The notes under the pieces are model-generated. The model was not told the origin of the DNA. It did no database searches and saw nothing but the letters and a program-made list of their open reading frames with translations. Source: a virus (Duplodnaviria > Caudoviricetes). From it: 64,000 nucleotides of DNA. The stretch spans positions 12,964 to 76,963 of the IMG/VR virus record IMGVR_UViG_3300037424_001593. One strand, written 5' to 3'. Within the stretch, counting starts at the first letter, position 1. The number at the start of each line of letters is the position of its first letter. Both the position numbers and the translations under genes were made by a program. Below are positions 1 to 64,000 of the stretch, in pieces.

Positions 1-218
1 ATCGGCGACGCGATCACATGCGTGAGACGTACGGGAAACTTCTCTGCGTTCGAAAACGTCGCGCCGTCGCCGTTATACACGGGCGGCGTCGAAACGTCAG
101 TGTCGAATGTCGAGAAATCGAGGAAGTCGTAGTAGAAGCGCGGCTCGATGAGCACGCCCTTACCGTGGTTCACCGCGGCGAACGCAACGAGCTCTGCAAA
201 CGTTTTGTGCTGCGACAT
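1..218 (-). CDS. Putative minor capsid/jelly-roll-like protein, paralog of 222..1412 (runs off window edge)
   Basis: Manual translation from ATG at 218: MSQHKTFAELVAFAAVNHGKGVLIEPRFYYDF...NAEKFPVRLTHVIA, matching EPR...NGEKYPIIFTHVI of the 396-aa neighbour. Confidence 0.7.
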   Translation of the reverse strand, partial: MSQHKTFAELVAFAAVNHGKGVLIEPRFYYDFLDFSTFDTDVSTPPVYNGDGATFSNAEKFPVRLTHVIASP

Positions 219-221
219 GGA

Positions 222-1412
222 TCAGGCCTCGACAGCGGCGTAACCGCAGAAGGAGATGTAGAAAAACGTATTGAGGTCGTCGTCTTCGCCTATGCCGAGC
301 GGAGCGTTGAGGACACCTTGCTGGAGTTGCACGTCAAACGCTTCACCGGGCGCAAGCGTAAGCGGTCGCGAAAGACGTGACGCAAACGCCGGTGTCATTG
401 TCGGGCTGACGATCGAAAGCGGTGCGCCGTCTCGCCACCAGTAGGCCTGCGTGCCCGCGTTGCGCGTGCGCACCTTGACGGGCGTGGTCATCGAGAGCGG
501 CCCCGCAGTAGCGCGCGACGTCTCGTCGATCGAACGCTCATCGAACGTGATTGCGAGACCACCCAGGTTAGTCGGCACGTTGTAACTTGCCTTCTGCCTC
601 AACATCTCGCGCGGCGAAAGCTGCTGTCCAGGCGGATAATTTTGCGCTTCCGCGCCGCCCGTGTATCCAGCGTAGAACGTGATTGTGGGCGGCAACTCAC
701 CGCCTGAGGTGAGAAACTGCGTGAGCGCGTCTGCATACGGCTGATAGCGCTGCGTTGCCGCTGCCACAGAGAGTTGTGCGATGCTCACTGCCTGCCGTGT
801 GTACGTCATCTGCGGCCAGTTCGCAGGCGTCCCGGGTGCAGTCGGTGTGTACAAGTTGATGTCTGCCGTCGGCGTGGCTGCCGTCGTATCGACAAGCGTT
901 GGTACGCGCGCGCCGAGCTGAATCTCGAGCATTGCATCCGCAGGAAGCACAGGCGGAAGCTCGAAGTCCCAGGCACAGCGATTCACCGTCGGGCGATACC
1001 ACGTCGGGTTTGCTGTAAGAAGCATCGGATTGGTTGCAAACGATGCCGGATCGAGAGGCTCCGCTGCCGGAACAGGCTCGAGCAACATCGGCGCGTAGTG
1101 CTTGCTGTAGCGCGGCCCTCCGGCAGTTGCGATGGAGAGCCCGATACTCGCGCCTGCACGCTGCACGGTCGTCGTGAGCCCACCTTCGGTCACCCACTGC
1201 ATGATTACGTGGGTGAAGATGATGGGATACTTTTCGCCGTTGTAGAGCGTGTTGGGATCAATCGGCGTAGACACGCTATACAGGTTCGAGCTTGTCCGCG
1301 ACAACGTCGCTGACCACAACGCGCGCGGCTCGTAGTAAAACCCCGGCTGCGGCTTGAGGAGCTCGTTCGCGGGCAGGGCGAGCAGGTTTTGCTGTCGTGC
1401 GTTGAGCTTCAT
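222..1412 (-). CDS. Putative capsid-related (large jelly-roll-like) protein, 396 aa
   Basis: Beta-strand-like alternation; C-terminal L.RPLTL.PGE.F.VQL...ISFCGY echoes the L..P..I...E.F.V...L.G ending of the three upstream paralogs. Confidence 0.55.
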   Translation of the reverse strand: MKLNARQQNLLALPANELLKPQPGFYYEPRALWSATLSRTSSNLYSVSTPIDPNTLYNGEKYPIIFTHVIMQWVTEGGLTTTVQRAGASIGLSIATAGGPRYSKHYAPMLLEPVPAAEPLDPASFATNPMLLTANPTWYRPTVNRCAWDFELPPVLPADAMLEIQLGARVPTLVDTTAATPTADINLYTPTAPGTPANWPQMTYTRQAVSIAQLSVAAATQRYQPYADALTQFLTSGGELPPTITFYAGYTGGAEAQNYPPGQQLSPREMLRQKASYNVPTNLGGLAITFDERSIDETSRATAGPLSMTTPVKVRTRNAGTQAYWWRDGAPLSIVSPTMTPAFASRLSRPLTLAPGEAFDVQLQQGVLNAPLGIGEDDDLNTFFYISFCGYAAVEA

Positions 1413-1443
1413 CTCGGAACCTTACCGTAGAGCGGAGAAACAA

Positions 1444-1478
1444 GAAACCCCTCGAACACCGCATGCTCGAGGGGCTTC
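1444..1478 (-). terminator. Intrinsic terminator-like hairpin after the three small capsid paralogs
   Basis: CCCCTCGA/TCGAGGGG stem; minus strand continues TTTCTTGTTTCT. Confidence 0.55.
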
Positions 1479-1514
1479 ATCGGTGCTCGAGCCGAGCTCG
1501 ACCTCACGAAGAGA

Positions 1515-2195
1515 TCAGGCCACCGGACGACGCTTCATGCCGTCGAGCCACCAGCGAAGACGGATCGCCTGATTCAGGTCGATCATCGTGTTGTACGTCT
1601 TGCACTGCAGGTAGAGGTTGCGGTCACTCTCGATGTAGATCGGGAGATTCAGCATCCACTGGTTGTTCGCACTGACGCGACCACCTGTGCCGACGTCGTA
1701 CGCTGAGGCGCTGTCGACGACCTCCGCATACGAGGTGCCGTGGACCACGACGCCGACCGACTGCGGGATCCCGCTGAAGGGCTGGCGAAGCTGGGGCTTG
1801 CTCTGGTTCGCGCCCACGTAGAGCTCGACGACGACGTCGCGCTCGAGCACGAGCAGATTGTGCCGCGAGACCATCGGGATGTCGGCGGGGGAGCCGATGT
1901 CCGCAGCCTGCTCCGGCGCGGCGGTGAGGCCGAACGCTTCGTAGGTGACGCCGTACACGACGAAGGCTTCGTCGTAGTTCGTGCGTGCCTTCGTGAGCCA
2001 GTTCGTATCGTTGTCCGTCGAGTTGCGGGGCGCGAGACCCTGCGACGAGACCGGATTACCCGACACGTACTGGAATGCACGGAGGTTGAGCTTGACGCCC
2101 GCCGCGAACTCCATGACGGAGTACTGGGGGTAGTGCAGCCACTCGTCGAGCTGGATGGTGCTGCCGTCGTAGAGTCGAAGATCGCGGATTGCCAT
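1515..2195 (-). CDS. Putative single jelly-roll major capsid protein paralog 3 (226 aa)
   Basis: Shares LRLYDG..DEW..PQYS, DTN, L..PI.I and C-terminal RLR..LDG.KRRPVA pattern with 2214..2933 and 2956..3699. Confidence 0.6.
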   Translation of the reverse strand: MAIRDLRLYDGSTIQLDEWLHYPQYSVMEFAAGVKLNLRAFQYVSGNPVSSQGLAPRNSTDNDTNWLTKARTNYDEAFVVYGVTYEAFGLTAAPEQAADIGSPADIPMVSRHNLLVLERDVVVELYVGANQSKPQLRQPFSGIPQSVGVVVHGTSYAEVVDSASAYDVGTGGRVSANNQWMLNLPIYIESDRNLYLQCKTYNTMIDLNQAIRLRWWLDGMKRRPVA

Positions 2196-2213
2196 GGTGG
2201 TGTCTTCCTCGAA

Positions 2214-2933
2214 TCAGGCGACGGGGCGCTTGTGATCGCCGAGAAGGTGGATGCGCAAGCGAATGCGCGCGTCTGCCGCAGAAGAGCCAGTGAAGGCCAG
2301 CGCGGAGGGCGAATCGATCGCACCGGTCGGCGCGATGAAGCGCGCCCGGAACGTCTCACCACCCTGGATGAAGAGGGGCGACGCGAGCTGCCGCACGCCC
2401 TTGATGCTCGTCGAGCCGTTGTTGCCGACGATGTAGCCTGCCGCGCCGGAGAATCCGACACCGCCCGCCGTGCCGCTCTCCGCGCCCGAACCGGCTGCGA
2501 AAAACGAGACCGGAACGCGGAGGTATTCCTTCACGCCCGCGATGAGGAAGCTCATGATGAGCGAGTCCTGAATGCGGAGCATGTTGCGCAGACCGACATC
2601 GGGGAAGATCTCGTTGTCCGCACTCGTCATGAGCGGCGCCTCGCTCGGCGTGCCCACATTGATGCTGTAGAACTCGATGCGGATCGCTCGGATGAGCATC
2701 GCTTCGTTTTCCGGCAGCTGTCCACCCTGACCCTGCAGGTTGGTGTCGGCGTACGTCGCGTTGCGCTGCGCCGCGCCCGGGATGGCCTGGTTCAGGCCGT
2801 AGGAGAAGGCGTCGAGCGTCGTGAACGAGCCCGTGCCGAGCTCCACGGTCGAGTAGAGACCCTCCGCCGTGGTCCAGTCGGCCGGCGTCATCACGCGGCC
2901 ATCTGGATATCGAATCTTGAGTAGCTGACCCAT
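2214..2933 (-). CDS. Putative single jelly-roll major capsid protein paralog 2 (start at MGQLLKIRYPDG)
   Basis: RYPDG..DW..GLYS, DTN...GQLP.NE..LI, ends RLRIHLLGDHKRPVA. Confidence 0.6.
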   Translation of the reverse strand: MGQLLKIRYPDGRVMTPADWTTAEGLYSTVELGTGSFTTLDAFSYGLNQAIPGAAQRNATYADTNLQGQGGQLPENEAMLIRAIRIEFYSINVGTPSEAPLMTSADNEIFPDVGLRNMLRIQDSLIMSFLIAGVKEYLRVPVSFFAAGSGAESGTAGGVGFSGAAGYIVGNNGSTSIKGVRQLASPLFIQGGETFRARFIAPTGAIDSPSALAFTGSSAADARIRLRIHLLGDHKRPVA

Positions 2934-2955
2934 GGTTCGCTTCTTCCCTTCCCGA

Positions 2956-3699
2956 TCAGCTGACGGGCTTCTTGTAGAGGCCTTCGAGGCACACACGCAC
3001 TCGATAGAGGCGCTGCGCGTTCGCGGCCGGAGAACCCACAGCGTTTGCGGTGAGACCGATGTTCAGGGCCTCGCTCGTGGGATTACGGACCTGGATTTCG
3101 AACTTCTCCTGGCCGCCGATGTGGATCGGGACCGTGAGACAGCGCGAAGCCTCCGCCGAAGGGATGCCGCTCGCGCCCGTCGGGATCGCCGACTGCGCTG
3201 CGACCGTACCGGCTGCGCCGGCCTGAGAGAACACACCGAAGCCGGTCGGCCAGTAGGCGAACGGTGCACGGTGCTTGAGCTTCTGGCTGATCAGGATCTC
3301 GAACACGGTGGAGCGGAACAGACGTCCGAGCTGCCACGGTGAGGGGAGCGGATCGAAGGCCAGCGTCTCGACAGCGGTCGTCGCGTTGCCGGCCGAGCTC
3401 ATCACGAGCGCTGCGAACTCGGGCTTGACGGAGTAGATCAGGAACTCCTCCGTCGAGCTGAGGCCGTTCGGCGTCGAGATGTTCGTGTCGGCTTCGGTCG
3501 CCGTGCGCTTCGTCGTGATGTTCTGGGTCGAAGAGACCTGATCGCTCACGACGTAGTTGAAGAGTGGGATGATCTCGTCCGTCGCGCCATTCATGATGTC
3601 GCAGGTCGAGTACAGCGGCTGGTCGGTCCAGTCCACGAACGCGACTTGCTGGCCGTCAGGAAGGCGGAGCGTCGTGATCTGGTTGATGGGTGAGAACAT
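2956..3699 (-). CDS. Putative single jelly-roll major capsid protein paralog 1 (247 aa)
   Basis: RLPDG..DW..PLYS, DTN..EEFLI, ends RVRVCLEGLYKKPVS. Confidence 0.6.
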   Translation of the reverse strand: MFSPINQITTLRLPDGQQVAFVDWTDQPLYSTCDIMNGATDEIIPLFNYVVSDQVSSTQNITTKRTATEADTNISTPNGLSSTEEFLIYSVKPEFAALVMSSAGNATTAVETLAFDPLPSPWQLGRLFRSTVFEILISQKLKHRAPFAYWPTGFGVFSQAGAAGTVAAQSAIPTGASGIPSAEASRCLTVPIHIGGQEKFEIQVRNPTSEALNIGLTANAVGSPAANAQRLYRVRVCLEGLYKKPVS

Positions 3700-3719
3700 G
3701 GTGTGCGTTCGCCTTTCGA

Positions 3720-4346
3720 TCAGACGCGGAAGCCCGGCGTACCGAAAGCCTTCATGTTGAGCCCAGCGTCACCGAGACCCTGGAGCTGGATGTTGGTCCC
3801 GTAGTCCCCGCTGAGACCGCGCATGCCCGCGATGGAATCAGGGCGGTGACCCTGCGGCCAGTTCTCGAGCACCGTGGCACCGAGGCCGTTCATCTGCGGC
3901 ATGACCATCCCCATGCCGGACGCGCTGCCGTACTCAGGGACGATCGCGCCGAAGCCCGCCGTGCCCGTCGCAGCCGGGGCGATGGCGAGCGTGCCCTCGC
4001 GGACGTACGCGCCAGCACCTGCGAGCAGGGCCGTGGTCGTCGCAGCGATGGCTGCGCGGTGACCCTGCTTGAGGCCGTACGCCATGCTCGCACCGAGGAG
4101 CGCGCCCGCGGCCATGCCGATCGCGGGGGCGTGTCGGTTGAGCATCGCGCCGGTCTGCGTGCCGGGCGAGAGCTTGGGCACGACGAAGCGGCGCACGAGC
4201 CAGATGGCTCCTACGGCCGTTCCACCGCCGACGAGGATCGGAAGCGCCGTGCCCACGACCGTGTTGGAGTCGAAGAGGCCGTTGACGCCCCGACGAACCT
4301 CGATGATGTTTCCGAATCCGCGCCGTGAGCGCTTACGCTTTGCCAT
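3720..4346 (-). CDS. Virion membrane protein with basic N-terminus and several xG[LFM]G motifs
   Basis: MAKRKRSRRGFG; about three hydrophobic helices; MNGLG, LQGLG; preceded by late motif. Confidence 0.7.
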   Translation of the reverse strand: MAKRKRSRRGFGNIIEVRRGVNGLFDSNTVVGTALPILVGGGTAVGAIWLVRRFVVPKLSPGTQTGAMLNRHAPAIGMAAGALLGASMAYGLKQGHRAAIAATTTALLAGAGAYVREGTLAIAPAATGTAGFGAIVPEYGSASGMGMVMPQMNGLGATVLENWPQGHRPDSIAGMRGLSGDYGTNIQLQGLGDAGLNMKAFGTPGFRV

Positions 4347-4365
4347 GGTGTGGTGGTTCCTTTTT

Positions 4366-4376
4366 TCTTATACCCC
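4366..4376 (-). promoter_or_regulatory. Putative late promoter GGGGTATAAGA
   Basis: One of seven GNGGKATAAGA copies; 19 nt upstream of ATG 4346. Confidence 0.7.
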
Positions 4377-4409
4377 GAAGGTGTTTGAAGACCTTTGCGA
4401 GGCGAGGGA

Positions 4410-4676
4410 TCAGCGCTTGCGAGCCTTCTTCGCCGTCTTCTTGGCGCCGAAGAGCTTGATGGCATTGCGCTGGCCCTTCTTCGTCGAGAAGCAGCGCTTC
4501 TTGCCGCTCTTGAACTTCACGCAGTACTTCTTCGCGGCCTTGGTCGCCTTGCGCGCCTTCTTGGCGGGCTTGCGCTTCGTGCGCTTGCGACGACCCGCGA
4601 GACCCGCGAGAGAGTTGATGGAACGCCCCGCGGGGTCACCCGAAGCGCGCACTGCGGTGCATCCACAATCTGCCAT
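4410..4676 (-). CDS. Lys/Arg-rich histone-like putative core protein
   Basis: LAGLAG followed by RRKRTKRKPAKKARKATKAAKK. Confidence 0.65.
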   Translation of the reverse strand: MADCGCTAVRASGDPAGRSINSLAGLAGRRKRTKRKPAKKARKATKAAKKYCVKFKSGKKRCFSTKKGQRNAIKLFGAKKTAKKARKR

Positions 4677-4678
4677 GA

Positions 4679-5050
4679 TCATCCTCGTTTCCACACGAAG
4701 TATGCGCCTACCCCGATCAAGGCAACCGTGCCGAGAGCGAGGAGCACAACGTTCTTTGTCTGTTGGCTCTGCAGGTGCGCGTATCGCGCCCAGAGATCTG
4801 CGTAACTGCGCTGCGCGCCAACGAGCTCCGAAGCAACGAACCCTGGGTCGTTCTCGAAGTTGTCCACACGCGTGCCGAAGAGCTCGATGTCCTCGAGCAA
4901 GCGCGACACCTCGGGCGAGCTCGAGCGTGATGCGAGCTCCTGCGCGAGCAGGTGCAGTCGCGTCGTCTCGCTTGAGAGCGCGCTGATGTCGTTCGCGAGA
5001 TCATCCGCCGCAGAGCCGAAGCCTCGCCCAGGGAAGTACGGAACGATCAT
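4679..5050 (-). CDS. Small virion protein with C-terminal TM anchor (start MIVPYFPGRGFG)
   Basis: Helical body; ends LLALGTVALIGVGAYFVWKRG. Confidence 0.7.
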   Translation of the reverse strand: MIVPYFPGRGFGSAADDLANDISALSSETTRLHLLAQELASRSSSPEVSRLLEDIELFGTRVDNFENDPGFVASELVGAQRSYADLWARYAHLQSQQTKNVVLLALGTVALIGVGAYFVWKRG

Positions 5051-5889
5051 CCGCGCCCCCGCTTCGTCCAGCGCTTGAACACCCAGACGCCGAAGATCCC
5101 AGCAACCACGGTCGATCCGAGGATAAGCGGCACGCGATACGGCGAAGGCCGATGCACGGGCGCTGTCACGTCGATCGCTTCGCCCTGAATCACATCCTGA
5201 GGCGCCGCGGTGCTCGAGCCCGGCACCGTGACCGGATACCCGTTCGGCACCTGACTCGCGGCTTGGAGCGCGAGGAAGAACGCGTTGCTCACGCTCGTAC
5301 CTGTCGCCGTAGGCGCAGGACCCGTCGTGGTCGTCGTAGTTGTGGCTGTTGCGACGCTGTTTGTGCGCGAGCTCGTGTCTTCGACGCCCACGCTCTGCGC
5401 GTAGGAGTCGATGTTCCAGAGCGCTTCGCCGTACGTGGTGCCTTGCGCAGCGGCGAGAACACGCTGCCGCGCGCGCGCAGCCCAATCTGTGGGTGCGCCC
5501 GCGCTCACGCAGTTGACCTGTCCGCGCAGCGCCGTGATGTTGTTCGCGACCTTCGCAGGCGTGTCGTTCATCGCTGCGTTTGCGACCGTGAGCAGATCCT
5601 TACGACAACTGCTCGCGCTCGGCGTCGTGCCTGAGAGCCAGAGCATGTAGAACGCGGCGTTGGCGGACTTGCGCCCCCACACACCGTCTGCGCTGAGCAG
5701 CGGCGGCGGCACAGGCCCGTTCAACTGGATCACACGTGCAACGAAATCCGGAAGCGCGTTGTTGTACGCGCCCTGAAACGACGCAATGAGCGCCTTCTGC
5801 ACATGCGCAGGCGCACGATCACCCATGCCCAGCACGGCTGCCCATGCGGACTCAGTGAGCGTGAACACCTGCGATTGCGAGAACGACAT
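5047..5889 (-). CDS. C-terminally anchored virion protein with possible peptidoglycan-binding motif
   Basis: LSADGVWGRKSANA resembles the L..DG..G..T..A PG-binding signature; Thr-rich linker; TM plus KRWTKRGRG. Confidence 0.6.
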   Translation of the reverse strand: MSFSQSQVFTLTESAWAAVLGMGDRAPAHVQKALIASFQGAYNNALPDFVARVIQLNGPVPPPLLSADGVWGRKSANAAFYMLWLSGTTPSASSCRKDLLTVANAAMNDTPAKVANNITALRGQVNCVSAGAPTDWAARARQRVLAAAQGTTYGEALWNIDSYAQSVGVEDTSSRTNSVATATTTTTTTGPAPTATGTSVSNAFFLALQAASQVPNGYPVTVPGSSTAAPQDVIQGEAIDVTAPVHRPSPYRVPLILGSTVVAGIFGVWVFKRWTKRGRG

Positions 5890-6062
5890 CAGCTCTTCTT
5901 ACGGCGCTTCTTGGGGGGCTTCGAGACCGACGTAATGCGGCCCTTGCTGTCGCGGCACACCTTACGGCGCACCGTGCCGATCTTCTGGACCTTGCACTTG
6001 ACCGTCTTGCCGACGCGGGCCTTACGCTTGGTCGCCTTCTTGCGCTTCTTCTTGGTAGCCAT
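5889..6062 (-). CDS. 57-aa very basic protein (not in ORF track)
   Basis: MATKKKRKKATKRKARVGKTVKCKVQKIGTVRRKVCRDSKGRITSVSKPPKKRRKKS; stop overlaps start of next gene. Confidence 0.65.
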   Translation of the reverse strand: MATKKKRKKATKRKARVGKTVKCKVQKIGTVRRKVCRDSKGRITSVSKPPKKRRKKS

Positions 6063-6092
6063 GGTGTCCTTACATTTCCTTGACCCCGAGGG

Positions 6093-6452
6093 TCACTTGG
6101 GGCAGACGGGGCGACCCTTGTGGATGCGGCAGCCCTTCTTGAGAGCCTTCGCAAACGAGACGCGCTTCATGCCCTTCGGCACGCTGCGTGTCGGAAGACC
6201 TGCACCGGTTGCACCGGCCTCGGCTGCCTTTTTCGAGCAGACGTAGACGTTCTTCTCGCCCTTGACGCGCTTGCAGCCCTTGCGGAGCTTGCTGCCGACC
6301 TTCGCGATCGACTTGTGCACGCAGACCTGACCCTTGCGGGGCTTGCACTTCGCTTCGCGCTCGAGACGCTTGCTGGTCTGAATCCGCGCGTAGTACGGAT
6401 CGACGTCGATGTCGCCCATCCCTCGCCTGCGTCGCCGTGTTCGCTTTGCCAT
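6093..6452 (-). CDS. Basic Cys-containing putative core protein
   Basis: MAKRTRRRRRGMGD; internal repeat KLRKGCK/KALKKGCR; late motif upstream. Confidence 0.65.
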   Translation of the reverse strand: MAKRTRRRRRGMGDIDVDPYYARIQTSKRLEREAKCKPRKGQVCVHKSIAKVGSKLRKGCKRVKGEKNVYVCSKKAAEAGATGAGLPTRSVPKGMKRVSFAKALKKGCRIHKGRPVCPK

Positions 6453-6489
6453 CGTGAGCACCTGTGGTCGGTGTTGAACCGTTCTTTTT

Positions 6490-6500
6490 TCTTATACCCC
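6490..6500 (-). promoter_or_regulatory. Putative late promoter GGGGTATAAGA
   Basis: Exact motif copy 37 nt upstream of ATG 6452. Confidence 0.7.
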
Positions 6501-6507
6501 GGCCGGG

Positions 6508-8721
6508 TCAGCGTGTTCGCTTGGCGAACAGCGCAAGGCCGCCCGCGAGCAGCAGACCGCCGCCGATGAACATCCAGGGGATCGAGCTCGATCCAGGCAC
6601 CACACTCGGCATGGTCGCCGCCTGCGCGATCGCGTTCTGCAGATCGAGCGGCGTCGGCATCGGCGTAGGCGTGCTACCGCTCGCCGTAGGCATCGACGAG
6701 CTCGTTGAAGTCGTCGCAGCATCCCCGCTCGAGGTGATGATGGGCAGCGAGCTCGGGCTCGACGCAAGTGCATTCTGATTGAGCGCCACCGCCGTGATCA
6801 CAGGATTCGCAACGACACTGCCATCCGCCGCAGGCGCGAGATTCGGCTGCACCGTCACCGTAGTAACGGCTTGCTGCCCACCCATCGCGAGCTCACCTGT
6901 GATGTGTGAGAGCGCCGTGATGAGCGCGGCTGGAAGCGAGCCTCCGCGGTCGAACGTCGCACACGGCACGTCGCTCAGCGTGCGCAGCACGAGCGGCTGC
7001 ATCACATCCGCTTTGTTGCCTGCCTTCTTCTTGCGGCGCATGGCAACAAGCGACGTGATGCCTGTTGCAAGCGTCGTTGCCGCAAGCGTGACACCGAGTG
7101 CGATCGGGTTACTGCTCGCGACCGCAGTCACTGCGCCGCCCACCTGCAGAATCGTCTGCTGTGCAGCCTGCGCTTTCGCATCTACCTGCGCCTGAGCAGC
7201 ACCGACCTGATACTCTTTCGCCTCGTCGATACTGAGGTCGATCAAACCGCGTTCGGCCCAGTATGTGACGTGATTGCTGATGTACCAGAGCGTCGCGTTG
7301 ATCGTGTGGTCCGCGAGACTCGTCTCGAGGATGGAACGAATCCAGCCCTCTGCCATACGGGCTGCGCCGTAGATGGACGTGTACGTGTACCACTCGTAGT
7401 CGTCCTCGCGGACAACGCGCGCTTCCCAACGACGCCACACGAACGTCGTATCTTCGGGATTACTGTGCAGGCACTGTTGATACCAAAAATGCCACGCACC
7501 CGAACGCAAATCGTTTTTGATTTGCGTCGTTGTACGGTCGGTCGGCATCAAGTTCTGTGGGCGAACACGATCAGACTCATTGCCCAGCATGTCGTTTGCG
7601 GTCCGCGAATCGTATTGCGGCGCGAAGTCACCCGTGAGCCAGCCCGTCGGCCCATCTGCGTCGTAGAAACCCATCCACAGAGGGCCCACAAAGAGCTTCG
7701 TGACCGTGCGGTCGATGTGCTTGAGCCACGGATCCTTGGCGACTTCCTTGTCACCGTAGTCCACGGGTTGCGGCGCGCCGCGGAGCTCGTTGAGCACGCT
7801 CTGCATGAGCGGCGGGAGCGCGCGATCCGGCAGCAGCACACCCGGCTTGCCGTCCGCATCCGTCATCGTCGTCGTCGGGTTCGCGGGCAGCAAAAACTGC
7901 GGCTGCACATTCGTCGCGAAGTACGCGAGCGAGACCCAGCTATAGACGATCGTGAACCAGTCGGCGGTGAGCCGCGATGCGTACTCGCGCTCGACGCTGC
8001 CCATCGGCATCGAGAGCCCGCTGTACGCTGGCTTGACGACGAGAAGTTGCGCGAGCGCTTGCTGAGCTCGAGCGTAGATGTCCGCGCGGATGCCGACACG
8101 CGCCGTGTTCTCTGCACTGCACGGAAGAAGCGCCGACGGATACTGGATCATCGCCCAGGTCTGGATGTCGGCCTTGAACTGCTGTGCCCCGTCAGGGAAA
8201 AGCTGAGGCTTGACGAGCGTCGCGACGGTGTCGTTGAAGCTCGCCGTGTACGCATCGACGACACCGCGCGCCTGCACCGTCTGCGCGTCGTACGTGATCT
8301 TCGTCACGTCGCGCGTTTCGGTGGGCGCCACGATCGTCGTCATGAGCTGGTTCGCGTTCGAGATGTTCTGTTGCGCCTGTGCGCTGAACTTCGCCGCGAG
8401 ATCTGCATCGCCGCTCTTCTGCGCACTCGCAGCAAACGCTGCCGCCGCAGCAGCAATCTTCACCTGCTCTTCAGCCTTCTGCTGAATCAACGCTGCTGTA
8501 GGCGAGCCTGTTTGCGCAGTCGCTACGACCTGCGCACGCGGCGCGCTGTACGTGTTCATCGCCGTACCCGCAGCAATCGCCGCTTGCTGTTGTGCAATCG
8601 CTTCTTGCCGCGCCGCTTCTGCAGTCTTCTTCGCTGCCTCTTTCTTGCGCCGATCGCGCGGAAGACCGAGACCCGCACCAAGCCCGTTCGCACCCTTTGG
8701 TGGAACGATGCGCGCTTGCAC
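6508..8721 (-). CDS. Large membrane-anchored virion protein (about 737 aa; probable GTG start at 8721)
   Basis: N-terminal ANGLGAGLG, Ala/Gln helical region, internal hydrophobic hairpin, C-terminal TM plus KRTR; ORF-track extension to 9240 overlaps another gene. Confidence 0.65.
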   Translation of the reverse strand: MQARIVPPKGANGLGAGLGLPRDRRKKEAAKKTAEAARQEAIAQQQAAIAAGTAMNTYSAPRAQVVATAQTGSPTAALIQQKAEEQVKIAAAAAAFAASAQKSGDADLAAKFSAQAQQNISNANQLMTTIVAPTETRDVTKITYDAQTVQARGVVDAYTASFNDTVATLVKPQLFPDGAQQFKADIQTWAMIQYPSALLPCSAENTARVGIRADIYARAQQALAQLLVVKPAYSGLSMPMGSVEREYASRLTADWFTIVYSWVSLAYFATNVQPQFLLPANPTTTMTDADGKPGVLLPDRALPPLMQSVLNELRGAPQPVDYGDKEVAKDPWLKHIDRTVTKLFVGPLWMGFYDADGPTGWLTGDFAPQYDSRTANDMLGNESDRVRPQNLMPTDRTTTQIKNDLRSGAWHFWYQQCLHSNPEDTTFVWRRWEARVVREDDYEWYTYTSIYGAARMAEGWIRSILETSLADHTINATLWYISNHVTYWAERGLIDLSIDEAKEYQVGAAQAQVDAKAQAAQQTILQVGGAVTAVASSNPIALGVTLAATTLATGITSLVAMRRKKKAGNKADVMQPLVLRTLSDVPCATFDRGGSLPAALITALSHITGELAMGGQQAVTTVTVQPNLAPAADGSVVANPVITAVALNQNALASSPSSLPIITSSGDAATTSTSSSMPTASGSTPTPMPTPLDLQNAIAQAATMPSVVPGSSSIPWMFIGGGLLLAGGLALFAKRTR

Positions 8722-8753
8722 AAGGTGCGGCTGTGTTCCGCTGCGGAAGATCC

Positions 8754-9617
8754 TCACCGAAGCACCACGATCCCGAGCACCGCAGCGACCGCGACGCCCC
8801 CAGCAACGTACATCCACGTCTTCGACGGCTCCGCAGCTGCAGGCGCTGCAGGACCCGCAGACGGCATATCGCCCGGAGGCGTCGTCACCGATGCGCTGTT
8901 CGTCGTCGCGCCTACGCGCTGCGTCTGCTGAATCGACTGCGTGAGCCCCGACGCGACGTTGCGCCAATCCATCGCAGTCTGACTCGCGGTGCCGACAGTC
9001 CCTGTGCGCGCTTCGGTACGCGCGTCGCAGATGTTCGTGTACAGCGACGTGAGAATGTTCGTCGTCGCGCCCGCGATCTGCAGGTTCTGTCGCGTATCCA
9101 CAGTGAGACCCTGTGAACCGACGACACCACCGCTCGTGGTCGTGGTCTCGCTGCGGAAACCGCCGCTCCCGAGCGTAGTGAGAGTGCCCCCAATCGCCCC
9201 GAGGATGCCCTGCGCAGCTTGCGCGCCCGTAGATGTGCATGCGCGCCCGTCGCCGCCGAGACCACGAAAGCCCGAGCGTGAGAGCCCTGTGCGCGCACCA
9301 TGAGCTGCAGCGAGCGACGCAATGCTCGCACCAACACGCGACGGCGCATCGTCGGCGAAACCGCTCGAAGGACGATAGACGCGCGCGCTCGGATCGACAC
9401 GACCCTCGAAGAGCACGCCAGGTACGGTCTGCGGCGGAGGCGTCGGCACGTTCTGCCGGCGCAGATCAGTCATCCGCATGTGCGCGGCGTTCGCTACGTT
9501 GCGCACAGCCATCGGCATGCGCCCAGCCGCACCATTGTCTTCGAAGAACGCACGCGGGGGACCGGGACGCGATACCGTGATCGAGAGGTCCGGAGCTCGA
9601 GACTTCATGACATGCAT
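8754..9617 (-). CDS. Virion protein with C-terminal TM anchor
   Basis: FRGLGG motif; ends WMYVAGGVAVAAVLGIVVLR. Confidence 0.65.
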   Translation of the reverse strand: MHVMKSRAPDLSITVSRPGPPRAFFEDNGAAGRMPMAVRNVANAAHMRMTDLRRQNVPTPPPQTVPGVLFEGRVDPSARVYRPSSGFADDAPSRVGASIASLAAAHGARTGLSRSGFRGLGGDGRACTSTGAQAAQGILGAIGGTLTTLGSGGFRSETTTTSGGVVGSQGLTVDTRQNLQIAGATTNILTSLYTNICDARTEARTGTVGTASQTAMDWRNVASGLTQSIQQTQRVGATTNSASVTTPPGDMPSAGPAAPAAAEPSKTWMYVAGGVAVAAVLGIVVLR

Positions 9618-9621
9618 CAGG

Positions 9622-10014
9622 TCACCGTTTCGCGGGCTTGCCGAAGCCCTGATAGAACGCGACGCCCGTCGTGATGATCGGGAAGAACGCCGCAGAGAGT
9701 CCCCAAAGCGCGCCGTAGCCGACGCTCTTTCGGTTGCGCTTGTACCCGTGGTACGCGCTTGCACCGAGGCACACGAGCCCAAGCCCGAGGCGCGCATACC
9801 CGAGTGGCGTAATCGTCATCTCGCCGAGCCCGCTGAAGCCCGCCATGCGGCTCGCGACCGCAGCCGGCGTGTGCTGATTCCACGCCTCGGTCGGTTGATC
9901 CGGCTGACCGATAGCACCCCACACAGGCGCGACGTTGTTCTGTGGGAGGCGCGGGCTCACGATCGGACGCGGGCGCCAATCCCATTGCACATCTGGCTGC
10001 AGACTGTTGTTCAT
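9622..10014 (-). CDS. Small multi-TM virion membrane protein
   Basis: FSGLGE then two hydrophobic segments flanking AYHGYKRNRK. Confidence 0.7.
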   Translation of the reverse strand: MNNSLQPDVQWDWRPRPIVSPRLPQNNVAPVWGAIGQPDQPTEAWNQHTPAAVASRMAGFSGLGEMTITPLGYARLGLGLVCLGASAYHGYKRNRKSVGYGALWGLSAAFFPIITTGVAFYQGFGKPAKR

Positions 10015-10020
10015 GACCCC

Positions 10021-10638
10021 TCAGCGCCCGTGAAAGTAGCGACGTTGCGCGTCTTGCATCTGCGCGACCTCACGCATCGCACGCCCGGAATCGACAGCCT
10101 TGTAGCTCGCGGCTTCCTGCTCCATGCGGCGCACAGCCGTACCGTACGCCTCGAGAGGCGCGCTGATGGGCTGCCGAAGCGGGCGGACACGCGGGGTCGC
10201 GACCTGCTCGGGCGGATAGTCCACAGCGGGCTGGCTCATCGCATTCGAGCCACCCTTCACTGCAGCCATTTCATACGTCTGTTGCACGCCGCCCGGAACG
10301 TTGGTCTGCCGGATCTCGCGGAGCCCCGAGCCGCTCTGGCGCATCGCCGAGGCGTAACCCATGGCTGACGCTGTCGCGGGGGTGCGTTCACCGCGTGCGA
10401 TGCCGCCTGGACCACGCTTGTGCATCTCGAGCGCCATCCCTTGAGGAAGGATCATCGCAGGCTGAAAATCCTGCGTCGTCGCGTTTGAACGAAACTGCTC
10501 GACGGCACCCGCGAACCGACGCGGATCACGCGTCGTGAGCGAGGTGCGGAGCAGGTCCACCGGCAACCGCTGGATCGCTTGCGGAGGGGTGAAAGCGCTA
10601 CCGAAGTGACCGCGGGGGTTGAAAACCGGATAGGGCAT
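10021..10638 (-). CDS. Hypothetical late protein (start MPYPVFNPRGHFG)
   Basis: ATG 8 nt downstream of late motif. Confidence 0.6.
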   Translation of the reverse strand: MPYPVFNPRGHFGSAFTPPQAIQRLPVDLLRTSLTTRDPRRFAGAVEQFRSNATTQDFQPAMILPQGMALEMHKRGPGGIARGERTPATASAMGYASAMRQSGSGLREIRQTNVPGGVQQTYEMAAVKGGSNAMSQPAVDYPPEQVATPRVRPLRQPISAPLEAYGTAVRRMEQEAASYKAVDSGRAMREVAQMQDAQRRYFHGR

Positions 10639-10646
10639 CGCCTCTA

Positions 10647-10657
10647 TCTTATACCCC
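10647..10657 (-). promoter_or_regulatory. Putative late promoter GGGGTATAAGA
   Basis: Exact motif copy. Confidence 0.7.
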
Positions 10658-10778
10658 GGCGAGAAAATGCCTTGCGGCCGGGGCTGCGCCCCGGTTACCG
10701 TTCGGGTGTTCGATCTTCGGATCGTGCACACCCAACTGGAACAGGGCGAGGAGGGCAAACCCACCCCGCCTTTTCCTT

Positions 10779-11412
10779 TTAGAACGACCCTGACCTTAGC
10801 CGTTGTGCGATCGCTGCGTCGCGCTTCCCCGTTCGCCGCTTGTTCCGGTGCACCTCTAAAACCGCCTCTATAACCTCGCGACCACGGCGCTCGTACGCTC
10901 GCTGCACGCGGGCAACAATCGCAGAGTGCTCCTCGTCGGTAACCTCATGCCAAATCCGCTCGAGCGTTGCCCGCCCAGCAAGGATCTCATTGACGAGGTG
11001 CAGCACACGCTGGGTCACACGTCCTCCTTCGTAGCCTCACCGGCTGTGAGCTCCGCCGCCCGCTCCTCGCACAAATGCACGCGTGCTGCGCGAAGGTCCC
11101 GCAGACACGCCTTTGCAGTGTGCTCAGCATCGAGCTCCAGATCGAAGAGCTCTTTGGTCGTGCCGCAGATGATACATTTCGCTTCGCTCATGCTTCTCTC
11201 CAGTCGAGCTGCTCGACAGCGTTCAAAAACGCCATCCAGGCGTCGAGCTCGTCGTAGCCTTCCACAACGAGCTCTGTGTCGATGATCGCAATCTCGCAGA
11301 GGATGCCATCTTTCGGTCCGTGACGAAACTGCACGTCGAACCCGGGCACCATCATGCGGCGCACCTCGACAGCGACTTCCTCGAGCGACTCCATGCTCCG
11401 GATGCTCTCCAT
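10779..11412 (-). CDS. Three small overlapping hypothetical ORFs (10779..11018, 11015..11191, 11188..11412)
   Basis: 4-nt stop/start overlaps; middle ORF has CxxC. Confidence 0.55.
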
Positions 11413-11567
11413 TCGCGCGTAAGAAGTCAACGGATCTAGACCCCTGAAAAGGCAAAGGCCCCAGGGAGATTGCTCTCTCGTGGGGTCCTCTGTGGGTTCG
11501 TCCTAAGACGCATACCGCTTTGGTGGATCCCAAGGCTACCCCAGCGGGGCGCAGCCCCGCAAGAGCC

Positions 11568-11607
11568 AAAAAGACAAAGCCCTCGCACGGTTTAGACGTG
11601 CGAGGGC
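11568..11607 (-). terminator. Intrinsic terminator
   Basis: Perfect 11-bp stem GCCCTCGCACG/CGTGCGAGGGC followed on minus strand by TTTGTCTTTTT. Confidence 0.75.
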
Positions 11608-11639
11608 GTAGTGCTTTTTGTGGTTTGAACAGAGCGGAC

Positions 11640-11891
11640 TTACTCGAACGTCGCTCGACTGCGGAAAGCGTAGTACCGCGGTCTTGTTTCCTTATAGGAC
11701 AGGCGGGCGAGCTCCCGCGTAGCGTCGCGCATGCTGCATCGTCTGTGCAGACCCTGCGCCGTTTCTCTGACGACCCTTTGTCTCGCTTCTTCGAGAGGCG
11801 CTTCCGCAGTGCGCCACTTCCAGCAGAGCCAGAAGCAGCACACCAGGAAGAGGAGCCAGAGCACACGTTGAGCATCGAGCAGACTGCTCAA
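11640..11891 (-). CDS. Small membrane protein
   Basis: N-terminal hydrophobic LWLLFLVCCFWLCW. Confidence 0.45.
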   Translation of the reverse strand: MSSLLDAQRVLWLLFLVCCFWLCWKWRTAEAPLEEARQRVVRETAQGLHRRCSMRDATRELARLSYKETRPRYYAFRSRATFE

Positions 11892-11903
11892 CGTGTCAAG
11901 GCA

Positions 11904-13046
11904 TCACGGGCGCAGCGCCATGTCGAGCGGATGCGGCTCGATCTGAAGCATCGTGAAGTCGATGTTCCACGCCGTGGTCACGCCCGTGTTCACAACGGTA
12001 ACGCCGACCGTGTCGAGTGCCGTAGCCGCCCATGAGCTCGCATACGGTCCGCTCGAGACCATGTCCACCGAAACGGACTCGGTGACGCCTGCGACAGGGC
12101 CACTGCCGTCGAAATGCACGCTGACGACAGGTGTCGCGCCTGCGACAGGCGACGTGAACACCCAGGTGATCTCGAACGTTGCGCCACCGGTGCGCGCATC
12201 GAGCACGCCGACAGCATTCGCGGCGAATCCAGGCGTGAAGAGCCCGGGGACACCCGCACCACCTTCGTCCGGGTCGAGGTTGGTGAACGCAGCCTGGTTG
12301 CTGTCGTTCTGTGCAGCGATGCCGAGGATGCGCGTGCCCGCAGCATTGCTAATGCACAGGCCGAGCAGGTTGCGTCCTGCGTTCGTGACGTCCGAGAACG
12401 TCGCGAGGCAGCGCGCGCGGATCACGAATCGATTCGTCGTCGGTATCGTGAAGTCGTTGATGGCGAAGAACACGCCGCCGACATCGAGCTCGGTCGATGC
12501 GAATCGAAGCGCACCACCGCTTACGCTGCGCGTGAGTCCCGCGATGTTCGCGCCGACGTCCATGTCGATCGCAGCGTCGAACTGCGTGACATCCGCGCCG
12601 TTCCAGCGCCACAGCACGTTTCCACCCGGCGCCCATTGCGCGCCGTCGTAGATGAGCGAATCACCGAGTGCAGGCGCAGCTGCGCTGACAGTAACACCTT
12701 GAATCGTCGTCGCATCACCACCGCCTGCACCGCTGTAGATGGCGGGGAGCGGCGTGATGGCGCTGAAGACCGTGGGATAGGCGATCCCGCGGCGAGCACA
12801 GGCGTCGATGAGCTCAGCGTCGGTATACGCGAGCGGACAGAGCACACCGTTGTGCCCGAGCGATTCCCACTGTTGGATGATCTGCGCGATCGTAACCGCG
12901 TCGGACGTGTTGATCGCGAGCTCGACAGGCTGATCTGTCGAGGTGAGACCGTAAATGTGCGCATACGGATCGACTGCACCGGGCTGAAGCGTGCCCGTGA
13001 ACGAGACAATCCATCCGCCACGCCATTCATACGCTGTTGTAGGCAT
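11904..13046 (-). CDS. Putative spike/receptor-binding protein (380 aa)
   Basis: About 100-aa N-terminus paralogous to 37711..38349; fibre-type motif IQGVTV...P..GDSLIYDGAQWAP; beta-rich distal domain. Confidence 0.6.
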   Translation of the reverse strand: MPTTAYEWRGGWIVSFTGTLQPGAVDPYAHIYGLTSTDQPVELAINTSDAVTIAQIIQQWESLGHNGVLCPLAYTDAELIDACARRGIAYPTVFSAITPLPAIYSGAGGGDATTIQGVTVSAAAPALGDSLIYDGAQWAPGGNVLWRWNGADVTQFDAAIDMDVGANIAGLTRSVSGGALRFASTELDVGGVFFAINDFTIPTTNRFVIRARCLATFSDVTNAGRNLLGLCISNAAGTRILGIAAQNDSNQAAFTNLDPDEGGAGVPGLFTPGFAANAVGVLDARTGGATFEITWVFTSPVAGATPVVSVHFDGSGPVAGVTESVSVDMVSSGPYASSWAATALDTVGVTVVNTGVTTAWNIDFTMLQIEPHPLDMALRP

Positions 13047-13085
13047 TTTTCTGCTTTTCCTTTTCTTCTTACGTTGCCGGCACCA

Positions 13086-13652
13086 TCACATCGCGAAGTC
13101 GCGGTACTGCTTCGACCCCGCGTACTCCCAACCGGGAGTAGAGCCTTTGACCGTCGGATCAAGCGCAACGAGTGGACCCCCGCGACGTCCACGCGAGACC
13201 ATCGTGTAAACGTGTTGCCAGACTTCATTGTCTGTGCTGATCACTCGCGCGAGCGTATTCGAGAAGCCAAGCGCCTTCAGTAAAGAGCACAGAACGATCG
13301 TGCTGTCGTCGCAATCGCCGAGGCCATAGAACAATGTTCTACGCACAGTGCAAAACAGATCGTAGTCGGGAGGATCGTGTTCGTACTCGACGTTGAGCAC
13401 GCAGAAATTCCACACCGTGTTGATCACGCAGGTATCATTCGTGATGTTCGTACACGGCGCACAGCGGTGAACTTTACCCCACGCAGTGACGCGGTCACGT
13501 CCTGTGAAGAGCCCTCGCGCGAGCTTGTGTGTTTCCGGATCTGCGAGTGATTTTTGGACCTGTCGGCGGATCAACCCGACGTGGTCGTCGAGGTTGTTGG
13601 TCTCCCAGATACGTGCACCGGGGTCGTTCAAATCGATGGCGCGCTTGGACAT
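13086..13652 (-). CDS. Transglutaminase-like cysteine protease/peptidase
   Basis: GDCDD (Cys), WQHVY (His), ALDPT (Asp) in the order of the transglutaminase-like superfamily triad. Confidence 0.8.
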   Translation of the reverse strand: MSKRAIDLNDPGARIWETNNLDDHVGLIRRQVQKSLADPETHKLARGLFTGRDRVTAWGKVHRCAPCTNITNDTCVINTVWNFCVLNVEYEHDPPDYDLFCTVRRTLFYGLGDCDDSTIVLCSLLKALGFSNTLARVISTDNEVWQHVYTMVSRGRRGGPLVALDPTVKGSTPGWEYAGSKQYRDFAM

Positions 13653-13660
13653 GTCTCATT

Positions 13661-13671
13661 TCTTATACCTC
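13661..13671 (-). promoter_or_regulatory. Putative late promoter GAGGTATAAGA
   Basis: 8 nt upstream of ATG 13652. Confidence 0.7.
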
Positions 13672-13805
13672 GGCAAATACGCGGCATACGCGCCGTGGAT
13701 GTCTTGACGGCCAGAGACATGAGGGACTAGCCTCGCGATCATGCGAGTGCCTGCACGTTGCGCAACGGGAGTATGCGCGCGAATCCTTGTCCTCGCGGAG
13801 CGTGC

Positions 13806-15122
13806 ATGAGTGAGTTCGTCCCGTACGCCGAAGGTCCGTTGAGCTGGATCCCCGGTGATGTCCAAGCTGCATTCCCGCAATCGGGACCAATCCACCGCTA
13901 CATGCACTGGGCCACGCAGTGCACAGATACGCCGCCGCTGTTTCACCTCGGTGCCATGCTCCCGACGTTCGCGACACGCCTTGCGTGGACAGGCGTGCGT
14001 TTGCACAACGACCACCCGTTGCGTCTTTGGTGTCTTCTCGTCGCGGGCGCTGGTTTCGGTAAGAGCACGCCGCTCAAAATGGCTCAGCGCTTCGTCGTCG
14101 ATCACCTCGAGCAGACGAAAGATACGCCCCACGAGCAACCGCTCGTTCGCTTCGAAGGCACGGCGCAGGGGCTCTTCTCGGTTTTGCAGGGCACATACAT
14201 TCCAGAGCTCGAGCAAGAGATCGCGCTCGTGCACACCGACGAGGCGGCACCGATCCTCACGCAACGCTATCAAGACAGCGCGGGGAAGTTCTTCTGCCAA
14301 CTCTACGACGGCGAGCGCATGGAACGGCAGGTACTGCACCTTCAGCGCGCAGTCGCGAAGGGGGAATCGAAGAAGCCGGTACTGCACCGCCCTACGATTT
14401 CCGCAGCTTTTGCGTGCACGCTCGACGAGTTCGAGACCACGGCGTCGAAAAACGTGGTCGGAAACGGACTTTTATCGCGTTTCCTCTCGTTTCACGCCAT
14501 GCCGACGAAGTTGATGTATCGACAACTCGCACATGAATCAGGACGTACAGCGGTTTTGGATGCGTGGAACGAGTGGTTTGGTGGGCTGCGCGGAACATTG
14601 CTTTTAGACCCTAAAACACAGCTTGTGAGCTCTGTCGGCGCAGAAAACATGCTTCAAACACGTGTTTTTGACCCGCTCGCTGCGCGTTTTGCCAAAAATC
14701 CGAGCGATGCGCTCTTCGCAATCGCACGTCGTGGCATGGCGCACATCAACATAGTCGCTGGCCTATATGCCTTGAATCGTTTGAGTTTCGAGATCTCTGC
14801 GACCGATATGCTCCAAGCCATCGAACTCTTCGAGCACACGCTCACGTTCAATCGTGAGCTTGTTCCGCGTATGGGTAAGGGTGAGGCATTCCAGCGCCAC
14901 GACGCCCTCTTGCAGGCTGCGAAGGCTGGTGGTGCTAGTGGGGTAGCCAAGAGCGACTTCTACCGCCTTCTGAAGGGTGTCTCGAAGCCGGAACTGGACA
15001 TGCTGCTGGACACCCTCGTTGACTCTGAAGAGCTTGTGCTGGAAACCGTTCGCGGTGGGCGGGGTAGACCCTCACAACGGTTCTATTTACCTGAACATCA
15101 ACCCAGTAAAACAGCCAACTGA
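13806..15122 (+). CDS. DUF3987/YfjI-like replicative helicase (no primase domain seen), C-terminal winged helix
   Basis: PPLFH..A.L motif, Walker A AGAGFGKS, Walker B VHTDEA, GLLSRF, C-terminal GRGRP...FY. Confidence 0.75.
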   Translation: MSEFVPYAEGPLSWIPGDVQAAFPQSGPIHRYMHWATQCTDTPPLFHLGAMLPTFATRLAWTGVRLHNDHPLRLWCLLVAGAGFGKSTPLKMAQRFVVDHLEQTKDTPHEQPLVRFEGTAQGLFSVLQGTYIPELEQEIALVHTDEAAPILTQRYQDSAGKFFCQLYDGERMERQVLHLQRAVAKGESKKPVLHRPTISAAFACTLDEFETTASKNVVGNGLLSRFLSFHAMPTKLMYRQLAHESGRTAVLDAWNEWFGGLRGTLLLDPKTQLVSSVGAENMLQTRVFDPLAARFAKNPSDALFAIARRGMAHINIVAGLYALNRLSFEISATDMLQAIELFEHTLTFNRELVPRMGKGEAFQRHDALLQAAKAGGASGVAKSDFYRLLKGVSKPELDMLLDTLVDSEELVLETVRGGRGRPSQRFYLPEHQPSKTAN

Positions 15123-15600
15123 CCCCCTTTAGTTCTTATGTACAAGGCCCAAAAACGGGCCTTTTTCTTTTTATTTCGCGTAGTTATTTACTTTCTTCTG
15201 GTTTTGGGGAGGGGGTGCCTCGTGGGGGTGTATACGTGCGCTCACCGTTCGGGGAGGGGGTGTTACACGCGCAAACACGGGTTCGCGGCTTGGGTCGAAT
15301 GTGGTGGGTTGTAATAAAAGAAAAAATAGAAATAACTCTCTACATATACATAGACTACCTTCCCTACGCGGCGATTCGTGTTTGACTTTTCCTCTAAAAA
15401 CAAGACCCAGTAAGGAAATAATGACGCTGTGGCGTGTATTTTTATGACATCAATGCAACCGTGTTTGTGTACTGGTACGTGTAAGTGTTTTGGGGGCGAA
15501 TGTACGCGCCGCGCCGCAGCGTGACTACAGGGGTCAAGGGGGTGATCGCGAGCCGTGCGCGGGCGCGTGTGCGAGCGCGCGTACGCGTGAGAGCATGTGC
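15123..15600. other. AT-rich non-coding region, candidate replication origin
   Basis: Strong AT enrichment relative to the genome, duplicated GGGGAGGGGGTG (15206, 15251), adjacent to helicase. Confidence 0.55.
15144..15172 (+). terminator. Intrinsic terminator after helicase
   Basis: AAGGCCC-AAAAAC-GGGCCTT followed by T run. Confidence 0.7.
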
Positions 15601-16056
15601 CATGCCAACGTGCTGCAACGTTGACAAAAGTGACAACCTTACCGGTCGCCGTTGTAAAGTTTTGCCGACAAGGTCAGCACTTGACGTATTACCTTTTGCT
15701 GCGGTACGGTCATACCGTCGCATGATGATCGTCTCCACTACGCGCGTGGGTGCCGGAGCCAGTCGTTCCCGTGAGGAGCGCGTGACATGTTCGTGCTGTG
15801 GTCGCTCTCGAGCGGGGCATACGAACGAGGTCGCTGCGCTGTTACCGTACATCCGCTCGAGCCTACGCACACGGGCTGCTAAAAATGCGGGCGCTCATGG
15901 GCGACCCGGCTCTGGCCGTCCGGTGTGCGGCGCACGTTCCGGCATCCTCTCGCGGCGTGGAGAAAATACGCAACATACGTCGTAGTTATACGGTGTACAC
16001 CTGGTCTGCGTATGGCACGTGGTCAGGTCAATCTCAGGTTTTTCGGGGTACCAACC

Positions 16057-16437
16057 ATGCTCTACGTGTACGTCTTGACCGCTCTGTCTCTGTTGTGTTT
16101 GGCGCTCATTGTGTGGCTTACGCACAAATCGACGAAGCGTGCACTACCTGTGGTGCGAAACCGCACGTGTGCGACGTGTGTGCATTTCGACAAAGAGCGC
16201 ATGCAGGCGGAGTTCGCGCGACAGCCGGCGTTCATGCAAGCTGCGCGCGTGCTCTCCCCTGCAGAGATGCTCTATCCAAAGGCGCTCGATGAAAACGGGA
16301 ATGCCACAGGGCAACTCGCTGCACCGAAGGAAGCGCTGCGCATGAAGTGGAATGATTTCGGCGTTTGTGATGAGCACGACGAAGGACGTTTCCACAGTGA
16401 TACATGCGATAAACACACTGCACGCGAGGCCGTGTGA
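16057..16437 (+). CDS. Membrane-anchored Cys-motif protein
   Basis: N-terminal TM; CATCVHF...FGVC...TC. Confidence 0.65.
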   Translation: MLYVYVLTALSLLCLALIVWLTHKSTKRALPVVRNRTCATCVHFDKERMQAEFARQPAFMQAARVLSPAEMLYPKALDENGNATGQLAAPKEALRMKWNDFGVCDEHDEGRFHSDTCDKHTAREAV

Positions 16438-16769
16438 TGGCGCTGAAGACCTACGACCATATCGACGATCGTGAAGAGGCGCCGAAGATCCACACGTCCT
16501 CGAGCGGCGCGGGTCTCCCGAAAGACATCCTCGCGGGCAAGGTCTGCGGCGACTGCAAGTACTTCTCCTTGCGCGAGGGTCAACGCCTGATGGAGGCGCA
16601 GCGTTTCATGAAGGTCCTCGTGCGCGAGCACGGCTGGAACCCGAAGCACCTCGGCGCTGTGCCTGAAGCGCTCGGAGACTGCGGCGCGTATCGTAGCGGC
16701 GGCGCGACCGACGACACGATGATCACGCCGCCGTTCGCGGTGGCCTGCACGCAATACAAGGGGAAGTGA
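16437..16769 (+). CDS. Cys-motif protein, paralog of 16057..16437
   Basis: CGDCKYF...LGDC...AC. Confidence 0.65.
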   Translation: MALKTYDHIDDREEAPKIHTSSSGAGLPKDILAGKVCGDCKYFSLREGQRLMEAQRFMKVLVREHGWNPKHLGAVPEALGDCGAYRSGGATDDTMITPPFAVACTQYKGK

Positions 16770-16774
16770 GGCCC

Positions 16775-17094
16775 ATGAAATGGCAATGGCTCAGCGTGGT
16801 CACGATGGCGCTCTCGCTCGGTGCAGATCGCTGCGGGCTTACGCGTACGACCGACTTCCTCGACAAGATCACCGGCGTGCTCGTATGGCTCGAGAGGCGC
16901 GCACGATGAATCTCCTCGAAGCCATCGGTGTTCTTCGGGACAACGCGGAGCTCATGCAACAGCACGCACGCCTCGCGCTCGAATCCAAAGCGTCAGAGCA
17001 GCGCGCAAAGCACCGCGAGCTCGCGAAGATTGCCGTGCACGAATGTGCGCGCATCACCGCAGAAATCACGAACGTGATCGGGGTGTGGCCGTGA
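16775..17094 (+). CDS. Two small hypothetical ORFs (16775..16909, 16906..17094)
   Basis: ATGA overlaps; second is helical/coiled. Confidence 0.5.
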
Positions 17095-17432
17095 ACGAGC
17101 TCGACATCAACGGCTGGATCCTCTGGATCATCCTGACCCTTGGGTCCACAGTGTTCGTCACACGGAGCATGTGGATGCGCTTGTTCCGCGTGACGGTACT
17201 CATCAAGCTACGCACACCCGCAGCGTACTGCGGGGGCTGCGTGGGTTTCTGGTTCGGTCTGGTAACCGCACGTTGGTTTCCGCTCGAATACACACCTTAC
17301 GATCTACCCTACGTAATCAGCGCCCTTGCGGGTATGCTTCTCGGCTATGCCTTCGGCGGCGCTACAGACTACGAAGGCGCGCTTGTGAGCGTTGAAAAGC
17401 TGCGCGAGCTCGATCAAGAAGCAGGCAAGTAG
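17091..17432 (+). CDS. Small membrane protein with CxxC-GFW motif (DUF1360-like)
   Basis: Three hydrophobic segments; YCGGCVGFWFG. Confidence 0.55.
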   Translation: MNELDINGWILWIILTLGSTVFVTRSMWMRLFRVTVLIKLRTPAAYCGGCVGFWFGLVTARWFPLEYTPYDLPYVISALAGMLLGYAFGGATDYEGALVSVEKLRELDQEAGK

Positions 17433-17433
17433 C

Positions 17434-19323
17434 ATGACGCGACGCAAGCGCGGCAAACGCGCACAGCCTTCAAACACGAAGCCCCAAAAGATAGAGCCCA
17501 TGTCACAACCACCGGAAGACGGCAGCCTCGGCGAGTCCACAGCGCCTACGCGCGTTCTTGGGAAAGGCGTCGTCATCGACGAGTTCCCACGCGAAAACAT
17601 CGAAGAGCTTCAACGCAGAGGCATCAAAAAAGTCGTGCTCACGATCCGCAGGCGATCGAACAAAGGCACGTTTCAGGCGCTCGGATATGGCTACGGCGGC
17701 GTGACCGTCGAAGTCGAGGAGCTCCTCAAGATCGATGATTGGATCGCGAAACGTTGCGGCGGTGGCACGTACGGCATCTGGGTACGCGACATCAACGATA
17801 CGACGCGCGAGCACGTGAATCCTTTCCACATCCACATCGAGGGTCCTGCACGTGCGCCCATCGATACGAGCACACCCGTCGCAACACCCGTACCGAGCTC
17901 TGGGGAGTCCACAATGTCGATGCAAGATCCGCGTTTTCAAGAGTACATGCGTCAAATGGCCAACGGTGTATTTGCCACGTACCCGATGGGCGCGCCGATC
18001 CCGGGCGGCATTCCTGCAGAGGTGTTCGCTGCTGAACAGCTTCGCAAGGCTGAGGTCGATCGCGCGAAGGCGGACGCCGATGCAGAAGCGGCACGTGAAC
18101 GCGCGCAAAAGCTCGAGCGCGAGCTCTCAAAGAGCGAGCAGCGCATCACCGAAGTGCGCCACGAGTTCGAGATGAAGATGATGGCGCAGCGCCTCGAGCT
18201 CATGCAGCACCAGCAGACGAATCAAAGCCAAAAGCCGATGCAGACGGCGGAGATGATCGCTGCACTCGCGCCCTTCGTGCCTGTGCTCGTCGCGATGGTG
18301 CAGGGGAGCAAGGAGAGCTCGAGTAAGGCGATCGAGCTCCAGATGAGCGGCATGCAGACGCTCATGAATGCGACGCTGCAGCAAGCGAATAAGCCGGCGC
18401 CCGATCCGCTCGAAGTGCTTACGAAGATCATGCCGCTCGTCGAGCAGCGCAAACAGGACCCGGCCGCACAGGTCGCGCTCCTTGACGCGCTGGCGCAGAA
18501 CCAGCTTCGCAGCGTGAGTATGATGGCTGGGCTCATGGAACAACTCGCAGCCGCGTCTGCGGGCCCCGATGCGCCGCCGATGTGGCAGCAGCTCGTGCAA
18601 CAGGTGATGGGGATGCTCGTCGCCATGGGTCAGGGCTACGTCGCGGACACGACGCCGCGTCTTCCCGCACCTCCGCCGCCGCCGCAGCAGCGTACAATCC
18701 AGGCGCAGCAGCAACAGCCCGCACAGCCTGTGCAACGTGCGCCGCGAACTGGAGCTCTCTCTTCGCTCGACAGCGTGCCGACGGACCCGACGCCTGCGCC
18801 CATCGCGCCCGCTCAGCCGCTTCCGGGTGCGGTCGAGATCCTGCCGCCGCACGTCGTCGCGATGCTTCCGCTCGAGTTCCGCTCTCCGGAGTGGCAGATC
18901 ATCCTGCGCGAGCTCCACATGGGCCGCGAAGTACACGAGCTCGGCGCCATCCTCGCGCGCCACATCGCGCATCTCGAGGACTTCGCGATGCTCCCCGCTG
19001 TGCTCACGGGCTACGCCGATGATCCGATCGTCACGTTCACCGAGCTCCTGCGTCCGCTCCCGGCGTTCAACGCGTCGCCGGAGAGCCGCGCGTACTGTGA
19101 GCGCGTCGTTGTCGCAACCGCTGAGGCGCTCGTCGAGCTTGGTCGTCTGCAAGACAACAGCGCGCCCGAAGAAGAGGACGAAGAAGAGGAAGAGGAAGAA
19201 GGCGAAGACGACGAGGGCGGCGAAGAGACGTTCGAAGACGAACCCGAAGACGCCAGCGAAGACGAGAGTGACGACGCAAGCGAAACCGTGGCCGTTGCCA
19301 GCACGAAAAACGGCGTGCACTGA
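17434..19323 (+). CDS. Large hypothetical protein with coiled coil, Q/M-rich amphipathic helices, Pro-rich linker and acidic tail
   Basis: Composition visible in translation; ends EEEDEEEEEEEGEDD... Confidence 0.75.
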   Translation: MTRRKRGKRAQPSNTKPQKIEPMSQPPEDGSLGESTAPTRVLGKGVVIDEFPRENIEELQRRGIKKVVLTIRRRSNKGTFQALGYGYGGVTVEVEELLKIDDWIAKRCGGGTYGIWVRDINDTTREHVNPFHIHIEGPARAPIDTSTPVATPVPSSGESTMSMQDPRFQEYMRQMANGVFATYPMGAPIPGGIPAEVFAAEQLRKAEVDRAKADADAEAARERAQKLERELSKSEQRITEVRHEFEMKMMAQRLELMQHQQTNQSQKPMQTAEMIAALAPFVPVLVAMVQGSKESSSKAIELQMSGMQTLMNATLQQANKPAPDPLEVLTKIMPLVEQRKQDPAAQVALLDALAQNQLRSVSMMAGLMEQLAAASAGPDAPPMWQQLVQQVMGMLVAMGQGYVADTTPRLPAPPPPPQQRTIQAQQQQPAQPVQRAPRTGALSSLDSVPTDPTPAPIAPAQPLPGAVEILPPHVVAMLPLEFRSPEWQIILRELHMGREVHELGAILARHIAHLEDFAMLPAVLTGYADDPIVTFTELLRPLPAFNASPESRAYCERVVVATAEALVELGRLQDNSAPEEEDEEEEEEEGEDDEGGEETFEDEPEDASEDESDDASETVAVASTKNGVH

Positions 19324-19332
19324 TGTAATAGC

Positions 19333-19374
19333 TTGACGGCATAGACTCGCAGCATGTATAGCTGCGAGTCTATG
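19333..19374 (+). promoter_or_regulatory. Sigma70-like promoter embedded in a perfect 14-bp inverted repeat
   Basis: TTGACG(19333)-N18-TATAGC(19357); CATAGACTCGCAGC/GCTGCGAGTCTATG. Confidence 0.65.
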
Positions 19375-21141
19375 TCTCGGTGGGTACGTACCGGACGCGG
19401 CTGGTGGCGTCTACAGCTCGATCGCTGCGAAGCGAAAGTCCTCGAGCCCCTCGCCGAAGTTCCGGGTATCACGGTTGCTGCACAGCGCGAGGTGCAGAAG
19501 ATCGCCCAGGGTGTGTCCGTCGTGGCGCACCGTACGGCGTTCTTCACCGAAGCGATGCAGACGTTCATCGAGGCGACGGGCATCGAGCCTGATACGCTCA
19601 ACGACGATGCTGTGCTCGAGGAGCTCTGGACGCCCAAACGCCCGCTCCGGACATACCAGGAGGAGGGCGCACGCTGGCTCGTCGCTGGGCGCGGGGGCAT
19701 CCTCGGCGACGCGATGGGCATCGGGAAGAGCTCCCAGGCCGTCGTCGCCGCCAAGACGCTCCAGGAGCACGCACACGGCGCGCCGGTGCTCATCGTAGGG
19801 CCGCAGTTCACACGGGATGTGTGGCGCCGGGAGCTCATCGCGCTCGGGGCGATGACCGAAGACGAAAGCGACGACGGTCGAACGTGGTTCGTATGCAAAG
19901 GTCGAAACCCGGAGCCCGGAACAGACGATGCGATGTTCGGTGCGCGTTTCGTCTTCTGTCACTACGACGTGCTCGAGGCATGGCGGCACATCCTGAGTCG
20001 CCCGCTCCGCATGCAGAAGTTCTGTTGCGCCATCGTAGACGAGCTCCACTGGATCCGAAATCCGCTCAGCAAACGGGGTGCTGCGACGCGCGCCGTAGTG
20101 ACTTTGATACCTCAGCGTATCGGGCTTACCGGCACCATCTTCGTGAACAAGGTCGATGACCTCTGGGCGCTTTTCACAACCATCTGCGGCGAGGGCTCTT
20201 TCGGCACACATTTCGCGTTCAAGAGTCGGTACACGCAGTATGACCGCGGAAAATACGGCTTCGTATCAAAAGGGACACGGTGCGAAGCAGAGCTTCAGGC
20301 GCGGCTCGAGGCCTGCTATTTACGCCGTACACTTGCTGACGTCGGCACGCAAATCCCGCCCTTGACGCGCACGCTCTGGACGTTTGACCCGGGCAACGCG
20401 CCCATGGAGGCCGAGCTCAAGAAGTACGTGGGCAAGGATCGCCGCGTCGCGCTCCAACACCTGCGCGAGCACTTCCGGCGCGGCGCGTTCGGCACGGAGA
20501 CCTTGAAGGTTCTGCACGCATGGCGACACTGGACGTCGCGACAGAAGCTCGAGCTCGTCGCAGAACGCGTCGCCTCGTCTTTTTCTGAGGGTGAGAGCGT
20601 CATCGTGTTCGCGTGGCAGCGCGCGACCGTAGAGCGCCTCGCCGAGCTCATCAGCAAGGCCATCGCGCGCACGGGCGAGGTCAAAAAGAACCAGCTCGAG
20701 ACGCTCAAGCGGATCTTCATCGTGCATGGCGGCTACTCACAGGACGCGCGCGATCAGACCGTGCAGCAGTTTCAGCGCTGCGAAGGGCCCGCGATACTCT
20801 GCTCGACGAACGAGGCGCTCAAGGAGGGCGTCACGCTCACAAAGGCGCGTCTTGGCATCCTCGTTGACCTCGAGTGGATCCCTGCAAGCATGCTGCAGCT
20901 CGAGGCGCGCTGGCATCGCCTCGGGCAGACGCTCCCGTGCGAGTCCATCTGGTGCGTCTGCACGGACAGCGCAGACGAAGTCATCACCGAGCACCTCATG
21001 GATAAAGCGCTCGCAGAAGCGGAAGCACTCAACAATACGACTGCCCAAGATGCATTTGCTCAAGTGGGTCTTGACATGACGACAGAAACGCGAGAAGAAA
21101 CTCTAGCGCAAAGGCTACTCGATAAGTGGGGTGGGCTGTGA
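19372..21141 (+). CDS. SNF2-family helicase/ATPase
   Basis: GDAMGIGKS, IVDELH, GLTGT, EARWHRLGQ. Confidence 0.85.
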   Translation: MSRWVRTGRGWWRLQLDRCEAKVLEPLAEVPGITVAAQREVQKIAQGVSVVAHRTAFFTEAMQTFIEATGIEPDTLNDDAVLEELWTPKRPLRTYQEEGARWLVAGRGGILGDAMGIGKSSQAVVAAKTLQEHAHGAPVLIVGPQFTRDVWRRELIALGAMTEDESDDGRTWFVCKGRNPEPGTDDAMFGARFVFCHYDVLEAWRHILSRPLRMQKFCCAIVDELHWIRNPLSKRGAATRAVVTLIPQRIGLTGTIFVNKVDDLWALFTTICGEGSFGTHFAFKSRYTQYDRGKYGFVSKGTRCEAELQARLEACYLRRTLADVGTQIPPLTRTLWTFDPGNAPMEAELKKYVGKDRRVALQHLREHFRRGAFGTETLKVLHAWRHWTSRQKLELVAERVASSFSEGESVIVFAWQRATVERLAELISKAIARTGEVKKNQLETLKRIFIVHGGYSQDARDQTVQQFQRCEGPAILCSTNEALKEGVTLTKARLGILVDLEWIPASMLQLEARWHRLGQTLPCESIWCVCTDSADEVITEHLMDKALAEAEALNNTTAQDAFAQVGLDMTTETREETLAQRLLDKWGGL

Positions 21142-21929
21142 GTAATGATGTGACGTGGTTCGACGAGCAGAGCGACTTTGCTGGCTTCACGTGGAAGCAG
21201 CTTTCGCGCGACACTTTCGAGGGCAGGCGTCCGGATCGTGCGAGGGGTGTTCTACGTGCGCTCGGGAACCACAAGTACAGCTTCGAGACCATCTACGAAG
21301 ACGGCGAGACAACGTGCACGCGTGCGAGCTCGCTCGAGCAGCTACTCGCTGCGTGGTTCACGCCGGTCGATCTCGCGCACCGGATAGCTGCGTGGGCGCT
21401 CGACGGTATAGCCCCGGATGTTCGACGAGAGCTCCGCGTGCTCGAGCCTTCCGCTGGAGAAGGTAACATCGCACGAGGCCTGCTCGCGGCTGGCGTGCTC
21501 GAGAAGAACCTCACCCTCGTCGAGATCAACCCGACGCGCGCAGCACGGCTCGAGCTCATGTTCCCGTTCGCGCGCGTCATCTGCGCAGACTTCTTGTCGT
21601 TTGTGAAGAGCTACAAAAACCTCGCATGGGATCTCAGCGTCGGGAATCCGCCATACGACGGCGGGCTCGATACCCGACATGTTAGCGCGCTCATGTCGCG
21701 TGTAGATGACGCGGTGCTCCTTTTGCCCTTGCAATCGCTTGCAGGTGGTGCGCGCTACGATGCTGTGTGGTCGCAACTCGTATTGCTCCGACTCGCTGTT
21801 CTCGTGACGCGGCCAAAGCACCCGAGTGGTGATCTCGAGAGTGCATCAAGCGGTAAACGCGACAGCATGGTCGTAGACGTAAGTACGCGCCCCACGGATG
21901 CGGATACGCGCTTGGAGTGGTGGATATGA
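21138..21929 (+). CDS. Orphan amino-DNA methyltransferase (N6A/N4C type) with extra N-terminal domain
   Basis: WFTP, VLEPSAGEG (SAM binding), VGNPPY (catalytic). Confidence 0.8.
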   Translation: MSNDVTWFDEQSDFAGFTWKQLSRDTFEGRRPDRARGVLRALGNHKYSFETIYEDGETTCTRASSLEQLLAAWFTPVDLAHRIAAWALDGIAPDVRRELRVLEPSAGEGNIARGLLAAGVLEKNLTLVEINPTRAARLELMFPFARVICADFLSFVKSYKNLAWDLSVGNPPYDGGLDTRHVSALMSRVDDAVLLLPLQSLAGGARYDAVWSQLVLLRLAVLVTRPKHPSGDLESASSGKRDSMVVDVSTRPTDADTRLEWWI

Positions 21930-22171
21930 CCCCGCGTACAAAGAAGATGCTCGAGCTCGTCGCATCGTTCGAGGAGTACGCCGAGGACTGCATCGCTGAG
22001 GCGTGCCACAAGCTCGACATGGCGCGGAGCATCATCACGTTCTCCGAAGAGTCGGAGCGTATGAAAACCTCGTCTACGCAGATCGCAGAAACGTCACTTC
22101 GTCTTGCCGTGCGGCGAAAGGCTGCGCTACAAGAGCTGCGCGAGTTCATTGTCGACTCCGCGAAAGGTTGA
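21926..22171 (+). CDS. Small helical hypothetical protein
   Basis: Overlapping start/stop, coherent ORF. Confidence 0.55.
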   Translation: MTPRTKKMLELVASFEEYAEDCIAEACHKLDMARSIITFSEESERMKTSSTQIAETSLRLAVRRKAALQELREFIVDSAKG

Positions 22172-22175
22172 TGTG

Positions 22176-22748
22176 ATGCGTTTCTCTAGAACCTATTTCT
22201 TTACGGCGTACGTCGCGGGACTCTTGTTCGCTGCGTTCCTGATGGACCTGTGCAACATTACGTCTGCGCAGGGTCAAGACCATCAAGCATGGCAAGCCGA
22301 CGTCGTATCGCTTGCGCGTCTGTGCGTGAACGAGGCAGGTTGGCCTTCGCCTGAAGGCAGCAACGACTGCGCGGCGATCGGCCGTTACGCACGCGCTCGA
22401 GCGGACAGCAACAACGAAACGGTTGCGGCGTACATCGCGCGCGTTCACTGGCGTCACACATCGCCTACACGACGCACGCGCGTCTGGGTGCGTGGGCTCA
22501 ACGCTGAGCTCACAGAGCCTACCGGTTGGCCCGCAGACCTCGACTGGGCCACATGGGGCCGTGTTCGATGGAATGCTGCGCTCGAAGATGCTGCGCAGAT
22601 CCTTCGGGGTCGGCGCACAGCGTGCACCGAGACGCCGCATACTTGGGGCGGCTACATAGATCGCGAGCGCATCGCGCGCATGCTCGCGAACGGCTACCGT
22701 CAGATCGACTGTGGGTCAACGCGCAACGTTTTCATGAGGAGAGGCTGA
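22176..22748 (+). CDS. SleB/Hydrolase_2-like cell-wall hydrolase with N-terminal anchor
   Basis: LARLCVNEAG...DCAAI resembles LA..I..EA..E of SleB-type enzymes; N-terminal hydrophobic stretch. Confidence 0.55.
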   Translation: MRFSRTYFFTAYVAGLLFAAFLMDLCNITSAQGQDHQAWQADVVSLARLCVNEAGWPSPEGSNDCAAIGRYARARADSNNETVAAYIARVHWRHTSPTRRTRVWVRGLNAELTEPTGWPADLDWATWGRVRWNAALEDAAQILRGRRTACTETPHTWGGYIDRERIARMLANGYRQIDCGSTRNVFMRRG

Positions 22749-23494
22749 TGGATATCATCAAACGCGTAGAGCAGCTCGTCGAGGAAGAGGAACAACTTCG
22801 CGCGCAGCTGGTTGCGCGCTACACGCACTCGGTCGAGCACGCGGATCTGCGGACGTTGCAGATGCTCTCTGCGCTCAACGTGGGGTACGATCCCGAGGCG
22901 CTGCCTCTGCCTGTGCGCCACAGCAAGGGCATCTCCGAGCACGTCGAGGAGATCCTCGCGTGGGCGACGACGAAGGGCTGGGACGACAAACTCTGCGAGA
23001 CAAAAGCGTCGGTCCTCCCTGCGGTCGCAGGGCACGCAGCAACGCATCCGGAGGTGCACTGCGAGCCGACCGGCGTAAACACGGATGCTGTGCTCGCGAA
23101 GCTCGCGCTCGTCGTGAGCGAAATCGCCGAGGGCATCGAGCATGTTCGGCTCGGGCAGTACACGGTCCGCGACGCAGAAATCGTCGTCCCGCCGATGCCC
23201 CCACAGTTCGTGCGCCTTGCGCGGCGCAATCTCACGTTGCGCTTGGACTCTATGTTGCACGGCGACGATGTCGATGACGTGCTCAAGTATTTCGACGCAT
23301 ATTATGACGACGACGGAAACGTCAAGCGGCCAGAACATCCGAAGCCGGACGGTCTCGTCGTCGAGATGGCGGATGCAATTATTCGTCTGTGTCACCTCGC
23401 AGGTGATCTCGGTCTTCCGCTCGAGGAGGCCGTCGAGATGAAGATGGCCTACAACCAAAAACGCTCTTACCGCCATGGCGGAAAGTTAGCCTAA
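22748..23494 (+). CDS. MazG-like nucleotide pyrophosphohydrolase
   Basis: LALVVSEIAEGIE ... EMADAIIRLCHLAG...EEAVEMKMAYNQKRSYRHGGK. Confidence 0.8.
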   Translation: MDIIKRVEQLVEEEEQLRAQLVARYTHSVEHADLRTLQMLSALNVGYDPEALPLPVRHSKGISEHVEEILAWATTKGWDDKLCETKASVLPAVAGHAATHPEVHCEPTGVNTDAVLAKLALVVSEIAEGIEHVRLGQYTVRDAEIVVPPMPPQFVRLARRNLTLRLDSMLHGDDVDDVLKYFDAYYDDDGNVKRPEHPKPDGLVVEMADAIIRLCHLAGDLGLPLEEAVEMKMAYNQKRSYRHGGKLA

Positions 23495-23772
23495 TGGCCA
23501 ACCTCCTCGCAGCGTCGCAGTCGTTCCGTCGTGAAGAAATCGACGCGATACGTGAGCTCTTTCGTCTCGCGCGACGTGGCGGGGACATCAAGCAGATCAT
23601 GCAGTCGCCGCACCTCGTGAACGTCGAGCGGAAGTTTCGCGGCATGCAGGATCGCATCTTCCAAAATATCCGCGTGCACGGCTTGCCTGACGAACCACGA
23701 CGCGGGTCGAAGCTCAAGCTCGTGCCTGCAGTGACGCCCACGTTCGAGATCCCGGAGGAAGACCCGAAATGA
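23494..23772 (+). CDS. Hypothetical protein
   Basis: Coupled start/stop overlaps. Confidence 0.55.
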   Translation: MANLLAASQSFRREEIDAIRELFRLARRGGDIKQIMQSPHLVNVERKFRGMQDRIFQNIRVHGLPDEPRRGSKLKLVPAVTPTFEIPEEDPK

Positions 23773-24635
23773 GCTACAGGGTACAGGTCATCGCCGATTC
23801 GATTGCGCACGGCGTGCGCCTCACGACGCTCGAGGTAGAGTTTCCGCGGTTCATTCTCGCAGAGCTCAACACGCACAGAATGCTCTCGCGCAATAGCGCG
23901 AGCTCGCGTGCGATCCCGACACACAAACGTGTGGAGGCAGTGCTCACGGAGCCATTCGTACCTGCGGTGTGGCTTGCGAACCAAGCAGGCATGCAGGCTG
24001 CAGAGCCTCTCGAACCTTGGGCGCAAGAGGAAGCTACCAAGGCGTGGCTTGAGATCCGCGACGCATGTGTGAAGGGTGCAAAGCGCCTCGCAGAGCTCAA
24101 CGTACACAAGCAGTGGGCGAACCGCCCGCTCGAGCTCCACGGCTGGCATACCGTCGTGATCACCGCCACGGATTGGCGCAACTTCTTTGCGCTGCGCGTG
24201 AGTGAACAAGCGCAGCCGGAGTTCGATGCGATCGCGCGATTGATGCTCGAAACAATGAAGCGCTCGCAGCCTGTCGAGCTACAGTATTACAACTGCGAGT
24301 GGCATCTTCCGTATGTTACTGCGGAAGAGCGAGCCGCGGGCGACGAGCACACTCTCGTGAAGCTTTCAACTGCACGCTGCGCGCGCGTCTCGTACCTGAC
24401 GCACGATGGTGTGCGGGACCCCGCAAAGGACATTGCACTTCACGACAGTTTGCTTCTGAACAGACACATGAGTCCATTCGAGCACCCCGCGCAATGCAGC
24501 GACGCAGAGCCAGCGGAGATGTACCTCAACGACTACTACGGCAACTTTCGGTGGCCGTGGAGACAGTATCGCAAGAGCATCACTGGCGAAGGCGGTGCAC
24601 CCACACCGTTCGACATCCCGGGAGTTGCGCGATGA
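23769..24635 (+). CDS. thyX: Flavin-dependent thymidylate synthase
   Basis: ELNTHRMLSRNSASSR (ThyX motif variant), NFFALR, HMSPFEH. Confidence 0.85.
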   Translation: MSYRVQVIADSIAHGVRLTTLEVEFPRFILAELNTHRMLSRNSASSRAIPTHKRVEAVLTEPFVPAVWLANQAGMQAAEPLEPWAQEEATKAWLEIRDACVKGAKRLAELNVHKQWANRPLELHGWHTVVITATDWRNFFALRVSEQAQPEFDAIARLMLETMKRSQPVELQYYNCEWHLPYVTAEERAAGDEHTLVKLSTARCARVSYLTHDGVRDPAKDIALHDSLLLNRHMSPFEHPAQCSDAEPAEMYLNDYYGNFRWPWRQYRKSITGEGGAPTPFDIPGVAR

Positions 24636-25066
24636 CCGAGCTCGTTAACCATCCGAAACACTACACGTCACATCCTAGCGGTATAGAACCGATAGCGCTT
24701 TGTCGGCATCTGCCATTTTCCATCGGCAACTGCGTCAAGTACCTGTTTCGTGCCCCGTACAAGGGAACACAGAAGCTCGACCTCGCAAAAAGTCTCTGGT
24801 ATTTGGACGACGCGTGGCAGTACGGCAAGGACATCGACCTTGCGCGCGGTCCGGTACGCGAGCTCCATGCACGCATCCTACAGATAGACGATGTACTCAG
24901 CCGGGTGCTCGCTGCATTGACGCGTGAAGCGCCGCTGCACCAGCTTCCACCCGTGCCGAACAGCAGCACAGATGTGGATGACTATTTCGCGCGCCACGAT
25001 GCGTACCTGCGACGCTGTTATCTCGACGCGCGTGCGCATATCGAAGCGGAGCTCCTCAGGCTGTGA
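24632..25066 (+). CDS. DUF3310-family phage protein
   Basis: VNHPKHY...IE.I...GNCVKY..R...KG...DLAK..WYL. Confidence 0.8.
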   Translation: MTELVNHPKHYTSHPSGIEPIALCRHLPFSIGNCVKYLFRAPYKGTQKLDLAKSLWYLDDAWQYGKDIDLARGPVRELHARILQIDDVLSRVLAALTREAPLHQLPPVPNSSTDVDDYFARHDAYLRRCYLDARAHIEAELLRL

Positions 25067-26049
25067 CGATCTCGTATGCCGTCAAAGCGCCGAAAGCGCT
25101 CGTCGATCGTCGCTACCTGCACGAAGTGCTCGGCATCGAGTCTGCGGGCAGCAAGCACGGGAGCACGCGCTGGAAGCGCATGCGGAAATGCGCGCGCGAG
25201 GAGCAGCTCTATACGCTCGGCGTCCGCAAGAAGGCGATCGCCGTCGAGGACCGAGACAGTCTCGACTTCGGCACGCTCTTCCACATGGGGCTCGAGGTCT
25301 ACTACAAGGCGATGCGCGCCGGAAAGACGATGCGCGAGGGCATCGACGCGTGCTGGTACGCGCTCGATGTCATCGCGGAGGAGCCGGGCTACGAAGAGCT
25401 CTTCGCGGACCTCGATCGATCCATCACAAGCTACTTCGAGTTCGCGGAAAACGACAACTGGGAGATCCTCTGCGTCGAGGACACGTTCTCGCGACAGCTC
25501 GTGTACACGCTCGAAGTTCGCGGCGTAAAGCACAAGATCGTCGAGCCCTACAGCGCGCGCCTCGATCTCGTGATTCGGGATCGTGCGACGACGGGCGTGC
25601 GCATCGTCGAGCACAAGACGACGAAGCGCATGACCGACGACTACCTCGTGGGCTACGAAGCGGATATCCAGACGCTCGGGCAGTGCTGGCTTCTCGAGCC
25701 TTCGCTCCCGCTCCTTGGGCGCTGGGACGGCATCAGCGTCAACATCACGACGCGGCCCTCTGCGCGAAAGCCTCCGACGCATCACCGCTCGAACATTCTC
25801 TTTTCGCCGTACCACATCGCCGAGTTCGAAAAGAGCATGGCTGCAGAGGCGATGCTGAACGAGCTCAGGCGGGATCTGCACTACCCGAAGTCGCTCGGCA
25901 ACTGCAACGGAGCCGTGAACTGGTTCAAGCAGTGCAGCTACTTCGATCTCTGCCATCGTGCTGCGTCGTTCAACATTTTGCCGAACATGGTCGATGATGA
26001 TCTGCCATACGGCTATACGATGCGTGCTGACATTCCTCTCGAAGAGTGA
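25063..26049 (+). CDS. PD-(D/E)xK Cas4/RecB-like exonuclease
   Basis: GTLFH..LE, RLDLV, IVEHKT, terminal C...C..C cluster. Confidence 0.8.
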   Translation: MTISYAVKAPKALVDRRYLHEVLGIESAGSKHGSTRWKRMRKCAREEQLYTLGVRKKAIAVEDRDSLDFGTLFHMGLEVYYKAMRAGKTMREGIDACWYALDVIAEEPGYEELFADLDRSITSYFEFAENDNWEILCVEDTFSRQLVYTLEVRGVKHKIVEPYSARLDLVIRDRATTGVRIVEHKTTKRMTDDYLVGYEADIQTLGQCWLLEPSLPLLGRWDGISVNITTRPSARKPPTHHRSNILFSPYHIAEFEKSMAAEAMLNELRRDLHYPKSLGNCNGAVNWFKQCSYFDLCHRAASFNILPNMVDDDLPYGYTMRADIPLEE

Positions 26050-26066
26050 TATCTAGGATCACCGCA

Positions 26067-26822
26067 ATGCTACACATCCAGAACACACGTGAAGTCATGC
26101 AGCCTTGGATTCACTGTCTCTTCTACGGGGACAGCGGATCAGGTAAGACGACGCTCGCTTCGACATTTCCCGACCCGCTGTTCGTCGTGCCTGCACGCGA
26201 GCGCAGCGAGCTCACACTCGCAGGCCAGGACATCCCGTTCGTGCGCGTAGGCATCGACGAGAACGAAAAGCCGCTTCCGCCGATGAAGCACATGCTCACT
26301 GTGCTTCGCGAAATCGAGAAGCGCCATGCAGCTATGGGCGCCGCGGTGATCGCGGGGGACGAAGCAGCAGCTGCGGCGCATTTTCCGTGGCAGACGCTCG
26401 TCTTCGAGTCGCTCTCGCACTACGTGAGCGACATCCAAATCGAAATCTCGGGTGGGCGTCAGATGGATCAACAGGGCTGGGGCAAGCTCTACGACCACAT
26501 GCGTGAGCTCCACATGCGTCTTCGCGCGCTGCAGTGCCATGTCGTCTTCACGTCGCTCGCGAAGGTGGACGGTGAAGGCACCGCAGCAACGGGCGGTCCG
26601 TCGCTCTCCGGGCAGACGGGAAAGCTCTTGCCGAGCGCGTGCGACATCGTCGGGTACTGCGTCGCGCTCGAGCGCAGCAACCAAGACACGAACTACCAGC
26701 TCTACCTGAAGCAGCATCGCGTTTTCCCTGCGCGCTCACGCTTCAAGACGATGCCGAAGTACTGGGAGAACCCGAGCTTCGCGCAGTTCGCGCCTTACAT
26801 CCCTGGTCTCACGCCTGGTTGA
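26067..26822 (+). CDS. AAA_24/Sak4-like RecA-fold recombinase
   Basis: LFYGDSGSGKTTLA, LVFESLS, GWGKL; sits between exonuclease and SSB. Confidence 0.8.
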   Translation: MLHIQNTREVMQPWIHCLFYGDSGSGKTTLASTFPDPLFVVPARERSELTLAGQDIPFVRVGIDENEKPLPPMKHMLTVLREIEKRHAAMGAAVIAGDEAAAAAHFPWQTLVFESLSHYVSDIQIEISGGRQMDQQGWGKLYDHMRELHMRLRALQCHVVFTSLAKVDGEGTAATGGPSLSGQTGKLLPSACDIVGYCVALERSNQDTNYQLYLKQHRVFPARSRFKTMPKYWENPSFAQFAPYIPGLTPG

Positions 26823-26876
26823 CAACAACTGGGGCAGTACGATAAACGATACGAACACACGAGAGGAATAGCGACA

Positions 26877-27416
26877 ATGACGATTCGATACGGCGGCGGA
26901 AGTGGTGATTTCCCGGTCTACGAGCCTGGCACGTACGACCTCGAGATCATGGAAGCCAACCAGAAGACGGCGAAGAGCGGTAATCCGCAGCTCGTCGTGA
27001 AGTTTCAGTTCGTCGGGGGCCGTTACGACGGCAAGACGATCACGGGCTTCTACTCGCTCATGGAGAGCGCGGGCTGGCGCGTGAATCTGCTCACCGATGC
27101 AGCGGGCATCGAGCGCTCGGAGGTCGCACGTACGGCCGACGACGTGCCGGTGTACGAGTTCGAGGAGGGTGATCTCCTCGGCTGCATCATCCGTGCGGAC
27201 ATCACGGTCAGCACGTACGAGGGCAAGGAGCGCAACAACATCAACAAGGAGCAGCCGGCGCCGAGCTCGGTCGATCAGGCGACCAAGCCGAAGACCGATG
27301 CAGCACCCGCAGCTCCGGCGAGCGCACCGGCTGCAGCAGCGCAGGCGGCACCCGAGGCAGCGCCCGCGCAGGCGGGTCGCTTCTCTCGTCCGGCTCGACG
27401 CGCGGCGGGGGCCTGA
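26877..27416 (+). CDS. DUF669-like single-stranded DNA-binding protein
   Basis: PGTYDLEI.......KSGNPQL..KF; Ala/Pro-rich tail. Confidence 0.75.
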   Translation: MTIRYGGGSGDFPVYEPGTYDLEIMEANQKTAKSGNPQLVVKFQFVGGRYDGKTITGFYSLMESAGWRVNLLTDAAGIERSEVARTADDVPVYEFEEGDLLGCIIRADITVSTYEGKERNNINKEQPAPSSVDQATKPKTDAAPAAPASAPAAAAQAAPEAAPAQAGRFSRPARRAAGA

Positions 27417-27889
27417 TGACCAACGGTCTGAACGGCCTCGGCGACGGCACGACCTCCCGCGAAGAGCAGATGGCGCTCCAACAAATCGCCATCGCCAACG
27501 CGGGGATCTTGCAGTTCGCCATCCCGCACGCGCCTCCGCAGGAGCTGGTCGGACGGCTCGTTCAGGCGTTCGTCACCCAGCCCGACCTCGCGGAAGAGGT
27601 GCTCTCCATCGTGGCGGACCCGGACGCGCGTGTGAGTCATCCGGTGTGGGGCGTGAAAATCGTCCGCACGTCGGACGAGTTCATGCTCGCGCACGTGCAC
27701 GCGCGCAAAGTGCTCGATCCGAACTCACCCACGTACGCTGCGGAGCTCGGCAATTGGCTTCTCATTCTCGCGTACGTCACGACGCCCGCATGCCGGGTTG
27801 CGTGGGGTCCGCTCGGCGTGCGCGTGGAGTTCTACCAAGCCAAAGACGACACACAGAAACCTGCGCTCCCTGAAGTCACGGGCGGTTGA
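27416..27889 (+). CDS. Hypothetical protein with N-terminal LNGLG motif
   Basis: MTNGLNGLGDG. Confidence 0.6.
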   Translation: MTNGLNGLGDGTTSREEQMALQQIAIANAGILQFAIPHAPPQELVGRLVQAFVTQPDLAEEVLSIVADPDARVSHPVWGVKIVRTSDEFMLAHVHARKVLDPNSPTYAAELGNWLLILAYVTTPACRVAWGPLGVRVEFYQAKDDTQKPALPEVTGG

Positions 27890-27898
27890 GGATCACAG

Positions 27899-28186
27899 AT
27901 GGCACAGAGCAAAACGACCAAGAAGCGCGTCGCCCGGACAACCGGTAGCGACCACCTCACGACCCTTCTGAAGAAGGGGTGTACCACGGAGCAGTACGCA
28001 GAGGCTGCGGGCGTCGAGATCTCGACAGCGCGTGTGCGTCTTCGCGCTGCGCTGCAGAACAAAGAGATCGTGCGGTACATGCCCACGCCCTCGAAGGACG
28101 AACAGAAGGCACGCTCGAGCGCAACGCTCTTGAGCTACGGCACGGCGACGCGAGTCCGCCGCAAGCCCCACTACAAGTTTGCCTGA
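27899..28186 (+). CDS. Small helix-turn-helix DNA-binding protein
   Basis: TTEQYAEAAGVEISTARVRL. Confidence 0.6.
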   Translation: MAQSKTTKKRVARTTGSDHLTTLLKKGCTTEQYAEAAGVEISTARVRLRAALQNKEIVRYMPTPSKDEQKARSSATLLSYGTATRVRRKPHYKFA

Positions 28187-28210
28187 GGGCGGACTTGCGT
28201 CTCGGACGCT

Positions 28211-28397
28211 CGTGCGTTCGAGTCTCACGATGATGCACGCAGACCCGGCACGTTTCTTCGTGGGCACGACGAAGCGTGTTCTCCCCCACTGCAGCGCATC
28301 TTCGTGAGACTCGAGAGCACGGCTGTAAGCCCAAAATCTTGGTTGCACCCAAGACTTTGCGGTGGGCCGCCCGTTGTCGCGTGCAAGCGCTGCGGGC
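28211..28397 (+). ncRNA. Candidate structured RNA upstream of DNA polymerase
   Basis: 26-bp stem 28211-28236/28296-28321, inner hairpin, two further hairpins with complementary loops TTGCAC/GTGCAA. Confidence 0.6.
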
Positions 28398-28422
28398 ACT
28401 CTCGACTTTTTAGGGGTGGACG

Positions 28423-31400
28423 ATGGCCGACGGTGAAGTGACGACGCTCGAGACATTCAGCCCGGAGCTCGCAGATTGCGAGGTCTGTTCGCTGCGCGAG
28501 GCGTGCGCCGCACGCAAGTTCGCCACGTCGTTCGTGGGCCCGAAGTACAAGCGCGGCGGACTCATGGTCGTCGGTGAGATGCCGACGCGTCGCGACATCC
28601 AGCAGGGCATCGCGTTCTCAGGACGCGAGGGCGAGCTCTTGCGCGGTATCCTCGGCGACGAGCTCGCGCACATCGATCCTGCCACCGTGTGGTTCACGAA
28701 CGCCTTGCTCACAGAGCAGCCGGGTCTTCGTGGCGCGAAGAACGACGCGAATAAGAAGGCTGCGCTCGCGCAGTACGCAAAGAACCTCTACGCGTGTCAG
28801 CCGCGGCTTGTTGCTGAGATCGAGTACGCGCAGCCTCGCGTCATCGTCACGCTCGGGCAGGGTGCGCTCGACGCGCTTACCTCGCGCGAAGAGCAGAAGG
28901 TGCGGCTCATCGACGTGCCGTGCGAGCACTGCGATCCCGTAGACCGCAAGATCGGGCCCTTCATGGTGTGCGCCGGGTCCGTGCACAGCGAGGACGAGAC
29001 CGTCGTCGGGTGCAAGCACCGCACGCCGCTCCCGGACGTCACCCTGTGGTTCGAGAAGCGCCGCGCGCATTTGTCTGCGCTGCTCGAGGCCTACGACGAG
29101 GGCGTCATCATGAACGACGCCCACCGTGAAGATCCGGAGCGCATGGCGCGACAGCACGCGCTCGATGCGCACGTCGCGCAGGCGAACGATCCCACAAAGT
29201 GCTGGCGTGCGTGGTGGCTCGAGCAGAACGCGGGCGTGTGCCCGACGTGCAAGAGCTCGATGCGGAAGATCCGCCCGAAGCGCATCGCGTGCGACGTTTG
29301 CGGGGGCAAGAAGAAGCGGCAGGAGATCGAGACGCTCTTCGTGCGGGAGTACACGCTCACGGGCCGTGAGGGCGCTGTCGGTGCGGTCATCGCTGCGCCG
29401 GGATTCGCCGACCTCGGTGTGAAGTACATCATCCCTACCTACGCGATGGACGCGCTCCTCGTACCTGCGCGTGATGGCGCAAAGGGCGGCAAGACGGGCG
29501 GCACGCTGCAGTTCGGGCAGTACGCGGCGCGCCCGTGCGTCGATCACTTCTCGAAGGCGAGACGGCTGCTCACGCGGGACGCTGTGTTCAACGTCGATGT
29601 GATCACGACCGAGGGCATGAGCTCGGAAGAAGCAGCCGAGCTCGTACGCGACTACACAGCGGAGCCGGGCACGTACACGGTCGATATCGAGACCGACAGC
29701 ATGGACGGCGCGTGGAAGGTCACGTGCATCACGTGCATCGGGATCAACCGCATCGACTGGGACGACGCGCTCGTTGTCGATACGCGCTGGATCGGTGGAC
29801 GCTGGCACGAAGGCGATCCGCTCTACGAGGCGCTCGGTGACTTCCTCGCAGACGAGGCAAAGAAGAAGGTGCTGCACAACGCGCCCTACGATCGCGTCGT
29901 CATGCTCCGCCTGTGGGGCTTCGTGACCGAAGGCGTCGAGGCCGACACGATGCTCGCGCACAACGCGTGCTACCCGGACGAGGAGCACAACCTCGGGTTC
30001 TGCGCGCACGAGCTCACCGACGCGCCGATGTGGAAGGGCGGCGGCGTCACGAAGCAGAAGTTCGACGAGCACAAGCTCTTGTCGGGCTACCGCACGTTCC
30101 CTGACCTCGCGCTCTACAACGCGCGCGACCTTCGTGCGACGAGCAAGGTGCGCGACGCGCTCCTTGGGTACAACGGCAAGGCGCACGGGCGCGTGGACTT
30201 CGAGAAGGTGCGCGAGGTCTTCAACACCGACATGCGAATGCAGGCGTACTGCATCGACATGGAGGTCAACGGGATGCCGCTCAACCGCAAGCACTTGCAG
30301 CTCGTGGACGAAGGGAAGTCCAAAGACGTTGCGCTGCTTCTGAGCGACATGCGGCAGTTCGTGGGTGAGTGCCCGCCCGAGATCCTCGGTAAGAACGAGC
30401 AGTGGCGCCCCACAGGCAAGATGCTCCAGTGGGCGCTCTACGACCCAACGGGTCCGCTCGGCTTGCCCGTGCTCAAATCGACAACCAAGGGCGGCTCCAC
30501 GGACAAAGACACGCTGCAGCAGCACATCAGCGTTCCGTTCGTCCGGACGCTCGTGCAGTACAACAAAGAGGAGTACGTGCTCGCGCACTACGTGCGAAGC
30601 AGCGAGCTCGAGACCGCAGAGGATGGGCGGCTGCATCCGCAGTGGAAGTGCCACGGCGCGCGCACAGGGCGCTTCACCTCGTACCCGAACATGCAGAACT
30701 GGCCGCGCTGGATGCGGCAGGCGTTCACAGCGCCCAAGGGCCGTAAGCTCGTCGGCGCGGACCAAAGCCAGCTCGAGATGCGCATCATGGCTGCGCTCAG
30801 CGGCGACGCGGAGATGATCCACCGCTGCGCGACGGCGAACGAGAAGGACAAGCTCAACCCGGAAGCTGATCCGCACAGTTACATGGCGAGCAAGACGTTC
30901 GGCGCCGCGTTCACGGATAAGAACATGGCCGATCCGCTCCACTACAAGGCGGCGCCCGGACAGCGCGCGTGTAAATGCGAGACGTGTCAGCGCTCGATGC
31001 TGCGCGAGATCGTCAAGCGCGTCGTGTACGGCCTGAACTACGGCGCAGGCGCGCAGACCGTGCTCGATGCGATCTATGACGCTGGCTACGACGGACCTGC
31101 GCTCGACGTGCGCGAGATCGAACGCGTCACCGCGGTCTACTTCCGCACGTTCCCGGGCGTGCCGATCTGGCGCAACAACACGTACAACGCAGCGCTGCGT
31201 GACCGCGAGATCCGAAGCCCGCTGCTCGGCAGACACCGCATCTTTCCGCTCGGCAGCGTCGATCCCTCGGTCGTGTACAACTACCCGATCCAGAGCGGCG
31301 GCGCGGACATCATGGCGCTCGGCCTCATGCGGCTGATGCCCGACCTCGCAGCCGTCGATCCGACCGCTGTGCTCATCGCGCAGATCCACGACGCCATCTA

Positions 31401-31548
31401 CTTCGAGTGCGACGAAGATCGCGCGCACGCTGTGGGCGAGCTCATCACCGAGCGCATGAGCGCTGAGCACGTGCTTGCACCTGGAGCGCCCGCGATGCCG
31501 TTCGTGATGAAGGCCAAGATCGGTGACGATCTATTCGTATTGAGCTGA
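28423..31548 (+). CDS. polA: Family A DNA polymerase with N-terminal UDG family-4-like domain and 3'-5' exonuclease
   Basis: CxxC..VVGEMP..F.G..G (UDG-like); DIETD/HNAPYD/YNARD (exo); DQSQLEMR, KRVVYGLNYG, QIHDA (pol motifs A, B, C). Confidence 0.9.
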   Translation: MADGEVTTLETFSPELADCEVCSLREACAARKFATSFVGPKYKRGGLMVVGEMPTRRDIQQGIAFSGREGELLRGILGDELAHIDPATVWFTNALLTEQPGLRGAKNDANKKAALAQYAKNLYACQPRLVAEIEYAQPRVIVTLGQGALDALTSREEQKVRLIDVPCEHCDPVDRKIGPFMVCAGSVHSEDETVVGCKHRTPLPDVTLWFEKRRAHLSALLEAYDEGVIMNDAHREDPERMARQHALDAHVAQANDPTKCWRAWWLEQNAGVCPTCKSSMRKIRPKRIACDVCGGKKKRQEIETLFVREYTLTGREGAVGAVIAAPGFADLGVKYIIPTYAMDALLVPARDGAKGGKTGGTLQFGQYAARPCVDHFSKARRLLTRDAVFNVDVITTEGMSSEEAAELVRDYTAEPGTYTVDIETDSMDGAWKVTCITCIGINRIDWDDALVVDTRWIGGRWHEGDPLYEALGDFLADEAKKKVLHNAPYDRVVMLRLWGFVTEGVEADTMLAHNACYPDEEHNLGFCAHELTDAPMWKGGGVTKQKFDEHKLLSGYRTFPDLALYNARDLRATSKVRDALLGYNGKAHGRVDFEKVREVFNTDMRMQAYCIDMEVNGMPLNRKHLQLVDEGKSKDVALLLSDMRQFVGECPPEILGKNEQWRPTGKMLQWALYDPTGPLGLPVLKSTTKGGSTDKDTLQQHISVPFVRTLVQYNKEEYVLAHYVRSSELETAEDGRLHPQWKCHGARTGRFTSYPNMQNWPRWMRQAFTAPKGRKLVGADQSQLEMRIMAALSGDAEMIHRCATANEKDKLNPEADPHSYMASKTFGAAFTDKNMADPLHYKAAPGQRACKCETCQRSMLREIVKRVVYGLNYGAGAQTVLDAIYDAGYDGPALDVREIERVTAVYFRTFPGVPIWRNNTYNAALRDREIRSPLLGRHRIFPLGSVDPSVVYNYPIQSGGADIMALGLMRLMPDLAAVDPTAVLIAQIHDAIYFECDEDRAHAVGELITERMSAEHVLAPGAPAMPFVMKAKIGDDLFVLS

Positions 31549-31561
31549 GGAGGAGAACACA

Positions 31562-32122
31562 GTGAGCATTCTAGACGAGACACAGCGACGCATCTACGTC
31601 GCCGCATCGAGCGCCACAAGCCAGCGGGCGCGCGTACGCGCGTTTCACGACGCCGTCGTCGAGCAAGGTTGGGTGCACTCGCACCCGTGGCTCGATCGGC
31701 TCGAGCAGGTCGAGGCCGCAGGGGAAAAGCCCACAGACGGTGTGATCGCGCGCTGCGCGTACGAGGACTACCTCGGCGTCATGTTCGCGCATGTGTTCGT
31801 GTTCCTGGTGCCGCCGGTGGGTTTCCGCACGAACGCAACGGCGGAGTTCGGGATGGCGCTCGGTCTAGGGGTGCCGAAGATCATGCTCGTCGGCGCGCCG
31901 GCTGATGTGGACGCGGAGTTTTTCTCGTACCTGCGGCTCTTGCCGGACGCAGCGTTTGCGAACATCATTACTGTGAGCACAGACGCCGAAGCGCTCTCTG
32001 TCTTGCAGTACGCGCGCGAGTCCTCGCTCAAGTTCGCGAGCATGATGGGCAAGCTGTTCAACACCCTCACGCCACGAGAGCAAGAGCTCGCCACGCGCCT
32101 CAACAAAGGAGAGAGCCGATGA
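31562..32122 (+). CDS. Nucleoside 2-deoxyribosyltransferase-like protein
   Basis: RIYVA ... D..GV..A..FVF ... AEFGMALG. Confidence 0.65.
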   Translation: MSILDETQRRIYVAASSATSQRARVRAFHDAVVEQGWVHSHPWLDRLEQVEAAGEKPTDGVIARCAYEDYLGVMFAHVFVFLVPPVGFRTNATAEFGMALGLGVPKIMLVGAPADVDAEFFSYLRLLPDAAFANIITVSTDAEALSVLQYARESSLKFASMMGKLFNTLTPREQELATRLNKGESR

Positions 32123-32472
32123 CCCCGTTTCAGCTAGACCCAGAAGATCGCAGCGACATGCTCAACAAAATGCGCGAAGAGCTCGCGTGGCTGCCTGAGA
32201 CGATGACACGCGAAGACGCAATCGAGCTCCTAATCCAGTATTCGACCGTCGTCTCCGCAATCACCGTGGGCATGGGCTTCCAAACGATGGCGCAGTGCGT
32301 GCTCGGGGCGAAGGCTGCAGATGTGCCCGCGGCAGACGCGCTCGCAGCGCTCGTAGGCACAAGCGAGGAGGTGCTGGCGGAGATCAAAACCGAGGTCGAG
32401 CGAGTAGCCGCGGATCACGTCGCATGGATCGCCGAGCGCAAAGCCGCGCTCGAAGCGGCGAAGGCGCTCTGA
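32119..32472 (+). CDS. Hypothetical helical protein
   Basis: RBS and overlaps. Confidence 0.55.
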   Translation: MTPFQLDPEDRSDMLNKMREELAWLPETMTREDAIELLIQYSTVVSAITVGMGFQTMAQCVLGAKAADVPAADALAALVGTSEEVLAEIKTEVERVAADHVAWIAERKAALEAAKAL

Positions 32473-33392
32473 TGTCCACAGTGAAGTACTTCGCGTTCGA
32501 TCTCGAGACGAGCGGCCTCGATCCGGAGCGTGGCGCTGAGATCCTCAGCTTCGCGTTCATCCTCCTCGGCGACAAGCTCGAGGTGCTCGAGGAGGGCGAG
32601 GCGTTCATCCTCCCGACGCGTCCCGTCGCGTCGGAAGCTGCGAAGGTGAACGGCTACACGCGCGAGCTCTGGGAGGAACGCGGCGCGATGCCGCTCGCAG
32701 AGTTCAAGGACGTGCTCGTAGGGCTGTTGCGCGAGTACAAGTGCAAGCGCGTGAAGCCGCTCGGACACAACGTTGCGTTCGACCTCGGGTTCTTGCACTA
32801 CGAAGGCCGCAAGGACCCAGGCTTTGGGCTCGTGCTGCGTGACGCGCTCAACTTCAAGAGTACGTGCACGCTCAACCTCGCGTCCGAGATCGACGAAGCG
32901 TGGCAGGTCACCGCGCCCTCGTACAAGCTCGGCGAGCTCACGCGGCGCTATGGTATCACGCTCGACAACGCGCACGATGCGCTCGCGGACATCCGCGCGA
33001 CTGTGGCCCTACATCGTGCGCTGCTACAACAGATCAAACGCGGAGAAGCGCCGCCTGCACCACCCCCGGCGTCGTTCCTCGAGCTCCGTGGCGGCGCGTG
33101 GTGCTATCGCGTCGGGCGACACAAGGGCAAGACGCTCGAGGAGGCCGGGTACAGTTACGCGACATGGGCGTACAACGAAGTCGATCTGCCGAGCGATGAG
33201 CGTCGAGCTCTCGGCGCGCAGATCCAACGCTTCAAGGATGCGAAGACGAACGCGTCTGTGCGTGTCGGCGGCAAGCCCTTCGCATGCCCGTGCGGCTGCG
33301 CGGTCTTCACGAAGTCGGGGCCGCAGTACGAGTGCAATAGCTGCCGAGCGCTCTACCACGGGACGCCGGACGCCGGTCGATCGACCCCTTGA
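32472..33392 (+). CDS. DnaQ-like DEDDh exonuclease with C-terminal GRHKG domain and Zn ribbon
   Basis: FDLETSG, GHNVAFD, HDALAD; VGRHKGKTL...Y..W; CPCGC...CNSC. Confidence 0.8.
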   Translation: MSTVKYFAFDLETSGLDPERGAEILSFAFILLGDKLEVLEEGEAFILPTRPVASEAAKVNGYTRELWEERGAMPLAEFKDVLVGLLREYKCKRVKPLGHNVAFDLGFLHYEGRKDPGFGLVLRDALNFKSTCTLNLASEIDEAWQVTAPSYKLGELTRRYGITLDNAHDALADIRATVALHRALLQQIKRGEAPPAPPPASFLELRGGAWCYRVGRHKGKTLEEAGYSYATWAYNEVDLPSDERRALGAQIQRFKDAKTNASVRVGGKPFACPCGCAVFTKSGPQYECNSCRALYHGTPDAGRSTP

Positions 33393-33560
33393 AAGACGAA
33401 GGGCGGGAGTAGATTGCTCTACCGTCCGCCTCCCCGCTGCTCGTGATTTTCCGAAGAAAACGCAAGACTTGCTGGAGACCCCATAGTGGCCCAAGCGGGC
33501 GCAGCCCGCAAGCCCCTTTCCTTACGTGCATCGTACGTGCTACACGTGGTGTCAGCGCTG

Positions 33561-33848
33561 ATGCCTCGACTGAGTTTCCACGCAACGCCCGCGTTAGCAC
33601 GCGAGATCAAGAAACGAGTCCACCCGCCTGACACCAACATGTCAGACGTGATACGTGGCTTGATCGAAGCCGGGCTTGGGCAGAGTCCAGACGAGATCGC
33701 CGCGACGCAGGTTGCGATGCGCGCACGGGGCACGCAGCAACTCATCGTCAACAAGCTCTACAAGGCGCTGCACAAGGCGATACACGAAGCCTCGGACGCG
33801 GTGCTGAGCGAGTTCGTGACGCTCGACGAGCCTGACGAGGAAGGATGA
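33561..33848 (+). CDS. Ribbon-helix-helix transcription regulator
   Basis: MPRLSFHATPALAREIKKR....NMSDVIRGLIEAGL. Confidence 0.65.
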   Translation: MPRLSFHATPALAREIKKRVHPPDTNMSDVIRGLIEAGLGQSPDEIAATQVAMRARGTQQLIVNKLYKALHKAIHEASDAVLSEFVTLDEPDEEG

Positions 33849-34555
33849 CGGCGCCCTCAGACGGCGACGCGCCCGCAAAGGGCGATGGGTACCGGCGAAA
33901 GTCGCATGCGGGGCGCTATCTGCGCGCGCAGTGCGGAGGGCTCACGCCAGCACAAGTCCGCGCGTGGCTCACGCAGTTCGATCCGGTCGTCAAGCTCGTC
34001 GTGCGAAATCTGCATCGTAAGAACCCACACGCAACGCTCGAGCTCGAGGACCTGCTCTCGGTAGGGCAGATGGCGGTGCTCGAGGCCTGTCAGACCTTCA
34101 AAGAGGGCGCAGGCGGAACGCTCCGCACGTGGGTCGGCAACGTGATCCGCTGGCGCGTCGCCGCTGCGATCGAAGAGGTAAGCGAGACCTGGGTCCTCAA
34201 CCTCGACAACTTTGGCCCTGCGTACGCAAGCAAGCAACACGCAAAATGGGCGCCAAGAGTGCGTAGATACGATGCACCGGATGCTGCTGCGGATGGGCAC
34301 GACGGTGCGGAACTGTACTACGTACAGGTGTCTCGGGACGGCGGGCGTCCCGATCCATTTGCACAACTTGAGGCACGGGAAGAGCTCGCTGATTTCATAG
34401 ACCGTATTGATCGCGGCTTCGATACGTCAGGGCAGGCCGCGGCGTTCTCCGCCGATCGGCTCGCGAGCGTGGAAGAAGCGTTGCTTCCACTGCAAGCGCC
34501 CTTTCCACCCAAAGTGGTGAAGCGCCCGCAGACTCGACTCAAACGCGTGGGGTAG
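33845..34555 (+). CDS. Phage sigma70-family factor (region 2 clear, region 4 not recognisable)
   Basis: ELEDLLSVGQMAVLEACQTF...G.TLRTWVGNVIRWRV matches region 2 consensus. Confidence 0.75.
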   Translation: MTAPSDGDAPAKGDGYRRKSHAGRYLRAQCGGLTPAQVRAWLTQFDPVVKLVVRNLHRKNPHATLELEDLLSVGQMAVLEACQTFKEGAGGTLRTWVGNVIRWRVAAAIEEVSETWVLNLDNFGPAYASKQHAKWAPRVRRYDAPDAAADGHDGAELYYVQVSRDGGRPDPFAQLEAREELADFIDRIDRGFDTSGQAAAFSADRLASVEEALLPLQAPFPPKVVKRPQTRLKRVG

Positions 34556-34584
34556 CGCACAGCCGAAGGGCCTGCTTACCCGGT

Positions 34585-34599
34585 CTCGTGGGATAAGAA
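34585..34599 (+). promoter_or_regulatory. Putative late promoter CTCGTGGGATAAGAA
   Basis: 15-bp identity with the copy at 51931..51945 (minus strand); 18 nt upstream of ATG 34617. Confidence 0.7.
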
Positions 34600-34616
34600 C
34601 AGAGGACGCTCCCACT

Positions 34617-35152
34617 ATGGCCGACACAAAAACGCTCCTCTACGCCACGTTCGCAGGTGCTGCGACCGGCGCCGTTGCTTGGTTCCTCCTGCGCCCAATC
34701 GTGGACAAGGGGATCGAGTCGTCGCTGCGCACCCAGCTCGAGCGACAAATCCCCGAACAGCTCAACCGCGAGCTCGACAGCAAACTTCGGCAGTACGGCT
34801 TCACGCCGGAGACCGGGCAGCAGATCGCGCGCCTTCTCGCGACGCTCGATCGCACAGGGATCCTCTGATGGCCCGCAAGCGCAAGCGCCGGGGGCTTCGC
34901 GGAGTTTTGCCTCCGGGGACGACGCTTCCGATCATCGTCGCGAGCCTCGCGAGCTTCGGCGTTTTTACGACGTTCCTGCTCGCGCGCGCCAAGGCGAAGG
35001 AAGGCGAGCTCGCGGCGCTCGGCGAGCAGCTCGCGCCGCAGATCGCGGAGGCCGCGGTCAGGCGGTACATCAACGAGCGCTTCGGCTTCACGCCCGAGCG
35101 TCTGCAGAGCATCACGAGCCGGGTCAACATGATCCAGTCCCTCACGCGGTGA
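34617..35152 (+). CDS. Two paralogous small membrane proteins (34617..34868, 34868..35152)
   Basis: N-terminal TM; both contain FLL...Q...GFTPE..Q.I. Confidence 0.7.
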
Positions 35153-35155
35153 CCC

Positions 35156-35443
35156 ATGGCGAATCAGGATGATACCGTCTACTGGACAAACGCCCTTGTG
35201 CACACGGGTCTGCGTGCGCTGATCTTGTGGCCGTTTGTGCGTTTCGTAGGGGGTGTCGAGGGCGCGCGTGGCATCGCGACGACCATGCTCGCTGCGGGTG
35301 CGTGCACGGGCGCGCAGATCATGTACGAGCGCACGACGCTCCCTCGGCTTCCGCTGCAGGGACCGCGTTTGATACCTACAGCGCAGCAGCCCACCGTCAT
35401 CCCGGGCGTCGTGATTGACGTACCTGAGGGTTCAAATGTATGA
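35156..35443 (+). CDS. Small membrane protein
   Basis: Two hydrophobic stretches. Confidence 0.55.
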   Translation: MANQDDTVYWTNALVHTGLRALILWPFVRFVGGVEGARGIATTMLAAGACTGAQIMYERTTLPRLPLQGPRLIPTAQQPTVIPGVVIDVPEGSNV

Positions 35444-36087
35444 CTCCGTTCCTGTTTTTGGTGGAACAAAGTAGCGGCATCAGCCTTTCGATAGGCGAGG
35501 CGATTGGGGGCGGCGGAGGGATCGCTGCGGTGAGTATCTTGCTTGGTACGTTGCTCAAGGCGTACACGGTCAAGAGCGCGGGTGAGACCAAGACAGATGT
35601 CGTCTCGATCCGCGAGGAAACCGGACGCATCAAGCACGCGCGCGAGCTCGACAAGGAAGAGCGAGATCGTGAGAGCACGGTGGCGGAGCGGCAACTCGAG
35701 CGCATGGCTCAGGAACTGCACCGCGAGCGCACGTTGCGACTCAACGACACGACGGCGCTCGAGTTTCAGTACCAACAGCTCGGCGCGCTCACCGCCGAGA
35801 ACTCTATCTACAAAGAGGAGAAGGAAGCCTTGCTTGCCGAACGCCAGGTGACTCTCGAGCGGCTTTCGCGCGTCGAAAAGCAGCTGGAAGAGTGCCACGA
35901 CGGTCACGCCGCGATGAGTCACAATCTGCGGATGACGAACGAGTACATCAAGGAGCTCATCACCTGGGTGCAGTCCTCGTTCGAGCCTTCGAGCGCGCGC
36001 ACCACGCTCAAGCCGCCACCTGAAAAACCTCGTTTTACGCCTCCCTTTGACACCCCAGCTGTGGGTATAGAGAAGAAGTCCACCTGA
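35440..36087 (+). CDS. TM plus coiled-coil protein, possible holin/inner-spanin-like lysis factor
   Basis: N-terminal GGGGIAAVSILLG TM, long heptad region, in lysis cluster. Confidence 0.5.
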   Translation: MTPFLFLVEQSSGISLSIGEAIGGGGGIAAVSILLGTLLKAYTVKSAGETKTDVVSIREETGRIKHARELDKEERDRESTVAERQLERMAQELHRERTLRLNDTTALEFQYQQLGALTAENSIYKEEKEALLAERQVTLERLSRVEKQLEECHDGHAAMSHNLRMTNEYIKELITWVQSSFEPSSARTTLKPPPEKPRFTPPFDTPAVGIEKKST

Positions 36088-36109
36088 CACAGCAAACGAG
36101 GTACCCCTG

Positions 36110-36514
36110 ATGCGTTTTTTCCTGTTCCTATTTCTCACCGGGTGCGCGATGACGCCGCTCGAGCAGCACATCCGCTCCGCGCGTGACGTAGATCGGCTCA
36201 ACGACACCGTCGTCGAGTCGCTCACGGCATACTGCAGCGCAGCCCAAACCGTGGCGCTTTGCGCGGAGTATATCGTGGCGCCACAACGGGCTGTCGCGAG
36301 CGCGCTCGACGCCTGGGTCGAAGAGCTCGACCGAGCAAGGGCTGCGGGACGCTGGGAAGATCCGCAAGACGGCGTCGCAGCCGCAAACGTTGGCGTCGCG
36401 TACGACGCGCTCGCCGCTGTGTGTCGGGAGCAGCACATCGAAGACCTTCCACCGCTGCCGTCGTCGTACTGCGAGCACACGGGCGCGCAGTCCTGTCCCA
36501 CACAAGAGGAGTGA
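36110..36514 (+). CDS. Lipoprotein in lysis module (possible outer spanin-like)
   Basis: MRFFLFLFLTGC lipobox. Confidence 0.6.
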   Translation: MRFFLFLFLTGCAMTPLEQHIRSARDVDRLNDTVVESLTAYCSAAQTVALCAEYIVAPQRAVASALDAWVEELDRARAAGRWEDPQDGVAAANVGVAYDALAAVCREQHIEDLPPLPSSYCEHTGAQSCPTQEE

Positions 36515-36519
36515 TCGTC

Positions 36520-36765
36520 ATGGCGCACAACCAAAAAGAAGCAGTACGCGAGCTCCTCGGACACGCGGAAGCCGCGGTCGAGCACTTCGCCCCTGCGCTC
36601 GGGTCCTACGCCGTAGCCGCGCTCCCTCTGGTCCGCAAAGGCCTCAAGGCTTTGATCAAGCTCATCGAGGACAGGGGTCACGAAGATGCGGAGCGCATCC
36701 TCGACGAGCTCCTCGAGAAGGGCGCGGCTCGCCTCGAGCTCCCGGGGAGCGACGAAGCCGAATGA
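36520..36765 (+). CDS. Small hypothetical protein
   Basis: RBS GAGGAG, overlap with endolysin start. Confidence 0.55.
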   Translation: MAHNQKEAVRELLGHAEAAVEHFAPALGSYAVAALPLVRKGLKALIKLIEDRGHEDAERILDELLEKGAARLELPGSDEAE

Positions 36766-37454
36766 CCTTCGCGTACGACGACCGCCTGCGCACGGACATG
36801 AGCCACGCGCTCCCGATCCGGCCCGTCAAAGGGTATGCGATCAAGGGTGGTCGTGTCGTACTGCGGGACCCGACAAAGATCATCGGCATTACGCTGCACC
36901 AGACAGCTTGCGAGTTCGGGCTTGCAGCGTACCAGATCAAGGCGGCGCGTGGGGACCGCAGGCTCGCGCAAGCACGGCGCGCGCTCGCGGTACCTGCACA
37001 CGTCGTCTCTTTCGAAGAGCAGTTCGTGACGCCGTGTCCGCTCCTCGCGCTTGCGTACCACGGACACGGGCTCAACAACTTCACGTACGGCGAGGAAATC
37101 GAGGGTCTCTACTTCGGCGTCGCCGGTGACCTGAAGACGCTCTGGACGGGCAAGCTCGACAGAGCTACGGAGTGGACGCCGAAGCGCAGAGACACCGCGC
37201 GCGCGGCACTCTATTACATCTACACGAACGGGCGACGTTTAGGTTCTCCGCTCGAGTATCTCTTTGCGCATCGCCAATCGACAGCGAAACCCTCGGACCC
37301 AGGCCAACAGGTTTGGGAAGACATCGCAATCGATTTTGGCGAGAAGGAGCTCGGCCTCAAGCCGAAGCTCGAGTACACGCTCGTCGATCGCCACGGCCGC
37401 AAGGGCCGACCCATTCCGCGGGAATGGGATCCGCGTTCCCCTGTGAAATACTGA
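36762..37454 (+). CDS. Endolysin, N-acetylmuramoyl-L-alanine amidase (Amidase_2-like)
   Basis: ITLHQTA, AHVV, YHGHGLN..TYGEEIEG, AHRQ...KPSDPG. Confidence 0.8.
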   Translation: MTFAYDDRLRTDMSHALPIRPVKGYAIKGGRVVLRDPTKIIGITLHQTACEFGLAAYQIKAARGDRRLAQARRALAVPAHVVSFEEQFVTPCPLLALAYHGHGLNNFTYGEEIEGLYFGVAGDLKTLWTGKLDRATEWTPKRRDTARAALYYIYTNGRRLGSPLEYLFAHRQSTAKPSDPGQQVWEDIAIDFGEKELGLKPKLEYTLVDRHGRKGRPIPREWDPRSPVKY

Positions 37455-37466
37455 AGGGTCTACAAC

Positions 37467-37706
37467 ATGCGAACGGTTACCCTCGACGGTCTCGGCGGCG
37501 TGATGCCTGTAGCGAGCAACGCGCGAAACACGCAACTCTACGGTTTTGGTGCGGCAGACGATGCGTCGCTTCCGGAGGGGATGATGGTTTACGACGCGCG
37601 TGCGATGCGTAGGAATCACATCATCATCGGTGTGGCTGGGCTCGTTGTGGGCGGAGCGCTAGGCGCCACGTTCATGCACATGTCGATGAAGCGAAAGCGA
37701 AGGTAG
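37467..37706 (+). CDS. Small virion membrane protein
   Basis: LDGLG, LYGFG; C-terminal TM plus KRKRR. Confidence 0.7.
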   Translation: MRTVTLDGLGGVMPVASNARNTQLYGFGAADDASLPEGMMVYDARAMRRNHIIIGVAGLVVGGALGATFMHMSMKRKRR

Positions 37707-37710
37707 AAAA

Positions 37711-38349
37711 ATGGCAACGACAGCATTTGCATGGCGAGGCGGCTGGATCCTTCAGGCCTCGGACGCGATCACACCGACGAGCGTAGTGGCGACGATTCTG
37801 CGCGTCTACGGCAAAGACGCTGAGAGTGAGCCTGTGCTGCTCACTGCGCTTTCAGGCGGCACGACGTCGGTCGCTGAGACGATCCAGCAGTGGGAAAGCT
37901 TTTCGGGCGGTATGCTCTTCCCGCTCGCGATTACGACGCAAGAGCTCACTGACGCGTGTCTGCAGCGCGGGATCACGTATCCGACCACCTTCACGTCGCT
38001 CACACCGCTCGCACCGCTCGACGCGAACGGGAACGCGGTCCTGAGCGGCGTCTCGATGTTCGCCACCGTCGTATACAGCGCGGGTGCGACGCCCACCGTG
38101 GTCGGCGCGCGCAACGTCACCAGCGTCGTGCGCGACGGCGTAAACACCGGACAGTGCACCATCACGTTCACGACGCCGCCGACGGGTTCATACACGCTGA
38201 TCGTGAGCGCGACGGTCTTCGGCGCGAACGCAGCCATGGTATCGTATACGACGCCGACGGCGGCTACGCTGCGTGTCGATACGTACAACATCGTAGGGGC
38301 GAGTGTCGCAGAGGCCGTTTCCGTGCAGGTGTGGATCGTCCCAGGCTGA
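37711..38349 (+). CDS. Putative spike/receptor-binding protein paralog (212 aa)
   Basis: N-terminus aligns with 11904..13046; distal NVTSV....TG..TITF..P....Y fibre-tip-like domain. Confidence 0.6.
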   Translation: MATTAFAWRGGWILQASDAITPTSVVATILRVYGKDAESEPVLLTALSGGTTSVAETIQQWESFSGGMLFPLAITTQELTDACLQRGITYPTTFTSLTPLAPLDANGNAVLSGVSMFATVVYSAGATPTVVGARNVTSVVRDGVNTGQCTITFTTPPTGSYTLIVSATVFGANAAMVSYTTPTAATLRVDTYNIVGASVAEAVSVQVWIVPG

Positions 38350-38374
38350 CGCCGCAGCACGAAAGTACGCTGTG

Positions 38375-38415
38375 CAAGGACGAAAGCCGTCAAGGCTTTC
38401 GTCCTTGTCATTTTT
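38375..38415 (+). terminator. Intrinsic terminator of the 34.6-38.3 kb late operon
   Basis: Perfect 14-bp stem CAAGGACGAAAGCC/GGCTTTCGTCCTTG then TCATTTTT. Confidence 0.8.
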
Positions 38416-38498
38416 ATCGCGTGCACTCTTCCTTTCTGTTGAAGCTCCTGTTATGTACCGTCGTCAGAGCATCACATCAGCTCAGGGCAGGAGCGACA

Positions 38499-41415
38499 AT
38501 GGATTTCGACTACGACGAGGAGGCTCTCGACGAGCCCGAGAGCATCATGTTCAAGACGAACGAGGGGCACGAGCTCGAGCTCTTCGCGACCGGGGACGTG
38601 ATCTTCTACATCGGGCGCGACAGGCATCGCGGGCTCATCTGGACCGGGCGACAGCTCATCGAATACGCGCCCGAAAAGATCGGGCCGCTCGATACGCTCT
38701 TTCTCGAACAAGCCGCGACGCAACTCCTCGCCGTGCGCGAGGAGAGCGGCGGAGAGGACGGCGTGGTGTGGTTCGAGGAGGTTACCGAGTACATCGGTGA
38801 CGCCGTGTACCGCTACTGCTACGAAGGGGGTTTGCGTGACGCGCTCCATGCGACGAGCGCGCAGAAGCTCGCGCGGCATTGGCGTGCGCCGACCGACACG
38901 GAGCTTCTGCAGCTCGTCTCACACGTCCTCACGGACGACACCGGGCGTGTGTGGTCGCAGGAGCCGAGCGTGCTCGTGATCGTGAAGGAAGCGGCCACGC
39001 GGGGCGAGGCGGATGGCATGGCGATCGGCATGCGCAAGCGGATGAAAGCGGGCAACGCATGAGGCGTTCATCCAAGAAAGTCGCGGAAGACACTGAGCGC
39101 GTCTACCAGGCACTCCTCCGCACCACGCCCTTGCACGCCGTGGATGTCCGTGCGCGTGCATGTTTACCCTGGAGACATGTGATCGCAGCGCTGCAGCGTT
39201 TGCGCGTCGCCGGGCGGGCGGAATACGCGACGGTGCGTCGAGGCAAGCGCGTGATACGCGGTTGGCGCAAGTTCACGGTGCATCTCTGATGGCTCAGCGT
39301 CCGCTCAGCGCCGATATCGAATACGCGGATCTACGTGATCTCGACGTCGAGTCTGTCCGCCGCGGGTGGGCGCGCGCAGCGCACGCTCTCGAGGCCGAGC
39401 TCGAAGAAGCGCACGAGCGTAACCAACGGCTTACGCAAGAGCTCGATCGCGAGCGTACGCTTCGTCTCGCTGCGCAGCACGAGGCGAGCACGGATCACAA
39501 GGCGGAGCTCGGCGACGAGCCGCACGCTTACACGCGATGTGAAGACCCCACGCAAGCGAGCGATCCGCCGCGCGGAATATTCAGCCGGCTCTTTAGCCGG
39601 ATCCCTCCGGAAGCGCTTGAGCCACGCGAGGGCGGCGGTCGCATTCCGCTTACGGATGATTGTGAAGCCTGCGACGGGTCCGGGCTGCAGGCATATCACC
39701 CTACGCGCAGTACGTATCCGGATACATGGTGCACGGTGTGCGGAGGCTCTGGCAAACAGAGCATACAACTCGATCCCCCGCTGCGCCGCGATCCGATGCA
39801 CGCTGCGATGGACGAGCTTGCAACACTGCTCGAGTGCGATCGCGCTCACGTCGTAGAGCTCGTGCGCGAATACGTCGAGGTGCAGAAGCGCGTTTTTAAA
39901 TGCGTCACACGCGAGCAAGAGCGCGCTGATCGTGCCGAGGTTGCGTGTGGTGTGCTCCTCACGAAGATACGGAGCGCACGTGACTATGCCGCGAACGCTC
40001 CGCGTGATTTGATCAGTCGGCGCGAGGTGGAAATCATCCTCGCGATTCTCAAGCTGGAGGCATGATGGACTGCGACGACATGCGCGATCGATATGGTTTC
40101 ATCGCGGCGAACTGCGACGAAGAAGACGCGGCGTTTCTCTTCGAACACCTGCGCCATGTAGACGCTGAGTTCGAAGCCCTCCGCGCTGAGGTCGCTACGC
40201 TTCGGGCGGAGCGTGACGATCTGCAAGTGCGTCTTGATGTGGCAATCGGCGGGCGACAAGTGTGGTTCGAGTGGGCGTCGCTTGCATGGGCGGAATGCGA
40301 CGCGCGGCCCGCCATCACGTCTGAGGATGCGGCGAAGTGGCTCACACAGCGCATGGATGAAGACGGCCCAAGCGATGGGTGGAACCGCGTCGTTCTCGCC
40401 CTCCGCTCCCACGCTGCCAAGGCGGTGCCGCGATGACCACGGAACGAGAAATCGAAGACGCGACGCGCGAAAAGGAGCTGTTGTTCATCGCGCAGCACAA
40501 CGCGCACGGCCCCGACTACTGGGTGTGGTCACGCCTGTACCACCGAAGCCTTGAACGACTCGCGGAACTACGCAGGCCGCGTGACCTGCGGCGGCGCATG
40601 TACCGCACTGACATGGCGGTGAAGACGTGAGCTTCTGGACCTGGCACGAATACGCCCCGCACGTTCATCGCGACCACCACTGCTGCGTGGTCCCTGGGTA
40701 CATCGATCGGTCGCCCACGCGCCCGTACCGCGATGATACGGTACGCAACGTGGACGCGGTGAATCGTTGGCGCGCGGCGCGCGGGATCCCGCTTGTCATA
40801 AAACGCGCGGGAGAAGTGCCATGAACCGCTGCAAGCGATGCTACGCGGACGCCTGGGAGATGCAGGCTGTTCGAACACCAAACGGCACTCGTATCATGGC
40901 TGTTTGTCGTGAGTGCCAAAAACGAGATCGCGAAGCCCTGATGAAGAAGCTGCGCGATGCGGGGCTCATCCCATGAGGATTTTGCGAGGTGAAGACGTGA
41001 ACGAACACGAGAGACAAGCTGTAGGTCTGTACGCAATCCTTGCGCGTGATGCCTGCGACTTCATCGACATGGTGCAAGAGGCGCCTACCGAGGCACTGCG
41101 TGTGCTTCTCGAGATGCTCGCCACACCGAACCCGAAGCACGATGACGACACGCGCAGGCTAAACGCGTTCGGTGTTGCTGTCACCGAACGACACCTCGCG
41201 CGCCGAGCTACAGAGGAGCGTGCGTCGTGACACGTGCCGAGTTCCTCGCCGCGCTCCCATGGATGCTTTCAACGTTCACGTCGTTGTTGCTCGCCTTCAC
41301 CTTTTACAAGCAAGCGCGTACAGCGTGCGATCAGTTCGACGAGCTCCGTGCCCTCATGGAGCAGCGCCTCGCAACCGATGAAGGGGAAGACGATGTCGAA
41401 GACTCCGCCTCCTGA
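38499..41415 (+). CDS. Cluster of small hypothetical ORFs including a winged HTH (39059..39289) and a CxxCxGxG Zn-finger protein (39289..40065)
   Basis: Tightly coupled ATGA/GTGA overlaps; CEACDGSG...CTVCGGSG. Confidence 0.6.
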
Positions 41416-41683
41416 ACACCCGTGGCTCTTCCACGAGAACGACTACGTCGTGCACGTGAAGACAGCAGGCACCTACTTCGTACTCCTCTGCGGGTACCAA
41501 GAAGGCGATCACACGCCTGTGTACGCGTACCGCAAGATCAAGCGGGAGGAACCGACCAAGTGGTATTTTGTGGGCGGTGGCGAAACGGAACCTCTCGAGA
41601 CGTGGGATCTCGATGGTCCGATTTGGGTGCGTCCTGCGAGCGAGTTCGAGGACGGGCGCTTTCGTCCGCTAGTCACGAAGTGA
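41393..41683 (+). CDS. DUF1653-like protein
   Basis: Y.H.K...Y.V ... VY.Y ... WVRP.SEF..GRF. Confidence 0.6.
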   Translation: MSKTPPPEHPWLFHENDYVVHVKTAGTYFVLLCGYQEGDHTPVYAYRKIKREEPTKWYFVGGGETEPLETWDLDGPIWVRPASEFEDGRFRPLVTK

Positions 41684-41929
41684 TCGCGGGCTCGAGCGCT
41701 TCGTCGGCGCACCTTCCGGCGCATCGCGGTCCGCTGCAGCCTGCCTGCGCATCCGCTTCTGCGCCTCTGCGCTCGCGTCCATGAGCGCAGCGGCGAAAAG
41801 CGAGCTCGCAGTCGCAAGCGCGGCGAAACCTTCGCCTGACGCCTTGTCGAGGGCGATTAGCACAATGATACCGATCAGGCAGATGAATAGGCCGACGGCA
41901 ATCAGGATGAGTCGGAGCGAGTGAGGCAT
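41669..41929 (-). CDS. Small two-TM protein
   Basis: Two hydrophobic helices and basic tail. Confidence 0.55.
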   Translation of the reverse strand: MPHSLRLILIAVGLFICLIGIIVLIALDKASGEGFAALATASSLFAAALMDASAEAQKRMRRQAAADRDAPEGAPTKRSSPRSLRD

Positions 41930-41953
41930 TTCAGCACAACTGTACCAAGCCAG

Positions 41954-41964
41954 GCGGTATAAGA
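41954..41964 (+). promoter_or_regulatory. Putative late promoter GCGGTATAAGA
   Basis: 18 nt upstream of ATG 41983. Confidence 0.7.
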
Positions 41965-41982
41965 TCAAGGGAGCGTGCAACC

Positions 41983-42786
41983 ATGGCAGCCGTTACTACA
42001 ACCGAAGATGCGATCCGCGCCGCCACCGGGACAGTCGCTACAGGCACCTCGAGCGGGGGCGGGCTCACGGTCGGCAACGCGTCGGTCGGTGAGCTCCCGA
42101 GCGTCACCATCCTCGCGCCCGGCTTCTCGTACGCCATCACCGGGCAGGACTACCTCACGATGGCGCGCTCCATCGACAGGGAGAGCCCCGCAGATTGTGC
42201 CGCCATCCTGTGGACGTACGTGCAGCGCTACGTGGCGCTCCGGGGGCCCGCAGGACCCTACCCGACGCTCAGTCGGATGGTGATCGCGTTCTCGCAGCCG
42301 ATCAATCCTTTGTGGTTTCCGGACGGCCCGAAGTGTCGTCCGGGCGGTCCGTATTACGGACAGCGCGAGTGCGCGAACGCGGAGATGCGCCCGATCTACG
42401 CGTCGCGTCCCTGGGGCGAGATCCGCTCGAGCGTGCGCGACGGGATCCTTCGCTGGGCGCAGGGGCGCGTTGCGAACAGCGTTCCGCGCAGTATCAACTT
42501 CGCTTCGTCCGAGCTCATCCGCAGGCAACTCGCAGCCGGGAACACCGCGCAGCGCGAGATCGTGTACGACGGCGAGAACACCTTCGTCTCCGAGCCCGTG
42601 TCGCGCGCGTGGCCGTCCGATTCGTACGTGCGCATCCAGGCGAACGGGCGCATCGTCTCGGCCCAGGACGGGCTCAGCGGGGGCGAGCTCACAGCGATCC
42701 TGCTCGGGGGCGCGCTCGTGCTCGGTGCAGGTTACGCAGCGTTCAAGAACGGGCTCGTCTCAAAGGTCACGCGGAAGTTTCGATGA
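41983..42786 (+). CDS. Membrane-anchored SleB-like muralytic virion protein
   Basis: MARSIDRESPADCAAILW parallels 22176..22748; C-terminal TM. Confidence 0.55.
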   Translation: MAAVTTTEDAIRAATGTVATGTSSGGGLTVGNASVGELPSVTILAPGFSYAITGQDYLTMARSIDRESPADCAAILWTYVQRYVALRGPAGPYPTLSRMVIAFSQPINPLWFPDGPKCRPGGPYYGQRECANAEMRPIYASRPWGEIRSSVRDGILRWAQGRVANSVPRSINFASSELIRRQLAAGNTAQREIVYDGENTFVSEPVSRAWPSDSYVRIQANGRIVSAQDGLSGGELTAILLGGALVLGAGYAAFKNGLVSKVTRKFR

Positions 42787-43169
42787 GGCTCGCTTTCGCG
42801 GTCGCCGCATGTCTTGCGCTCGCGCCTTGCGGCTTCCAATGCCCTGAACGCACGGACGCGTACGCAGATGAAGTTGCGGCCGTGCGTCGCGTCTGGGTCG
42901 CGCCGCTACCTCCAGATACGTGCGGATCCCCGCACGTGTCGCTACGCACGCTGCCGTGCGGCGAAGGTTGTCTGTACGCGTACCACTACATGACAGACAT
43001 CGTCGTGCGCGATGATCTCGACGAAAGCACTACGCGCGCGGCGGTTCGCCACGAGACGGTGCACTGGCTTGCGTGGTGTACGGGCTATCAACCGAGCGGC
43101 GACGCGGGACACTCGATGCCCGAGCTCTGGGGCGCGGGTGGAGTGCTCGAGCGATCCGAAAGCCCGTAG
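42783..43169 (+). CDS. Secreted/lipoprotein with HExxH zinc-peptidase motif
   Basis: Signal-like N-terminus; RHETVHWL. Confidence 0.55.
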   Translation: MRLAFAVAACLALAPCGFQCPERTDAYADEVAAVRRVWVAPLPPDTCGSPHVSLRTLPCGEGCLYAYHYMTDIVVRDDLDESTTRAAVRHETVHWLAWCTGYQPSGDAGHSMPELWGAGGVLERSESP

Positions 43170-43303
43170 ATGAGCTCGAGCTCGCTGAGCGCGTCTGTTG
43201 CGGGCCCAAGGAGAATGATGCCTCGACCGCTGCGCATCAGCGCTTTGAGCCGCCACAGCGGCTTCTTGCGGCGTTCGTTCCGTGCACGTTTCTTGTGGTT
43301 CAT
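43088..43303 (-). CDS. Small protein with Arg-rich N-terminus
   Basis: MNHKKRARNERRK, shared with 44136..44429. Confidence 0.55.
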   Translation of the reverse strand: MNHKKRARNERRKKPLWRLKALMRSGRGIILLGPATDALSELELIYGLSDRSSTPPAPQSSGIECPASPLG

Positions 43304-43536
43304 TGAAGCGCTCTTGACGGCGGCTGCGCCGCTGGGTTAGGGTTGGGATCTACGCAAAAGAGCCGTTCGATCCGAACGACCACGCAGGGCGGAGGGGAGC
43401 AATCCTCACCGCTCTTCGTCTTTCTTGACGACGGGCCGGCACCGTCGGCAGTAGAAAACGCCGTGCGACGTAGAACCATCCGTATGCTCAGCGACGCGAT
43501 GGCACTCCACACATTTTCTTCTGCGTGGCAGGGGCA

Positions 43537-44121
43537 TCATCTGCTCGGCCACCCGATCGCCCGCGCAATCTTGAAGAAGAGCTCGCCCTGATGCCGAGCA
43601 TCTTCCACTGCGATGTGCGTGTGCGGCGGCAGATCCACACGCAACGCGTTGAGCGGCTCGTGCCGCCCCGAGTTCTGAAATCCGAGCCCGCCGCACGCGA
43701 ACGAGTCGAGGTCGATCACCTTGAGCCCGCGCTTCGACGTGAAGTGGAAGGGATTCTCGAGCCCTGTAGCGCGGAATGCCCAGTCGATCCACGGGTAGTC
43801 GAAGATCGCGGGGTCTGCAAGAAACACAGGCGCGTCGCACGGCAAGCACAGGCTCTTGATGAAGCGCTCGAAGAGTTGCATCGACGCGTGCAGGTCAAGC
43901 TGATCGCGCTCGAGCGCACGTGCGGCTGAAGGCTGCGTAGCCCACCACTTTGAGGTGTCCGCGTCGCACGTGTATAGCGACGATTGCGCGATGTTGAGCT
44001 CGATCGCGTCGAGCTCGAACCCGTGTACGTCGTACGCCGCAGCGCCGATGCTGAGGAGGTGGTGGATGCCGGGACGTGGGCCTGCGGTCTCGACGTCCAC
44101 GGAGAAGATGATGTCGCTCAT
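43537..44121 (-). CDS. DEDDh 3'-5' exonuclease (Rv2179c/DUF5051-like)
   Basis: VDVETAG, FDYPWI, HIAVEDARHQ. Confidence 0.75.
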   Translation of the reverse strand: MSDIIFSVDVETAGPRPGIHHLLSIGAAAYDVHGFELDAIELNIAQSSLYTCDADTSKWWATQPSAARALERDQLDLHASMQLFERFIKSLCLPCDAPVFLADPAIFDYPWIDWAFRATGLENPFHFTSKRGLKVIDLDSFACGGLGFQNSGRHEPLNALRVDLPPHTHIAVEDARHQGELFFKIARAIGWPSR

Positions 44122-44135
44122 GTGCTCTAGCCTTT

Positions 44136-44429
44136 CTAGTATGGATCGTGAAGCATGCGCGTGAGGAGCGCGCCAAACGCCTCGGTCGCTTGTCGTCCTT
44201 GCGCGTGCAACGCGTTTCGTGTTCGTGCTTCTCTGCGTGCATCACTCCAGTGGCGCGAGCGTCTGCGTGGATTGCGTAAGTCCGGGTAGAGAGCATCGAA
44301 GAACACGCGGTTGCCGTCCGCGCTCTCCCACATCGTCCCGTACGGCGTGCGCATGATGGGGGTGCCGAAAACCTCGCGCCAGTGTTGTGTCTTGCGTCGT
44401 TCGTTTCGCGCTCGCTTCTTGTGGTTCAC
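44136..44429 (-). CDS. Small protein with Arg-rich N-terminus
   Basis: GTG start, (M)NHKKRARNERRK. Confidence 0.55.
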   Translation of the reverse strand: MNHKKRARNERRKTQHWREVFGTPIMRTPYGTMWESADGNRVFFDALYPDLRNPRRRSRHWSDARREARTRNALHAQGRQATEAFGALLTRMLHDPY

Positions 44430-47079
44430 GTCTTGACCCAGAGCGCGTTGTTGAACTGCTCGTACTGCACTTCGTCGCATTCGATTACGCGGAAGCCTGT
44501 ACCGGACGAGTAGCTGTGTTTGCTCGGGTGTTGATGCGTGAGATACGTAACGAGCAAACAACCCTCGTCGCGGCGCTCCACGCGGACGACGTCCACAACG
44601 CGAACATACAAGCACTGTCCGTACGGTCTGTGCTCTGCCTCGATACGCGCGGCGTCTTCGCGGGTCATTTTGTGCCGCGGAATGTCCGCACCATACCCGC
44701 GTTCCGTGCCGAGGTAGATCAGTGGCCCCTGTCGCAGGGGCACATCCGCATCGAACGTGCATCGCGACCACCGCGCGGGCTCATCTTCGGGTTTACGCAC
44801 GTACGCGTCGATTCCTTCTTTTGCCATCGTCTCCTCCGTTCGTGTGTTGTTGGGTCCCGTTGGTCCTGGAAGCGCTGGGTGTCGTGGTTCACACCTGCGT
44901 AGCGCGTGCTTAAACGTGAGCGCCTCGATCGCCTCCGCAGGAAAGTCGAGCGGCAGGGACTCGCACACAAGCGTCTCGCCAGACAGCACGGTGAGCTTCG
45001 GTCGCAGCTCGAAGTCCAGCGCGAGTCGGGCCATGAGCGCGGCGCTCAAACCTTCGGGGTCTACGATGAGGATCGGCTTGTCCACTACAGGCCTCGTTTC
45101 TTTGCTTGCTTCGCAATCTCATCGAGGAAGGACTCAACGTTGCGCTTCCTGCGCGCTTCTATCGCATCCAGTATTTGCTGCGCGGCGTCGTGTGTGGTTT
45201 CACGCGCGGGGATCGCACGGTCGGCAGCGAGGCACCGATGGCACATCGCGCGACTTAGCCCTGCGTAGTGTGGACACGCCTTACTCATTCTCGCCTGCCT
45301 TCCATTCCCCACGCCACCTCAGCGATGTGCTCGAGCTCGTCTTCGATGTCGGCTTGCGCAGCGAACAGGATGATCTCGACATCCGTCTTCCACGCGTACT
45401 TCGTGACGCCCGCACGCGCTGAGAGTTGCGCGCTGCGCATAAGACTCTCGCGCACCAGGCGCGTCACCTCGTCGTTCTTCCTCATACCTTAGAGCGTACA
45501 CTTTGCGCCGGCGTTTCGAGGCGTTCGACCTGCGCACGTGCGTCGTTCTCCGGAGCAATACGCACTTTCGTCGCGGGTGGTGGTTCACCTACTGCGTTGT
45601 ATTCTCGCAAAATCGCGAGCACCGCGTCACGCTCGAGCTCACTGCGTTTTTGTTCGGCAACCTCTACTTTGTGGAGTAGATCGAAGGCTTCACTGTGGGT
45701 GTACGCGACGCGGAAACTCGTGAAGAGTAACAGTGCGAGCAACGCAAACTGCGTCACTCCGTGTGCGTGTGCGTTGTCGGCGTCGAACCACATAGCTAGG
45801 CCGATCCAGCTCGCTGCAACGCTTGCGACGCGCAGAAGCGACATACGAAAACGACTCTGCACTTGGCGCAGCGTCATCCCGACACCTCTTGCTGGGCTGC
45901 CAAATACTGCGCGAGAAGCGCGGCATATCGCGCCGCTTGTTCTTCGAACGCATCTCGCGCGGGCGCGGTTGCTCGTTCGTACTGGCGCGAGGGAAGAAAT
46001 CCGTGCTGCAGTTTCGCTTCTGTGAAGACTTGAAGCGCGCGTTCACGCGCAAGCAACGCGTTCAAGAGCTCGCGCTCGAGAGCGGTGCATGTGTGCGTGC
46101 CATACGTGCGCGCGCGCAACTCGTCGGGCGTGGGACGGTATTCAGACATCACCCCATCACCTTCTGCCCGCGCTTCGGCTCTTGCCACGGCTTCGCGATA
46201 TTGCGCTTTACCGGACGATGCGCTGTGCCGCCAGGATGCGTGACGACGGCGCCGTTCCGCTTCGCGCTCTGCTCGCGCTCCATCTGGCGATACGCCTGCT
46301 TGAGCTGCCGACGTGAAGGATTCACGATCACAGCCTTCTCTTCAGGCGTGAGGTCGCTGGCCGTGCCGGACGTAGCGCCCGTAGGGATCGTAGGTGCGCT
46401 GATACTTTTCACGTGCTCTTCTCCGTTTTAGCGCGGATGCGAGACGCTTCCGCGAACATGTGATCGAGATCAAGACGCTGCGCCTGTGAGGACCAGTACC
46501 CGGGCGAGACGCAGGTCCACACCTGCCCGAGCGGGGACATCGCGTAGTCGCAGTCTGGCGTGCTCCAGAACACCCAGCCGCGCACGGTGATCGGGACGCG
46601 GCCACGTGCGTCGAGCTCACTCTGCTCGAGCTTGAGGCGCTGGTATTCCGCGTCGAGCACGGCGCGTTCCGCGCCCTGACGCCGACGCTCGAGGATGCGC
46701 AGCACGATGCCGAGGACGAGCAGCACGAGCGCGACGAATGAGATGCCTGCGCTCACGGCTCGGCCTTCGCTTTGAGGGCGCGCACAGCGTCGATGAGCTC
46801 CGCGCGTGCCCAGTAGAGTGTGTTGTCCTCGGCGCCGGTGGGGTGCGTGATGCTTGCGTGCGCGGTCGTCGCGCGTTCGAACGTCAGAGCGCTCTGGAGC
46901 ACAGCGAAGATCTCGGGCGTCACGCGTCCGAAGCCTGTGCCGTCGCAGTTCTCGCAGCGCTCTACGCGCGTGTCGTGCTCTCCACCGCAGACGATGTCGC
47001 TGAAGACCTGCCCCTCGCCGCCACATGACGCGCAGAGCCCTATAGCGAGCGGTGCGATGTAACCGATCGACATCTTCAC
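44426..47079 (-). CDS. Leftward operon of about eight small hypothetical ORFs (some TM, one CxxCxGxG)
   Basis: Chain of 1-4 nt overlaps from 47079 to 44426. Confidence 0.55.
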
Positions 47080-47179
47080 GTGCCCTTTCGCGGCATAAAG
47101 CTGGAGCGGGGTAGGATTGGGTACCTCCTCCGCCTTCGCCCGGTATTCGTAATGCTACGAATGCCTTCCTTGAGCCCCA

Positions 47180-47209
47180 AAGGTAGGGCCGCAGGCCCGC
47201 CGCTGTCAA
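47180..47209 (-). promoter_or_regulatory. Sigma70-like leftward promoter
   Basis: TTGACA-N18-TACCTT at a divergence point; spacer contains GGCCTGCGGCC. Confidence 0.55.
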
Positions 47210-47307
47210 CTACCGATCAGATAAAAGTGCATGGCTGACGAAAGTGTATGGACACAACGCTGACTGCAGTGGTAAAGATCGGCGCATGCTGGTCGAGGAG
47301 AGCAATC

Positions 47308-50014
47308 ATGGGCGTGAAGGCTCGCAAGCGCGCACGTCGGCGGGATCGACGACTCGCCAAGCAGCGCCCCGGACGCCTCCCCAAGAAGGCGGGGATTGTG
47401 GGGCACGGAACAGCGCTTACGGTGAGCCACGAACAAGGTCCCGCGCATCCGACGACGCCCGAAGAGATCCGCAACATGCTTCTGCGACGTGTGCGGCGAT
47501 GAAAGTGGGGTTTTGTGCTGGTTGAGAAACTCTTCACCGACCTGAAAGTCGGCGACACCGTGTGGATGCACCGCGCGCCATCGCACGATGGTTGCCCCTC
47601 GCTTTTTCGTGGTGAGGTCTCAAGACGCGCACGCGGATACATCCACGTAGGCAGCAAAAAAGTCGCGCTGCGGATCACCAACACCGTCTGGGAAAACGAC
47701 ACGTGCCGATTCGTGTACGGCGAATACAGCACCTCGGTGCTCGTCTACGCGTCGAAAGACGCTGCCGTACTCGGCTTGTGGGCGCTCACGGAGCGCGCAC
47801 GGATCGCATCGTGTGTAGGGCTGACGACGCGTGTGTCGCACGCGCAGCTTCTGCAAATCGCAGAGTACATCGGCTTCGCACCACTTCCGGAGGAGTGACA
47901 TGTTCTTGAAGATGCCCACAGCGTATGACAACGCGCGTGTACGTGTAGACGCCTACTGGCCGAACGCAGACCACGAAATCCGGGTCCTTTTTCAGCAGGG
48001 AAATACGATCTACTTGGCGTTCCCCACGATGGAGGATCGCGATGCGTTCCTCGAGCGAATGGACAACTGCGCGATGAACGCGCTCACGGTACCACCTGAC
48101 TCGGTGGCGGGTGGAATCACCTACGAAGGCGACGACTGATGTTCAGCACCGCGTGCATCGCATTCGGCACCTTCGTATGGGGCATCTTCCTCGGGCGCTA
48201 CAGCGTCCAGCGCAAGACGCGCATGCCCGTTTTCAGCGTCGAAGGTTCGGTTGTCACCGCTGTCTGGCGCGGTACGACGTACTTCGCCATAACACATACG
48301 CCCGATGAGCTTGTGCCGTGGTATCAGTGGGCCCGTCTCGACAACCGCTATGCGTGGATTGAGCAACGCGGGCACCTCGAACGGATGCATCGCTTACACC
48401 TCGCGCGTGAAGCGGACACGCGCAAGCTTCTCGCGGAGTACACGGCATGAGCCACGACGTGGATCTTTACGCCTGCGCGCTCAACTTCATCAAGGGCGTC
48501 ACGCGCTTTCGTCTCATGAAGGCGCAGCACGCGCAGCACACATCGTACGCCTGGAATCGTGCAGGGGCGCACCCTGCGTTCCCGTGCAGTTGGCAGAGAC
48601 GCGCAGCCGAGCTCTCACTCGAGGCGCGTGTAGCAACGCAGGAATGGCTCGAGGCGGATCGTATCTACCAACGCATGAAGAACAAGCCCGACTTCTCGAA
48701 CCTCGACATCAACGCGGCCCTCGCAATCGGAGCAAAGAAATGACCGGACTCGAACCTGTGGTGGACTTCCTCGAGCGCCACGTTCAAAGCTTGCGCGCCG
48801 TCGCAGTAGCACACCAGAAAGATGCGGGTGCGTGTTCTGATCTGGACGATCTACCCGAACCCCTTGCGGTCATCCTTCAACGCGCACGTGCACGAAGGTT
48901 CGTAGTGCTACGGGAACGCTTTGACGCGTGGGCTGAAGCGGATGCTGTTTTGCGCAACGCGAAAGACGTGCACAAGCGCTGCGTGCCGCGTCCGCGCTGG
49001 CAACCTTTCCCGTGTGCCGTCTGCGGTGGTGGCGCCTGGGAGGACTACGTTGTGTACGACGCCGTGTGGACCGCGGCGGGGCTTTCGCGTGAGAAAGGCG
49101 TGTTTGCTTGTATCTCCTGTGTCGCTGATCGACTTGGTCGTCCGCTGACGAAGGCAGATTTCCCACCCGTCCCAGCCAACAACGCTGTGCTGTACGGCCT
49201 CGCGCACAGCAAGAGCATCCCTCTCCGCGGGCGTGTGTGATGGCTTGGAACGGCGGTAAAAACTGGGTTCGTAAGCAGCCCACGCTCGGCATGCTCGAGC
49301 TCCTCAGCACGCTCGCAACGTGTGGCTCGCAAGCTCGCATGTGCGAGCTCCGCAAGCGCACAGGGCGCAAAGGAGACTCGCTCCGCGGCACACTTCGAAC
49401 GCTCAAGCGGATGGGTCTCGTCGCAGAGAGCAAAGTCCGCGAGCAGAGTCAGTATCGACCGGTGTTCGTGGTGACGGAGAAAGGACGGGTGTACGTGTGA
49501 GCTACGATGACGATGACGACAACTGGGACGAAGACGTGCCTGAAGACGTGCATGTGCGCATCCACGAGAAGGTGCAGATCCATATCGACACGGCGGCCAA
49601 CATGGTAACGCTGCAAGTCGGCTACAGCATGGAGGCTATCCAGGCGCGCTTGTCGGTAGCCGAAGCGTTGCAGTTGATCCGCGGACTCGAAGCGGCCGTC
49701 CGCATCGCGCGTCGTGCGGAGCCTGCGTCGTAAGGGAACAGATGCCAAAATACCAGCTCAAGGATGATTCGCTGCCCGCGATCTTCGCGCGTGACGAAGA
49801 CTGGGTGCTTCGCCCGGTAAACAGCGCCACGCGCGCGGCAAACGATCGACGCATCCTGTGTCGCGCGCTCAAAGCAGCGCTCCGGGACGTCGAGCAGCGC
49901 AAGGCAGAGCTCGAGAAGATGCTCAGCGGCGCTGCGGAGCTTGGGCGTGGCTTACGCGAATCCGAGCGCTGCAAGCAAGAGCTCAAGAAAGCTCGGCCCG
50001 CGAACAAGCCGTAG
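47308..50014 (+). CDS. Rightward operon of about nine small hypothetical ORFs (including winged HTH 49240..49500)
   Basis: Coupled overlaps; CxxC...CxxC protein at 48740..49240. Confidence 0.55.
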
Positions 50015-50506
50015 CGCGCGCTTCGTGATCACAGCGGCCCACGCGTCGTAGGCCTCGGGTGTGAAGTGCACGCCGTCTTCGCGCTGCCCCGTGCGTGTGA
50101 CGCCGCGCGAATCGAGCCACTCGACGCGGCCGCCGAGGAGCATGCCGTACTTCTCCGCGGTGTCCTCGTGCCGAGCTCGAGCGTCGTCTGCGCCATCCGC
50201 GCGCGCTGTCGCGGGACCCACCCAGAGCGAACGCCGCGGCTCGATGATCCCGAGTGCGTTCTGGATCGCGGTGCGCACGTCGTCGATGGGTGACGCGCGC
50301 CAGTCGTCGTTGCCGCCGATCTCGAACACAACGTGCGTGGCGCCGGCGGCCGCGCGAGAGAGCTCGCCTGTGCTCAGGTACCAGCCGAGCGACTTGCCCG
50401 CGTTCGCGACGACGGTGCTCTCTACGCCCTCGAGCGCGAGCTGCGTCTTGATGCGCGGCCCGAGCGCCTGCATGTGGCTGTCACCGATGAGCGCGACGAG
50501 CGTCAT
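49952..50506 (-). CDS. SGNH/GDSL hydrolase
   Basis: LIGDSH, IGGND, DGVH. Confidence 0.85.
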   Translation of the reverse strand: MTLVALIGDSHMQALGPRIKTQLALEGVESTVVANAGKSLGWYLSTGELSRAAAGATHVVFEIGGNDDWRASPIDDVRTAIQNALGIIEPRRSLWVGPATARADGADDARARHEDTAEKYGMLLGGRVEWLDSRGVTRTGQREDGVHFTPEAYDAWAAVITKRALRLVRGPSFLELLLAALGFA

Positions 50507-50708
50507 GCTTGAAGTCTACGTTCGTCCACAAGGTTCGGCCACGCGCGCCAGCACAGGTCACGCGCGGCATCCTGCTCTACAGGCGTCATCGCCTCGAACA
50601 CGACGTCCGCTTGCTCGAGCAGCGCGCGATCGAGCTCTGCGCGGTGTTCCGGATGACGCCGGAGCGAGCAAAGCGTATCGACGATCGTCGTGAACTGCGC
50701 AAGCCTCA

Positions 50709-51172
50709 TCACCGCGGGACCTTCCGGCGCGCTTTCTTGCACGCCTTGCGCGCGACGGAGTAGGCGATTGCGAGACACTGCGCGCGGCTCTTGTCGGTGC
50801 GGCACAAGCACTCGCGCACGTTCTGCGTGAACGCTTTTTTCGTGCAGCGCTTCGTCATCCGCTTGCGGACTTTCGCGCAGCGCTTTTTCTTGCGCGCGAC
50901 GCCTTCTACACCGCACGAGCAGGCCATCACTTCCTCCTGCGACGACGTGTGACGCCTGAGACACCGCGATCACGTTTGGACGCAGTGCACTTCATCCCAC
51001 CACTCGCGTAGTGATAGCACATGCAGTTGTAGCCGAGATTTTTGATGCGGTTGCGAAGGGCGTCGGCGGTGACGCGAAGCTCCTTGGCGGCCGCCTTGCG
51101 CGTCTCGTGCTTTGCTTCGAGAAGCAGCGTTGTTACGACCTTGCAGACTTCGTTGGCCTCACGCTTGTTCAT
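50709..51172 (-). CDS. Two small basic proteins (50709..50927, 50927..51172)
   Basis: Lys/Arg/Cys-rich; KAF.QNVRE...AQCLAIAYS. Confidence 0.55.
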
Positions 51173-51912
51173 CGCTTCTTCCTCTTCTTCCCCGCGCCGG
51201 AGAGATCTTTGTGCGCGCCGCACTGCAGCGCGTAGATGGGTTCGCTGACCATGATTTCTTCGCTGCCACGCTTCTCGAAGCGCTTGTACGCGCCCGCTGC
51301 GACAGCGCGACCCTTCTCATGCTGCTTCTTCCAGAACGCGTTCGAGGCGCTGTCCGGGAGGCGCAGGTACGAGACGAGCGGCTCGCCCGCTTCGCACGCG
51401 TCTTTTGCGGCACGTTCGTAGAGCTTCGTGCCGTAGCCCTTGCGCTTGTTCCGCCCGTACGTCTCGATCGAATCCACGGTGCGAATGAACGGGAGCGACG
51501 TCAACGCCTTCGCGCATTTGCGTGAGTGGCCTTCGCGGCATGCGTCCTTCGTGGGCTTCTCGCGCGTGACGTACATCTCGCTGACGACGTCTTCTTCCTC
51601 GCCGTCCGTGCATGTCATCCAGTAGTAGGTCTGGTTGCCGACCGGCATCGCGTGCACTTCGCACTGCTCGAGTGCGCCGAAGCCCCGCCCCTTGCGCCGA
51701 CGCATGCCGTTCAGCGTTGGGAGATCCGCGTGCTCGTCCTCGCCGTAGTCGAGCGTCGGGAGGTCACGCGTGTGTTCGTCCTCTATACGTGGCGCTTGAT
51801 CGCGCGCGAGCGACGACACGCAACGGTAGTGCGCAGGGACGAGCACGCGCCGTCGTCCGTCGCACGCTACGGGCTTCGGGCCTTCTAGGGCGGGGGATCG
51901 ACGCTTCGGCAT
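51169..51912 (-). CDS. GNAT-family acetyltransferase with N-terminal extension
   Basis: VDSIET...KRKGYGTKLYERA (motif A); GRGFG in leader. Confidence 0.65.
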   Translation of the reverse strand: MPKRRSPALEGPKPVACDGRRRVLVPAHYRCVSSLARDQAPRIEDEHTRDLPTLDYGEDEHADLPTLNGMRRRKGRGFGALEQCEVHAMPVGNQTYYWMTCTDGEEEDVVSEMYVTREKPTKDACREGHSRKCAKALTSLPFIRTVDSIETYGRNKRKGYGTKLYERAAKDACEAGEPLVSYLRLPDSASNAFWKKQHEKGRAVAAGAYKRFEKRGSEEIMVSEPIYALQCGAHKDLSGAGKKRKKR

Positions 51913-51914
51913 AG

Positions 51915-52091
51915 GAGGTAGCTACCTCTCTTCTTATCCCACGAGGGGTAGCTACCTCCCCCGTTGCTACCAGGTAGCTACTCCAGGGCGGCAGGGTAGC
52001 TACCTAATATGTAGGTCTTTATCCCACATATGTATTACCTATAATAGGTCATACCTTTTCTTCTGTCAGTAAAGAATATATTTACTGACGG
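51915..52091. promoter_or_regulatory. Palindrome-rich control region between divergent late (left) and early-type (right) genes
   Basis: GGTAGCTACC x3 plus 2 degenerate, late motif at 51932, ACCTAT-A-ATAGGT, GTCAGTAAA-N7-TTTACTGAC. Confidence 0.7.
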
Positions 52092-52265
52092 CACGTCTCA
52101 CTAGGGTACGAACGAAAGGGACACGAGACACAGCACACGCGGGGGCGAGCCTCGCGATCACGCGACTCCGGCAACGGCGGACCCGAATGCGTCGGTTCGA
52201 TCACGTGCCCCGTGCAGCCACTCTGCACGGACGCTAGCGGTTCATTGACATTCTAAGGAAACAAA

Positions 52266-55200
52266 CGATCGCGAAATGCGTGTCGTGCGCGAGCTTCGGT
52301 TCGCGCATCACGCGGAGGTCACGATCATGATGAAACCTGAGTACACGAACGAACCGTTCGTTTGGTACGACGAGCATGGCGACTGCGTAAGCATCCCCGC
52401 GGACGTGGCGAACACGCTCCCAGAGGGCACCGAGTACTTCGCGTACGAAACCGGAAAGTGGTTCGCTCGCTTGTCGGCCCGCGGGTACCTCGACTCGACT
52501 GATTGGTCGGGCCCGTTCGACACGATCGAGAAAGCGAAAGCGCACATCGTGCGCGTGTTCGAGGTGGACGCCGAAACCGGCGACGAGCTTCCCAACGACT
52601 GATCGCAGACTGCGGCCCTTCCACGACACCGTGTCGTGCATCGGGCGGAGGATACGATCCATGGTCAAGTATTTCATCGTCTACGATGGAGCCGTTTACG
52701 GCTCACGAGACACGCTCACCGACGCAATCTGCGAAGCAGCGCGGGAGGCGCAGACCAACCCGCGCAGGCGTTCGGTGAAGGTCGAAACCCAAACATGGGA
52801 CGGTGAGCGCTGGGTGCTCAACAGCACGGAAGACCTGCTCAAAGCCAGCTGCACGCGCGGCGCAAACTACAACCACGTCGCCTTTCGGTGATCGCAGACT
52901 GCGGACACCGCACGCGTCTCTCGTGCGATGCGCGGAGGATACGATCCACATGCCGAGGAGGAAAAAGAAAACAGTCACGACCGTGATTCACGTGGTTCTA
53001 GGCTTCGACACACGTGCGGTGTGCGGCGTAGCAATGCGCACTCCAAGCGGGACACCGCTCAAAGACTGCGGGGCCGCAGTGGCATCGCGGCAAGCGGCGC
53101 GCGACATGTTGCGGTTCATGGCCGATAGGGGCCACGACTACGCCATATGCACTACCTGTGAAGCAAAGAGTTGATCGCAGACTGCGGACTGCACACGAGA
53201 CATCGTGTGTAGCGCGGAGGATACGATCCATGAGTGATACGCTAACCGTCAAAGTCGAGATCGACGTGCAGCTCATTTGCGGCATGCTCGACTCGGGGAT
53301 CGAACAAGGGATCCGCTACTGGGCGCGCGACGTCCGCCCCGCAGGCTCGTCTGAGCAGTCGCTCGACGCGTGCCCCGCAAACTGCACGCTGCAAGCGTGG
53401 TACGCAGTCACAGGGCACGAGACGCGCGAGCACACGACGCTGATCGAGCACGGTGGCGAAGGCCTCGCAGTCGAGCACGTGCTCACGCACGAGAAGATCA
53501 TGCAAGGCCTCGCGCGCTTCGTGAAGCGCTATCCGCGGCGCTTCGGACAAGCGCTCTCGGGTCGATGGGACGCGGAGGACGGGGACGTCCTGATCCAACT
53601 CTCGCTCTTCGGCGACACGCTCAAATACGGCTGATCGCGCACTGCGGCGCGCACACGAAGATCGTGTGCGAGGCGGAGGATACGATCATGGCAGACACAT
53701 TCGTGCGGTTCTGCGGTTCACTGCGGATCACGCTCAAGTACAACGACAAGCCCGAAATGTGCCGCTTACAATCCGGGCCGTTTAGCGCAGCTGTGTATTC
53801 GCCTGCGACATACGATGTCCGGATCTTCGATCGCGACAACGGCGCAACGTGGGAAGGCAACGTCCGCCTTCCTGCGGCGTGGTCGAAAGCGACCGACTGT
53901 CGTGAAGCAATCACGGCGACTGCGCGTGCGGCGATCGGCTTCGCAGGTAGCGAAGGGTTCAACGTCGAGGGCGCCGAGCACGGCGAGGACGACTACGTCA
54001 TCACGGGTAAGGCCTTGTACGCGCCCGTTCCGTTTTGATCGCGCACTGCGGTTTCGTGTCGAGCACGCTCGACGCGTAAGCGGAGGACCCGATCATGGAC
54101 GACGATGAAAAATGCTGCTGTTGTGCGGCGTGCCACGACGGCCCACGGGACGCGTATTGCTGCCCCGGGTGGTTCGTGAACGCGGAGACGAACGAGATCG
54201 AGCGTTGCGACGAATGCGCGCTCTTCGCGACAGACGACGATGCGATCGCGCACTGCCGTAAGTGGAGCTTGATCCGAGAGGAGGATACGATCGATGCGAT
54301 ACCGTGTGGCAATCCTTACGGCGCCTAAAGAGGGCGCACCCAACTTCAACGATGCGATGCGTCGCGCGTTCACGCTATCTGGGCAAGGTCTGCTCACGCT
54401 GGAACGTGCGCACCACGACAACCACTTCGAAACGTTTGACGCGGCAGCGAAGTTTGCTGCTGTGATCAACGCGCACGATCCCGACGCGCAAACGAGGCTC
54501 CTCGTTTGGGGTGTCTACACGAACGAAGCGATCGGAACGACGCCTGACGGTTCCACGGCGTGGGGCCCTGCGAGGCTCGCATGAACCGGTATCGCATCGA
54601 GTACACGGACGCGGACGACCCTGGGTGCCCCATCTTCACCACGCACGTGCGCGCCGTGGACAAGCTCCACGCGGAGGAGCGCTTCTTCGATAGCGACGAT
54701 CAAGCCTGGAAAATCGTCTCTATCGCTCGCGTGGATGAACGAAACAAGTAAATAAACTGCTGCGACAAACGTCAGTAAATACAGGAAGGGTGGCAAGCAT
54801 GACGAACGAGAACGAAGAAGCGGTGAGTTACTCCGCGTATTGGAGAAGCGTGGAGCAGTCCGCGATCGAAATCGTCGCGGACGTCAAGAAGGGCGTGTGC
54901 ACCGACGTCTACGATCGCATCCACGAAGAGTGCGACGGATCGTTCTGGGTCATCTACACGCACGCCGCGATGGCGACGCTTCGCCACTCGCCGAACGACG
55001 ACGCCATCTTCGAGGACGGCAACGGGATCGAGGGCGCAACGTCGATGTCAGACGTCTACACGCGCGCCGCGTTCTGGGCGCTCCAAGCCGACATCACGGA
55101 GAAGGTGACGGAGCTTCAGGCGGAGCTAGAGGAAGCGACGGCGGAGGAAGAGTGATCGCGACCTGCGGCCAGTGCTCGATATCTCGAGCCCTGAGCGGAG

Positions 55201-55959
55201 GACACGATGAATAGGATTTTTCTCGCAGCGCTTCTTGCGCTCACCGGATGTGCGTCGGCCGAACGCATCTTCGTCGGCGAAGAGCTTGTGCCTTATGCGC
55301 AGGCCTCGGCAGCGTGCGACGCGTACGGGGCGTCTCTCGTGACGCTCGAAGACGCGAGCCCGCAAGATATCTTCGACGCGTGGCTTGCATCGCCCGTAGA
55401 TGCCGACGGCGTGTGGATCGGCGAGACGCTCGTGGGCGTCACGGGCGCGCTTTACGGCTATGCGATGATCCGCGGCGGAGGGCTCGTGCCCGTCGCCACG
55501 AACGACACCACGCACCTCGGCTTGCCGGTGTGCGTAACGCCTGAGTGATAGATACGGACTGCCCCCGGAGACCATGAGCATGAACATCACCCACAACGGC
55601 GTCGCCACTCTCGGCCACCTGTGCGACAGCAACACCACGGCGCGCCTCCGAGCCGCGACGATCGAGGAACACGACGAGTCTATCTACGCAGGCGCAGAGG
55701 GACACATTCTTGCTGTCTCGTATCGTGTTGCCCCCGAGGGCTGCACCGACGCGGATCGCTTCGATCGCGCAGGCAAGGGCAAATGGTTCGCGACGGAGCA
55801 AGAGGCGATTGATGCTGCATCGTTGCTCGATGCCATGTGCCCTATCGAGGATGGCGAATGGAGCGTCTACCGCGTCGAGCACCGCGCCTACGTAGAGGAC
55901 TAATCCTGCCCTGCGGCTCGTGCTCGACTTCGGTGGAGCGTGAAGCGGAGGACACGATG
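52266..55959 (+). repeat. Intergenic hairpin repeat family, 8 clear copies plus 1 degenerate
   Basis: (T)GATCGC(A/G)NA(C)TGCG-variable palindrome-GCGGAGG(A/T)(T/C)(A/C)CGAT(C) at 52266, 52600, 52889, 53172, 53632, 54036, 55153, 55901 (weak left arm); degenerate 54243. Confidence 0.9.
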
Positions 55960-56394
55960 CCCGAGTTCACACACGGTCCGGAGACGGACTTCAACTGCGA
56001 CTACTGCTTCGAGACGAAGAACAAGCACGTGCCCGCGCGTGTGCGGATCCTGTCATCGGATATTCCTGACGACGGGAACCCGCCGACCGACGACCGCGAG
56101 TACACGTACGCGTGTACGGACTGCGCGATCGTGCACGGACACGTCATCGCGGTAAAGGCGCACGGCGTCTACAGCGTGAACGACGTCTCGTGGTTCGAGA
56201 CTGCCGCAGGGCGTTTCACCGTGGGTGACATCGTCCGCGTACGCTCGATCGCGCGCCTCGGTACGGGCGCTGTGCTCATCCGTAAGATTCACGTCGAGCT
56301 CAGCGGCGCCGTCAACGTGACGGTGTGGCCTCTCGGCGAGCACGAGAACGCCTACGCGATCGTCAGCGGTCGCTTCATTCGAAAGGACGCGTGA
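52327..56394 (+). CDS. Array of about 12 small unrelated ORFs (52327, 52661, 52950, 53230, 53688, 54095, 54294, 54581, 54799, 55207, 55574, 55957 starts)
   Basis: Most starts lie 0-3 nt after the repeat right arm containing GGAGG. Confidence 0.75.
55207..55548 (+). CDS. Lipoprotein with C-type-lectin-like pattern
   Basis: LALTGC lipobox; YAQASAACDAYGASLV...VWIG...CV. Confidence 0.5.
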   Translation: MNRIFLAALLALTGCASAERIFVGEELVPYAQASAACDAYGASLVTLEDASPQDIFDAWLASPVDADGVWIGETLVGVTGALYGYAMIRGGGLVPVATNDTTHLGLPVCVTPE

Positions 56395-56397
56395 CCT

Positions 56398-56877
56398 GTG
56401 GACGACTTCGAACGGCTCTTGAACCGTGAGATGAACGACGCGGAGCATGAAGCGGCGGCGGACGCTGCGCTTCAGGTCGAGGAAGACTACGCGCTCAACC
56501 TCGGCGGCTATCCCGTCTTCTCATGCGAGTACGCGACCGCGTACGTGACCACGCTCGAGAGCTCCGGGCGGATCTCCGCGGGCAAGTACGCCACCGTCGG
56601 GCAGTGCGTCGCGTTCGCGCTCGCCCACTCAGCGCTCTTTCTCGAACGCCTTCGCGCGGACGGACCCGTGCGCGCGTGCACCTCGCTCAAGGAGCTCAAC
56701 GACACGCTCACGGCGTGCGCGCTCGTCCCCCATCGCGTGCACACGAAAAGCTTCCAAGGCACGCGGCTTACCGTCGTGTCCTTGCGCCGCGGAGAGCGCG
56801 TTGAGGAAGGCGTCGGCGCAGAGCTTAGCGACGCGTTCGCGATGGCTATTCGCGCGTTCGAGAGGCCGGCAGCATGA
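56398..56877 (+). CDS. Hypothetical protein
   Basis: Coherent ORF between array and recombinase. Confidence 0.5.
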   Translation: MDDFERLLNREMNDAEHEAAADAALQVEEDYALNLGGYPVFSCEYATAYVTTLESSGRISAGKYATVGQCVAFALAHSALFLERLRADGPVRACTSLKELNDTLTACALVPHRVHTKSFQGTRLTVVSLRRGERVEEGVGAELSDAFAMAIRAFERPAA

Positions 56878-57051
56878 GCGACATCGACGTCTACACAAGC
56901 CGCACACGCCTTCGGAGCTTCGCGCTCTGGGCTGATCGGCGTGCGGCCGAGCTTGTTCGCGGCGCCGGGAAACCGAGCATCGCGACCCCCGAAGAGCTGC
57001 GCGCGTTCGCGGCCGAGTGTCGATCACGCGCTGCTGCGTTAGGCTAGTGCC

Positions 57052-57942
57052 ATGGAGCTCAACCCGGTCCAGCTCAAGTTTCGCGACACGCTCATCAAGG
57101 CGGGTTATCAGCCGAGCACGGCGCTCAGCTACGTGAAGGCGCTCGATCGCGCGTCGCGGGGTCTCGCCGAGAGCCCGATGGTGACGCCCGCCGCCTGCAA
57201 GCTCTGGCTTGCGTGGGCCGAGCATCCCCTCGAGCACAACTACACGCTCGCAGCGACGAACGTGCTCGCGGCGAACGACGAGGGACTCGACGGCATCAAG
57301 CGCCGGAAGAAGGGCGCGCGGAAGAACGTCGCGCGCTCCATCCCCGACGGGCAGTGGATCGAGCTCGTGGACGCGTTCGCGCGCGGCGTCGAGGTTGAGG
57401 ACGCCGTCCTCTACGTGCTCGCGACGACGGGCCTGCGCATCAGCGACGTGCTCGGGGTGACCCGCGAAGCGCTCGTGCGCGGCAAGCGAAGCGGCGTCGT
57501 CGAGGTCTACGTGAAGGGTGGCAAGCTGCGCCGTCTTCCGTGGGCGGGCGCAGAGGAGGCGTGGAGCGCGCTTCTGGGTCGCCTCGACGCGTCTGCCACC
57601 GTTGCCGACGCGGTGACGGGCCTTCCGGAGAGCATCGCGGACGCGAACCACGCGGCCTATCAGCGCGTGCGCCGCAGGCTCCAGAGCTACAACGTCGCCG
57701 TCGCATCGAACGAGATCCGGCACGGGCAGCTCGGAGGGCTCGGAGCCGCTGCGCCCCTCGAGCGGATGTACCCGCATCGCCTTCGCCGTACGGTCGCCGT
57801 ACAAGCCCTGCGCGCGACCAACGACCTGATGGCGGTCAAGGAACTCCTCGGACACGAGGCGCTCTCGACGACTTCGACGTATCTTGATGAGGCCCGCCCG
57901 GACGTCGTGGCGGCGCTGCAGCGCAAGATTCGTGAAAAGTAA
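57052..57942 (+). CDS. Tyrosine recombinase (Xer-like size, no arm-binding domain seen)
   Basis: TGLRISD (R), VKGGK (K), HRLR (HxxR), LLGH (H), STYL (Y). Confidence 0.9.
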   Translation: MELNPVQLKFRDTLIKAGYQPSTALSYVKALDRASRGLAESPMVTPAACKLWLAWAEHPLEHNYTLAATNVLAANDEGLDGIKRRKKGARKNVARSIPDGQWIELVDAFARGVEVEDAVLYVLATTGLRISDVLGVTREALVRGKRSGVVEVYVKGGKLRRLPWAGAEEAWSALLGRLDASATVADAVTGLPESIADANHAAYQRVRRRLQSYNVAVASNEIRHGQLGGLGAAAPLERMYPHRLRRTVAVQALRATNDLMAVKELLGHEALSTTSTYLDEARPDVVAALQRKIREK

Positions 57943-58008
57943 ACGCGAAGATAAAAGTCGTGAACAAACAAGCACGACGACACGTCTCACAAACAGGTGG
58001 GTAAGACA

Positions 58009-58527
58009 ATGAAGAACAAGGCACTCAGCATTTTCCTACTGCTCAGCCTCGGTGGCTGCGCGGACAACGTCATCACCGTCGTCCCGGACACGGACGCGGC
58101 CTGCGGAACAACCGAGGACGCAAGCATGGAGCCCGTGACGCAGTGGCGCTGTGTCGGCACGATCCGCAACAGCCAGGGCGACGTGACCGGCTACGTGGAT
58201 AACACGGTGCCCGAGTACACCACGGTGGACGGCTTGCAAACCGTGCAAGCTGTGGATCTCGAGCTCGAGATCTCCGGGTGCAAGCTCGCGTTCCCGGTCG
58301 ATGACCATCTCGTGCGCGCATCTGGCCGCTTCGACGCGGAAGCACCAACGTGGACCGTGCTCGACAGCGAGGACGCAGATTGCGGGGACTTTCTCGGGTC
58401 CTTCACGAACCGAAGCCCGCGCGTCTGGCGTCCAACGCCGCTCGTGGACTCGCGCCTCTTCCTCGTCGAGGACTTCCGCTTCTCGGGCAGCGAGGCCGAC
58501 ATCATCTGCGCCCCGATCGGGGGTTGA
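58009..58527 (+). CDS. Lipoprotein
   Basis: MKNKALSIFLLLSLGGC lipobox. Confidence 0.7.
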   Translation: MKNKALSIFLLLSLGGCADNVITVVPDTDAACGTTEDASMEPVTQWRCVGTIRNSQGDVTGYVDNTVPEYTTVDGLQTVQAVDLELEISGCKLAFPVDDHLVRASGRFDAEAPTWTVLDSEDADCGDFLGSFTNRSPRVWRPTPLVDSRLFLVEDFRFSGSEADIICAPIGG

Positions 58528-58553
58528 CGCCGGCCTGCGGCCTTGCGTAGGAT
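58524..58553 (+). promoter_or_regulatory. Sigma70-like promoter feeding the long non-coding region
   Basis: TTGACG-N18-TAGGAT; spacer contains GGCCTGCGGCC as at 47187. Confidence 0.6.
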
Positions 58554-58555
58554 AG

Positions 58556-59068
58556 AGGTGTTCGGTCGTCTCACTCGCGATTGTAACTCCTCCCACCTGC
58601 AAGCGGCGGCACCTGACTTCGGTTACGTGACGCCCTTGCTCTTTCTGGAGGTCGCTCGTCCTCGAGAAAGTCCCCACGAACAACCGGACCCTAAGGACGT
58701 CGCTACGCGTCATGTCGGGTCGGGTCTAGTAGCGTAGATGTTCGTTGGGGCTTTCGCGGTGACGAGCCGTGTAGCCCGGTAGGTGTACCATGTAACCCCG
58801 TCGGCCCCCTGATGTACGTGAATGTTTAGATTTGTGCGTCGAGCCTGAAGAAGGCATTTGAGAACCTCCTCTACGAGGTGCGTCATGAAGAACTGAACTG
58901 CGGGTCGTGGCTCCCGGACCTATACGGGGCAACGTTGAAGCCTTGACGCATGCTGCGCGACGTTTTCTTTCCCTGAGGAATGAGCCTCGGAGAGGGGAGC
59001 CCACCAGGCGCCGCGCAGCAGCCGTCTCGACTTCAAACCCCAAGGCCTACCGGCCTACCCACAACACC
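58556..59068 (+). ncRNA. Candidate large (about 500 nt) structured ncRNA or leader
   Basis: Multiple nested long-range helices; no credible ORF. Confidence 0.6.
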
Positions 59069-59078
59069 CGAGGATACG

Positions 59079-59536
59079 ATGCACAGCACGAGGTACACCT
59101 TCGACGAAATCGCGATGAAGGGTCGCAGGGTTTGGAAGGACCCGACGACTGGCAAGCGCCGCACGCAGGTCGTGAAGTTCTTCCAAACCGTGAACCCGTT
59201 CAACAAGAACGCTGCGGGGTTCCCGAAGACGCGCGCCGAGATCTACAAGGAGCTCGGCGCAGAGTTTCACGCTTGGGTCGCTGCGGCGCCCGAAGGTGAG
59301 AAGCGCGAGCAGTGGGCATGACCCCGCAACAAGGCAGATTCTACGCCGAGCTCCACGAGCACGTCGCAGCGTGTCGGCGCGCAGCCGATCGCAACGATGC
59401 CGAGCTCACGAGCAACCTTCGCGTTGTAGCCTTCGAGGCTGCGCTTCGTGGCATCGCGCGAGGGCGCAAGGACGCGCGCACGATCGCGAAGATCGTCATC
59501 GACCTCGCGAGCATCGCGACACCGGGGTGGCCGTGA
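59079..59536 (+). CDS. Two small hypothetical ORFs (59079..59321, 59318..59536)
   Basis: RBS GAGGATACGATG; ATGA overlap. Confidence 0.6.
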
Positions 59537-60186
59537 ACCAAGCGTATCCGCTCGCGTGGCCTGACGGTTGGAAGCGCACCGAAGACTTCCGCCGTCAGGA
59601 CTCGAAGTTCAAGGTCACGCTCGCCGCTGCGTGCAGCGACCTCGTGAGCACGCTCCGCAAGCTCGGCGCGGTGGGCACCATCGTCGTCTCGACGAACATC
59701 CCCGCAGGGCGCCTGAACAGCGACGCTGCGCTCTACCCGAAGGCGAGCGCGGAGAAGAAGGTCGAGGACCCCGGCGTAGCGGTCTACTGGACTGTGCGCG
59801 AGGGCACGCACCGAACGCTCACCGCGAAGGTGATGGCGTGCGACTCGTGGCGCACGGTCCGCGAGAACATCCGCGCCCTTTGGCTGGCGCTCGAAGCCCT
59901 TCTGACAATCAGGCGGATCAAGGCGAGCGCTGTGTTCGAGCGCGCGTACAGCGCGTTCAACGTACTGCCCCCCACCGAGGAGGAGCAAGCGCCTCCACCC
60001 GTGAAGCGCTCGTGGCGTGAGGTGCTTGGCTTCACGCTCAAGGTCGCGACGCTGCACGACGTCAAGCTCGCGTATCGCAAGCTGTGCTTCATGCACCACC
60101 CGGATCTCGAGGGCGGGAACAACGCGAAGCAGGTCGAGCTCAACGAGGCATGGGAAGAAGCGAAGAAGGAGCTCGAGGACCAATGA
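59533..60186 (+). CDS. Phage J-domain (DnaJ C-terminal HPD) protein
   Basis: WREVLG...DVKLAYRKL...HHPD.EGG...ELNEAW. Confidence 0.85.
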   Translation: MNQAYPLAWPDGWKRTEDFRRQDSKFKVTLAAACSDLVSTLRKLGAVGTIVVSTNIPAGRLNSDAALYPKASAEKKVEDPGVAVYWTVREGTHRTLTAKVMACDSWRTVRENIRALWLALEALLTIRRIKASAVFERAYSAFNVLPPTEEEQAPPPVKRSWREVLGFTLKVATLHDVKLAYRKLCFMHHPDLEGGNNAKQVELNEAWEEAKKELEDQ

Positions 60187-63100
60187 CGTTGTCGGAGAAG
60201 CTCGGCATCCGTCGCCGCAGTGTCGGCGAATGGATCCTCGTCGCGATCGGCATGTCCTACTGCGTCACGTTGCTTGTCGAGTGCTACCAGGGTGGTTGCT
60301 CTGCTGCACCGCGCATCGACACGTGCGAGCGCGCTGTGCACCACGACGCTCGCGCTGTCGGCTACCAATGCTGCCGTGAGACCTGCGGCGACGCGGGCGT
60401 GAGCGGCTATCTCGTTACCACTGACTCGCACACATGCGTGTGCGGAAATGGATCAAAACCATGAGCACCAGCGCAGACAGTTTGCTCGCCTTGAAGGAAC
60501 GCATTTTCCACTTGGAGAACCGAACACCCACGATACAAGCGCTCGAGGCGCGTATAGCGAAGCTCGAGGCGGCGCTCGCGGAGAAGACTGCACTGAACAA
60601 CGGAACCATAGACGACCGTGCCTGGACAGCGCACGAAGCCTGGTTCAGGGCGCTCAAGGTTGGCGATCCCATCGAGGTGCTTCGCAGCAACGACGTGTGG
60701 CAACTCGCGGTCGTGGACCATGTCCCGCGGCATGGATCAACCGAGATCCACCAAGCGTCGTGGATGGCCGGTCTTGGCCTGCAACTCTCACGCAGGTTCA
60801 CGCTCTACGACTGTCGCAAGCCGCAAGAGGTTGTACCTACGCCGTGGAAGCCAGGTGACCTCGCGACGTACGAGTACTACGGCGCGGGTCGCGACGCTGT
60901 CGTGATAGACGTCACTGCCGACGGCATCTACTGCGCGGTGGACGAATACGCGTCCGGCGAGAACACACTCGACCCCCACTACGCGTGCTTCTTCGTAGAT
61001 GCAAAGCATCTACGCGCGAGGTCAGCATGACGTGCTCCGTGCATGGTGTAGGGTCTGCGATTCTCGGGGGCGGATGCCTTGGCTGTGAGGCGGACGCGCG
61101 CGCAAAGCGCAAGCTTCTCACGGACGCGTTCTTCGATGAAGTCGAGGCGCTCCTCGAGCTCGAATACGACGTGTGGCGCGCGGCCGTGAATACCATGACC
61201 GTGCGTGAGTTCCTCGAGCGCGTCGAGCGCAGAAGGGACAGCAGGCTATGACCGGCTCGCGCCTCACCCTCGTCGGGCCCGATCACGCGCCCGTGAAGCA
61301 CACGTTGCTCGCGCATCTCGAGCGCAGCGATGCGCCGGAGCCGCACTGCGGAGCTGCAGGACGCTTCGTGATGATCGTCGCGAACGAAGAGGAGACCGAG
61401 TACCAGGTGTGCCTCGTGTGCCGTGCGCTGAAAGAAAAGCGCGCGCAGGTCGTGCCCTTTAAGTACCGCGAGCTCGTCGATACGTTCGACCGGCCCGAAG
61501 CAACGTGCGCTCGATACGTTCCGTTCGCGCTGCAGATCCAAGAACCGGAGGACGAGACGTGATGAACTACATCGCTGCAGCTGCGCTTCGCGTTGGCCAC
61601 GTGATCATCACGTTGCCTCCGCCCGCGAGGCATTCCCACCTCATCCGCGCGTGCGCGCACGTTGGGTACGAGGAGTTCGATCGGAACGCGTACGAGCAAG
61701 GCTTCGTCACGAACGACGGCACGTTCGTCACGCGCGCCGAGGCGATGCAAATCGCGCGTGCGCAAGGGCAGCTCATCCCGCGCAGGGGTGGCTATTTGGA
61801 GGGCGCAATCAGCGATAGCGCAGAACTCTATTCGGAGGACTTGTGGTAATGCGAAACATCGACCTTCCAGAAGTCAACGCAGGCGATCACTCGACGCTGC
61901 TCTTCCACCTGTTCGAGCGCGGTTTCAAGATGAACAGCGACGGAGAGTTCGAAGCGCCACTGATGCACCCCATGCTGCACCGGCATTGGTGGGACGCGTT
62001 CATCCTATGCGCGCACTACCACGGACACAAAGACCTCACACGCGTCTGCGCTGCCGTGCAGTACAAGGTACCGTTCGACGCCGTCACGGACGAGCAACGC
62101 GAGTGGGCAAAGCGGCAGCTCTTTGGGACGTTCTACGGACGCCCGTTCACGCTGAGCTACATGATCAGCGAGCTCGTGCAGACGTACGTCGAGGCGACGC
62201 TTCTGCTCGCGCGTGTCGCTCGAGCGGGAGGCGAAGACGAATGACCTGGAAATCGATGGATTCGGCGCCCACAGACGGTACGCGTGTTCTCGTGCGGTAC
62301 GAGAAGTGTGCCGGCTACTTCGACGTCGCCGAGTGTTACGCCGAAGATTACACGAACCGCGGCGCGACAACATGGCGCATGCGTGGGTGCAGCACGCGTG
62401 TAGTGCCAACCCACTGGCAACCTCTATCATCCACCGACCTCTCCGCTCCGTCCCCCATCGTAGAGGCGGAGATACGCGGGATGCGCGCGGGGTTCGCGAT
62501 TGCTCGCAGCGGGGCATGGGCCGACGTGGAACATCATCTTGACACCGCCATTCACGCGCTTCGTGAAGGAGGCGGGCGGTGACCGCGGGGCAAGTCGTGC
62601 AGGCGCTCTGCGTGCGCGTGCAGGCGCAGATGGAAGCCTTCGACACCGAGGGTTACCACACTACGCACCCTGACTTCGTCGGGCACGTGTACGACGCATG
62701 CTGCGCCGCGTACGTCTACGGCGGCGTGTACCTGCACGCGAACGTGCATCGACCGTATTTGTTCGCGTTTGCGACGCTACTGCAGATGGGTGCGGTGCAC
62801 ACGCGCGAGCTCAGCATTTCGGATCTCAGCGTCCGCGAAGGTGCGGAGCGCTGGGAAGTAAAACACGGTGTGCGTTTGCGCATCAAGAAGGCGAAAGAGG
62901 AATAGAGACCATGACGACTGTAGCGACGACCGAGAAACGAAAGCGCCACCGCATCACGTTCTGCGAGCCCGTGACGACGAAGCACGCACGCGACGTGTAT
63001 CGCCGTGAGGTGATCAACGGCGCGGCGAGTGTGTCGTTCCGGACGTGGCTTCGCGCCGCGAATCCGGAAGTGCATCCCGCGAGCTCGGCGCACAAGCTCA

Positions 63101-64000
63101 AGCGCATTTTGCGGGGACGCTAATGGGCAACGTATCTCTCGGGCGGCACAGCGTGCTGCTGCGGCTCGACGAAATCGAGCTACACGCCCACGAAGAGCCA
63201 GGCTCACGTACAGTCGTCGAGCTCTGCCAAGCAGCGCGCGATCTCGTGCAGGAAGTCACGGCGCTGCAGGATCGCGTGGACGCGCTCGAGCTTGCGCGCG
63301 AAGAGCTCGAAGAGACGTTGTCTCGCACGTGCGAGATGCCGGACGATGACTGTCAGTGCGCGGGCTGTCTCGCGCTTGCGGAATACGCCGCGAAGGAGAA
63401 CGCGAAGTCATGACCGGACGCGCAACACTCGCCGCATGCACGGTGACGAGGAACGCGCCTGCAACATCATCCGCGCGTGGGGTGTACCAGTCGATTGACA
63501 CAGCCGCGCCTACGGCGCTAGGCTTGGAGCTCGTTGGTTCTTCGTGGATCATCGAGCCCAACCCGCAAGGCGCCGAGGGACCGCAAGGTACCCCGGCCTT
63601 TGCCTTTTCAAGGGCTCGAACCGCGACAAGGAGAAACCGACATGACCGACACGCGCAGACGCATGCAGCACAACGACGAGCCGATCAACCCGGACATGGG
63701 TGAAGGTCGCCACCAAGATTCGCTTCGTCGCCTTCGCGCGCGCATCGCCGATGGCCTTGAGCTCCGCATGGGCGACGACGACACGATCGGCAACAGGTCT
63801 ACGTCGTGCACGTGGGGCTTGTGCTCGATCGATCCTGAACAGTGGCCCGAGCACGACGACCACATCTGGCCCGAAGACCACAGGAAGCGTTTGCGCATTG
63901 CGCCGCGCACCGCGGACGATCAAACGTGTCCACACGACCAACGCGCTACAGGCCAACATTTCGGGTGCTTCTACCGCTGTGCGATGTTCCAGGCGAAGAC
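60183..64000 (+). CDS. Run of small hypothetical phage ORFs (including DUF551-like 62241..62582), last one truncated
   Basis: Continuous coupled overlaps; MTWKSMDSAPTDGTRVL. Confidence 0.55.

Follow-up and report, generated by a model that had tools for sequence, protein, structure and literature searches.

A candidate long, folded 5′ leader between an integrase gene and an early operon of an uncultured phage

A gene-free gap downstream of a tyrosine integrase gene

The genome of an uncultured 77-kb phage, from which the window analysed here (a stretch of 64,000 nucleotides) is taken, harbors a 551-base gene-free gap at positions 58528–59078. On its 5′ side lies a lipoprotein-like gene (57997–58527, plus strand), preceded by a tyrosine recombinase/integrase gene (57052–57942, plus strand); on its 3′ side, a gene for an 80-amino-acid protein begins with the ATG at 59079. 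The integrase gene matches Pfam PF00589 (4.3e-12) as well as PHROG integrase families, and relatives of 35–42% identity are present in four related viral records. Between its stop codon and the start of the gap, 585 nt accommodate a single gene, that of the cargo-like lipoprotein. Read from the ATG at 58010, this gene, which has a GC3 of 0.8–0.93, contains MKNKALSIFLLLSLGGC, a lipobox; searches of Pfam and PHROG assigned it to no family. Its TGA stop codon is located inside the −35 hexamer of the promoter described below. The 80-aa gene (59079–59321, plus strand) is the first of the downstream operon and belongs to phrog_35236 (3.3e-7), a family of unknown function. Its start at 59079 is fixed by homologs of 71% (P0002) and 54% identity, which begin at the same methionine, and by the PHROG alignment. 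Overlapping junctions, ATGA at 59318 and GTGA at 59533, couple it to the next two genes, and the operon most likely consists of the 80-aa gene, a 72-aa gene and a DnaJ-domain gene and is most likely expressed early.

The gap is real and non-coding. An earlier, sequence-only reading of this region had noted the lack of a credible open reading frame, and this holds: the GC3 frame signal is lost at 58528 and returns at 59079, and stop codons break all six frames. The short frames within the gap match nothing in Pfam or PHROG, and a hidden protein gene or pseudogene is rejected on GC3, stop codons, family searches and tblastx. The G+C content of the gap is 55–62%, compared with 63–70% in its neighbours. 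At the 3′ end, GAGGATACGATG (59070–59081) does match the right arm of an array repeat, as had been pointed out, but is accounted for by the translation start of the 80-aa gene: on the plus strand it reads as a Shine-Dalgarno sequence GAGGA, a 4-nt spacer and the ATG at 59079. The word GGCCTACC was rejected as a conserved motif, as it is no more frequent than expected by chance and lies mostly within genes, though it also precedes a start codon in the related record G004.

A promoter of the phage's own design

A sigma-70-like promoter, TTGACG-N18-TAGGAT, was detected by a promoter scan at 58524–58553 on the plus strand. The existence of such a promoter had been proposed from the sequence and is borne out; this is the sole such site in 57500–60000, where 0.2 would be expected from shuffled sequence. 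Its 18-nt spacer includes a palindrome, GGCC-TGC-GGCC (58532–58542), within the full arrangement TTGACG-CC-GGCC-TGC-GGCC-TTGCG-TAGGAT. The same type of TGC-centred spacer palindrome is common to six other early promoters of this phage and recurs in promoters of the relatives G004 and G006; one copy in G004 also carries TTGACG and TAGGAT and is of near-identical design. Judged by its sequence, the promoter is real in design and points into the gap.

Elsewhere in its genome the phage carries promoter-hairpin-terminator cassettes, and the copies compared here lie at 10672 and 43314 (plus strand) and at 11569, 33519 and 47209 (minus strand) of the window, and at 2508 of the contig (minus strand). 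The gap shares with them a sigma-70-like promoter with a TGC-centred palindrome in its spacer, a leader of ~85 nt in which a first hairpin is followed by a GC-rich hairpin with a U-rich tail, and a tail sequence that resembles the cassette consensus. Several differences exist, however. The TTGGGATC box after the −10 element and the GCAAUC loop are both absent from the gap, the palindrome arms measure 4 nt rather than the 5–7 nt of the cassettes, and ~430 nt of additional structure precede the first gene. A covariance model built from the six cassette copies (R1) scores these copies at 77–108 bits, yet reports no match to 58520–58650 at E values up to 10; with filters off, only the 3′ half of the terminator and its tail are matched (12.6 bits, E 8e-4 within 801 nt). 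The gap has the promoter and the two-hairpin ~85-nt leader of the cassette family and is not recognized by its covariance model. The same model picks up a further cassette copy at 63489–63615 with 34 bits.

Predicted structure of the gap RNA

The promoter-proximal segment 58560–58652 folds at −36.6 kcal/mol (z −3.5). Within this 93-nt fold, a weak local hairpin is predicted at 58560–58587 on the plus strand. In the full-length fold the same segment pairs instead with the ribosome-binding region, with probabilities of 0.64–0.94; a 5′–3′ helix hiding the ribosome-binding site was nevertheless rejected, the duplex being no better than those formed with shuffled or other genomic sequence (p ~0.2). 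Next comes a terminator-like hairpin, T (58599–58646, plus strand), whose stem (58599–58639) is capped by a cUUCGg tetraloop (58618–21) and followed by the tail UCUUUCU (58640–46). Hairpin T is predicted to be stable (−21.7 kcal/mol, z −3.8, pair probabilities 0.98–1.0); with five U in seven tail positions and three 1×1 mismatches in the stem, it is missed by a simple terminator consensus scan. Running from the terminator tail into the 5′ side of the next hairpin, a strand-neutral imperfect palindrome of 30 bp (58641–58670) has 14-nt arms, complementary at 12 of 14 positions, around a 2-nt centre, and can alternatively be read as 11-8-11. To judge from its sequence, it could either pair as an alternative structure in the RNA or be bound by a protein as DNA.

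Two long imperfect hairpins dominate the remainder. Hairpin A (58654–58767, plus strand) comprises ~26 stacked pairs (7+3+9+7) with three 1×1 mismatches and a small branched tip. It folds at −61.3 kcal/mol, with z scores of −5.1 on the plus and −5.0 on the minus strand and pair probabilities of 0.82–1.0. Among local 118-nt folds across the 77-kb genome, it is one of the strongest. It is followed by a 3′ domain (58771–59058, plus strand) closed by a 13-bp helix, 58771–84/59045–58, which has a probability of 0.93–0.95 and was also scored as an inverted repeat. This domain encloses smaller hairpins at 58789–58820, 58824–58898 and 58906–58934, and its middle part (58786–58900) beats shuffles on the plus strand only (z −2.4 versus −0.6). 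It also contains hairpin B (58935–59036, plus strand), a long imperfect stem of 6+1+4+9+3 pairs plus the tip CUGAGG/CCUCGG, with a perfect 9-bp core at 58951–59/59012–20 (−49.4 kcal/mol; z −4.0 on the plus and −4.7 on the minus strand; pair probabilities 0.66–1.0).

Four of the six helices that had been proposed in the sequence-only reading recur in the ensemble with pair probabilities of ~0.9–1.0, namely 58654–60/58761–67, 58666–82/58739–55 and 58683–91/58717–25 of hairpin A and the core of hairpin B together with its tip. The other two, 58621–29/58789–97 and 58834–42/58943–51, are complementary, but their ensemble probability is ~0, and forcing them would cost +6 and +10 kcal/mol, respectively.

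The gap as a whole folds better than shuffled controls (z −4.21, plus strand), in agreement with the extensive pairing first described. The opposite strand, however, also beats shuffles (z −4.73), and among the genome's own 526-nt windows of equal G+C content the gap ranks only 27th of 510 on the plus and 31st of 510 on the minus strand, i.e., within the top ~5%; in a GC-rich genome, a shuffle z of −4 can thus mean no more than a place in the top 5% of the native background. Its ensemble is well defined, with a centroid–MFE difference of 6 kcal/mol as compared with 40–62 kcal/mol in three coding control windows, and its ensemble diversity (63.5 versus a genome median of 114) would rank fourth among 86. 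The predicted structure is thus real, as it surpasses shuffles, but it has its equals elsewhere in this genome, as it reaches only the top ~5% of native windows. Because the opposite strand folds equally well, thermodynamics alone cannot distinguish RNA structure from DNA inverted repeats. Strand cues are provided by the cUUCGg tetraloop and the U-tract, which occur on the plus strand only; an attempt to choose the strand by the energies of mirrored structures was uninformative and was set aside.

Searches for relatives of the gap

The sequence-only reading had placed the region near large structured phage RNAs and suggested Rfam as a check. Against 4227 Rfam families, among them GOLLD, ROOL, HEARO, OLE, riboswitches and tmRNA-like RNAs, the 64-kb window yielded no match at gathering thresholds, and 58450–59150 gave, at E values up to 10, a sole match to istR with 14 bits (gathering score 45); the phage tmRNA served as positive control and scored 102.5 bits. 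Nothing homologous to the gap turned up by blastn in 50,697 phage records, by nhmmer or blastn in five viral loci and in 23 metagenome loci encoding relatives of the 80-aa gene, by nhmmer and tblastx in four complete or near-complete related viral genomes, in three viral records sharing a promoter word, or in 401 Gemmatimonadota genomes, and the phage's own genome contains no paralog. As no homolog was obtained from any of these collections, no helix has covariation support. Scans of viral contigs with single proteins produced only one partial match of 39 residues for the integrase, and no close relative of the 80-aa protein, the lipoprotein or the polymerase.

The surroundings of the gap are shared to some extent. 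In G006, an integrase gene, lipoprotein-like reading frames and a promoter of the same type occur in this order. In relatives, the next long open frame begins within ~130–170 nt of the promoter, and where homologs of the 80-aa gene occur in other contexts, no long leader precedes them. The additional ~430 nt are thus lineage-specific rather than a conserved requirement. By crude gene calls, related viruses also have apparently ORF-free gaps of 250–430 nt directly after their integrase genes, which share no sequence with the present gap. Outside the viral records, a Gemmatimonadota chromosome carries relatives of the capsid genes as well as of the integrase. In the Gemmatimonadota MAG, the integrase relative adjoins a truncated prkA, the missing part of which is nowhere in the assembly, and the locus yielded no junction from which an attachment site could be placed.

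A proposed long folded leader as the best explanation

Two readings had been offered for this region, a long regulatory leader and an unclassified large phage RNA. The first fits the anatomy, whereas the second has gained no positive support. We tentatively favour, at slightly less than even probability, the view that the gap serves the early operon as a long and extensively folded 5′ leader and is not a free-standing RNA gene, because the promoter points into it, a simple terminator scan finds no terminator-like site after hairpin A or B up to the start codon, and its 3′ end is a Shine-Dalgarno sequence followed by AUG. Seven folded spacers between early genes of the same phage, which were re-folded, were also counted in favour of a leader. 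According to this proposal, a host-type promoter of phage design would start transcription near 58560. The first ~85 nt would form a weak hairpin and then the stable terminator-like hairpin T with its U-rich tail, as in the other cassettes, and many transcripts probably end or stall at hairpin T unless a phage factor allows RNA polymerase to pass. Continuing transcripts, together with read-through from the integrase and lipoprotein genes, would carry hairpins A and B. These may act as processing sites, presumably by RNase III cleavage, or as stability barriers that part the downstream from the upstream message, and would thereby set the 5′ end and the lifetime of the downstream message.

RNase III is known to cut hairpins in phage T7 early mRNA, in the lambda N leader and in lambda sib. 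Hairpins A and B have imperfect stems of ~20 bp or more, as expected of RNase III substrates, although such a role is a prediction from the folding model. Like the T7 R0.3–R1.3 and lambda N leader sites, they are extended, imperfectly paired double-stranded hairpins that span some two helical turns or more, lie in an untranslated stretch of co-directional early genes after a host-type promoter, and are found just upstream of a ribosome-binding site. The gap differs from these sites in that it shares no sequence similarity with them and that RNase III cleavage is only predicted; compared with a single T7 site, its leader is much longer, with two large hairpins and a multi-branched domain. A second parallel is lambda sib/tI, where an RNase III hairpin downstream of int and next to attP mediates retroregulation of int. 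Here, too, a terminator and RNase III-type hairpins lie 3′ of an integrase gene within read-through transcripts. In contrast to lambda, a lipoprotein gene and a promoter intervene between integrase gene and hairpins, no attP has been identified, and integrase expression is not known to be tied to the hairpins.

Alternative explanations

A rather unlikely alternative is that only the first ~87 nt (58560–58646) give rise to a product, a short terminated RNA of the kind proposed for the phage's other cassettes, and that the other 430 nt are functionless filler, for example the remains of deleted genes or inserted palindromic DNA, with inverted repeats arising by chance. The cassette-like layout and hairpin T speak for it, and the extra 430 nt are missing both in relatives and in the other contexts of the 80-aa gene and display no detectable conservation. 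Against filler stand hairpins A and B, which are far more stable than shuffles (z −5.1 and −4.0); a hairpin such as A, one of the most stable local structures in the genome, is improbable for decayed coding sequence, of which no trace of protein similarity is left in any frame. The lack of additional copies in the phage and in the 401 genomes argues against a mobile palindromic element, and the downstream operon would be left without any other promoter-like site.

The gap might also be a DNA-level site, i.e., attP or another target of a recombinase or repressor next to the integrase module, in which case inverted repeats such as the 30-bp palindrome would be protein-binding sites. A distance of 585 nt from the integrase gene amounts to a loose adjacency of the kind expected for attP, relatives have their own apparently ORF-free stretches at the corresponding place, both strands fold equally well, as DNA inverted repeats should, the 11-8-11 reading is the layout of simple tyrosine-recombinase sites, and the Gemmatimonadota chromosome with capsid-gene and integrase relatives is compatible with such a role. 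We nonetheless consider it unlikely. The core of an attP should be identical to an attB in a host genome, which is often the end of a tRNA or tmRNA gene. The 401 Gemmatimonadota genomes gave only matches of 20–37 nt, and each of the ten that were inspected lies inside a long ORF and in a different genome; an attB may still lie in a host beyond these genomes. The gap includes no tRNA-like segment, a pattern scan of 185,579 species genomes found no relatives of the integrase, and the post-integrase gaps of related viruses have nothing in common with it at the sequence level. Moreover, the promoter, the U-tract and the UUCG loop are strand-specific features of an RNA type.

Least probable, and in our view very unlikely, is a free-standing, lineage-specific structured RNA of ~500 nt, released by processing upstream of the 80-aa gene and having a job of its own, e.g., as a protein sponge, scaffold or ribozyme. 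Its own promoter, a fold of several domains whose pairs are highly probable and whose ensemble is well defined, the lack of an ORF and a G+C content below that of the neighbours are consistent with such a molecule, and like GOLLD and ROOL it would be several hundred nucleotides long, ORF-free and predicted to fold into several domains in a phage setting. Unlike these RNAs, it matches no Rfam family, large phage-associated RNAs included, even at E values up to 10, has no homologs in the collections searched and hence neither a conserved core nor covariation, and lacks a defined 3′ end, as the sequence runs into the ribosome-binding site. These points, together with the equal folding of the opposite strand and a fold that ranks no higher than the top ~5% of genomic windows, leave the large-RNA reading without positive support, and relatives lack the extra 430 nt. 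There is correspondingly little chance that an orphan large RNA is cut from the operon transcript and acts by itself, for instance by binding a host or phage protein. Such an RNA would belong to large tailless phages of a group about which little is known and whose hosts may be Gemmatimonadota.

Implications

Taken by itself, the element is an unconserved putative leader, and its main value is that of one more data point for a pattern. If the leader reading holds, this phage would repeatedly control expression by folded RNA between its genes, through terminators close to promoters, hairpins that mask ribosome-binding sites and long hairpins for processing. Such a repertoire of natural RNA control parts, from viruses about which little is known, would be useful.

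Coding status and genomic setting

The plus-strand gap at 58528-59078 is non-coding. It lies between a lipoprotein-like gene (57997-58527, reading MKNKALSIFLLLSLGGC from the ATG at 58010), itself preceded by the gene for a tyrosine integrase (57052-57942; PF00589, 4e-12), and an 80-aa gene (phrog_35236) starting at ATG 59079. Two further genes follow the latter via overlapping ATGA and GTGA junctions; in the last one, a DnaJ domain matches weakly, short of the Pfam threshold. As a sequence-only reading had proposed, the gap contains no credible ORF: whereas the lipoprotein and 80-aa genes show third-position G+C of 0.8-0.93 and 0.83-0.93, respectively, no frame is sustained by this measure in the gap, stops interrupt all six frames, and none of six gap-overlapping ORFs has a Pfam or PHROG match, except for one that is an upstream extension of the 80-aa gene. 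Two homologs beginning at the same methionine, together with the PHROG alignment, establish the start at 59079; therefore GAGGATACGATG, initially taken for the right arm of the array repeat, comprises the start codon of the 80-aa gene along with its Shine-Dalgarno sequence and the spacer between them. This same ribosome-binding motif is also found ahead of the small genes at 52.3-55.2 kb. A three-codon mini-ORF (ATG AAG AAC TGA, 58873-58895), 5 nt past a GAGGT that is paired in the predicted fold, encodes MKN, the first three residues of the upstream lipoprotein gene; this agreement is probably due to chance.

A shared promoter design

The sigma-70-like promoter TTGACG-N18-TAGGAT (58524-58553), also recognized in the sequence-only reading, is the sole such site in a 2.5-kb stretch for which shuffled sequences predict 0.2. 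Its spacer contains the palindrome GGCC-TGC-GGCC, and a TGC-centred spacer palindrome characterizes six more phage promoters, located at window positions 10672(+), 11569(-), 33519(-), 43314(+), and 47209(-) and at contig position 2508(-). The design is also present in the related viral records G004 and G006; one G004 copy has TTGACG, the CCTGCGGCC core, and TAGGAT in common with the gap promoter, and in G006 the local order of integrase, lipoprotein-like ORFs, and TGC-palindrome promoter matches that of the phage. Because the design is repeated in the phage, G004, and G006, and G006 keeps this order, the promoter is credible and positionally conserved in at least one relative. At 5743-8100 of the 80.6-kb G006 record (IMGVR_UViG_3300037183_000082), small ORFs come after the integrase gene, then two lipoprotein-like ORFs (signals ...FLALLGC and ...VLLAAC) and the promoter, and the next long open frame begins no more than ~170 nt further on. 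The tmRNA of the phage (contig 2005-2385, minus strand; Rfam 102.5 bits; tag peptide ANDNAEPILAQAA) is driven by one TGC-palindrome promoter.

Downstream of each of the six phage promoters, a small hairpin leads to a second, GC-rich one that ends in a U-rich tail; promoter and hairpins together form a promoter-hairpin-terminator cassette. The gap begins with the same layout, namely a weak hairpin (58560-58587), hairpin T (58599-58639; cUUCGg tetraloop, -21.7 kcal/mol, z -3.8), and UCUUUCU. A covariance model built from the six cassette copies, which it scores at 77-108 bits, did not report the gap copy; with filters off, the match was limited to the 3′ half of hairpin T and the tail (12.6 bits). 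Since the layout is shared while the model misses the gap copy as a whole, the first 90 nt are cassette-like in design and not a sequence member of the cassette family. The model also detects a further copy at 63489-63615 (+; 34 bits, E 6e-8), with promoter TTGACA-N18-TAGGCT and a spacer palindrome without a TGC centre.

Predicted structure of the gap

In the remaining ~430 nt, elements were defined from the minimum-free-energy fold and pair probabilities. Hairpin A (58654-58767, +) is predicted to stack about 26 pairs, interrupted by three single mismatches, below a small branched tip. A predicted 13-bp closing helix (58771-84/59045-58, +) encloses a 3′ domain holding smaller hairpins as well as hairpin B (58935-59036, +), built around a perfect 9-bp core. 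Four of the six helices originally proposed are borne out at pair probabilities of 0.9-1.0, whereas 58621-29/58789-97 and 58834-42/58943-51 have probabilities of ~0, and forcing them costs +6 and +10 kcal/mol. A helix between the first 25 nt of the transcript and the Shine-Dalgarno/AUG region, which would have echoed the array hairpins that hide ribosome-binding sites, reaches a predicted probability of ~0.9 in the full-length fold, yet was dropped because, when the Shine-Dalgarno/AUG region is paired with the 528 nt upstream, its best duplex does not exceed those formed with shuffled sequence or with other parts of the genome (p ~0.2). A 30-bp imperfect palindrome (58641-58670), in which 12 of the 14 arm positions are complementary, runs from the terminator tail into hairpin A. 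Also readable as 11-8-11, resembling simple tyrosine-recombinase sites, it could be bound by a protein or, as RNA, pair in an alternative way that competes with hairpin A.

The whole gap folds better than dinucleotide shuffles (z -4.21 on the plus and -4.73 on the minus strand), as do hairpin A (-5.1/-5.0) and hairpin B (-4.0/-4.7); for the middle part, z is -2.4 on the plus strand and -0.6 on the minus strand, and three equally long coding windows yielded +0.04, -1.2, and -2.65. After regression of energy on G+C across 510 genome windows of 526 nt, the gap comes 27th on the plus and 31st on the minus strand, ~1.5 standard deviations out. Its ensemble is well defined (diversity 63.5 versus a median of 114; it would rank 4th among 86), and hairpin A ranks with the strongest local folds of 118 nt in the genome. 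The structure is real, but several phage stretches fold equally or more strongly. The 118-nt windows at 51913-52030, 19333-19450, 1978-2095, and 38323-38440 fold at least as well as hairpin A relative to G+C; the window at 28213 corresponds to the polymerase leader. Comparison of the two strands by thermodynamics does not decide which carries the structure; a plus-strand RNA is indicated by the promoter, by the UUCG loop of hairpin T and the U-tract behind it, and by the plus-only signal of the middle domain.

Distribution and possible host lineage

A homolog search of the kind that the sequence-only reading had envisaged for covariation analysis retrieved no match to the gap from 50,697 phage records, four related viral genomes, or 23 metagenome loci in which the 80-aa gene has relatives; Rfam yielded no family match and the phage's own genome no paralog. 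In the 23 loci, mostly other ORFs lie directly upstream of the 80-aa gene, and the promoters of G004 and G006 are followed by the next long open frame within ~130-170 nt. Thus, the extra ~430 nt are specific to the phage lineage as sampled. The closest relative of the 80-aa protein, P0002, is 71% identical. The family is a widespread small phage protein, found on metagenome contigs of 26%-67% G+C and usually packed among small genes.

The full IMG/VR record is complete (76,963 bp, of which the window represents bases 12964-76963), and a 127-bp overlap at its termini probably reflects circular assembly. Its capsid protein is common to four large viral contigs, G004 and G006-G008, and one partial record (37-59% identity), and the same four contigs encode integrase relatives (35-42%). 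In a capsid-based scan, one bacterial chromosome, that of the Gemmatimonadota MAG CP070815.1, showed relatives of the capsid genes as well as of the integrase, a hint, drawn from these matches, at Gemmatimonadota as the host lineage. This MAG carries three capsid paralogs at 1.187-1.189 Mb (best 44% identity) and, at 1.275 Mb, a strong integrase relative adjoining an M23 peptidase gene, also present in the phage. Beside this integrase, prkA is truncated within its C-terminal domain, after position 74; the rest was not found anywhere in the assembly, and no prophage borders could be defined.

Interpretation of the gap

The favoured reading, tentative and at somewhat less than even confidence, is that the gap serves an early operon as its long, structured 5′ leader, in which a phage-type promoter is followed by an attenuator-like terminator hairpin and by two long hairpins of the RNase III type, through which the message would be processed or stabilised. 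An unlikely alternative is a short terminated RNA with functionless filler behind it. Slightly more doubtful is a recombinase or repressor site acting at the DNA level, an attP included, as suggested by a non-coding gap near an integrase gene. The relatives' integrase genes likewise precede 250-430-nt gaps that appear ORF-free by crude gene calls, but these have no sequence in common with the phage gap. Comparison with 401 Gemmatimonadota genomes returned only 20-37-nt matches, and each of ten inspected lies within a long ORF of a different genome, while one genome of the 401, flagged as unpublished, underlies none of the statements made here; neither an attB candidate nor a repeated palindromic element was found in this set, although the phage's true host may lie elsewhere. 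The free-standing large RNA, which the sequence-only reading had offered alongside a long leader, is improbable. For the predicted leader with its RNase III-type hairpins, the closest analogues are the T7 early processing sites, the lambda N leader, and lambda sib. The gap would be a new, unconserved example of a known element type.
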